32,698 nucleotides of DNA from Rhodothermales bacterium (lineage in GTDB: Bacteria; Bacteroidota; Rhodothermia; Rhodothermales; UBA10348). The stretch is from NCBI GenBank assembly GCA_030833605.1, contig JAURGV010000001.1:1-32698 (forward strand). The letters run 5' to 3'. The notes under the pieces were generated by a model. The model was not told where the DNA came from. It searched no databases and saw only the letters and a program-made list of their open reading frames with translations. A program made the position numbers and the translations under genes. Below, piece by piece: positions 1-32,698 of the stretch; the first letter of the stretch is position 1, and every line of letters begins with the position of its first letter.

Positions 1-1247
1 CGAGAATCAAAAATCACCGTCAACAAAATGGCGACAATGGCGACTGGAACCACGTACATATCCAACAAGGCCGCACGAAGAGCGATTCCATAAACACCAA
101 TCACGCCGAGGAACAACAAAACAATCAAAAAGACCATTTTATTGTCATCAAAAATGGGTCTTCTGAGCAGGAATAGGTATAAAAAGAAGATCAAGAACGT
201 GGCAAAAGTCAAGATAAAATGACCCGTAATGGTCTTCCAAACGATCTTTCCGCCGGACAGGTCTAGCAGTTCCAAATCCAATGAAGCCAACTTCTGCTGA
301 ATCTCTGCCGTAACAATATCTCCTTGGCGCACAATGATTTCGTTTTCACGAACCAAGCCTATGTTGGGAGAAATCAAGGCTTCTTTTTCTATCCAACGCG
401 CTTCAGATTCATTTTTATCATACCTCAAACTTGCAGCAACGAGGTCGTTATAAAATGCGGTTGCAATCGTCAAATTAACCGAGTTATCGGGCCATCTCCT
501 GCTCAATGCCGAAAGTCCAATTTCTCGTGCCTCTTTTAAGTCGAAAACAGCTGCAACGGGAATTAGGGTCTCACTCGTTTGTGTTCGCTTCGTAAGTTCA
601 TTCGAATAAATAACGCTTCGACTCAAATCCATGACGCCAGACTCGAGCATTAGCAGGCTTTGGCGTTTGGCTTCTGCAATAATCACGTTATCGAGACGAT
701 CACTCGTTTCTCGAGATCGAGACGTTGCCACCAGGCCAGGAACGGTGTTCGCGTGCGCTTGCAACAAGGCCTGCCATGCCGCGGAAGAAAAACGATATGA
801 AAGACTATCTCTGGCAGCTACGAATGCGGTGGAATCGGTAAGAGCCTCGTCAAGCCGCCCTCGTAACAGGTTGAGTTGATACGAGGCATACGTATCGTAA
901 ACATGAGATAAGCGCGCCGAAATAGAATCGCTTTTAGCTTCGATTTCCGCTATCGCATTGACGTTTTCATAAAATATAGGGGGTGTTTCAGCGCGAACCT
1001 GGGATTTTTCTGCTTCTAGATCGGATGAAGCCTTTCTAATGGCAAATTGGAAGGGGGCCAACAAGTTCTCTTGCTGCCACGTCTCCCCTACGCCAATGGT
1101 ATTTTGATACAATTCCGACCGAGGAAACACCATCAACGCAGCAAAAACAACCGTGGAAATGATCAACCCTTTAATCCAATAGCCTCTTCTCCGGCGTTTT
1201 TTAGCGTCAGGATCTCCAACCTCAAGGTTTGATCCTACGGGTCGCAT
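1..1247 (-). CDS. 7TM-HD receptor protein, PgpH/YqfF-like (N-terminal extracytoplasmic region plus first TM helices); C-terminal part lies beyond the window
   Basis: It is absent from the ORF track because no stop codon falls inside the window. Hand translation of the minus strand from the ATG at 1247-1245 is stop-free down to base 1: MRPVGSNLEVGDPDAKKRRRRGYWIKGLIISTVVFAALMVF...ETWQQENLLAPFQFAIRKASSDLEAEK...GLVRENEIIVRQGDIVTAEIQQKLASLDLE...GHFILTFATFLIFFLYLFLLRRPIFDDNKMVFLIVLLFLGVIGVYG. The layout is one N-terminal TM anchor, a ~300-aa non-membrane region, then the onset of a multi-TM block, as in 7TMR-HD proteins. The diagnostic HD domain is outside the window, so the family call rests on architecture only. 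Confidence 0.55.
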   Translation of the reverse strand, partial: MRPVGSNLEVGDPDAKKRRRRGYWIKGLIISTVVFAALMVFPRSELYQNTIGVGETWQQENLLAPFQFAIRKASSDLEAEKSQVRAETPPIFYENVNAIAEIEAKSDSISARLSHVYDTYASYQLNLLRGRLDEALTDSTAFVAARDSLSYRFSSAAWQALLQAHANTVPGLVATSRSRETSDRLDNVIIAEAKRQSLLMLESGVMDLSRSVIYSNELTKRTQTSETLIPVAAVFDLKEAREIGLSALSRRWPDNSVNLTIATAFYNDLVAASLRYDKNESEARWIEKEALISPNIGLVRENEIIVRQGDIVTAEIQQKLASLDLELLDLSGGKIVWKTITGHFILTFATFLIFFLYLFLLRRPIFDDNKMVFLIVLLFLGVIGVYGIALRAALLDMYVVPVAIVAILLTVIFDS

Positions 1248-1284
1248 CTTTCTGTGCCACAATAAATTAGAAAGAAATGCCATG

Positions 1285-2808
1285 TTATTTTTTGTGCCGT
1301 ATAGAAAGAAGCGAGCCTAAACCCAGCGTAATGATCGTACCGATTGTCGTGTACCAAGGCCATGCAATCGCTACCAATCCTAACGCTTGCTTTTCTTCAG
1401 GAGACGGATTAAAACTGAACAACCACGTTCCATCCTGGGTGGTCCAAACACCAAAGATAACCGCCACCATAACGATGATGCTACTAATGAAACCAATCAA
1501 AGCGTCTTTCTGATCCGAAGCAGCGACCAATATTCCTAAAAGAAACACACCCAACAGCGCTCCGTAGGTAAATGAAGCGATTGAAAGACCCAATTCAACG
1601 ACTGGATTTTGAACATTTTCAAACAGGGTCGCAAAAAACATGAACACCAGCGCCCAGCCGAGCGTCATCCATCGGGAGACTTGCAAGGCTTTTTGATCGG
1701 TCCAGGTTGAGGTAACGCGGCCTAAAATATCGGTCATGGATGAGGAAGCAAGTGCATTCAACGACGATGACAGCGTGCTCATCGCTGCGGCTAGAATACC
1801 TGCTAAAACCAACCCTGCCACGCCAATGGGAAGTTGCTCCACAATGTATTTGGGGAATACTTCGTCCAATCGGTTTAGTCCCAACTCCGCAAAACCAACG
1901 CCCCCGTAATAACTCCACAATAAAGCGCCTACTGCCAAAAATATGGCAAACTGGCCCATCACGAAAAAGGCACTCCCAATCAGCGCTTTTCTGGATTCGC
2001 CTAAGTTTCTGCACGATAATAACCGCTGTACAATCAGTTGATCCGTTCCGTGCGACGCCATGGAAAATATTCCCCCACCAATAACCGCTGTAACCAACAC
2101 ATAAGGCTGGGTTAATATGGCCTTCAAAGAAAAGTCGGAGTAAAACACGGTTAACTTACCAGAGTCCAACAGATGGCCCCAGGCTCCTTCCGGCATAGAT
2201 TTCGCCAAGAGCACAATCGTAAGGATGGCTCCGAAAACGTAGAGACTCATTTGGACCACATCCATCCAGACCACCGCTTTAAACCCACCTACGAAGGTAT
2301 AAATTGCTGTTAGGACCCCAATTCCTAGAATGATGGTGGGATATCCAATATCCAAACCGGCCCCTGAAGCAATGATTTTTATAGGAATGGCGGTGGCAAA
2401 TAAGCGTACGCCATCGGCCAGCAGACGTGTAGCTAAAAAGGTAACCGACGAAGCGCGTTGCATGCTCGCCCCGTATCGTTCGCCTAAAAAGGCATATGCC
2501 GTTTGGATCTCTCCGCGCATATAACGGGGCAATAAAAACGCCGAGACAGCGATGCGACCGGCTAAATACCCAAATGTTAGCTGGAAGAAGGTCATATTCC
2601 CGCCGTAAGCAACCGCTGGAATACCAATAACCGTTAGTGTGCTGGTTTCTGTTGCGACGATAGAAAAACAGATGGCCCACCACGGTAACTCCTTGGAGCC
2701 CATGAAGTAATCGCGCATAGTGGTCTGCTTTCCTGCCGACCTTATACCAAATGCGACCACGCCCAGCAAGTAAACTACAATGACGATATAATCAATGGGA
2801 TGAAGCAT
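1285..2808 (-). CDS. sodium:solute symporter family (SSF) transporter, substrate unknown
   Basis: This is a 507-aa ORF that is hydrophobic throughout, with about 13 TM segments. The N-terminus (DYIVIVVYLLGVVAFGIRSAGKQTTMRDYFMGSKELPWWAICFSIVATETSTLTVIGIPAVAY) matches the SSF pattern. It starts 7 nt after the ligA stop. Confidence 0.85.
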   Translation of the reverse strand: MLHPIDYIVIVVYLLGVVAFGIRSAGKQTTMRDYFMGSKELPWWAICFSIVATETSTLTVIGIPAVAYGGNMTFFQLTFGYLAGRIAVSAFLLPRYMRGEIQTAYAFLGERYGASMQRASSVTFLATRLLADGVRLFATAIPIKIIASGAGLDIGYPTIILGIGVLTAIYTFVGGFKAVVWMDVVQMSLYVFGAILTIVLLAKSMPEGAWGHLLDSGKLTVFYSDFSLKAILTQPYVLVTAVIGGGIFSMASHGTDQLIVQRLLSCRNLGESRKALIGSAFFVMGQFAIFLAVGALLWSYYGGVGFAELGLNRLDEVFPKYIVEQLPIGVAGLVLAGILAAAMSTLSSSLNALASSSMTDILGRVTSTWTDQKALQVSRWMTLGWALVFMFFATLFENVQNPVVELGLSIASFTYGALLGVFLLGILVAASDQKDALIGFISSIIVMVAVIFGVWTTQDGTWLFSFNPSPEEKQALGLVAIAWPWYTTIGTIITLGLGSLLSIRHKK

Positions 2809-2815
2809 ACTCGTT

Positions 2816-5925
<3,110 letters not shown>

Positions 5926-6041
5926 AGGGGTATAGAATACTGCGGGTATCGGAATGCTTAAGGTACGAGTATTCTACTCAACCTACCACATTCTCGGTAT
6001 TCTGATCCCTTTGATATACGTCTAAAAAAGCCTTATTGGGC

Positions 6042-6356
6042 TTATTTTTTCATTTTATTGAGCGCTTTAATCACAATAAATATGGCCCATGCAATGATTA
6101 AGAAGTCAAGTACAGACTGCGCAAAATTGCCATAATTAATGGCGACTGCGGCCGTTTCTGCCGTTGCCTCTGAAAGGACCAGTGACAAATCTGTAAAGTT
6201 GACGCCCCCAATGAGCAATCCGATGGGTGGCATAATGATATCGGCCACAAACGATGAAACAACACCGCCAAAGGCAGCACCTATAACAATACCAACGGCC
6301 ATGTCTACAGCGTTTCCTTTTACTGCAAACTCTTTGAATTCACTCATCATACTCAT
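6042..6356 (-). CDS. mscL: large-conductance mechanosensitive channel MscL
   Basis: [54 protein letters not shown] is near-identical in pattern to the E. coli MscL N-terminus. I place the start at the ATG at 6356, the 15th codon of the track ORF, because that aligns with canonical MscL starts. Confidence 0.93.
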
Positions 6357-6501
6357 AACGTTTTCCGATTTATTAAGATTGGAGCTTGGAGTTATCAATT
6401 AAAACAAACATATTCGCTTCCAAAAGCTATTTTTATGGTACGTGTCGAATTGATTCCTATTTTCGGTTTAAATCTTGGATCAAGCCTAAACCTATCCCGC
6501 C

Positions 6502-7548
6502 ATGAAAAACGTTTCTATCTATTTTTTCAGCTTGCTCGCTCTGTTTTTGATTTGCATTCCTCGCACCTCATGGGCCCAACATGAGTCTGAGGCTACGAAT
6601 GTTGCTCCGACCACCTTAATTACTCGCCCTGTTGCGACCTATTCCATTGTAGCACGAGACCCCGCGACGGGTGAAATGGGTGTTGCCGTTCAGTCTCACT
6701 GGTTTTCCGTCGGATCCATAGTAACCTGGGCACAAGCAGGCGTGGGAGCTGTAGCTACCCAATCGTTCGTCGAGCCCGCTTACGGTCCATTAGGTTTAGA
6801 ACTTATGCGAACGGGAAGAACAGCAGAACAAGCCTTGAAGGCCCTTATTTCATCGGATGAAAATGAGTCTGTGCGACAAGTCGGGATGATCGATGTTCAT
6901 GGAAATGTTGCGGCGCACACGGGATCGAGTGCCATCCGTGCAGCCGGGCATTATGTGGGTGAAAATTTTTCCGTTCAGGCTAACATGATGGAAAATGCCA
7001 CTGTCTGGCCCGCCATGGCGCAAGCTTTTCAGAATTCTAAAGGCGACCTCGCAGACCGTATGCTCGCCGCTTTGGACGCTGCACAGGCTGAAGGCGGCGA
7101 TATTCGAGGCAAGCAATCTGCCGCCATCTTGATTGTGCCCGGCGTTTCCACCGGAAAACCCTGGGCGGATAAGATTTTTGACCTTCGTATAGAAGACCAT
7201 CCGGATCCGCTAGGTGAGCTTCGCCGGTTAGTGCGCATGCAACGAGCGTACAATGCGATGAATGCGGGCGACGGATACATGACCACGGGTGATGTGGCTT
7301 CAGCTATCGAATCCTATAACGTGGCCATGGACTTACTTCCAGACGAAGCTACAAATGGCGAAGCGCCGTTTTGGGTGGGCGTCACCTTGGTGAGTGTCGA
7401 TCGCGTAGCGGAAGGTATCCCCTATTTGAAGCGAGCCTTCGTACTGGATGCTCGTTGGGCGGAACTCCTTCAGCGCCTTCCTGAAACCGGATTGCTACCT
7501 TCCGATGCTGCGTTGATGAAACGGCTTTTGGATGAAATGAAGAAGTAG
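6502..7548 (+). CDS. secreted DUF1028-family (Ntn-hydrolase fold) protein
   Basis: This 348-aa ORF has a signal peptide (MKNVSIYFFSLLALFLICIPRTSWAQ). The mature region begins with the DUF1028 signature TYSIVARDPATGEMGVAVQSHWFSVGS. Confidence 0.75.
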   Translation: MKNVSIYFFSLLALFLICIPRTSWAQHESEATNVAPTTLITRPVATYSIVARDPATGEMGVAVQSHWFSVGSIVTWAQAGVGAVATQSFVEPAYGPLGLELMRTGRTAEQALKALISSDENESVRQVGMIDVHGNVAAHTGSSAIRAAGHYVGENFSVQANMMENATVWPAMAQAFQNSKGDLADRMLAALDAAQAEGGDIRGKQSAAILIVPGVSTGKPWADKIFDLRIEDHPDPLGELRRLVRMQRAYNAMNAGDGYMTTGDVASAIESYNVAMDLLPDEATNGEAPFWVGVTLVSVDRVAEGIPYLKRAFVLDARWAELLQRLPETGLLPSDAALMKRLLDEMKK

Positions 7549-7572
7549 CGCCCTCACTTGCCTGCTGGATGC

Positions 7573-9318
7573 TTACCGCAGCCACAAATCCGTTGTTGAA
7601 TGGGCCTTTGCCCCAGTCTTTTTATCGACTACGATAAGATCTATTTGATATAAGCCAGGCACATAGTCCGCTAGATCAAGGATAACATAGTTGGCTTGAT
7701 TGATCGTGCTCGCGGTGTAGGCAACAGAAACGGCGACTTTTGCGCTTTCTGGTTGCAGGACTAGGTCGGTCAGTTTTTTGAAAACGTCGATGACTAGGCC
7801 TCGGGGCTGATTGAACTTCGTGAGTTGAATGGTGAGGTCAAATCCACCCTGTGCGCCCGATCCTTTTTCCAAACCAATATTGTATACCTCAAAATAGATG
7901 AACGGCGCGGTGGATGCGGAAACCACGCGGAAAGGCAAGGGATAAATGGCATAGCCGTTTCGCTTCAGAAAAACTCCTTTTGCGGCTTTTTGCCCCTTTT
8001 TCGAATCGGAGGAATCGTCCTCTTCTACCAACGTCGAAAGCACCGGCGACGAAACGCTAAAAATTGAATAATCCAGTTTTTGGTCTATAGTGGTTCTTAG
8101 GGCAGCGATCTGGGCATCCGTTTGTCCTTCCACAATCACTTCAGAGGGCACTACATCCACATTCAGCACGGTTGGTTTGGTCCAAACATTAAGCGAATCC
8201 ATCGGAACGCTGTATCTGCCAGCAGGGATGTCCTCGTTGGTTACCTCGCCTCCAAAAATGGTAGCGTTTGAGTTTCGAAGAAAAATACCCTGATTGAATT
8301 TCATAGAGGAGACTGCATTGGACTGTTGAGCGAGTGGAACGCCCGTCGTAACCAATACATCAACTCCACTTTCCATCCCTTTCAAAAACGAAATGGCGTA
8401 CGGGATCTCAAACGGCTGCTTTTTAGGTGGATCCGGTGTAGTTGGTTGTTGTCTAAATACATCCTTAGTCATAATGACATCTGCACTCGGAATTACCCAG
8501 TCACCAGAACTCCACTCATCATCAAAACGGAAGCTACCCATAGTAGGGATGACAAGATTTAAACCTTTAGGAATGGGCCTGTCCCCCATTCGTGTACCCG
8601 AATAATCGCCTGATTCCATGTTCGAATAGGTCGGAAAACCGTACCTCACGATTAAATCCCCGGGCGTGATGTAATCATCCTCATACAGGTATGTGCGCCA
8701 AAGTGGATACAACAAATCCGCGAAAACCAATCGGGCATAATGAGATACGAGTCGCTCGTTTTCCCGCGTTAGTAAAAAAGGGTCACCATTTTTCCAGCTT
8801 TCCAGACCTGTTGAGTCTTCCCAAGCTACCAAGTCTGAAACGTCGAGAAACGCAGCTTTTTGCTCTGGAGATAGCATCGCCAAAGCCCGACTGAATTGAA
8901 TTTCAGCCGATGCATAGTCGCCCAGCAGCGTTCTGGTTAATCCCCGTAAGAACCAGGCTTGTGGAGATTGTGGGATGAGCTCTCTAAACCGACCCGTTGC
9001 GTCGTCAGCTAAAGAATAATCTTCAATTTCAATTAAGTGGGATATAAACGAGATATGTGGGCAAGGATTCAGAGGCTCCTTAAACGTTGAAGTCGCTAAC
9101 AGACTGCCCGCCGTTAAGCGATCAGCTAAAGCCTGTTCTTTTCGTAAATCTACCTGCGAATTTCTGTACTTTCGGGATTGACGGCTCAAGAACGAACCAA
9201 CAATAGCATATCCCTCGTATCTAGTACTATCAAGAGCCATCAACTTATTGCCGACCCGTAGAAGGGTCACGTCGCGCTGAGATTGTGCCCCATAGTACGT
9301 GAATCCTCTATTTAGCAA
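7573..9318 (-). CDS. GWxTD-like / TPR-containing envelope protein, main body (probably the same gene as 9312-9656)
   Basis: This is a 581-aa ORF whose track start is a TTG, with no signal peptide of its own. The central segment SWKNGDPFLLTRENERLVSHYARLVFADLLY...YITPGDLIVRYGFPT resembles the FWxxRDP...NE...YxR...GWxTDRGxxYIxYGxP core of GWxTD domains, but the GW motif is degenerate. The C-terminal ~200 aa are beta-rich and Ig-like. Confidence 0.55.
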   Translation of the reverse strand: MLNRGFTYYGAQSQRDVTLLRVGNKLMALDSTRYEGYAIVGSFLSRQSRKYRNSQVDLRKEQALADRLTAGSLLATSTFKEPLNPCPHISFISHLIEIEDYSLADDATGRFRELIPQSPQAWFLRGLTRTLLGDYASAEIQFSRALAMLSPEQKAAFLDVSDLVAWEDSTGLESWKNGDPFLLTRENERLVSHYARLVFADLLYPLWRTYLYEDDYITPGDLIVRYGFPTYSNMESGDYSGTRMGDRPIPKGLNLVIPTMGSFRFDDEWSSGDWVIPSADVIMTKDVFRQQPTTPDPPKKQPFEIPYAISFLKGMESGVDVLVTTGVPLAQQSNAVSSMKFNQGIFLRNSNATIFGGEVTNEDIPAGRYSVPMDSLNVWTKPTVLNVDVVPSEVIVEGQTDAQIAALRTTIDQKLDYSIFSVSSPVLSTLVEEDDSSDSKKGQKAAKGVFLKRNGYAIYPLPFRVVSASTAPFIYFEVYNIGLEKGSGAQGGFDLTIQLTKFNQPRGLVIDVFKKLTDLVLQPESAKVAVSVAYTASTINQANYVILDLADYVPGLYQIDLIVVDKKTGAKAHSTTDLWLR

Positions 9319-9656
9319 AAAACTTTGACCAGTAAGGGCTCAATAGCATCTCCATTCAGCCCTAATTCTAAATCGAGTCTATAGGCTGCAAGGGTATGGC
9401 TGCCTCGTTCTAGGTCTTGTCCAATTTGGGCATAAGACTTCGAGTTCAATTCCTTGAGGGCCGTATACCATTCAAAAGATTGCAATTCACTTTTGGGGTA
9501 AATCGTATTCCCATCCTCAAACTTGATATTGGCTACGGGAAGACACGATTGACCATAACCCTTCTGTGGGAACCAGGAAAGCAAAACAAAAAGTGCAAAT
9601 AGGCTAGTTCTCAAGACCAAACCTACTCTAATGATTGTGCTGAGCGTGGTCGCCAT
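9312..9656 (-). CDS. signal-peptide-bearing 114-aa ORF, likely the N-terminal part of the 7573-9318 gene
   Basis: MATTLSTIIRVGLVLRTSLFALFVLLSWFPQKGYGQ is a plausible Sec signal peptide. The ORF ends at 9312-9314 inside or next to an A6 run (T6 in the coding sense, 9317-9322) and overlaps the next ORF by 7 nt in a different frame. Confidence 0.5.
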   Translation of the reverse strand: MATTLSTIIRVGLVLRTSLFALFVLLSWFPQKGYGQSCLPVANIKFEDGNTIYPKSELQSFEWYTALKELNSKSYAQIGQDLERGSHTLAAYRLDLELGLNGDAIEPLLVKVFC

Positions 9657-10128
9657 GGTCGCTTACTTGGGCATCAAACCAAGCGTGGATCGCAGAAACC
9701 AATATGGGATTTTCAGTAAAGTACCGAATCTCCGCGCCTGTTTCTATCTCATCGAAGGCAATGGTTATCTGCTTATACCCCATCACCAGTTCATGAAGTC
9801 CGGGCATCGCGGCGCCATGAATCATCGTGGGATCGTGAAAATTTCCGCTCGCGAAACGAACTGAAATATCTTTGAGGTGCTCCCTTATTAGTCGGATCTG
9901 GGTTGGATCGTCGGAATCGGCAACTACTTGTTGAAGCCCGCCATCTGTCAGTTTTTCGAAGATGTGCGTTGTCGCTCCCAGGTCGAAAGGCATCACTTCT
10001 GCCCCTTTTTCAGCGACTTCTGCCCTTCTTTGGTCCATATTTGCCGGCGTAGAGCCCTTCGGCTCTGTCGATTGGCATCCGATGCTCGTGCCAGTGATTA
10101 GCGCAATTACAAGAAGGTAATATTTCAT
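9628..10128 (-). CDS. conserved hypothetical lipoprotein with His-rich C-terminal tail
   Basis: I start at MKYYLLVIALITGTSIGC, the 6th codon of the track ORF, which gives a signal peptide plus lipobox Cys. The mature domain contains MPFDLGATTHIFEK...GNFHDPTMIHGAAMPGLHEL. The C-terminus is VSDHGDHAQHNH. Confidence 0.6.
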   Translation of the reverse strand: MKYYLLVIALITGTSIGCQSTEPKGSTPANMDQRRAEVAEKGAEVMPFDLGATTHIFEKLTDGGLQQVVADSDDPTQIRLIREHLKDISVRFASGNFHDPTMIHGAAMPGLHELVMGYKQITIAFDEIETGAEIRYFTENPILVSAIHAWFDAQVSDHGDHAQHNH

Positions 10129-10230
10129 GGCATCCGATCTCATTTACCCAAAATTATCGCCATTGCATTTTAACCGAGCCAGGCGATGCCCAATAGTACT
10201 GAAATAGACTGTTATTTTAAGTACCCCCAT

Positions 10231-10260
10231 AAAAAAAGGACACAAGCAAAGCTTGCGTCC
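10231..10260 (-). terminator. Rho-independent terminator downstream of tRNA-Pro
   Basis: The minus-strand transcript reads GGACGCAAGC-UUU-GCUUGUGUCC followed by U7. That is a 10-bp stem (one G-U pair), a 3-nt loop and a 7-U tail, beginning 10 nt after the tRNA 3' end. Confidence 0.8.
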
Positions 10261-10269
10261 TTTCTCCAG

Positions 10270-10343
10270 TCGGGATGACAGGATTTGAACCTGCGACCCC
10301 TTGGACCCCATCCAAGTGCGCTACCGGGCTGCGCTACATCCCG
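10270..10343 (-). tRNA. tRNA-Pro (anticodon GGG)
   Basis: The reverse complement folds by hand into a 74-nt cloverleaf. The parts are acceptor CGGGATG/CATCCCG plus discriminator A, D stem GCGC/GCGC, anticodon stem CTTGG/CCAAG with loop AT-GGG-GT, variable loop GGGTC, and T arm GCAGG-TTCAAAT-CCTGT. CCA is not encoded. Confidence 0.92.
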
Positions 10344-10452
10344 AACATCTTGTTTCTCACGCGGCCAAAGCCAGCAAGTAACAATCCACGATCTATCAGA
10401 CCGGGTCCCCTCCTATTTCCTTGCTCGGTCCGGGTTCCCTTTTAGTCAAAAA

Positions 10453-10797
10453 CTATTCTACACCAACCCTATCGAGCATCTTTTCAAAAAAACCTTTGAT
10501 TTCTTTCAGCTCTTGAATGCTGGTTGACGTTTCCTTGGCAACCCGCTTTTCCTTTTTAAGACTTTGGCGAGCGCCATCAATTGTAAATTTCTCATCCCGC
10601 AGAAGATGCCGAATGCGGTACACCACATCGATGTCATCTTTCGTATAAACCCTTTTTCCTGCCCGGTTTTTACGTGGCCGCAATGCATCAAATTCGGTTT
10701 CCCAGTACCGAAGTACATGGGCTTCTTCATCCATCATATTGGCAACTTCACTGATGGTGTAGTACAGTTTTGTAATACCCGTATCTAACATGGCCAT
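10453..10797 (-). CDS. small MerR-family transcriptional regulator
   Basis: The MerR-type wHTH reads LYYTISEVANMMDEEAHVLRYWETEFDALRPRKNRAGKRVYTKDDIDVVYRIRHLL. There is no C-terminal Cys cluster, so it is not a metal-sensing MerR. The start is set at the ATG at 10797 (MAMLDTG), and 10791 is equally possible. Confidence 0.8.
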   Translation of the reverse strand: MAMLDTGITKLYYTISEVANMMDEEAHVLRYWETEFDALRPRKNRAGKRVYTKDDIDVVYRIRHLLRDEKFTIDGARQSLKKEKRVAKETSTSIQELKEIKGFFEKMLDRVGVE

Positions 10798-10914
10798 GGC
10801 AAGCTGTGGTTTGATTAATCTCGAAATACATAACAATATCTCACGAATGTACGAAAGGACACCTGCGAATGTCTATCAAATAGCCTACTTTCGTCGGTCC
10901 AAAACCACATTCTG

Positions 10915-11868
10915 ATGAACAATTCTCTCCTTTCACGTTTTAGAAGCGAGCTTGAGCTCATAGCTGTTATCTTGTTGTGGGGCATAAACTTCCCCCTCAT
11001 TAAGGTGATATTGGAAGTGATGCCTCCTCACGTTCTGAACCTATTCAGAATTGTTTCGGCCGGTTTAGTATTGAGTTTTATTCAGCTTCGACGGTCAAAT
11101 TGGTCTGTATCCGCCTTTTGGGCCCCTTTTCGAAGCGATCCCAAAGCATTTCTGATCATTTCTTTGGTGGGTTGGGTACTGTACCAGATCGCCTTCATTA
11201 CGGGTCTAAATATCACGAGTGCCGGTAATGGTGCCCTTATTATGGCCAGCTCACCGATCTGGACGGCTCTTTTAGCTCGGATGATGCGGGTTGACCGGTT
11301 GTCCCTGCTTTCTTGGATGGGCCTAATCGTTTCCATTTTGGGCACCACTGAAATTGTACTCATGAGTAGTGCTGAAATTCGGTTCACGAGCGACCTGATG
11401 ATTGGCAACGGCGTGGTTCTTTTAGCCGCGATATTTTGGGGTTCTTACACCGCTTTGACCCGCCCCATGGTTGCCAAGCACACCCCGCTTTCCTTAACAG
11501 TGATCTCGTTATTACTTGCAATTCCTGTACTCATTCTATTTGCCGTTCCCCTTTGGAATGAAACGGATTGGTCCAAAGTAACGTGGCTATACTGGGTTGC
11601 TATCTTTTTCTCAGGCTCATTGTCTACGGGTATCGCGATTGTTTTTTGGAACAATTCCGTGCGCAAACTGGGAGCATCTCATACCGCCGCATTTGGAAAT
11701 TTGGTGCCGCTCGTTGCCTTGTTTGCGAGTTACTTTATGCTAGGAAACGAAATCGTTGCCTCTCAATTAATTGGCGGCACCCTGATTATTGGTGGGCTCG
11801 TTATTATGCGATGGGCGCGTCGGCGCATGCAGATGAGCGAACTCATCTCCACAACGCGCATTCACTAA
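10915..11868 (+). CDS. DMT-superfamily transporter (two EamA domains)
   Basis: This 317-aa ORF has about 10 TM helices. It shows the EamA-like N-terminus LIAVILLWGINFPLIKVILEVMPP and a second repeat in the C-terminal half. Confidence 0.8.
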   Translation: MNNSLLSRFRSELELIAVILLWGINFPLIKVILEVMPPHVLNLFRIVSAGLVLSFIQLRRSNWSVSAFWAPFRSDPKAFLIISLVGWVLYQIAFITGLNITSAGNGALIMASSPIWTALLARMMRVDRLSLLSWMGLIVSILGTTEIVLMSSAEIRFTSDLMIGNGVVLLAAIFWGSYTALTRPMVAKHTPLSLTVISLLLAIPVLILFAVPLWNETDWSKVTWLYWVAIFFSGSLSTGIAIVFWNNSVRKLGASHTAAFGNLVPLVALFASYFMLGNEIVASQLIGGTLIIGGLVIMRWARRRMQMSELISTTRIH

Positions 11869-11924
11869 CCTTTATTCTGTGTGGTATTGAATCCGACTAT
11901 TTCGGCTAGCCTGCGGCCCATTCC

Positions 11925-12704
11925 ATGAAAAGAGCTGTCCTCTTTCTGTTTTTATGTATTCTTTCCTCGCCGAGTTGGGGACAGGATTTGCTGGCATTCG
12001 CCCCTTGGGAAGCCCGTTTCGACACGTATTACTCCTCGGAACGACCTTTCTCCCAATTCGGAGTAACCGTTCAGCGTTCGGTACCCGTGGAAACTTTGCT
12101 ACCCCAGGTCACAGCCGACTCCTATATAAACGCCCTCAAAGGATACGTTGGAAGCCGTTTTTTGGATCAAAAGCACGATCGTGTTCGCTTTCAACTTATG
12201 GCCGCAGACATCCGACTGCAGCGCGCGTTTACTTCAGGAGGAGTAAAGCTGCTAGACTATAATCAGGCTGATGAACTGGAACGGTCCTTGACCTGGATTG
12301 AAGTGACGTTCGGCCCGGGTTTTCATTATGATGGTCAAAAAGCGACGTTTTGGGGTCGCATTACGGCATCTGGATCGGTAGCTAGTTTGAAACCCGGTAC
12401 GTTTCTGTTTAGCAACAATGCAGACGCATCCTCTGCTTCGAGTGGGCTAAATTATGCAATCAGCGGCCTTCTGGGGACAAAACTTGCCGATCGGATTGTA
12501 CTGTCTGCCAACGTTTTTAAAGAAGAAGCGCGTCACTCGTCATTTACGCATTCAGGTTGGTCTGCGAATGGCATAGTTCAGGTCGCATCCAAATGGAGAG
12601 TAGCCACAGGGTTCACCTCCCATGCGTTCGACTTAGGTGCCTCCAAAAACAACACTGAATCGTTCGAATTCAGCATCCAGTATAGTCCCAGCGGAGCCCG
12701 CTAA
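11925..12704 (+). CDS. hypothetical secreted protein, possibly a small outer-membrane beta-barrel
   Basis: This 259-aa ORF has a signal peptide (MKRAVLFLFLCILSSPSWGQ). The second half has an alternating polar/apolar pattern. I recognise no family. Confidence 0.5.
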   Translation: MKRAVLFLFLCILSSPSWGQDLLAFAPWEARFDTYYSSERPFSQFGVTVQRSVPVETLLPQVTADSYINALKGYVGSRFLDQKHDRVRFQLMAADIRLQRAFTSGGVKLLDYNQADELERSLTWIEVTFGPGFHYDGQKATFWGRITASGSVASLKPGTFLFSNNADASSASSGLNYAISGLLGTKLADRIVLSANVFKEEARHSSFTHSGWSANGIVQVASKWRVATGFTSHAFDLGASKNNTESFEFSIQYSPSGAR

Positions 12705-12711
12705 GTCGCAT

Positions 12712-13254
12712 CTAGATAGGTAGGCCAGTATTCCCGAAGTCGAGACGGTCTTCTACCATTTGCCGCATATCTTCGAATGCGGGTGATTTGTCGGAAAGGA
12801 ATCGCCAAGCATCTGGCACCAATCGGTAAACCGGCATATAGAAGTCCGATGAATCGCGCGATGATTGAGCGGGAAGTTGCGCCATTCCAATCATCATAAA
12901 GGCGAGACTGAGTAAGATGGCCGCTTTAAATCCACCGGTGATTCCGCCTGCGATCCGATCCAATCCGCTTAGTTTTGCAGCTTCCAACAAAGAAGATGCA
13001 GCTTTTTCGACGGTCAAAAAGGCCAGTTTTACGAGCATAAAAATGCCGATAAAAGCGACCATAGAGCTCAATCCGCTCGTAAATCCAAGTTTTAACTCGA
13101 GCAAGCGACCTGTGGATTCCATAAAGGAAGCCGCCAGTACAAACGCCAGAATCGTCCCCACCAAGCTACACGCTTGTTTCAGGAAGCCAGATTTCAAACC
13201 TCGTAAAAGGCCGATTCCAACTATAATCAATATGAAGATGTCTAATGTTGCCAT
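12712..13254 (-). CDS. cvpA: CvpA-family membrane protein
   Basis: This 180-aa ORF has the N-terminus LDIFILIIVGIGLLRGLKSGFLKQACSLVGTILAFVLAASF and four TM helices, as is typical of CvpA. Confidence 0.75.
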   Translation of the reverse strand: MATLDIFILIIVGIGLLRGLKSGFLKQACSLVGTILAFVLAASFMESTGRLLELKLGFTSGLSSMVAFIGIFMLVKLAFLTVEKAASSLLEAAKLSGLDRIAGGITGGFKAAILLSLAFMMIGMAQLPAQSSRDSSDFYMPVYRLVPDAWRFLSDKSPAFEDMRQMVEDRLDFGNTGLPI

Positions 13255-13275
13255 AATTGTGTTATCGGCGCACTT

Positions 13276-13734
13276 TTACATTTCTGAAAGCGCAGCCTTA
13301 ACAATTTCCTGAACAATTTTTCCGTCCGCCTTTCCTTTGAGCTGTGCCATGGCGGGTCCCATCACTTTGCCCATTTCCCGCATGGAAGTCGCACCTGACG
13401 AAGCTACTAGCGCATCTACGACTTTACGGATGGCCTCTGGTGAAAGTTGCTCAGGGAGATAGGTTTCAATAATAGCAAGCTCCGCTACCTCGACCGCTTT
13501 CAAATCCTCACGACCGGCAGCTTCGTATTGATCAATAGAATCACGGCGCTGTTTGGCCTGCTTCTGGACCACTGCTAGGGCTTCTTCTTCCGGAATATCA
13601 CCGGTTCCACCCGAACGGAGTTCGATTTCACGCGCCATAACCGCTGCTCTTAGAAACCGGACAGTACGTAGACGAACCTCGTCTCTTGCCTTCATGGCTT
13701 CTTTTAGATCGATCTGTAGCTGCTCTTTTAACAT
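13276..13734 (-). CDS. GatB/YqeY domain-containing protein
   Basis: This 152-aa ORF starts MLKEQLQIDLKEAMKARDEVRLRTVRFLRAAVMAREIE and ends ...KADGKIVQEIVKAALS, which is the characteristic YqeY pattern. Confidence 0.85.
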   Translation of the reverse strand: MLKEQLQIDLKEAMKARDEVRLRTVRFLRAAVMAREIELRSGGTGDIPEEEALAVVQKQAKQRRDSIDQYEAAGREDLKAVEVAELAIIETYLPEQLSPEAIRKVVDALVASSGATSMREMGKVMGPAMAQLKGKADGKIVQEIVKAALSEM

Positions 13735-13835
13735 AGGTGGGAGGCATTATAGGATGAAGTTATGCGTTTCGAACGTTGCTTCAACGACCAAGATCAGTGC
13801 CAGTTCGCCCGAAAAATCAAGAAAAACGGGTCCGC

Positions 13836-14390
13836 CTAGAAAATCAATCGAAATGCGATCACGCCCACCCCAATTTGCATCACGCCCAAAGCTAAACCCG
13901 ACTGAACATCGAGTGTTTTAACTTTTTGCTTTAGCCGTTTGTCGCCTGTTTTCAAGTAATCGTTGAATCGATTGTCGGCTTTCGTTCTGAAATGGATAGC
14001 AGCCATTCCCGATAAAACAGACACGCCGGTGGCTATCGTTATCCATTTTTTGTTGCTTCGAACGGCGTCGATGCCAAACTTGGGCTTTAATGTGGTGTCT
14101 ACAACTTGGTTTACCACAAAATTTGCCACTATGCGTTGAACAGGGTCGTCGTTTAATTCAACATCAACGTGTCGGTTAGTCCAAATATCCTTGTCGGGAT
14201 GCTTTACGGAAATGACCTTGGTAGACGACTGCACCGTAAACGGAGACTGCGAAACCGTTCCAATCATTACTGAATCGGCAAAGACCTGAGCTTCAGAAAA
14301 ATTCGATTCTACGTGGATAACTCGTTGGGCTGCAACTGGTGAGGCGCCCAGCAATAACCAAGCAAATAGGATGAGGCATCTAGTTATCAT
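13836..14390 (-). CDS. hypothetical envelope protein: signal peptide, PEGA-like beta domain, C-terminal TM hairpin
   Basis: This 184-aa ORF has a signal peptide (MITRCLILFAWLLLGASPVAAQ). The segment IHVESNFSEAQVFADSVMIGTVSQSPFTV looks PEGA-like. Two hydrophobic helices lie near the C-terminus (WITIATGVSVLSGMAAIHF and GLALGVMQIGVGVIAFRLIF). Its start overlaps the upstream stop by 11 nt. Confidence 0.55.
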   Translation of the reverse strand: MITRCLILFAWLLLGASPVAAQRVIHVESNFSEAQVFADSVMIGTVSQSPFTVQSSTKVISVKHPDKDIWTNRHVDVELNDDPVQRIVANFVVNQVVDTTLKPKFGIDAVRSNKKWITIATGVSVLSGMAAIHFRTKADNRFNDYLKTGDKRLKQKVKTLDVQSGLALGVMQIGVGVIAFRLIF

Positions 14391-15552
14391 TCGATTCCTC
14401 CTTAAAGTACGTCACGTATCGAGGCTCACTTAATACAATTAAACCGCCATCGGCTACAGCCATCGCGGATTTGATTCGTCCCCTAAGCGCTGTTTCCCAC
14501 TTTACTTCTCCCGTAAGTCGATCCAATGCGTACAGGTGCCGCCCCATGGATCCAACAAACACCAAACGATTCGTGATTAGCGGCGCAGCAACAATCGCAT
14601 CGGGAAAAGCAGATTCCCAAACTGTGCTTCCATCCGTGCTATTGAAGGCTCTGACGATACCGTCGGTCGCAGCTACAACGACTAACTCATCGTCGACAGC
14701 ACTGCTGCCCATTCTAACATTCGCGCTGCTTAACTCATTGCGCCACAACACCTTTCCTGTTGAAGCATCCAGTACATCTAGCGCTCCCCTGGTGGTAGGA
14801 ACGATTATACGATCACCGAAAGTTGAGCCACCTTCGTAACTGGGACCTGATAATTTTTGCGTCCACAGTTGACGTCCATCCGAAGCGTTAAACAAAAACG
14901 CGTTCCCAGCATCGTCGGCAACAAATACCGATAAGTCCCCAACCTGCAACAATGCACTCTGCACGGAAATTCCTTTCCCTAGCGATTGCGACCAGGACAT
15001 TTTGCCTGTTGAGGGGTCATATCCTGTTACGAATCCGTCCACATCGGCAGCTACCAACACGCCATCTACAAGAACCATCCCTGACTCTATAGGGACACCC
15101 TTGTTTCGCCAAACGAAGCTTCCCTTTTTCAAATCGAAGGAGGTCAACGTGCGTTTTCCCCACGCTGAGGCCACAATTAACTTCCCTTCGTGAATGATGG
15201 GGCTCCCTTCGATGCCCTCCCCAAAGCTTTTAATGCCACGTTTTGCACCCGTTTTCAGCTCAATAGCGTGCATCTCCCCTTTTTTATTGGCAACCAGTAC
15301 AACTCCTTTCAGAAGTAGAGGAGATCCCTGTCCAAATGCTGCGGCCGCATTGTATTCCCACTCCAAAGTTAGTGGCGCTTGGAGGTCCTCATCGTAGCTT
15401 CGGCTTCGGCTTAAGTCGCCGCTGTCAACAAGCCAATCCTGGGAAGACGAAATGCTAGGTTGTTGAAACTGAATCGTTTGACAACCAGCCCCTAACAAAA
15501 AGGCGAAAGGCAGCACCGCAGCGGAAAACCATATGTTTGGAATACGCTTCAT
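14380..15552 (-). CDS. PQQ-like (BamB-like) beta-propeller lipoprotein
   Basis: I start at MKRIPNIWFSAAVLPFAFLLGAGC, the 43rd codon of the track ORF, which gives a signal peptide plus lipobox. The start lies 1 nt after the upstream stop. The body has repeated ~40-aa blades of the form G.V.A.D..G.L.A.D..TG...W (for example DGFVTGYDPSTGKMSWS, GALDVLDASTGKVLWR, DGIVRAFNSTDGSTVWE, RHLYALDRLTGEVKWE). Confidence 0.8.
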   Translation of the reverse strand: MKRIPNIWFSAAVLPFAFLLGAGCQTIQFQQPSISSSQDWLVDSGDLSRSRSYDEDLQAPLTLEWEYNAAAAFGQGSPLLLKGVVLVANKKGEMHAIELKTGAKRGIKSFGEGIEGSPIIHEGKLIVASAWGKRTLTSFDLKKGSFVWRNKGVPIESGMVLVDGVLVAADVDGFVTGYDPSTGKMSWSQSLGKGISVQSALLQVGDLSVFVADDAGNAFLFNASDGRQLWTQKLSGPSYEGGSTFGDRIIVPTTRGALDVLDASTGKVLWRNELSSANVRMGSSAVDDELVVVAATDGIVRAFNSTDGSTVWESAFPDAIVAAPLITNRLVFVGSMGRHLYALDRLTGEVKWETALRGRIKSAMAVADGGLIVLSEPRYVTYFKEESNDN

Positions 15553-15553
15553 A

Positions 15554-18439
15554 TTAAAAATCCCACCCAAAAAAGAACTGTTTGAAGGTCTTGTCCTTTT
15601 CCGTAAACCCGTTTCGATAGCGATAACCCAGATCGTAGCGCAATACAAAGGCTCCAAAAAGGTTAACCCGGAGTCCAAATCCAGCGGAGCCCACGGTTTC
15701 CCCTGATCTGATTTCGGAAATCACCTGATCGTAGTCCTTATTCCAAGCATGAGCTGCGTCGAAAAACAACGTTCCACGCAAATGGGCTACACCAAACGGA
15801 GCCAAAATGGGTACTAAAACGGTCGGAGCATTAATAAGCGGGAATCTCAATTCATGGGATGTGAACCACATTTTTTGCCCCCTAACATCGAACCAGTGGA
15901 ATCCTCTCAAGTCCCAACTCCCACCTAAAACCGATAATCGTGCTTCCCTTCCCTCGTTAATGCGAACCATTCCCCATGAGGCAAAGGTCACGCTGTTAGA
16001 CAATCGAAAATACTTTCTCACGTCAACGATGACGTTGAAATAGCTTACATTCGAGTACAATACATCGGATGTGTATCCAAGCGATACCGAGCCGCGCCAT
16101 CCCGCCACGGGACCGTTCATCCAATACAATGCCTGATCCCGAACGAACGAAACGGAGTTGGACAACAACAGGGCTTCTCGTTCCACTCCTTTCAAATGAA
16201 TGTCTTTTCGCGTCCAGTTCATGGACGTCAGCATTTCAAAGCGACTGAATTTGGAAAGCGGATAACTGAGCAATCCATATGCACCGTAAACCGTCTCAAA
16301 GAACACAGGGAACGTTGTAGGCGCATCAGGATCGGTGACATCGTAGCGTCGTCCCGAATACCGGTATAAACCGTACCCAATATTTACGCGTCGTTTTAGC
16401 TTAAATCGAGAGAGTTGCAGGCTGAGGTCTCTAAGAAAATCCCCGCTTCCCGTCCCGGTATTAAATAGGGTTAAATACAGGTAGTCATCTCCCAACATGT
16501 CTGAAAACGCGAGGACGGCTCCCCCAGTCGTGCCCAAAACCGAGTTTTGGCTTACTAATCCTTGGGCCAAATCAAGATTGTATCTCCGCTTGTAAGGAGA
16601 CTTTTCATAGTCTACTCCATCTTTCAAACGGCTGTACGACCACGGCCGTCCAATTCCCGATAAATCAGCCATGGCCGTTGATTTTGGCGACGATAGCAGC
16701 GAATCAACCTTAGCCAGCTTTCTAACGGTGAAGTTTAGCCCTTCAAAACTCGTAAACACAATATGATTGGAATCTGCCCAATACGGATCACTCGCCGACG
16801 ATGACAACCGGGTCAACTGTGTTGTTTTCTTATCCGCTGCGGTCATGTCGACCGACCATATATCCTGCGCCGAATACCTCCCCGTTGAGTCTCGTTTGGT
16901 CGAGATGTAAGCAAGGGCTCTCCCATCTGGACGCCATGTCGGAGACAGATCCGTTTGTTCTCCAAAGGTTACATAACGAATGGAGGCGTCTGAAAACTGA
17001 TACGTAAAGATATTGTAGTTGCCCTCGTAACCGGTCGAGGTTCTGTCGGAAGAAAAGGCAATTTGTTGTCCATCTGGGCTCCATGAGGGGTCGCGATCAT
17101 CGTAAGAATCCTGCGTAAGGGCTGTCAATTGAGCGTTTTCGCGATTGAACACATAAATATCACTAAAGCCCTCACTCGTGATACCCGAAAACACCATTTT
17201 CCTTTCGTCCGGGCTCCAGGTGGGTGAGTACACAGCGATGAGATCGTCAAATCGATAGGTATTTACAATTTTATCGGCTTTGAGATCAAACACATGGATA
17301 ACATCCTGACCGCCCGACTTGGTCACAAAGGCCAATAAACCACCCGATGAAACGGAAATACGGCTCTCAAATAAATGAAAAGCTTCCAACTCACCGTTTT
17401 GCTCTCCTTGAATGAGCACTTTGGGTTTTGATATAGGCTCGAACGCATCGTTCACTTCGACCTCAAACACGCTGCTCAAACCACTCGTATTGCCCACGAA
17501 ATAAACTTTTTGCGAGCCGTCCTCAAATCGGTGATAGCTGGGCTTGGCATTAAATCCTTCTGTTGCGAGCCCGCCTGCGGCAAGGGACGTGATTTCTACA
17601 TCTTTCAGCTGCGGGTAGTACTGTTCTTGCAGCCATTTCAACCATTTCTGAGAAATGGTTTCAAAATCGTCCTTCAGCGTGATTTCCAAAACCACCCGAA
17701 AATCTCGATCCTTCCAAATGTTTTCGATAATCTCTAGAATCTTTTCCTCACCATACTTTTCCGAGAAGAATCGATTTATGGCCTCTCCTTGCTTGTACAT
17801 CACATAGGAGCCCTGAATGCGGTACATGGATTCGAGAGGCACCAAATAGTTCGTGAACAAGGCATCTCGAATCACCATTTCATGCTGGTCGTCGGGTTCT
17901 CCCGACCAGTATTCAGCAAGACCTTCTGTAAACCAAAGTGGGAAAAACCGGTCGGATGGTCGCCTATGATCCCGTAGCACTCGGGTCAACTTGTTGTACG
18001 TATACACGTGGACCATTTCATGCCGAATAACTCTACGGAATCGATGTAGGTTACCATTCGCCGGTATGACCACCCGTCCTTTTAGAAATTCAAAAAATCC
18101 ACCGACTCCATCTGGGATAAATCCAGAGGTCACATTGGTTTGCTTGAAATGGAGGTTTGACGAGTAAAAAATGAGCGGAACGCGGTGGTTCAGCGAGAAA
18201 TTAAACTTGTGTTCAAGCTCTGCATACGCTTCTTCCGCAAAAAAAGCACCATGCTCAGCGAGTTCGAGCATTTCGGGATAATAGTAGATATCGAAATGCT
18301 CGGTTTTCATGACCTGCCAGTCAAAATCCTCGTACTGGATTTTATTTCGGCCGAAATGGTAGTTGAATTGAGCCTCAGTGACCTGGACACAAAAAAACGA
18401 CAGCACCAAAAAAATGAAAATCGGCGATATTCTTGCCAT
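15554..18439 (-). CDS. secreted fusion protein: HExxH peptidase-MA-like domain + PD40/TolB-like beta-propeller + C-terminal Omp85-type beta-barrel
   Basis: This 961-aa ORF has a signal peptide (MARISPIFIFLVLSFFCVQVTEAQ) and HEMVH followed by TEGLAEYW. It carries PD40 signatures SPTWSPDERKMVF, DPSWSPDGQQIAFSS and SPTWRPDGRALAY. The C-terminal ~330 aa are beta-strand-like, with GGSWDLRGF (like the Omp85 loop-6 RGF motif) and the terminal sequence FFFGWDF. I could see no POTRA-like repeats. Confidence 0.75.
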   Translation of the reverse strand: MARISPIFIFLVLSFFCVQVTEAQFNYHFGRNKIQYEDFDWQVMKTEHFDIYYYPEMLELAEHGAFFAEEAYAELEHKFNFSLNHRVPLIFYSSNLHFKQTNVTSGFIPDGVGGFFEFLKGRVVIPANGNLHRFRRVIRHEMVHVYTYNKLTRVLRDHRRPSDRFFPLWFTEGLAEYWSGEPDDQHEMVIRDALFTNYLVPLESMYRIQGSYVMYKQGEAINRFFSEKYGEEKILEIIENIWKDRDFRVVLEITLKDDFETISQKWLKWLQEQYYPQLKDVEITSLAAGGLATEGFNAKPSYHRFEDGSQKVYFVGNTSGLSSVFEVEVNDAFEPISKPKVLIQGEQNGELEAFHLFESRISVSSGGLLAFVTKSGGQDVIHVFDLKADKIVNTYRFDDLIAVYSPTWSPDERKMVFSGITSEGFSDIYVFNRENAQLTALTQDSYDDRDPSWSPDGQQIAFSSDRTSTGYEGNYNIFTYQFSDASIRYVTFGEQTDLSPTWRPDGRALAYISTKRDSTGRYSAQDIWSVDMTAADKKTTQLTRLSSSASDPYWADSNHIVFTSFEGLNFTVRKLAKVDSLLSSPKSTAMADLSGIGRPWSYSRLKDGVDYEKSPYKRRYNLDLAQGLVSQNSVLGTTGGAVLAFSDMLGDDYLYLTLFNTGTGSGDFLRDLSLQLSRFKLKRRVNIGYGLYRYSGRRYDVTDPDAPTTFPVFFETVYGAYGLLSYPLSKFSRFEMLTSMNWTRKDIHLKGVEREALLLSNSVSFVRDQALYWMNGPVAGWRGSVSLGYTSDVLYSNVSYFNVIVDVRKYFRLSNSVTFASWGMVRINEGREARLSVLGGSWDLRGFHWFDVRGQKMWFTSHELRFPLINAPTVLVPILAPFGVAHLRGTLFFDAAHAWNKDYDQVISEIRSGETVGSAGFGLRVNLFGAFVLRYDLGYRYRNGFTEKDKTFKQFFFGWDF

Positions 18440-18574
18440 AGAGCACTTGAATGGAAGTTTCTACGAGGCAAATTAGGATGAAGCCGGGTAACCTAAAGAA
18501 CCATCCCGCTTTACGGTCTCAACTGAGGGTTGGACGGTGGCAATAGGTTCGCGAACGGCAAAGCTTGGAGCGAG

Positions 18575-20350
18575 CTATTTCCCTTCTAAGAAGAACGAGA
18601 CGCCACAGGCATGTTCTTCGAGCCATTTATCGACATACGTCCTAAACTCGTCGGGGTCGGCCGCCTGGAGCGCTCTACGAGCCAATTCCTGCCCTTCTGC
18701 CAACTTCATGGCCCGGATAACTCGTTTTATGCCCGGAAGATAGATGGGTGAGGCCGAAAACGTGTCAATTCCAAGACCAAGTAACACCGGGACAGCACGC
18801 AGATTGGTGGCCAACTCTCCGCATAAACTCACGGGAATACCGGCCTTTTTGGCAGCCTTGGTGGTCAGTTGAATCAATTGCAATACGGCCGGATGCAGCT
18901 CATCATACAGGTCGGCGACTAAGTCATTTCCCCGATCGACGGCCAACGTGTATTGGGTGAGATCGTTCGTGCCAATTGAAAAGAAATCGGTCTCTTTGGC
19001 GAATTGGTCGGCGGCAAGCGCTACCGAAGGAACCTCTACCATCGTTCCAATAGGAATATTCTTATCAATCTCAACGCCTTCCTTTTCTAAATCCGCGATG
19101 GTTTCGGCTAGAATCTGCTTAAACAACCGTATTTCTCCGATGGAAGTCACCATGGGAAGCAGGATTCGGGTTGGGCCGTAGGCAGATGCCCTTAACATGG
19201 CGCGCAGTTGAGGAATCAACAGTTCTTTTTTATCCAACATGATGCGAATCCCGCGCCAACCCAAAAATGGGTTATGCTCGCGGGCGCCCATGGGAAGCAT
19301 TTTGTCGCCACCCAAATCCAAAATTCGAAACGTAGTACTATGGGGGCTTGTCGCCTTAACCACTTCCCGATACTGGCCGAACTGCTCTTCTTCCGTGACC
19401 AGAACCTTTCCCTGCATTAAAAGCGCCATTTCGGTCCGGTAAAGGCCAATTCCTTCCGCACCATACTCTTTCAACTGCGGCAATTCATCAATCAATTCGA
19501 GGTTCGCTTGCAGCTGAACCTTGTATCCATCCAATGTTTCGGCAGGAAGCGGGACGAGGGATCGATCCTCTTGAATCAGACGCTGGTATCGCTTGAGCTT
19601 CGTTTTGTAGTGGGAAAGAGTTTTGGCGTCAGGATTAACAATTACATCGCCCTTAATTCCATCCAGAATAACTAAATCGCCGGTTTTGATTTGATGGGTT
19701 AAACCGTGCGTACTTACCACAGCAGGAACGTGAAGCGCTCGCGCCATGATCGAAACATGCGAGGTTGGCCCACCAAAATCTGTAGCACAACCCAGGATAC
19801 CGCGGCGGCTAAACAGAATGATGTCCGCTGCCGTCAGATTTTCGGAGATCACGATGCTATTTTCATCGACTGCCGATAAAATCCGACCTCTTCTAAGGTG
19901 CCTAATGATGCGTTCTTGGATATCCAACAGGTCGTTGGCCCGTTCCCTCAAATACTCGTTATCCGACGCTTCCATAATGCGCCGATGTCTAGACATCACC
20001 GTTTTGACCGCAAAACCAGCATTTACGGCCTGTTTCTGGATAAAAGAGACCACTTCGGGATAAAGTGATTCGTCCCTAAGCATTAATAACTGGGCTTCAA
20101 AAATCGCTGCCCTGTTTTCACCAAGCTTTTCCCGGGTTATCGAGCTGATCTTGTTCAAGTCCCGCTCTGCTTTCTTTACGGCCTCCTCAAACCGCTCCAG
20201 TTCTTTCCCCAGAACATCCTCTTCCAACTTCCTCTCTTCGACTTCAAACGAAACTTTTGCGTACAGATAAGCGGGACCAATGGCGATGCCGGGAGATACC
20301 GGGATTCCTCGTGCATGGCCATCGACAAAATGTTCTGTTCGGGACCCCAT
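18575..20350 (-). CDS. ptsI: phosphoenolpyruvate-protein phosphotransferase (PTS Enzyme I)
   Basis: This 591-aa ORF has the phospho-His motif GGPTSHVSIMARAL and the PEP-utilising TIM-barrel region FFSIGTNDLTQYTLAVDR. The catalytic Cys context is SLCGELA. There is no N-terminal GAF domain, so it is PtsI-type rather than PtsP-type. Confidence 0.93.
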   Translation of the reverse strand: MGSRTEHFVDGHARGIPVSPGIAIGPAYLYAKVSFEVEERKLEEDVLGKELERFEEAVKKAERDLNKISSITREKLGENRAAIFEAQLLMLRDESLYPEVVSFIQKQAVNAGFAVKTVMSRHRRIMEASDNEYLRERANDLLDIQERIIRHLRRGRILSAVDENSIVISENLTAADIILFSRRGILGCATDFGGPTSHVSIMARALHVPAVVSTHGLTHQIKTGDLVILDGIKGDVIVNPDAKTLSHYKTKLKRYQRLIQEDRSLVPLPAETLDGYKVQLQANLELIDELPQLKEYGAEGIGLYRTEMALLMQGKVLVTEEEQFGQYREVVKATSPHSTTFRILDLGGDKMLPMGAREHNPFLGWRGIRIMLDKKELLIPQLRAMLRASAYGPTRILLPMVTSIGEIRLFKQILAETIADLEKEGVEIDKNIPIGTMVEVPSVALAADQFAKETDFFSIGTNDLTQYTLAVDRGNDLVADLYDELHPAVLQLIQLTTKAAKKAGIPVSLCGELATNLRAVPVLLGLGIDTFSASPIYLPGIKRVIRAMKLAEGQELARRALQAADPDEFRTYVDKWLEEHACGVSFFLEGK

Positions 20351-20352
20351 AA

Positions 20353-20622
20353 TTATTTTACTTCCCCAAATCCATCTTCAAATATTTCAGCCAAGGCGTC
20401 AGCTGCCTCGTTTTCGTCCGGTCCATCAAATTGCAAAATGAGGGTCGCTCCTTGTTCAGCAGCCAATGTCATGACTCCAATTATGCTTTTCCCATTGATC
20501 TCATACCCATCTTTGTGGATAAAGAACTCAGATTTAAACTGGGAAGCTCTCCGCACAATCATGGATGCGGGCCTTGTGTGGAGGCCTGCTCTATTCGTAA
20601 CTGTTACTTCTCTTTCTATCAT
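20353..20622 (-). CDS. ptsH: HPr-family phosphocarrier protein
   Basis: The start is set at MIEREVTVTNRAGLHTRPAS, the 21st codon of the track ORF. His15 lies in the context GLHTRPA and Ser46 in the context NGKSIIGVM. The stop is 2 nt before the ptsI ATG. Confidence 0.9.
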   Translation of the reverse strand: MIEREVTVTNRAGLHTRPASMIVRRASQFKSEFFIHKDGYEINGKSIIGVMTLAAEQGATLILQFDGPDENEAADALAEIFEDGFGEVK

Positions 20623-20653
20623 GATTGGTTTCAATTCTGGATTGGACTGCGGC

Positions 20654-21640
20654 TTAATGAGACCGAACAGCCATTTTTTCAATTAGGGATTCTATGGTTA
20701 ATCGCCCAAGGCTCTCGGGAAGCAATTTTGCTAACCGCAACGCTTCGTTAGAATGATGACGTACCGCATTTTGGGTAGAGGAAAGTACGCCCATTTCATC
20801 CAGCAAATGCTTCGCCTTATCTACTTCGGTACTCGCCAACCCTCCGTTCTCAGCCACACGGTGAAAATAGGAATTCCCCGTGGTGGTTTCCACCCGAAGT
20901 GCTTCGAGCAAAAGGTATGCTTTTTTGCCCGACATCAAATCGCCGCCAACGGGTTTACCCCAGTCATCGGAATCAGCAGTTAGATCCAATAAATCATCCT
21001 GAATTTGAAAGGCCCTCCCCATATGGAATCCAATATGATCCAAATGTTGGAGGCTCTCTTTGTCCGCATTTCCCGTCAATCCACCTAAAATGAGGCTTGT
21101 TTTGATAAGTGCAGACGTTTTTTGGTCAATCATTTGGAGATATGCGTCCATTGAGACGTTGCTGGACGTTTCGAACTCCATATCTCGAATTTGCCCCTCG
21201 CAAAGTTCTCTGACCGTCAACGAGAAACGCTCTAGACCCGATCGCAATTGTTGATCAGGCAGGGCCAATAACATTTCTCCTGCCTTCCCCATTAAATAGT
21301 CGCCTACCAAAATGGCCGTGGCTTCATCCCATTTTGTATGGATGGTTGTACGACCTCTGCGAGTTTCGGCTTTGTCCATGATGTCGTCATGAACCAACGT
21401 GAAAATGTGAAACACTTCCATTGCGGTGCCTACTTGCACCGCTACGTCTCTATCGCCTGAAAAGGCATCGGCTGCGGCTAGCGTTAGCTGAGGACGTAAT
21501 CGCTTCCCTTTACTGTCCAATATGTACGAAACGGGTTCATACAGCCCTTTAGGTTCACTCAGAACCTTTAATTGGGTCAATACCTGTTCGACAGATTGTA
21601 GATTTTGCTGGAGAAACTCCAGAACGGTCGTTTTCTCCAT
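20654..21640 (-). CDS. polyprenyl diphosphate synthase (trans-isoprenyl diphosphate synthase family; chain length not inferable)
   Basis: The first Asp-rich motif is LVHDDIMDKAETRRG and the second is FQIQDDLLDL. The start is set at the ATG at 21640 (MEKTTV), because the track start at 21649 is a TTG. Confidence 0.88.
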   Translation of the reverse strand: MEKTTVLEFLQQNLQSVEQVLTQLKVLSEPKGLYEPVSYILDSKGKRLRPQLTLAAADAFSGDRDVAVQVGTAMEVFHIFTLVHDDIMDKAETRRGRTTIHTKWDEATAILVGDYLMGKAGEMLLALPDQQLRSGLERFSLTVRELCEGQIRDMEFETSSNVSMDAYLQMIDQKTSALIKTSLILGGLTGNADKESLQHLDHIGFHMGRAFQIQDDLLDLTADSDDWGKPVGGDLMSGKKAYLLLEALRVETTTGNSYFHRVAENGGLASTEVDKAKHLLDEMGVLSSTQNAVRHHSNEALRLAKLLPESLGRLTIESLIEKMAVRSH

Positions 21641-21658
21641 AATTCGCAAATGGGTCGA

Positions 21659-22297
21659 TTAACCGGCTGACTGTTTAATAGCGTCCAAGATACGCTCGTA
21701 AACCTGTTCAAACGAGCCCGTACCGTCAATTTCCTGAAGTAATCCAAGCGAACGATAATATTCTTGCACAGGATGCGTTTCCTGCTGATAGATATCCAAC
21801 CGATGCAAAATGGCTTCGGGAGTATCGTCCTTTCGTTGATTAATTACGCCTGGATCCACATCAGCTGGCGGTGGCTTAAAATCGAGGTGGTAGTTTTCTC
21901 CAGTAACCCGATTTACACGCCTTTTAGAAAGCCGGTCCACAATAATTTCGTTAGGGACAACTAGACTTAAGACCGTGCCCAGCGGGGAACCATGTTCTTC
22001 CAGGAATTCGGCGAGCCAATCGGCTTGCTCAATCGTTCGAGGATAGCCATCTAGCACAAAGCGGTCGTAGTTACACGAAGCGATGGCATCTTGCGCAAGG
22101 CTACGAACTACAGGGCCCGGTACCAATCTGCCTTGCTCAACATATTCAGCCGCTTTTAAGCCGAGGTCTGTTCCACTGCGAATAGCCCGACGCAGCAAAA
22201 TGCCGGTCGAAATATGAGCAACACCCTCACGTTCCGCTAAAAATTGTGCTTGAGAACCTTTACCAACTCCTGGAGGTCCGAATAAAACAATGCGCAT
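21659..22297 (-). CDS. adk: adenylate kinase
   Basis: This 212-aa ORF starts MRIVLFGPPGVGKGSQAQFLAE, which includes the P-loop. The lid region has no zinc-binding cysteines. Confidence 0.95.
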   Translation of the reverse strand: MRIVLFGPPGVGKGSQAQFLAEREGVAHISTGILLRRAIRSGTDLGLKAAEYVEQGRLVPGPVVRSLAQDAIASCNYDRFVLDGYPRTIEQADWLAEFLEEHGSPLGTVLSLVVPNEIIVDRLSKRRVNRVTGENYHLDFKPPPADVDPGVINQRKDDTPEAILHRLDIYQQETHPVQEYYRSLGLLQEIDGTGSFEQVYERILDAIKQSAG

Positions 22298-22387
22298 AAA
22301 TCAGATTTTGCCTTGGGGCCTTTACAAAATTCACAGACTTTATTTCACCCCAAAGAGGGTCAAATGATTCCATGAACTATTATTTAT

Positions 22388-22882
22388 TCAAGAAGAAGAC
22401 TCGTCTTTTTTACGATTTCTAAGATAACTGGCAAGTTCGGAACCCACCATGGATACGCCAGCCTGCATCACTTGCTTGAGTGCAGAGCTCAGCATACCCT
22501 CCGATTCCTTACTTAATCTCATGATGGGAGGCTGTTCTTCAAATGCCCTTTTGACGGCATCGTCTGAACTCGACCCGTGTTGAAGCAGATCCGCAATTCT
22601 CGATGCTAATTGGCTAGACAATCGAGAAACACCGTCGTCGTAGTCGATTTGTTTTGACGAAGACCGCCGTCCAAAAATAATCAGCCCCACTAGTAAACCC
22701 GCACCAACGGATAGCACAATCTTGGATGATTTGTGTTCTTTAATGAAAGAAGCCACGGAAGGCATTTTGCCAGGCATTTTTGATTCAAACGACTCGAAAC
22801 GACCCGAAATCGACTCGCTTTTCTCCTTCAGCCGTTTTTCTAGCTCCGCCCGGGATAACGATTCAGGGGGCATGTTACGCAT
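22388..22882 (-). CDS. hypothetical single-pass membrane protein
   Basis: This 164-aa ORF has a charged coiled N-terminus, one TM helix (IVLSVGAGLLVGLIIFG) and a Ser-rich amphipathic C-terminus. It overlaps the upstream gene by 8 nt. I recognise no family. Confidence 0.5.
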   Translation of the reverse strand: MRNMPPESLSRAELEKRLKEKSESISGRFESFESKMPGKMPSVASFIKEHKSSKIVLSVGAGLLVGLIIFGRRSSSKQIDYDDGVSRLSSQLASRIADLLQHGSSSDDAVKRAFEEQPPIMRLSKESEGMLSSALKQVMQAGVSMVGSELASYLRNRKKDESSS

Positions 22883-23351
22883 GATTCATCTGGTTAGGGT
22901 CAATCTGTTTTGGGGTTTCGTTTTCTTTTCCGGCAACCTCAGAGAGCTGCGCTACGGGTTCTGTTTGAATCGATTTTTGCTCCTCTCCCCTGCCAAATCG
23001 AGGTCTTGAACGATTTAACAGGAAGGCCAATCCGGCCATCACAACGCCCACAATGATATATCCGAAAGAAGGATGCCCCAGCCATAAACTCAAGGCTTCG
23101 GCAATGGCAATTAAAAACATGAGCCCCGCAAACACGCCTAAAACAGCCACCAGCAAAAGCGAAATAATCTTACTTGCAGCGGCTTCAATCCGCTCCTCTA
23201 CCTCGATTTGAAGCAATTTAACCCTTAGGTCCACCCAATCCTTGAGATCGTTGATCAATCCTTTGGTTTCCCGTGCGATCGACTTCAGCTTGGACTCGCT
23301 TCCAGGTTCTTCCGCTATCTTTTCGGTGGAGTTCTGTGTTTTTTCAGTCAT
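22875..23351 (-). CDS. holin-X-like (Phage_holin_3_6 family) membrane protein, chromosomal stress-type rather than phage
   Basis: This is a 158-aa ORF. LINDLKDWVDLRVKLLQIEVEERIEAAASKIISLLLVAVLGVFAGLMFLIAIAEALSLWLGHPSFGYIIVGVVMAGLAFLL shows an amphipathic helix followed by two TM helices, which is the pattern of that family. Confidence 0.55.
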   Translation of the reverse strand: MTEKTQNSTEKIAEEPGSESKLKSIARETKGLINDLKDWVDLRVKLLQIEVEERIEAAASKIISLLLVAVLGVFAGLMFLIAIAEALSLWLGHPSFGYIIVGVVMAGLAFLLNRSRPRFGRGEEQKSIQTEPVAQLSEVAGKENETPKQIDPNQMNHA

Positions 23352-23414
23352 AAAAATCGTAGGGATTCGTCAAGCCTATAATACGAACCAAAATCCATTC
23401 TGATTTCCGTTCAG

Positions 23415-24449
23415 CTACCTTCTAAGAAAAGAAACGTGGGATTTCCCGTCAGGATGCCAATCTAGGGCGGGCCGCTGGGCCTGCCCAATAGGCTCCCATC
23501 CCGGATGGTTCGAAACCAACTCGGCCGAAGAAAACACGCATTGAATCGAGTGCATATGGGCCGCGATAAATTCCGTTGGCTCCGTTATGGACGAATAGGG
23601 TACCCAACGTACGTGCCCTGGCGTTTGCACGTCGGGCGTTCCGCGCGATATTAGGAATTGGTAGTCGTCGTCAAAGGCATGAGGCGCACCGATCGCGGAC
23701 AGATAGGCTTCTTGCAATTTCAACGACCCTACGGTTGCGGGATGCGCCGGAGAAAGCGATCGGTGCGCCGAAAACCCGTCCAAAACTCCATCGATGGGCA
23801 TGTTTTCAGGAGCAAATACGATGGCGACACTTCTACAACCCATCCCTCCGTGCATTAGGGCATCTTCGGCCAGATCCAACAAAACATCTTCATTTTCAGT
23901 GCCGTCCAGAACAGCAACAGAATAGCGGTGACCTCGCAACCAACAATCTTCAGGCTTCAATCCCCCCTGCAATGCTTTTTCAGCAACTAGAGCCATCGTT
24001 TCGTCTGTCCCGGCGGCTATGATGCGACTCGCCTGCGAAAAAAGAACGTCTTGAGAGACCAAGTCAGCTCGCAATTCGGGGTATTCTCGTTTCAAATCGT
24101 CAACAAAAGCTGGAAATAGGAAAGAACTTTTGGACGAAACCGCCCCCAAATAGGAATGCCCGCTTAGCACAACGGCGATAAAATCCTGCAGCTCAACCAA
24201 TGGAATATTGCCGGGATTCAAAACCCCAACACAGGCAGAATTTGTCGTATTAAGCGTTGCTGCCCAACGAGTTAAATCCTCTTTACGCAACAAATCCATT
24301 TGCTGATTTACTGCGAACGCGATAGACTCCTCGGTAAACCGATTGTCTAGCTGAAGGGTCGATTCTGTTGCAAGAGCTCTCGCCGGATAATCGGGATCCG
24401 ACCATCGGGACGCTACACGTACCAATGCTTCTAAACTGTCCATGGTCAC
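23415..24449 (-). CDS. LuxC-like acyl-CoA reductase family protein (short Bacteroidota-type form)
   Basis: This is a 344-aa ORF. The motifs NPGNIPLVELQDFIAVVLSGH and LAEDALMHGGMGCRSVAIVFAP match my memory of the GNIPLVGFHDF and GLGCRSV motifs of short LuxC-like proteins. The start is either the GTG at 24449, which overlaps the crcB stop as GTGA, or the ATG at 24443. Confidence 0.6.
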   Translation of the reverse strand: MTMDSLEALVRVASRWSDPDYPARALATESTLQLDNRFTEESIAFAVNQQMDLLRKEDLTRWAATLNTTNSACVGVLNPGNIPLVELQDFIAVVLSGHSYLGAVSSKSSFLFPAFVDDLKREYPELRADLVSQDVLFSQASRIIAAGTDETMALVAEKALQGGLKPEDCWLRGHRYSVAVLDGTENEDVLLDLAEDALMHGGMGCRSVAIVFAPENMPIDGVLDGFSAHRSLSPAHPATVGSLKLQEAYLSAIGAPHAFDDDYQFLISRGTPDVQTPGHVRWVPYSSITEPTEFIAAHMHSIQCVFSSAELVSNHPGWEPIGQAQRPALDWHPDGKSHVSFLRR

Positions 24450-24832
24450 TTTACGGGTGCTATAAGGCTTTTTGCCAAGAGATATCCAACAAATACCGCC
24501 GCTATCGAGCCCACATTGTTTGCCAAAATGTTGGTAATGGCCAGTCCCGTTTTTCCGTCTTGGAATAGCGTCATGGAATCGAGGGCATAGGCCGAAAAAG
24601 TAGTAAATGCGCCCAGCATCCCTACCAAAACCAACGCATGGACCCGCTCTGGATTACCACTTCTATCTAACACAGCCCAAACAAAACCAGCTGCGAACGA
24701 TCCCAGGAGATTTACAGCCAGCGTTCCCCACGGAAAGCCAATGCCTATCCACCGGGAAGACCATAACGTCACCGAAAATCGCAGACCTGCTCCGAGAGCG
24801 CCTCCGAAAACGATGTAAAGAAGCTTAAACAC
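24446..24832 (-). CDS. crcB: fluoride efflux channel CrcB/FluC
   Basis: This 128-aa ORF has four TM helices. It contains the motifs FGGALGAGLRF, GTLAVNLLGSFAAGF and GMLGAFTTFSAYALD. It has a GTG start that overlaps the thiolase 3' end by 8 nt. Confidence 0.9.
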   Translation of the reverse strand: MFKLLYIVFGGALGAGLRFSVTLWSSRWIGIGFPWGTLAVNLLGSFAAGFVWAVLDRSGNPERVHALVLVGMLGAFTTFSAYALDSMTLFQDGKTGLAITNILANNVGSIAAVFVGYLLAKSLIAPVK

Positions 24833-26015
24833 GCTCGATCGCTATCGCCGTACCGCCACCAGTTCCATGGCAAATACTAGCCAATCCAAGTGATTTGTCT
24901 CTTTTAATCAAGGCATGGACAAGGGTCCCAATAATTCGGGCGCCCGACGCACCAATGGGATGACCCATAGCAATTGCACCGCCATTGACGTTGATTTTAT
25001 CGTAGGAAACACCCAGCATATCCCGAAACAGCACAGAGTTGATGGAAAAGGCCTCGTTGTTTTCGACTAAATCAAAATCCTGAATCCCTAATCCTGTTTT
25101 CTTGAGCATTTTGTGGACCGAAGGAATAGGTGCTTCGGCGAAGCGATACGGCTCACCCGCTACCCAAGAGCTTCCCAAAATCCGTGCGATGGGCTTGAGG
25201 CCGTGTTTTTTAACAGCGGATTCGCTGGCGATCATAATCGCAGCTGCTCCATCACTGATCTGGCTACTATTCCCTGCCGTTAAAACGCCTGCTTTGTCGA
25301 ATGCAGGGCGCAACTTGGCTAAGGATTCCTGAGTCGTGTCTGGGCGAATGCCTTCGTCTTTATTGAGCATTACGGTATCTCGACGAACCTGATACCCGAT
25401 TGGTGCTACTTCGGCGTCGAATGCACCCGAGGCCCAAGCCGCTTCAGCGCGAAGATGCGACATGAGCGCGACCTCATCCAACTGATCCCTCGTAATTCCT
25501 TTTTCAGCCGCCAAACGCTCGGTTTGGACGCCCATGGTCTCACCCGTCATGGGGTCGGTTAGTCCATCGTGAAGCAGCAAATCGGTTAAGCCTTCTGGAT
25601 TACCTATCAAGAACTTATATCCCCATCGAGCCCTATGGGATAGATAGAAACCGGTCCCTGACATAGACTCGGTACCTCCCGCCATGAGCAAATCCGCTTC
25701 CCCAGCTTTTATAAGCGTGGCAGCTTGCATAACGCTCATCATACCGGAAGAACACACCATATCTATGGTAAATCCATCTACAGAATCGGGAATGCCTGCT
25801 TTTAGTGCAGCCTGCCTAGGGATGAGTTGTCCCTGCCCTGCTCTAAGGATGTTTCCAAAAATGTATAAATCGAGATCCGCGGCATTCACTTTGCTTCTTT
25901 CGACAGAAGCTTTCATAACGTGGGCTGCCAGGTCGACGGCGGAATGATCTTTTAAGGCTCCTCCGAATGCTCCGATGGGAGTTCGAACAGCGTCTACAAT
26001 AAAAACGTCAGACAT
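24825..26015 (-). CDS. acetyl-CoA C-acetyltransferase (thiolase II type)
   Basis: The protein starts MSDVFIVDAVRTPIGAFGGALKD. The active-site Cys context is DMVCSSGM, and the C-terminal motifs are NVNGGAIAMGHPIGASGARI and ICHGTGGG. The start is the ATG at 26015, because the track start at 26021 is a TTG. Confidence 0.93.
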   Translation of the reverse strand: MSDVFIVDAVRTPIGAFGGALKDHSAVDLAAHVMKASVERSKVNAADLDLYIFGNILRAGQGQLIPRQAALKAGIPDSVDGFTIDMVCSSGMMSVMQAATLIKAGEADLLMAGGTESMSGTGFYLSHRARWGYKFLIGNPEGLTDLLLHDGLTDPMTGETMGVQTERLAAEKGITRDQLDEVALMSHLRAEAAWASGAFDAEVAPIGYQVRRDTVMLNKDEGIRPDTTQESLAKLRPAFDKAGVLTAGNSSQISDGAAAIMIASESAVKKHGLKPIARILGSSWVAGEPYRFAEAPIPSVHKMLKKTGLGIQDFDLVENNEAFSINSVLFRDMLGVSYDKINVNGGAIAMGHPIGASGARIIGTLVHALIKRDKSLGLASICHGTGGGTAIAIERV

Positions 26016-26096
26016 CAGCAAAAGGTAGAATAAGTGGTAGATGGACTTAGGATACCAAATACGACTTAGAACGCGCTGAGTTCGTTAAGAAAAGAC

Positions 26097-26378
26097 TTAA
26101 TCTAACCAGTCGGCCAAGGCAAGGTCATCTCGCGTGTTAAACGCAAAATATCCAATCAAAAGCCCGCGTATTAGCGCTTCCGCTTCTGAAGGTGAGACCA
26201 CAAATTTTTCGTCTTTGCACGAAATATGGAAAATTCCTTGGACCGCGTCGATTTCCGTGATCAAACCAAAGTCTTTACACAACTCTACCAATTCATCTAG
26301 AGACGGATTGGGATAGCTAGATTCCACGTTCGGGCGAACGGGCCGGATGGGTCGAATATTGGTTGCCGGAGCGATCAT
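26097..26378 (-). CDS. hypothetical 93-aa protein
   Basis: It has an ATG start, sits in the same orientation as its neighbours, and lies 81 nt upstream of the thiolase start. It has no TM helix or signal peptide and I recognise no motif. Whether it is coding is uncertain. Confidence 0.4.
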   Translation of the reverse strand: MIAPATNIRPIRPVRPNVESSYPNPSLDELVELCKDFGLITEIDAVQGIFHISCKDEKFVVSPSEAEALIRGLLIGYFAFNTRDDLALADWLD

Positions 26379-26409
26379 TTTCAGTCTGGACGCACGTAGG
26401 CGATCGTTA

Positions 26410-26448
26410 CTTTGGTTTAATTCCCTCCGAAAGAAGGGATTACCAAAG
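26410..26448 (-). other. long imperfect RNA hairpin between the bacilliredoxin gene and the 93-aa ORF
   Basis: The minus-strand transcript reads CUUUGGUAAUCCCUUC-UUUC-GGAGGGAAUUAAACCAAAG. It forms 16 bp (one G-U pair, with a 1-nt and a 2-nt bulge on the 3' arm) and a UUUC loop, with no U-tail after it. Confidence 0.4.
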
Positions 26449-26497
26449 CGGTATCGTACAAAACGAAAGACTTCTTAAGCTCGGCTAAGCGCGCTCG

Positions 26498-26983
26498 TTA
26501 CAATATCGACCTAAACGTAGGTGCGGATTCTTCAGAACTATCACCTTCCGATCCAGCAGTACCGCCACAAAAATTGGCGTACGCCCCAACCAGATCCGTT
26601 GCAATGGCTGATGCAGAACGACCTTCGATGTGTCTTCTTTCCAAAACAAATACGGGATCGCCGTCAGAAAGCAACGCGATAAAAGGAGATGAAGGTGGAA
26701 TTCCAGCCAAATACTGACGTACGCGAGCGGTTGCTTCGAGGTCTTGACCTGCGAACACCGTAACCATATCGTCAGGCTGCGCCTGTGATTGAAGCGCCAT
26801 TCTCACTGCTGGGCGTGCATTTGCCGCAGCACAACCGCAAACCGAATTAACGATTAGCAGGGTTGTTTTACCATCGCATTCAGCGAAGTATTCGTCGACT
26901 TCAATCGATGATTTTAACTCTTTTACTCCGAAGGAGGTTAATTCAGCTCGCATCGGGGCGACTAATGGCTCTGGATAAGGCAT
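26498..26983 (-). CDS. BrxA/BrxB-type bacilliredoxin (YphP/YqiW family, DUF1094)
   Basis: The start is set at MPYPEPLVAPMRAELTSFGVKEL, the 63rd codon of the track ORF. The redox motif is LLIVNSVCGCAAANARP. The segment GIPPSSPFIALLSDGDPVFVLERRHIEGRSA is family-typical. There is a ~20-aa acidic/Ser-rich C-terminal extension. Confidence 0.85.
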   Translation of the reverse strand: MPYPEPLVAPMRAELTSFGVKELKSSIEVDEYFAECDGKTTLLIVNSVCGCAAANARPAVRMALQSQAQPDDMVTVFAGQDLEATARVRQYLAGIPPSSPFIALLSDGDPVFVLERRHIEGRSASAIATDLVGAYANFCGGTAGSEGDSSEESAPTFRSIL

Positions 26984-27178
26984 CGAATCTATTTGGTCTA
27001 TTTGGATAATAAGATCGCAAACCAAAGGGTCTATGATTAGATCCAACCTGTGTTTGCAATTTCTGTTAAACCACACGCCATTCCAACGTCTATAACAGAT
27101 TTGCACAGATACCGGGATCTCGAAACGTGCTTTATGAGTACAACATTTTTTAAATACGCACTCAAGCAAGAGCGCATC

Positions 27179-27209
27179 CGCTGCTACCCCATCGTAGTAG
27201 CGTTTTTTT
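27179..27209 (+). terminator. intrinsic terminator/attenuator in the greA leader
   Basis: The stem is CGCTGCTAC-CCCATC-GTAGTAGCG (9 bp including one G-U pair, 6-nt loop), followed immediately by T7 at 27203-27209. It ends 53 nt upstream of the greA ATG. No plus-strand gene upstream could use it, because the next gene to the left is on the minus strand. Confidence 0.65.
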
Positions 27210-27262
27210 ATATCTATTTCTCTCGACTGTCCTTAACCGTAAAAGAAGAAATCAGCCGAACG

Positions 27263-27745
27263 ATGAGCGATCCAAAACCGACCTATCTCACGACCGAAGG
27301 ACTTCAAAACCTTAAAGACGAAATTCACTTTCTTCGTACGCAAGAGCGTCCTCGTATTTCGCAAGCTATAGCCGACGCTAGGGCCCAAGGAGACCTTTCG
27401 GAAAATGCTGAATACGATGCGGCAAAAGAAGAACAAGGACTATTGGAAGCTCGAATTGCCAAGTTAGAAAACACCGTGGCAACCGCACGATTGCTAGACG
27501 AAAGCCAAGTGGACTTATCAAAAGCCTATATTCTTTCAACCGTTAGTGTTAAAAACACCGCTAATGGGATGAAACAGGCGTATACCTTGGTTTCAGAACA
27601 AGAAGCTGATTTTACAGCCGGAAAAATTTCCATTACTAGCCCAATTGGCAAAGGGTTACTAGGGAAAACCGTAGGTGACAAAATCGACATCAAAGTCCCT
27701 GCAGGCAAAGTCACGTTGGAAATATTAGATATCTCTCGGAGCTAA
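27263..27745 (+). CDS. greA: transcription elongation factor GreA
   Basis: The protein starts MSDPKPTYLTTEGLQNLKDEIHFLRTQERPRISQAIADARAQGDLSENAEYDAAKEEQ, which includes the acidic tip DLSENAEYD. The C-terminal domain reads ISITSPIGKGLLGKTVGDKIDIKVPAG. The start is at the 72nd codon of the track ORF. Confidence 0.95.
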   Translation: MSDPKPTYLTTEGLQNLKDEIHFLRTQERPRISQAIADARAQGDLSENAEYDAAKEEQGLLEARIAKLENTVATARLLDESQVDLSKAYILSTVSVKNTANGMKQAYTLVSEQEADFTAGKISITSPIGKGLLGKTVGDKIDIKVPAGKVTLEILDISRS

Positions 27746-27747
27746 CC

Positions 27748-28779
27748 ATGCGTACGGTCGATCTTCGAAGCGACACAGTAACTCGCCCTGATCAAGGCAT
27801 GCTTAACGCCATGATGAGCGCCGAAGTAGGTGACGATGTTTTTGGTGAAGATCCAACCGTAATCAAGCTTCAAGAGCAAGTAGCGGATATTCTTGGAAAG
27901 GAACAGGCACTTTTTGTCCCTTCCGGGACCATGTGCAATCAGATTGCCGTGATGCTTCATACCTCTCCTGGAGACGAAGTGCTGCTTGAAAGCGGAAGTC
28001 ATATTCGGAACTACGAATCGGGAGCCGCAGCCGCCCTGTCGGGCGTACAACTTTGTGCAATTCCTTGCCCCAAAGGCATTTTGGACGTCGATTCCGTTGC
28101 TAAAGCCATTCGTGTAGGGCATGATTGGGAGCCCATGCCCAGGCTTCTAAGCTTAGAAAACACGAATAACAAAGCGGGTGGCACGGTCTATCCCTTGGAG
28201 CGGATAATAGAACTCGGAGCGTTAGCCAAAGAAAGAGGCCTTGCTTTCCACTTGGACGGAGCTCGAATCTGGAATGCCTCCGTCGCTTCCGGTCAGTCGG
28301 AAAAAGCGATAGCTGCCCCATTTGATACGGTTAGTGTATGTCTCTCCAAAGGCCTGGGCACGCCGCTAGGGTCGGTATTAGCGGGATCTGCTCCAATGAT
28401 CAAACAGGCTCGTCGGCTTCGCAAGCGATTAGGTGGCGGAATGCGCCAAATCGGATTCATGGCGGCGGCCGGGATATATGCCCTCGATAACAACCGGTCA
28501 ACCCTTCAACACGACCATGAAAAGGCACGGGTATTGGCCGAAGGATTAAGCTCCTTTTCCGGCGTCACCCTAGATCTTGCAACGGTTGAAACCAATATCA
28601 TTGTATTTGACTTGGCTCATGGGTTAATGGCGGACAATGTCCTTAAAGCATTAAGCGCCAAGGGTATACGCATGATTGCGTTCGGTCCTCAAACCATTCG
28701 GGCCACGACGCACCGAGACGTTTCCATGAGTGATATAGAGTTCGCCCTTACGGGAGCGCAATCTATATTGAATACTTAG
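27748..28779 (+). CDS. ltaE: low-specificity L-threonine aldolase
   Basis: The N-terminus is VDLRSDTVTRPDQGMLNAMMSAEVGDDVFGEDPTV and the PLP-lysine context is SVCLSKGLGTPLGS. It starts 2 nt after the greA stop. Confidence 0.9.
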   Translation: MRTVDLRSDTVTRPDQGMLNAMMSAEVGDDVFGEDPTVIKLQEQVADILGKEQALFVPSGTMCNQIAVMLHTSPGDEVLLESGSHIRNYESGAAAALSGVQLCAIPCPKGILDVDSVAKAIRVGHDWEPMPRLLSLENTNNKAGGTVYPLERIIELGALAKERGLAFHLDGARIWNASVASGQSEKAIAAPFDTVSVCLSKGLGTPLGSVLAGSAPMIKQARRLRKRLGGGMRQIGFMAAAGIYALDNNRSTLQHDHEKARVLAEGLSSFSGVTLDLATVETNIIVFDLAHGLMADNVLKALSAKGIRMIAFGPQTIRATTHRDVSMSDIEFALTGAQSILNT

Positions 28780-28816
28780 GTCGCCTTTTACAGCGCGGCG
28801 TAACTCGCGGTCAAGT

Positions 28817-30733
28817 CTAGAGCTCTTTCACACAAACGTACGCTTCTACTGCGTGAAATTCGGGTAGCCCTAGCGCGTTTAACCGGTTGGCTGTACCCTG
28901 ATTTCTGTCCCGCGCACGTTCCCAAAACTCGCGAACGTCATACGCTCCAGGATACATAGCTCGGTCTTTTTGACTTTCGTGTTTGAAAATAGCTTCGATT
29001 TTACGATCCAAATCGGCTTTTGACATCGGCAAATAGACATCTGCCTTATCAATTTCCCATTCCTGCCACGCACCACGATATAACCATACCGTTGGATGTG
29101 AACTGGTTTTAGGATGCTTCTTTTTGAACTCAATAAGCGCTCTTTCAATCGCGAAATAGCACATCCTATGCGTTCCATGCGGATCAGAAAGATCCCCGGC
29201 CACAAAAATGTGAGCAGGCATTTTCTCCTCTAATTGCTCGAGAACGATCTTCACATCGGCGTCTCCAATGGGCATTTTTCGGACTTTTCCCGTTTTATAA
29301 AACGGCATGTCCAAAAACCTTGCATGACGCTCATCCAATCCCATAACCTCAATGCCAGCAATGGCTTCCGAGTACCGGATATAGGCCTTTACCTGCTGAA
29401 CATTAACCGAATCAACCTGTCCAGGCGGCTTAGAAGACATGGCTTTGCTCAACTTCTTCAAGCTGGCTTGTAGGTCAGAAAGGCCGTTTTCACCAATGAA
29501 CAGATCGCCGGCCATTTCCATAAATCGAACATATCGAAGTACGTCTGAATCGAAAACGGCTACCGAACCGTTGGTCATGTAGGAAACGGTAACGTCGTTT
29601 TTATTGCCAACCAATGCATCTAGCATGCCTCCCATCGAGATCACATCATCGTCGGGATGCGGACTAAAAACGATTACTTTTTGCTCTGATGGCAAATTCT
29701 CTGCGTACTGAATGCGTTTCCGTAGCGTCTCAAAAACGTGTTTGCAGAGCTGGTACGTATTCTGGTGGCCATACGCCAAACTGTGCAAATGGTGGCGGTG
29801 AAAATCGCCTTCCTCAAGCCGTAAAATGGCCTTCCCTACTTTTTCTGCCAACCAAATAACAGCGCGAATGGAGAGCTCTTCGGTCCACTGAACCGGCTTA
29901 ACTACCCAAGGTGTTTTGACTCGAGTAAACTCGCTCGACGCCGCCTCATCGCAATACATGGAGGCATCACGGTGTTTCTGCAGAAACGAAGCCGTAATCT
30001 TGTTGGTAGGTTCTTCCTCAACCGCTTTTCGAACAATGGGTGCTTTGTGTTCACCGGTTGCCATGAGAATGATTTCGCGCGCGTCCAAAATGGTACCAAC
30101 ACCCATCGTAATCGCTTCTCGGGGCACGTTCTCGTCACCGAAAAAGTCGCTCGCAGCGTCTTTTTTCGTGATTTCGTCCAGGATGATCAGTCGTGTGCGC
30201 GTGTCAATGCCAGAGCCCGGCTCATTAAATCCAATATGCCCACTTCGTCCGATCCCAAGAATGAGCAGGTCAATGCCACCAAATTTTCTGATTTTGTGCT
30301 CATAGGAAAGGCAATATTCTTCCACTTCTTCCCGCTTAATATCCCCTCTAGGAATATGAATATTGGCTTTGGGAATGTTTACGTGGTTGAAAAAATTCTC
30401 GTGCATGAACCGATGATAGCTTTGAAGACTATCGGGCGCCATCGGGTAATATTCGTCCAGGTTAAACGTCACGACATTCGAGAAGTCCAATCCCTCTTTT
30501 TGGTGCATAGCAATGAGATGCTGATACACACCGATTGGAGTAGACCCGGTGGGTAAGCCTAAAACGACTTGCTTACCTGCGGCCTGTCGTTCTTCGATTA
30601 ACGAAGCAATTCTTTTGGCGACCTGGAGTGAAAGTTGACCTGGCTGATCGAAAATGAGAACGGGAATTTTTTCGCGTTGTGAGCCTTCTGCCGTATTGCC
30701 CTCAAAAGGCTGACCACTGTCAGTGATAGACAT
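28817..30733 (-). CDS. nagB: long-form glucosamine-6-phosphate deaminase: NagB domain fused to a C-terminal LmbE/PIG-L-type deacetylase domain
   Basis: The start is set at MSITDSGQPF, the 50th codon of the track ORF. NagB motifs are LGLPTGSTP, FNLDEYY and GIGRSGHIGFNEPGS. The C-terminal half has the PIG-L motif VIVFSPHPDDDVISMGG, and later DPHGTHRMC. Confidence 0.88.
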   Translation of the reverse strand: MSITDSGQPFEGNTAEGSQREKIPVLIFDQPGQLSLQVAKRIASLIEERQAAGKQVVLGLPTGSTPIGVYQHLIAMHQKEGLDFSNVVTFNLDEYYPMAPDSLQSYHRFMHENFFNHVNIPKANIHIPRGDIKREEVEEYCLSYEHKIRKFGGIDLLILGIGRSGHIGFNEPGSGIDTRTRLIILDEITKKDAASDFFGDENVPREAITMGVGTILDAREIILMATGEHKAPIVRKAVEEEPTNKITASFLQKHRDASMYCDEAASSEFTRVKTPWVVKPVQWTEELSIRAVIWLAEKVGKAILRLEEGDFHRHHLHSLAYGHQNTYQLCKHVFETLRKRIQYAENLPSEQKVIVFSPHPDDDVISMGGMLDALVGNKNDVTVSYMTNGSVAVFDSDVLRYVRFMEMAGDLFIGENGLSDLQASLKKLSKAMSSKPPGQVDSVNVQQVKAYIRYSEAIAGIEVMGLDERHARFLDMPFYKTGKVRKMPIGDADVKIVLEQLEEKMPAHIFVAGDLSDPHGTHRMCYFAIERALIEFKKKHPKTSSHPTVWLYRGAWQEWEIDKADVYLPMSKADLDRKIEAIFKHESQKDRAMYPGAYDVREFWERARDRNQGTANRLNALGLPEFHAVEAYVCVKEL

Positions 30734-30997
30734 AGTATGGGTATTAAGATTTAGATCAGGGCGAATTAGCAAAATAGTGAAAGCATTTTTTTGAAAGTGC
30801 ACTTCTTCAAATAAAAAATTGAATAATACGCTAGTGGTGTAGGCATCCGTCCTACATGGTTTCACCTCAATGCCCGACACAAACCCTCACGTACCGCCCC
30901 CAGTGGATGCCTTAGAGAATTGATTAATTACACTTGTCGCAAGGACTTTAATTCTCTTGCTTCAAGCCAATAACGTGTTAGAAAAACGGCATTTCAG

Positions 30998-32698
30998 ATG
31001 AAGGGCATTTTAACCACCATGGATGGCAACCAAGCGGCTGCACACATCGCGTACCTCACGAACGAGGTTATTGCCATCTACCCTATCACTCCGGCCTCTC
31101 CCATGGGCGAACTCTCGGACCAATGGAGTGCCCAATCGGCAAAAAACATTTGGGGTACGGTCCCAAAAGTTATCGAAATGCAGGCTGAAGGGGGTGCTGC
31201 TGGTGCAGTACATGGTGCGCTCCAAACAGGCTCACTAACCACGACTTTTACTGCCAGCCAGGGATTGCTGTTGATGATCCCCAACATGTATAAAATTGCT
31301 GGTGAGCTAACCAGTACCGTTTTTCATGTTGCCGCAAGGAGCTTGGCCACCCAAGGATTGTCCATTTTTGGCGACCATAGTGACGTGATGTCGGCTCGAA
31401 GTACCGGATGGGCCATGCTTTTTTCAGGGTCTGTCCAGGAAGTCATGGATATGGCTCTGATTTCGCACGCCTCAACTCTAGACACTAGAATTCCATTTTT
31501 ACACGCGTTTGATGGGTTTCGCACCAGCCATGAATTGCAAAAAATTGAAGTCATTCCAAATGATATCATTTCAAAAATGATTCCAATGGATCGCGTTCTC
31601 GAACACCGATCCCGTGGTTTGACTCCGGATAATCCCTTCATTCGTGGAACGGCGCAAAATCCTGACGTCTATTTCCAAGCCAGAGAATCGTGCAATCCGT
31701 TTTACGCTACTACACCCGAAACGGTACAAGCGAAAATGGATGAGCTTGCAGCGTTGACGGGCCGTCAGTACAAGTTATTTGATTACATCGGAGCGCCCGA
31801 CGCAGAACGTATAATCATTTTGATGGGGTCTGGGGCTGAGACTGCCGAGGAAACCATTAATTGGATGGTGGGACAAGGCGAAAAAGTTGGAATGATCAAA
31901 ATTCGTCTCTTTAGACCGTTTGATGTCCAATCGTTCATAGATGCTATACCTTCTTCCGTCAAAAAGATATCGGTTCTCGATAGAACGAAAGAACCAGGAT
32001 CCATTGGGGAGCCCCTTTACCAAGATGTAGTTACCGCGTTTTCTGAATTCGCTGGTGAGAGAACGATGCCTCACATCGTGGGAGGCCGCTATGGATTGTC
32101 TTCCAAAGAGTTTACGCCAGCCATGGTGCGCGGCATTTTGGACAATTTGAACGAATCAAAGCCCAAAAACCACTTCACGATTGGTATTTATGACGATGTG
32201 ACCCACACCAGCCTCGAATACGACGAATCGTTCTCCACCGAGCCTTCGGACGTCACACGAGCTTTATTTTGGGGTTTGGGCTCCGACGGTACGGTTGGTG
32301 CGAATAAGAACTCCATTAAGATTATTGGGGAAGGAACACCTTTCCATGCGCAAGGCTATTTCGTGTACGACAGCAAGAAGGCGGGGGCTCGAACCATTTC
32401 TCACCTCCGATTTGGCCCCAAACCGATTCAGTCGACCTATCTGATTACCAAAGCCAATTTTGTGGCTGTTCATCAGTTTGGATTCCTCGAACGCTATGAC
32501 ACGTTGGCCATGGCAGAAAACGGGGCAACGTTTCTACTAAACAGCCCCTATTCGGCGGCTGAAACGTGGGATAATCTCCCCCTTTCGGTTCAAAAAGCGA
32601 TCATTCTGAAAAAACTTCGCTTCATGGTGGTCGATGCGTACCAAATTGCCAAGGATTTAGGCCTAGGCGTACGCATCAACACCATTATGCAGGCTGCA
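30998..32698 (+). CDS. nifJ: pyruvate:ferredoxin (flavodoxin) oxidoreductase, N-terminal 567 codons; continues beyond the window
   Basis: It is absent from the ORF track because it has no stop in the window. Hand translation from the ATG at 30998 (an in-frame TAA lies at 30971-30973) gives MKGILTTMDGNQAAAHIAYLTNEVIAIYPITPASPMGELSDQWSAQ...VIEMQAEGGAAGAVHGALQTGSLTTTFTASQGLLLMIPNMYKIAGEL...GGRYGLSSKEF...WGLGSDGTVGANKNSIKIIG...VRINTIMQAA. The reading is in frame to the last base. These are canonical PFOR motifs. An alternative start is the ATG at 31019. Confidence 0.9.
   Translation, partial: MKGILTTMDGNQAAAHIAYLTNEVIAIYPITPASPMGELSDQWSAQSAKNIWGTVPKVIEMQAEGGAAGAVHGALQTGSLTTTFTASQGLLLMIPNMYKIAGELTSTVFHVAARSLATQGLSIFGDHSDVMSARSTGWAMLFSGSVQEVMDMALISHASTLDTRIPFLHAFDGFRTSHELQKIEVIPNDIISKMIPMDRVLEHRSRGLTPDNPFIRGTAQNPDVYFQARESCNPFYATTPETVQAKMDELAALTGRQYKLFDYIGAPDAERIIILMGSGAETAEETINWMVGQGEKVGMIKIRLFRPFDVQSFIDAIPSSVKKISVLDRTKEPGSIGEPLYQDVVTAFSEFAGERTMPHIVGGRYGLSSKEFTPAMVRGILDNLNESKPKNHFTIGIYDDVTHTSLEYDESFSTEPSDVTRALFWGLGSDGTVGANKNSIKIIGEGTPFHAQGYFVYDSKKAGARTISHLRFGPKPIQSTYLITKANFVAVHQFGFLERYDTLAMAENGATFLLNSPYSAAETWDNLPLSVQKAIILKKLRFMVVDAYQIAKDLGLGVRINTIMQAA

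Follow-up and report, generated by a model that had tools for sequence, protein, structure and literature searches.

Three tightly joined genes of a Rhodothermales bacterium (GCA_030833605.1 JAURGV010000001.1), here g1, g2 and g3, encode a predicted peptidase with an outer-membrane barrel, a BamB-like lipoprotein and a putative membrane-anchored protein. Do they form one dedicated envelope complex? To our knowledge, every machine known to insert or translocate outer-membrane proteins has an Omp85 protein at its core, and we know of only BAM, TAM, TpsB and, recently, PlpD as types that have been studied. g1 appears to represent a widespread Omp85 form in which POTRA domains have given way to a TolB-like propeller and a conserved, putative zinc peptidase, and which has kept a BamB-like lipoprotein of its own. 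A true complex would show how envelope quality control or biogenesis is organised where the proteobacterial accessory proteins are missing, over a large section of the bacterial tree to which Bacteroidota relatives, Ignavibacteria, Calditrichota, Marinimicrobia and Zixibacteria belong. If g1 is only a membrane-anchored peptidase, it would be an ordinary though unusual enzyme.

Layout of the locus

All three genes lie on the minus strand of the window, by which we mean the whole 32,698-nt stretch of DNA that was analysed.

18440-18574, minus: ptsI–g1 intergenic gap, 135 nt, the sole room for a promoter 5' of the trio
15554-18439, minus: g1, 961 aa, signal peptide, HExxH peptidase, PD40 propeller and Omp85 barrel
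15553, minus: g1–g2 spacer, one base between the g1 TAA (15554-15556) and the g2 ATG (15552)
14380-15552, minus: g2, 390-aa BamB-like eight-blade-type PQQ propeller lipoprotein
14397-14403, minus: AAGGAGG, Shine-Dalgarno-like by sequence, inside g2 and 6 nt upstream of the g3 ATG
14380-14390, minus: g2/g3 overlap, 11 nt, ATGATAACTAG; g2 stop (14380-14382) within g3, g3 ATG at 14390
13836-14390, minus: g3, 184 aa, signal peptide, beta-sandwich, disordered linker and conserved helical hairpin
13735-13835, minus: gap between g3 and the yqeY/GatB-like gene downstream, 101 nt

Beyond the one spacer base there is no intergenic gap within the trio; the gaps flanking it measure 135 nt before g1 and 101 nt after g3. 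A consensus scan found no match to the sigma-70 consensus within the upstream gap. Between 13200 and 18900 it returned 4 promoter-like sites (6.1 ± 2.4 in shuffles) and 9 terminator-like sites (7.2 ± 2.2), neither above chance. The preliminary description of this DNA had the open reading frames and both junctions right in every coordinate, including the 1-nt spacer and the 11-nt overlap, and its statement that the trio holds no internal terminator or promoter agrees with a scan that gave no signal above chance. The g1–g2 junction is no local accident, because 48 of 52 distinct related loci share its geometry: the g2 start lies −17 to +13 nt from the g1 stop, the mode being a 1-nt overlap.

g1 combines a putative zinc peptidase and a TolB-like propeller with an Omp85 barrel

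The g1 family has more than 4000 database homologues. The following features were assigned to the protein.

18371-18439, minus: signal peptide, aa 1-23 (ending in VQVTEA, followed by QF), from sequence; low-pLDDT N-terminal helix in the AF2 model
17615-18316, minus: Peptidase_MA_2-like peptidase domain, aa 42-275, from a profile match and an AF2 alpha/beta domain
18008-18022, minus: HEMVH, zinc-binding/catalytic motif predicted from sequence, aa 140-144
17906-17932, minus: FTEGLAEYW, with the candidate third ligand E172/E176 (conserved residues)
16715-17578, minus: TolB-like PD40 beta-propeller, aa 288-575, from profiles, PDB search and AF2
16610-16714, minus: propeller–barrel linker, aa 576-610, 35 residues by AF2 secondary structure
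15557-16609, minus: Omp85 barrel, aa 611-961, 16 strands, from PF01103 and AF2
15899-15913, minus: loop-6 motif DLRGF, aa 843-847, from sequence

Against Peptidase_MA_2 (PF13485) g1 scores 31.2 bits, just under the gathering cut-off of 32.4, and precomputed Pfam matches list this family for most g1 homologues. Of 106 distinct homologues, drawn from many phyla, 101 have all five residues H140, E141, H144, E172 and E176. The propeller gives 67.6 bits with PD40 and 100.7 bits with TIGR02800, and finds TolB in the PDB with E-values of 3e-38 by sequence and 2e-10 by fold. The barrel matches PF01103 with 36.9 bits (cut-off 24) and BamA barrels in Foldseek at E 6e-9. The Omp85 loop-6 motif xRG[F/Y/W] is found in nearly all homologues; counting the 106 homologues and the protein of the window, R845 is conserved in 107/107 and G846 in 104/107. 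The AF2 model (pLDDT 80, pTM 0.78) has TolB and BamA barrels as its nearest solved folds. No POTRA domain was matched in Pfam at E ≤ 0.1 and the model has only the 35-residue linker in that place, leading into the 16-strand barrel, which bears out the earlier label 'POTRA-less'. g1 is a member of the Omp85 superfamily by its 16-strand PF01103 barrel and loop-6 motif, with POTRA absent. Judged by the conserved catalytic and loop-6 motifs, both peptidase and barrel look functional.

Better known families were considered and rejected for g1. It is not BamA, scoring 18.6 bits with TIGR03303 (cut-off 297) and having no set of five POTRA domains, nor TolB, since its TIGR02800 score compares with a cut-off of 343 and tolQRA and pal are absent nearby. 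BepA (M48 and TPR) was discarded in the absence of an M48 match in g1, and a type Vd autotransporter (PlpD) in the absence of patatin and POTRA domains.

g2 and g3 encode a predicted lipoprotein and a predicted membrane-anchored protein

15481-15483, minus: g2 lipobox Cys24; the N-terminus starts MKRIPNIWFSAAVLPFAFLLGAGC
14124-14327, minus: g3 PEGA-type beta-sandwich, aa 22-89, confident in the AF2 model
13839-14048, minus: g3 C-terminal helical hairpin, aa about 115-184, from the AF2 model

The lipobox Cys24 of g2 is invariant across 26 orthologues. g2 scores 165 bits with PQQ_2 ('BamB', PF13360) and 148.9 bits with TIGR03300 (cut-off 285.2), so that by its profile scores it is BamB-like but no BamB equivalog; it is nevertheless the best BamB-like gene of this genome.

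g3 of the window has no Pfam match of its own, PEGA (PF08308) included. Longer relatives do match PF08308 (L069 with 69.9 bits, L020 with 21.8 bits, plus precomputed matches) and the AF2 beta-sandwich is compatible with a PEGA fold, which together support the description of g3 as 'PEGA-like'. There would be one such domain in g3, against two in most relatives, and proteins of this type span 184-290 aa. The signal peptide and C-terminal helix pair noted previously were both found; hydrophobicity is clear for the second helix and borderline for the first (mean Kyte-Doolittle 1.47). The inter-helix loop carries 8 K/R, which fits the positive-inside rule.

Gene order and co-occurrence

g2 lies directly downstream of g1 on the same strand in about eight phylum-level lineages, so the g1-g2 order, whose conservation outside close relatives the preliminary description had asked for, is kept well beyond them. 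The automatic count was 31/33 in Rhodothermales, and in the remaining two the g2 match falls inside an over-long ORF call, making effectively all of them adjacent. The order was also found in 9/11 other Bacteroidota, 13/16 Ignavibacteria, 2/2 Calditrichota, 3/3 Marinimicrobia and the single loci of KSB1, Zixibacteria and Eisenbacteria (1/1 each). In Rhodothermales synteny extends to the housekeeping genes on either side (ptsI, yqeY and cvpA), and adjacency inside that order alone therefore proves little. Many other lineages besides Rhodothermales (30/30) have g3 after g2. About half of the Ignavibacteria loci showed no g3 behind g2; the trio is thus not a fixed unit everywhere. In most Gemmatimonadota an unrelated lipoprotein of ~240 aa stands in place of g2. 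There, all 11 loci with enough downstream sequence have a different coupled lipoprotein gene after g1 and LptE after that, a neighbourhood that would, by analogy from another phylum only, suggest an outer-membrane biogenesis context for g1.

Co-occurrence was followed in 151 genomes of the window's class and 61 genomes of an Ignavibacteria-centred class. Each sampled genome has at least one member of the g1 family (151/151 and 61/61). In the larger sample, full-length g2 (E < 1e-57) occurs only where a g1 orthologue is present, and families with only the ~1100-aa g1 paralogue (f8, f17-f20) are without it. In the smaller sample 42 genomes have full-length g2, exactly the same 42 that carry the ~940-1000-aa form of g1, and the other 19 are without both; in 11 of the 42, g1 and g2 are unlinked yet both kept. 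Canonical BamA is encoded on another contig of the present genome (352 bits, above cut-off), so BAM can be accounted for without g2. Since g2 is restricted to genomes with the ~950-aa g1 form, it tracks that form and not the universal BamA. This speaks against an early caveat that canonical BamA might prove to be the real partner of the lipoprotein; as far as sequence searches go, the phyletic pattern argues for g1.

A proposed assembly and its alternatives

We tentatively propose that g1-g2-g3 is one conserved operon for a dedicated envelope complex acting in proteolytic quality control or maturation, a reading that we consider possible while stopping somewhat short of calling it probable. 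g1 would be an outer-membrane barrel of the BamA type, its 16 strands preceded not by POTRA domains but by a periplasm-facing, active zinc peptidase of the HExxH type and a propeller like that of TolB. g2 would be an outer-membrane lipoprotein docked on g1, where it would bind substrates or serve as a scaffold, and g3 an inner-membrane anchor, held by its helical hairpin, with the PEGA domain contacting the complex. The substrates may be outer-membrane proteins or lipoproteins. By analogy, such a complex would be a covalent, self-contained counterpart of BAM-BepA, with an HExxH protease beneath an Omp85 barrel. The genome also has two separate M48 peptidase genes elsewhere, and a BepA-type function may already be covered by these. 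The dedicated barrel, lipoprotein and membrane-anchored partner of the preliminary description are supported in part: the comparative tests (adjacency, internal signals and distribution of g2) came out in favour. The analysis shows the domain architecture, the conserved catalytic and loop-6 motifs, the operon geometry and the co-inheritance of g1 and g2, often with g3; the periplasmic orientation, the physical contacts, the substrates and the inner-membrane location of g3 are inferred. An extended version, which we regard as unlikely, would add the trio to BAM and TAM as a third type of envelope machine built on Omp85, found in the FCB group alone (Bacteroidota, Ignavibacteria and allied phyla). 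This trans-envelope, protease-equipped barrel complex would use the BamB-like lipoprotein, instead of POTRA, as its substrate dock and the PEGA hairpin protein as its coupling to the inner membrane, and its task would be to assemble or remove a particular class of outer-membrane proteins, possibly LptD/LptE.

The barrel could instead be a mere anchor for a periplasmic or outer-membrane oligopeptidase that serves nutrition or peptide turnover, with the two propellers controlling entry to the zinc site in the manner of prolyl oligopeptidase, DPP IV or tricorn-type enzymes and with no part in outer-membrane protein biogenesis. The g1 PD40 propeller does match S9 peptidases, DPP IV and tricorn protease as well, with weak E-values, the catalytic residues are conserved, and many other PD40 proteins of ~1100 aa are encoded in the same genome. 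However, a mere anchor would not need the loop-6 motif, a functional hallmark of the BamA type that is almost universal among the homologues. The partner of g1 is BamB-like, its operon neighbour in Gemmatimonadota is LptE, and the occurrence of a family member in every sampled genome, across very different lifestyles, fits a housekeeping envelope role better. We think an oligopeptidase distinctly improbable. There is even less to be expected of a Tol-Pal-like or cell-wall role, in which the targets of propeller and peptidase would be peptidoglycan-associated lipoproteins or the peptides of peptidoglycan while g3 links the inner membrane, tethering or remodelling the interface of outer membrane and peptidoglycan. 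The similarity to TolB is pointed out in the relevant passages of Heinz & Lithgow (PMC4104836), nothing in this 85%-complete genome is more TolB-like than the g1 propeller, and PEGA/carboxypeptidase-regulatory-like sandwiches are common periplasmic modules. No TolB reaches the family cut-off in the genome, but as the genome is incomplete a TolB gene may lie in the missing part. The TIGR02800 match of g1 is far below its cut-off and covers the propeller part only, the operon and its surroundings contain neither TolQRA genes nor a Pal-like gene with an OmpA domain, and the neighbour of g1 is BamB-like, not Pal-like.

Many lipoproteins of Bacteroidota are exported to the surface, and g2 could be the surface partner of a type Vd-like autotransporter, g1, that exports peptidase and propeller. 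An acidic stretch after the Cys is typical of surface lipoproteins in Bacteroidota, but the g2 of the window, a single sequence, has QTIQFQ there and no acidic stretch. The domain order of g1, an N-terminal enzyme and a C-terminal Omp85 barrel, is that of PlpD-type proteins, and surface display is an option raised, in the passages concerned, by Heinz & Lithgow for Omp85 proteins with enzymatic domains (PMC4104836). Yet the PlpD passenger has since been shown to be periplasmic (PMC11116518), and g1 has a 35-residue linker only, without POTRA. g3 appears to be Sec-exported and has a hairpin of the inner-membrane type, which implies that its partner lies in the periplasm. Surface display strikes us as very improbable. 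Finally, g2 might simply be the BamB of this lineage, serving canonical BAM, and its place after g1 a conserved gene order with no specific partnership. Its rank as the best BamB-like gene and the synteny of the flanking housekeeping genes in Rhodothermales would fit. We give this reading hardly any credence: BamA-type genes are universal, yet g2 is absent from every sampled genome without the ~950-aa g1, the close coupling of its start to the g1 stop recurs in about eight phylum-level lineages, and the TIGR03300 score is well below the equivalog cut-off.

Comparison with known systems

A 'WD40-Omp85' subfamily of the Omp85/TpsB superfamily has been catalogued (Heinz & Lithgow, 2014, Front Microbiol 5:370; PMC4104836). 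In its passages on the subfamily, that paper likens these proteins to a BamA-BamB fusion and accepts the WD40-Omp85 and noNterm subfamilies as POTRA-less exceptions among Omp85 proteins. Going by sequence and model, g1 fits the WD40-Omp85 class, with its TolB-like propeller N-terminal to an Omp85 barrel and no POTRA cluster. The same passages describe only the propeller, with no 'peptidase' and no partner genes, whereas g1 has a predicted peptidase domain and putative partner genes; their 'Metallo' Omp85 group carries PF00149, a domain different from the peptidase of g1. We found no publication on partner genes of WD40-Omp85 proteins, a subfamily catalogued in 2014 without functional characterisation.

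PlpD (type Vd) resembles g1 in combining an Omp85 barrel with an N-terminal enzyme in place of a POTRA array, and its enzymatic domain is periplasmic (PMC11116518). It differs in being a patatin lipase with one POTRA domain that assembles into homodimers and for which neither a lipoprotein nor an inner-membrane partner is known. TAM likewise sets an outer-membrane Omp85 gene beside that of an inner-membrane-anchored partner, TamA and TamB together bridging the periplasm. However, TamB is a beta-taco of > 1000 aa, compared with 184-290 aa and PEGA domains for g3, and TamA has three POTRA domains and no enzyme.

Proteobacterial BamB (YfgL) is, like g2, a PQQ-type propeller lipoprotein, but it docks on the POTRA domains of BamA, which g1 lacks, and the distribution of g2 follows g1. 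BepA, a separate soluble M48/TPR protein that binds BamA via POTRA and ring contacts, is also linked to LptD/LptE maturation, and this link parallels the g1-LptE operon of Gemmatimonadota. In the cryoEM structures of BAM-BepA the HExxH site of BepA lies beneath the BamA barrel, in the periplasm (PMC13478230). The E. coli assembly resembles the one proposed here in placing an HExxH zinc protease under an Omp85 barrel and in having a propeller lipoprotein, BamB (PMC13478230). The peptidase of g1 is instead MA_2-like and fused to a barrel without POTRA, and g2 is a distinct member of the BamB-like family. The relation of g1 to BepA is one of functional analogy, with no homology of the protease. 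If g1, g2 and g3 do form a complex, it could serve structural work as a naturally 'fused' form of the transient BAM-BepA state.

Arrangement of the three genes

The trio occupies the minus strand at 13836–18439 of the window, and its three ORFs are laid out exactly as the preliminary description had read them, down to the stop and start positions, the one-base spacer and the 11-nt overlap:

15554–18439, minus strand: g1, 961 aa, ending in TAA
14380–15552, minus strand: g2, 390 aa, its ATG one base (15553) past the g1 TAA
13836–14390, minus strand: g3, 184 aa, overlapping g2 by 11 nt, with the g2 stop inside g3
AAGGAGG, minus strand: 6 nt upstream of the g3 ATG

Real gaps are found only at the flanks, where 135 nt (18440–18574) separate ptsI from g1 and 101 nt lie between g3 and a yqeY-like gene. 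The trio sits within a long co-directional housekeeping run (12712–20350). Scanned for sigma-70 and intrinsic-terminator consensus sequences, the region gave promoter- and terminator-like counts at chance level relative to shuffled sequence. Because the lineage may use promoter types that the consensus does not cover, these counts are weak evidence and a poor guide to how the trio is transcribed.

Proteins encoded by the trio

g1 combines a signal peptide, a Peptidase_MA_2-like domain with an HEMVH motif (31.2 bits, slightly below the Pfam cut-off), PD40 repeats and an Omp85 domain that scores over its cut-off (36.9 bits). An AF2 model based on 26 homologues (pLDDT 80, pTM 0.78) divides it into the peptidase domain (aa 42–275), a propeller (aa 288–575) and a barrel of 16 strands (aa 621–960), with a linker of 35 residues between the last two; g1 thus has no POTRA domain, as had been claimed for it. 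Among solved structures it comes closest to TolB, by sequence (E 3e-38) and by fold (E 2e-10), and to BamA barrels by fold (E 6e-9). All five of H140, E141, H144, E172 and E176 are conserved in 101/106 distinct homologues from many phyla, and nearly all of these homologues retain the Omp85 loop-6 motif xRG[F/Y/W]. It follows that selection acts on the enzyme as well as on the barrel.

Assignment of g1 to TolB was rejected, the TolB model scoring 100.7 bits, far below its cut-off. BamA was likewise rejected, since the score lies far below the cut-off and a canonical BamA (352 bits, above the cut-off) is encoded on a separate contig. A type Vd autotransporter was also considered and rejected. 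In the window's genome (G000), a Rhodothermales MAG that is 85% complete, no TolB reached the TIGR02800 cut-off; the g1 propeller itself came out as the top TolB-like match. The genome also encodes two M48 peptidases. Several further PD40 proteins of ∼1085–1150 aa lie on its contigs C266, C362 and C412.

g2 is a lipoprotein by sequence, with Cys24 invariant across 26 orthologues, and its propeller is of the PQQ_2/BamB type (165 bits). Of all genes in the window's genome it is the most BamB-like; identity with canonical BamB was rejected on the equivalog score (148.9 versus a cut-off of 285). In one Rhodothermales MAG (L026/L042) g2 is broken into ORFs of 279 and 179 aa, either by a frameshift or by an assembly error.

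g3 has no match in Pfam or NCBIfam. The PEGA-like domain described for it is supported through longer orthologues (246–290 aa), which carry one or two PEGA domains, and is compatible with the AF2 model (pLDDT 78), in which a confident beta-sandwich (aa 22–89) leads through a disordered linker into a helical hairpin (aa 115–183). Foldseek with this model returned no match at E ≤ 0.001, and its weak hints were confined to carboxypeptidase-regulatory/SusC-NTE-type sandwiches. Both arms of the hairpin are hydrophobic, and the loop that connects them is strongly basic and highly conserved (AIHFRTKADNRF...); for this reason the modelled structure fits an inner-membrane hairpin with its N-terminus out and its loop in. 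The C-terminal ...AFRLIF was rejected as an outer-membrane beta-signal because its conservation ends at Rhodothermales and the model makes this stretch helical.

Conservation of the gene order

The genomes sampled from the window's class span two orders and at least 14 GTDB families, and the order g1, g2, g3 was found in 16/16 of them, with identities down to 45% for g1 and 24% for g2. A profile-based locus search extended the g1 loci to Ignavibacteria, other Bacteroidota, Calditrichota, KSB1, Zixibacteria, Marinimicrobia, Eisenbacteria and Gemmatimonadota.

g2 directly 3′ of g1 on the same strand. A few loci are counted twice in the g2 and g3 adjacency sets.
Rhodothermales: 31/33 (automatic count)
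Other Bacteroidota: 9/11
Ignavibacteria: 13/16
Calditrichota: 2/2
Marinimicrobia: 3/3
KSB1: 1/1
Zixibacteria: 1/1
Eisenbacteria: 1/1

The two exceptions among the 33 Rhodothermales loci are artefacts of over-long ORF calls. g3 comes next after g2 in 30/30 Rhodothermales loci and in about half or more of those in other lineages. The lipoprotein start lies −17 to +13 nt from the g1 stop in 48/52 distinct loci, most commonly as a one-base overlap; between g2 and g3 a 4-nt overlap is commonest. Many of the Rhodothermales loci sampled, with g1 identity as low as ∼55%, keep the order ptsI–g1–g2–g3–yqeY–cvpA in whole or in part. Since ptsI, yqeY and cvpA are thus also syntenic within Rhodothermales, it is the cross-phylum data that carry the adjacency argument: the g1–g2 pair, often with g3, is conserved far outside close relatives.

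Co-occurrence of g1 and g2

At least one g1-family member is present in 151/151 genomes of the window's class. Five sampled families (f8, f17–f20) lack the ∼950–1000-aa orthologue and have only a ∼1100-aa paralogue (∼34% identity). A g2 profile run against the 151 genomes gave full-length matches (E 1e-57 to 1e-136) exclusively in genomes with the g1 orthologue, always adjoining it; genomes without the orthologue gave partial, weak PQQ-repeat matches or none.

The Ignavibacteria-centred class provided a second test. Full-length g2 occurs in 42/61 genomes, and the same 42 have the high-scoring ∼940–1000-aa form of g1 (at least 970 bits, or truncated at a contig end). g2 is absent from the other 19, whose top g1-family match is at most 756 bits. 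The two genes are adjacent in 30 of the 42 genomes, undecidable at contig ends in one, and unlinked in 11, where they lie on separate contigs or at distances between 2.9 kb and 150 kb. Such co-retention without linkage is independent evidence of a functional tie. Judged by gene content, the two phyletic tests point to g1, not BamA, as the probable partner of g2.

Paralogues and lineage variants

A ∼1040–1100-aa paralogue with the same domain order as g1 was found at five loci (L051–L054 and L033), with 24% identity in the Flavobacteriales locus L033. No partner genes were found for it at these loci, where it stands alone; an RNase R-like gene precedes it in 3/5. Balneolales-like families and the 19/61 Ignavibacteria-class genomes have no other member of the g1 family, of which at least one is present in every genome sampled.

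In Gemmatimonadota the g1 orthologue start/stop-overlaps an unrelated ∼240-aa lipoprotein without a Pfam match, and LptE (PF04390) follows in 11/11 loci with enough downstream sequence. The order g1 orthologue, lipoprotein, LptE is seen at L111, L114, L118, L119, L128–L130, L132 and L134. At three other Gemmatimonadota loci (L117, L122, L125) the opposite strand carries a g2-like gene, beside a second type of g1. The genome of L111 (G154) also has a full-length g2-like gene (C19:4160–5299, E 9e-55) with one in-frame TGA, which stands apart from the g1–lipoprotein–LptE operon. Together with the three loci, this gene suggests that there are two g1 subtypes in Gemmatimonadota.

At L097, L099, L103, L104 and L112 (some Ignavibacteria/Zixibacteria-type and unlabelled loci), g2 is followed by a ∼720–790-aa HEAT-repeat protein (repeats Pfam-confirmed in L104 only) and an Hsp20-like gene, which replace g3.

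Proposed function and relation to known systems

What is established for the module is its domain architecture, the conservation of its catalytic and loop-6 motifs, the geometry of the operon and the co-inheritance of g1 and g2, often with g3; comparative genomics lends good support to the original reading of the trio as a single dedicated module. We propose that the three proteins assemble as a trans-envelope complex. The N-terminal domains of g1 would extend into the periplasm, where g2 would dock onto these domains from the outer membrane's inner leaflet and g3 would reach them from the inner membrane. The periplasmic orientation is taken as the default because of two precedents: PlpD, an Omp85 protein, has an enzymatic N-domain that was formerly believed to be secreted and is periplasmic (PMC11116518), and cryoEM of BAM–BepA places the active site of an HExxH protease beneath the BamA barrel, in the quality control of proteins of the outer membrane (PMC13478230).

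Outer-membrane protein quality control or biogenesis is our leading, if tentative, candidate for the function of the trio. BepA acts on LptD, and the LptE neighbour in Gemmatimonadota therefore points toward a BAM–BepA-like role. The conserved catalytic residues would also suit an anchored oligopeptidase; with the barrel motif retained as well, we consider this unlikely. A Tol–Pal-like or cell-wall role, which has the TolB-like propeller on its side and the low TolB score against it, seems less likely still. Surface display of g1 would recall the earlier view of PlpD and run counter to the default orientation, and is improbable. That g2 is a generic BamB is the least probable reading, g2 being the best BamB-like gene of its genome and yet following g1 in its distribution.

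The g1 architecture is that of ‘WD40-Omp85’, a catalogued but uncharacterised class, which Heinz & Lithgow (2014; PMC4104836) defined as one of ten subfamilies of Omp85/TpsB. In its passages on the subfamily, that account likens it to a BamA–BamB fusion and describes the propeller only, with mention of neither a peptidase nor neighbouring genes. Our literature search found no functional study of WD40-Omp85 and no account of partner genes; as far as the searches reach, a conserved module in which a BamB-like lipoprotein and a hairpin protein of the PEGA type accompany g1 is new to the literature. Compared with BAM–BepA, g1 resembles a covalent version of that assembly, with a BamB-like subunit of its own.

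Follow-up and report, generated by a model that had tools for sequence, protein, structure and literature searches.

We found that one gene in a 32,698-nt stretch of DNA from an uncultured Rhodothermales bacterium (the whole stretch analysed, here called the window) encodes a further member of the WD40-like subfamily of Omp85 proteins, in which the barrel lies behind a PD40/TolB-like propeller and POTRA domains are lacking, and we propose that this protein is a periplasm-facing, outer-membrane-tethered zinc peptidase that serves, together with its operon partners, to process envelope proteins or to control their quality (probability about 0.6). The reading frame starts with ATG, and its product begins with a Sec signal peptide, which is followed by an HExxH clan-MA peptidase, then by a TolB-like PD40 propeller and, at the C-terminus, by an Omp85 barrel (Table 1). 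All sequence elements named in the original prediction, i.e. the signal peptide, HEMVH, TEGLAEYW, the PD40 signatures, GGSWDLRGF and FFFGWDF, were located in this protein. In the AlphaFold2 model of the whole protein (pLDDT 80.5, pTM 0.73), the peptidase domain is helical and is followed by the propeller and by the barrel at the C-terminus. Homologue searches recovered thousands of proteins with the same layout, which is thus shared far beyond chance, and the nearest relatives are again from Rhodothermales.

Table 1. Positions in the window of the gene, of the domains and motifs of its product, and of the two genes that follow it
Feature	Residues	Positions	Strand	Basis
Whole gene, 961-aa peptidase-propeller-Omp85 protein		15554..18439	minus	open reading frame; TAA stop codon at 15554-15556
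Sec signal peptide, MARISPIFIFLVLSFFCVQVTEA	1-23	18371..18439	minus	read from sequence; predicted cleavage before Q24
Motif FGRNKIQY, mature N-terminus	29-36	18332..18355	minus	conservation
Clan-MA (gluzincin) zinc-peptidase domain	~24-288	17576..18370	minus	Pfam, fold match, conservation
HEMVH zinc-binding/catalytic motif (H140, E141, H144)	140-144	18008..18022	minus	invariant in 118/118 members
TEGLAEYW, with candidate third zinc ligand E172	171-178	17906..17929	minus	conservation
Candidate transition-state-stabilising tyrosine	Y215	17795..17797	minus	invariant in 118/118 members
TolB-like PD40 beta-propeller, about six blades by strand count	~289-590	16670..17575	minus	Pfam, profile, Foldseek
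Linker with conserved YxLDxAQG segment	591-636	16532..16669	minus	model, conservation, alignment
Omp85 beta-barrel	~637-961	15557..16531	minus	PF01103, Foldseek, hhalign
Loop-6 (L6) motif GGSWDLRGF, between strands 11 and 12	839-847	15899..15925	minus	conservation, alignment, model
FFDAA, strand 13, partner of the L6 arginine	892-896	15752..15766	minus	conservation, alignment
Operon gene 2, BamB-like PQQ_2 propeller lipoprotein, 390 aa, lipobox LLGAGC		14380..15552	minus	PQQ_2, TIGR03300
Operon gene 3, 184-aa protein with signal peptide and C-terminal two-helix membrane hairpin with basic loop		13836..14390	minus	sequence

The residue that follows the predicted cleavage site, Q24, is invariant among 54 orthologues, and a lipoprotein reading of the signal peptide was dropped because Cys17 is not conserved in these. 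Within the FGRNKIQY motif of the mature N-terminus, the residues G30, N32 and K33 are kept in 97-99% of 118 diverse members; the segment has a low pLDDT in two models. Scans for sigma-70 promoters and terminators gave no more sites than in shuffled sequence.

The original prediction was wrong, however, in presenting the protein as something not described for Omp85 proteins. Heinz & Lithgow (2014, Front Microbiol 5:370; PMC4104836) already listed “WD40-like” as one of ten Omp85/TpsB subfamilies, with Pfam architectures of PF01103 and PF07676 repeats, and their Table S3 contains about 100 members, for which it gives fold matches to BamA/TamA, to TolB and to aminopeptidases/collagenases, with 1z5h, 4kxd, 4ar1 and 3qnf as best aminopeptidase hits. 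Their main text treats the propeller alone (as a “BamA-BamB fusion”), the peptidase is unmentioned there, and the gene neighbourhoods of the subfamily were not examined (PMC4104836). The subfamily was restated in 2024 as having “WD40 and peptidase domains” (PMC11358297), and another paper of that year describes it as having “not been well characterized” (PMC11116518). The N-terminal domain of the protein analysed here has the aminopeptidase/collagenase trait of Table S3, as the same structure families are matched. We take it that entries from Rhodothermus marinus and Salinibacter ruber are among the accessions of that table. The presence of POTRA domains in the characterised Omp85 members was correctly stated, but the noNterm, Metallo and WD40-like subfamilies are established as POTRA-less. 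What is new in comparison to the 2014 description are the invariance of the catalytic residues and the linkages to a BamB-like gene, to a third gene and to TamAB. No functional study of the peptidase-propeller-Omp85 architecture was found in the literature, and a paper on the M. xanthus outer-membrane proteome and a TamL preprint make no mention of the family; no characterised function for this exact architecture therefore speaks against the prediction, and the barrel-tethered periplasmic protease stays the likeliest reading, even though the claim that such a function is not described for Omp85 proteins was wrong in view of the 2014 catalogue (PMC4104836).

Relatives were counted in at least 500 species-representative genomes, the majority of which belong to the FCB group. 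With E<=1e-30 as threshold, a search of representatives gave 1,456 sequence clusters, which is an upper bound, since PD40 repeats alone can reach this threshold. The homologues are named “BamA/TamA family outer membrane protein” at NCBI, and the JGI name “Tol biopolymer transport system component” probably reflects the PD40 repeats only.

The last ~325 residues fold into a barrel of the BamA type, which has kept the L6 RG(F/Y) motif, the strand-13 aspartate and the aromatic C-terminus (FFFGWDF, residues 955-961). PF01103 matches residues 777-957 with 36.9 bits (cut-off 24, E=4e-9) and is found in 27/34 diverse family members (best E=5e-20). In Foldseek searches the modelled barrel matched BamA (4k3c), D. 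radiodurans BamA (8xnb, TMt 0.66), Sam50 (7btw, TMt 0.62) and TamA-type structures. An hhalign comparison with a POTRA-bearing TamA-like Omp85 protein (probability 96.9%, E=1.5e-10) covered the barrel only and aligned GGSWDLRGF (LRGF, residues 844-847) to GGSSTVRGY (VRGY), and FFDAAHAW to LFFDMGNAW. Among the 118 members, R845 and G846 of loop 6 are conserved to 98% and 97%, F892 and D894 of strand 13 to 95% and 97%. The predicted C-terminal Omp85 barrel and its L6 motif were thereby borne out as genuine by the family profile, the model and hhalign, and the expected 16 strands, with the L6 loop between strands 11 and 12, were seen in the model, but one of them (residues 625-629) is of low confidence next to 15 confident ones, strand 1 being weakly predicted. 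The conserved YxLDxAQG segment of the linker, in which Y616 and D623 are 92-97% conserved (118 members), aligns with the start of the TamA-like barrel in hhalign, and the linker may supply barrel strand 1. Two NCBIfam models remained far below their cut-offs (BamA TIGR03303, 18.6 bits vs 297; Omp85_fam NF047779, 37 bits vs 200). Phmmer searches of PDB sequences with the isolated barrel and with the isolated N-terminal domain gave nothing meaningful; both are too divergent for single-sequence searches, as only profile and fold methods worked.

The periplasmic part is free of POTRA domains, as predicted. No POTRA family of Pfam, including PF07244, matched the protein even at E<=10, nor any of the 34 diverse members, and in hhalign nothing in the family profile corresponds to the POTRA region of the TamA-like protein. 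In the AlphaFold2 model, the linker is free of helices and has only short strands (pLDDT <50 for residues 622-636). A cryptic POTRA was ruled out, as there is no HMM match, as ~35-45 linker residues without helices offer no room for one, and as the peptidase fold accounts for the N-terminal domain over its whole length. The protein thus lacks even the single POTRA that is the minimum in canonical Omp85 proteins (BamA, TamA, TpsB, Sam50, Toc75).

The N-terminal domain is probably an active peptidase, as judged from its conservation. Of the three families expected by HMM search, PD40 and PF01103 were above their cut-offs, whereas Peptidase_MA_2 (PF13485, residues 127-271) was slightly below with 31.2 bits vs 32.4; across the family, it matches 29/34 diverse members at E<=0.01 (best E=1.6e-16), and Peptidase_M9 matches six of the 34. 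Peptidase_M48 and TPR gave no Pfam match. Foldseek matched the domain model to catalytic domains of M1 aminopeptidases and M9 collagenases (F3 1z1w, collagenase H 4ar1, ERAP1 3qnf), with a similarity that extends over ~275 columns and is weak (E 3e-3 to 9e-2, TM about 0.5, identity 9-15%). In 118 diverse full-length members that share only 28-53% identity with the query protein, the peptidase is the best-conserved domain, and H140, E141, H144, E172 and Y215 are invariant, which makes activity probable. G173 is invariant as well, and E176 is 96% conserved. E172, 28 residues C-terminal of H144, would be the third zinc ligand, and Y215 may stabilise the transition state by analogy with M1 peptidases. 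About 25 residues ahead of HExxH, there is a GGFxE segment (residues 113-117; G114 97%, E117 93% conserved) at the place where, as we assume, M1 enzymes have GxMEN.

These invariant residues also bear on the idea that the protein is an OMP or lipid biogenesis factor, i.e. an insertase like BamA/TamA or an accessory of TAM/BAM, in which the peptidase domain would only bind or chaperone substrates and the propellers would be scaffolds. The conserved L6 and strand-13 functional motifs, the BamB-like partner and the tamA-tamB-X operons of one clade (see below) fit this idea, and protein assembly is the default that Heinz & Lithgow assume for unknown Omp85 subfamilies (PMC4104836). We nevertheless consider it rather unlikely, since a strictly invariant HExxH, Glu and Tyr within the most conserved domain favours real catalysis, and since there is no POTRA for receiving substrates or for binding BamB, which in E. 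coli binds POTRA-3 (PMC13067283). The two readings overlap if proteolysis serves biogenesis.

In the propeller, three PD40 repeats were above the cut-off (E=7e-19), with signatures at residues 405-417 (SPTWSPDERKMVF), 450-464 (DPSWSPDGQQIAFSS) and 499-511 (SPTWRPDGRALAY), and PD40 matches all of the 34 diverse members. TolB is recovered by a PDB profile search (E=4.5e-27) and by Foldseek (E=5e-12), and a partial match to the TolB propeller covers residues 369-567. A TolB orthologue was ruled out, as the match is confined to the propeller (positions 205-387 of TIGR02800; 100.7 bits vs cut-off 343). Tricorn_N, Tricorn_2nd and DPPIV_N matches to the propeller, precomputed in Pfam, could together with the similarity of the N-terminal domain to M1 aminopeptidases, including the tricorn-interacting factor F3, and with the GGFxE segment point to a tricorn/F3- or DPP-IV-like periplasmic oligopeptidase that serves nutrition or the turnover of peptides, with the barrel as a mere membrane anchor. 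Such a role, which we regard as very doubtful, would explain neither the conservation of barrel-function motifs nor the linkage of the gene to BamB-like or TamAB genes instead of peptide transporters, and the neighbourhood in the window, which consists of housekeeping genes, does not favour it either.

Two genes follow in close succession. The ATG of the BamB-like gene lies 1 nt past the stop codon of the Omp85 gene, and the third gene, which has AAGGAGG ahead of its start, overlaps the stop of the BamB-like gene by 11 nt. The BamB-like protein matches PQQ_2 above the cut-off (E=2.7e-48), and its best NCBIfam match is BamB TIGR03300 (E=1.5e-43), which with 149 bits is below the cut-off of 285. 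PQQ propellers are generic scaffolds. The idea of a “BamA-BamB fusion” (Heinz & Lithgow) was rejected, as the fused propeller is of the TolB/PD40 type and a separate BamB-like gene adjoins. The product of gene 3 has no Pfam or NCBIfam family; its homologues show a sub-threshold PEGA match only, so that a PEGA-like domain is possible, and its C-terminal helical hairpin probably anchors it in the inner membrane. The BamB-like gene is directly downstream in 64/75 related loci and gene 3 is present downstream in 50/67, with a conserved C-terminal motif; both partners are kept across several FCB lineages. Of eight distant members looked up, three have a tamA-like-tamB pair directly upstream on the same strand; at two loci, L087 and L088, a check of the upstream genes showed that they do not encode TamB. 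As neither partner context is found in 11/75 FCB loci and in 5/8 distant members, the links are clade-specific. The adjacency of the genes is no proof of a physical interaction among their products.

The operon is also informative with respect to the side of the membrane on which the enzyme works. Hydrolases are often surface-displayed in Bacteroidota-group bacteria, and the protein could be a surface protease whose type-V-like barrel exports peptidase and propeller for extracellular protein digestion and nutrition. Polypeptide translocation is possible for Omp85/TpsB barrels, and weak ShlB/FhaC Pfam matches occur in 5/34 members. Surface display of enzyme-bearing Omp85 proteins was considered as an option by Heinz & Lithgow (PMC4104836), but PlpD, the former model for such secretion, retains its enzyme domain in the periplasm (PMC11116518). 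Moreover, neither a POTRA nor a TpsA-like partner is present, folded domains of ~600 residues in total would need to pass a barrel with a conserved L6 lock, and the third partner looks inner-membrane-anchored. The surface-export signal of Bacteroidota lipoproteins has acidic residues after the Cys, and these are absent from the BamB-like lipoprotein. We therefore consider export to the surface quite improbable.

For the preferred reading, i.e. the tethered periplasmic peptidase, we envisage that the protein is exported by Sec and cleaved before Q24, and that both ends of the barrel face the periplasm, which would hold the ~600-residue N-terminal part beneath the outer membrane on the ~35-45-residue linker. 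The N-terminal part would consist of a catalytically active zinc peptidase of clan MA (H140, E141, H144, E172, Y215) and, behind it, a six-bladed TolB-like propeller that may recruit or filter substrates, as in S9 peptidases and tricorn. The protein would work together with two co-translated partners, the BamB-like propeller lipoprotein and the small, probably inner-membrane-anchored protein. As the best family match of the first partner is BamB and as three of eight distant members follow tamA-like-tamB, a link to outer-membrane biogenesis is suggested, and the most likely role, which is the least certain step, would be to process envelope proteins at the outer membrane or to degrade them for quality control. 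BepA at BAM would be the functional parallel and PlpD the architectural one. A bolder and rather speculative extension, which we consider unlikely, is that the protein forms the core of an unrecognised OMP quality-control or processing machine, in effect a “BamA that degrades instead of folds”: a BamA-like lateral seam would take up mis-assembled or stalled beta-signal OMPs or TAM/BAM-delivered substrates and pass them to the covalently attached, propeller-gated zinc peptidase, helped by the BamB-like lipoprotein and the inner-membrane-anchored partner in FCB bacteria, and by TamA-TamB in the other clade.

To our knowledge, the Omp85 proteins characterised so far all serve to fold or translocate other proteins, and PlpD recently showed that the Omp85 scaffold can instead tether a periplasmic enzyme. 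Here, a widespread subfamily keeps a strictly invariant catalytic site. If its cleavage substrates were identified, Omp85 biology would gain a proteolytic branch, and this could reveal how the outer-membrane proteome is policed outside Proteobacteria. The conserved operon partners offer handles for pull-downs, complex prediction and genetics.

How does the protein compare with known systems? Nothing distinguishes its architecture (HExxH domain, PD40 propeller, barrel, no POTRA) from that of the WD40-like Omp85 subfamily. PlpD and the other patatin-like Omp85 proteins (formerly type Vd secretion) also carry an N-terminal enzyme domain on an Omp85 barrel, and as this domain was shown to stay in the periplasm (PMC11116518), PlpD is the best precedent for an Omp85 scaffold that tethers a periplasmic enzyme; it differs in being a homodimeric patatin lipase with one POTRA, in contrast to the zinc peptidase with propeller and without POTRA described here. 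BamA and TamA share the homologous barrel with L6 RG(F/Y), strand-13 FFDxx and aromatic C-terminus, but they possess five or three POTRA domains, and the barrel is the sole part that aligns with POTRA-bearing Omp85 proteins. TolB is closest to the PD40 propeller in sequence and fold, but it has an N-terminal domain that is missing here, and in case of tricorn and S9 DPP-IV/acylaminoacyl peptidases, which share propeller Pfam matches, the serine-peptidase domain is absent here. The M1 and M9 peptidases of clan MA are similar in fold to the N-terminal domain of our protein, in which HExxH is followed by a Glu and, ~75 residues past the motif, by an invariant Tyr; our protein lacks the M1 N- and C-terminal domains and the collagenase activator domain, and the Pfam family closest to it is Peptidase_MA_2. 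The 28-residue spacing between the second His and the Glu is presumably as in M9. BepA, a zinc protease directed at BAM-stalled OMPs (PMC13067283), is likewise a periplasmic HExxH enzyme joined to a protein-interaction domain and is positioned at an Omp85 machine, where it removes defective OMPs, and by analogy the present protein may work similarly, but BepA is a soluble, non-covalently bound M48 protease with TPR repeats, whereas the peptidase described here is fused to the barrel and equipped with a propeller, so that the likeness is functional only.

The reading frame under study encodes all of the motifs on which the original prediction had been built, namely HEMVH (residues 140-144), TEGLAEYW (171-178), three PD40 signatures (405-417, 450-464 and 499-511), GGSWDLRGF (839-847) and the C-terminal end FFFGWDF. 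In the Pfam search of the 961-aa protein, PD40 (3 repeats, E=7e-19) and Omp85 (PF01103, 36.9 bits versus a cut-off of 24, residues 777-957) lie over their cut-offs, Peptidase_MA_2 (residues 127-271) reaches 31.2 bits and thus falls slightly below its cut-off of 32.4, and no POTRA family is matched at E<=10. NCBIfam matches to the TolB propeller (partial), to Omp85_fam and to BamA each stay far under the equivalog cut-off.

An AlphaFold2 model that was built on 54 orthologues (mean pLDDT 80.5, pTM 0.73) predicts a mainly helical domain (residues 42-287), a propeller with about six blades as counted from the strands (289-590), a helix-free linker of 35-45 residues (some short strands; residues 622-636 modelled with low confidence), and a barrel that runs to residue 959. 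The barrel contains 15 confident strands, or 16 if the weak strand 625-629 is counted, and in the latter case the GGSWDLRGF loop lies between strands 11 and 12, which is the same place as that of L6 in BamA. In Foldseek searches against the PDB, the model matched TolB at E=5e-12 as well as a large number of Omp85 barrels, such as BamA (4k3c), the D. radiodurans BamA (8xnb, TMt 0.66) and Sam50 (7btw, TMt 0.62). The N-terminal domain, modelled in isolation (pLDDT 77.7), resembles the catalytic domains of the M1 aminopeptidases IRAP, F3, PepN, LTA4H and ERAP1 as well as the peptidase domain of the M9 collagenases H and G, with alignments of about 275 columns at a TM of about 0.5 and weak E-values of 3e-3 to 9e-2; these are gluzincin folds and not POTRA folds. 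Cleavage at the predicted signal-peptidase site would expose Q24, which is invariant in the 54 orthologues; this fits the "Bacteroidetes Q-rule", by which the mature N-terminus becomes pyroglutamate. Right behind it, where the mature chain begins, the segment FGRNK(I/V)QY is disordered in both models, and its G30, N32 and K33 are 97-99% conserved in members that share 28-53% identity with the query; the segment might dock a partner or act in autoinhibition.

The family profile was also compared with a TamA-like protein that does carry POTRA domains. The alignment was confined to the barrel (probability 96.9%, E=1.5e-10), pairing LGGSWDLRGF with VGGSSTVRGY, ELRFP with ELRYS, and LFFDAAHAW with LFFDMGNAW, and the family profile offered no counterpart to the POTRA region. 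The barrel is thus of the real Omp85 type, complete with the L6/strand-13 lock, and a cryptic POTRA domain, which the helix-free linker also leaves no place for, is ruled out. Both the proposed barrel with its loop-6 motif and the proposed absence of POTRA domains are therefore borne out, the latter also by 34 diverse members of the family, in which Pfam detects PD40 (34/34), Peptidase_MA_2 (29/34), Omp85 (27/34) and Peptidase_M9 (6/34), and POTRA in none.

The architecture as such is not new, as it has already been catalogued. In the scheme of Heinz & Lithgow (2014, PMC4104836), the Omp85/TpsB superfamily comprises ten subfamilies, of which several have no POTRA; one of the ten is the "WD40-like" subfamily, with Pfam architectures of PF01103 plus PF07676 repeats (their Table S2). 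Their Table S3 gives about 100 such members, D0MEQ5, D0MCT8, D0MJF6, D0MFK1, Q2S5S8, Q2S5G9 and Q2RZZ9 among them, each with three fold matches: the barrel matches BamA/TamA, the propeller matches TolB, and a further column names the "best aminopeptidase hit" (1z5h F3, 4kxd, 4ar1 collagenase, 3qnf ERAP1). The original prediction of a barrel-tethered protease with a function undescribed for Omp85 proteins is thus supported in its anatomy and in the general idea of a tethered protease, but its novelty is refuted by this subfamily: the gene is an ordinary WD40-like member in a Rhodothermales genome, located among housekeeping genes. The named Table S3 entries, several per genome, we take to be those of Rhodothermus marinus and Salinibacter ruber. 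A 2024 Leptospira paper (PMC11358297) credits the subfamily with "divergent WD40 and peptidase domains", and Hanson et al. (2024, PMC11116518) count it among those "not well characterized". Our literature searches found no functional study of any WD40-like member and no characterised function for the exact architecture, which has been known since 2014.

Heinz & Lithgow did not look at the gene neighbourhoods of this subfamily (PMC4104836), and it is here that the present analysis adds to their work, with BamB-like, third-gene and tamA-tamB contexts (see table). The second gene of the operon starts 1 nt past the TAA stop of the Omp85 gene, and the top NCBIfam match of its product is BamB (E=1.5e-43, 149 bits versus a cut-off of 285). 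The third-gene protein has a signal peptide, followed by about 100 residues for which homologues show PEGA similarity below the threshold. Its C-terminus contains two hydrophobic helices with a basic loop between them, an arrangement that suggests an inner-membrane hairpin. No Pfam or NCBIfam model covers the family of this small protein, which conserves K-x-x-A-D/N...Y...D..SG in and around the basic loop.

Features of the window and of related loci (L-numbers) in other genomes
Feature	Position	Strand	Remark
Omp85 gene, 961 codons, ATG start	15554..18439	minus	read from window sequence
Mature N-terminus, Q24	near 18371-18373		predicted
FGRNK(I/V)QY, residues 29-36	18332-18355	minus	
Second gene, PQQ_2 propeller lipoprotein	14380..15552	minus	lipobox LLGAGC; Pfam/sequence
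Third gene	13836..14390	minus	overlaps second gene by 11 nt, behind AAGGAGG
Third-gene relatives	L001:10245-11039; L002:10248-11051		
Phage_holin_3_6-like gene and neighbour	22388-23351	minus	also L001:592-1626
Glucosamine_iso/PIG-L fusion	28817-30880	minus	687 aa
ORF	7573-9318	minus	581 aa
ORF	9628-10143	minus	171 aa
ORF	11925-12704	plus	259 aa
tamA-like - tamB - family gene	L084:194-9042; L085:1-9111		also P0219 contig
M6-like peptidase-propeller gene	L087:3-3215		upstream of a distant member

In a scan of species-representative genomes, at least 500 carried a relative. Among the best 80 of these (38-70% identity; Rhodothermales, Ignavibacteria, Calditrichia, KSB1, Chlorobi-like and other Bacteroidota MAGs), the BamB-like gene follows directly downstream on the same strand at 64 of the 75 loci with sufficient flanking sequence, and the third gene is next in line at 50/67. 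Of the loci that lack these partners, six from Ignavibacteria-type and other Bacteroidota MAGs (L053, L060, L064, L066, L072, L075) share convergent downstream genes of about 216, 516 and 350 aa, which points to a clade of their own, either paralogous or lineage-specific. Eight distant representatives were looked up, and those checked have about 27-31% identity. At three (P0219, P0207, P0212), all from JGI metagenomes, the family gene is the last of a co-oriented trio that opens with a tamA-like gene (POTRA + Omp85) and continues with tamB; adjacent genes of the trio are 10-14 nt apart or overlap by 4 nt. In two of the three cases a uvrD-like helicase gene is next; the other five lack the tamA-like and tamB neighbours. 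The family is thus linked to components of outer-membrane biogenesis through two independent neighbourhoods.

Other genes were noted in passing. The Phage_holin_3_6-like small membrane protein gene and its neighbour, whose 164-180-aa product matches no family, occur upstream of adk, with their order conserved, both in the window and in Rhodocaloribacter litoris. The window also contains a fusion of a Glucosamine_iso (NagB/6-phosphogluconolactonase-like) domain to a PIG-L deacetylase, and three sizeable ORFs without a Pfam family at E<=0.01, except for a marginal TPR match in the longest one. Upstream of one distant member lies another protease-propeller combination, in this case secreted by the type IX system: a protein of about 1070 aa that combines an M6-like peptidase motif with FG-GAP/PQQ-like propeller repeats and carries a T9SS sorting domain (Por_Secre_tail) at its C-terminus.

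The family itself has thousands of relatives, the nearest being Rhodothermales and Bacteroidota MAG proteins that NCBI names "BamA/TamA family outer membrane protein" and JGI "Tol biopolymer transport system component". An exhaustive representative search at E<=1e-30 gave 1,456 clusters at 50% identity, which is an upper bound because a few multi-PD40 proteins without peptidase or barrel score equally, and the full-length architecture persists to about 28% identity. In 118 diverse full-length members, H140, E141, H144, E172, G173, W169, P167, Y215 and R122 are 100% invariant, R845 and G846 of L6, D894 of strand 13, E863 and R865 are 97-98% conserved, and 98% of the sequences end in F or Y. With a mean identity to the query of 0.39, the peptidase domain is the most conserved portion, ahead of barrel (0.29) and propeller (0.27). 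The invariant residues thus include HExxH, a Glu 28 residues past its second His and a Tyr 75 residues past the motif, the set that an active gluzincin needs; we take the His-Glu spacing to be M9-like and the tyrosine M1-like. That so diverged a family keeps these residues unchanged speaks for catalysis. A non-degradative, BAM/TAM-like assembly role would share the same gene neighbourhoods, but next to such a catalytic site it appears unlikely.

The role that we favour, and that is the most speculative part of our interpretation, is one at the outer membrane, where the protein would process envelope proteins or control their quality. As the two ends of a 16-stranded barrel both lie in the periplasm, peptidase and propeller would hang beneath the outer membrane, where the propeller could recruit or gate substrates and the BamB-like lipoprotein and the hairpin protein may form a complex with them. 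A simple anchored oligopeptidase is very unlikely. What makes the family interesting is that it is widespread and has a conserved catalytic site, with operon partners reported here. Export of the enzyme to the cell surface seems quite improbable. For PlpD, it is known that the enzyme domain remains periplasmic (Hanson et al. 2024, PMC11116518); there the location was experimentally shown, whereas here we infer it for peptidase and propeller. For the favoured processing or quality-control role, BepA at BAM would be the functional analogue.
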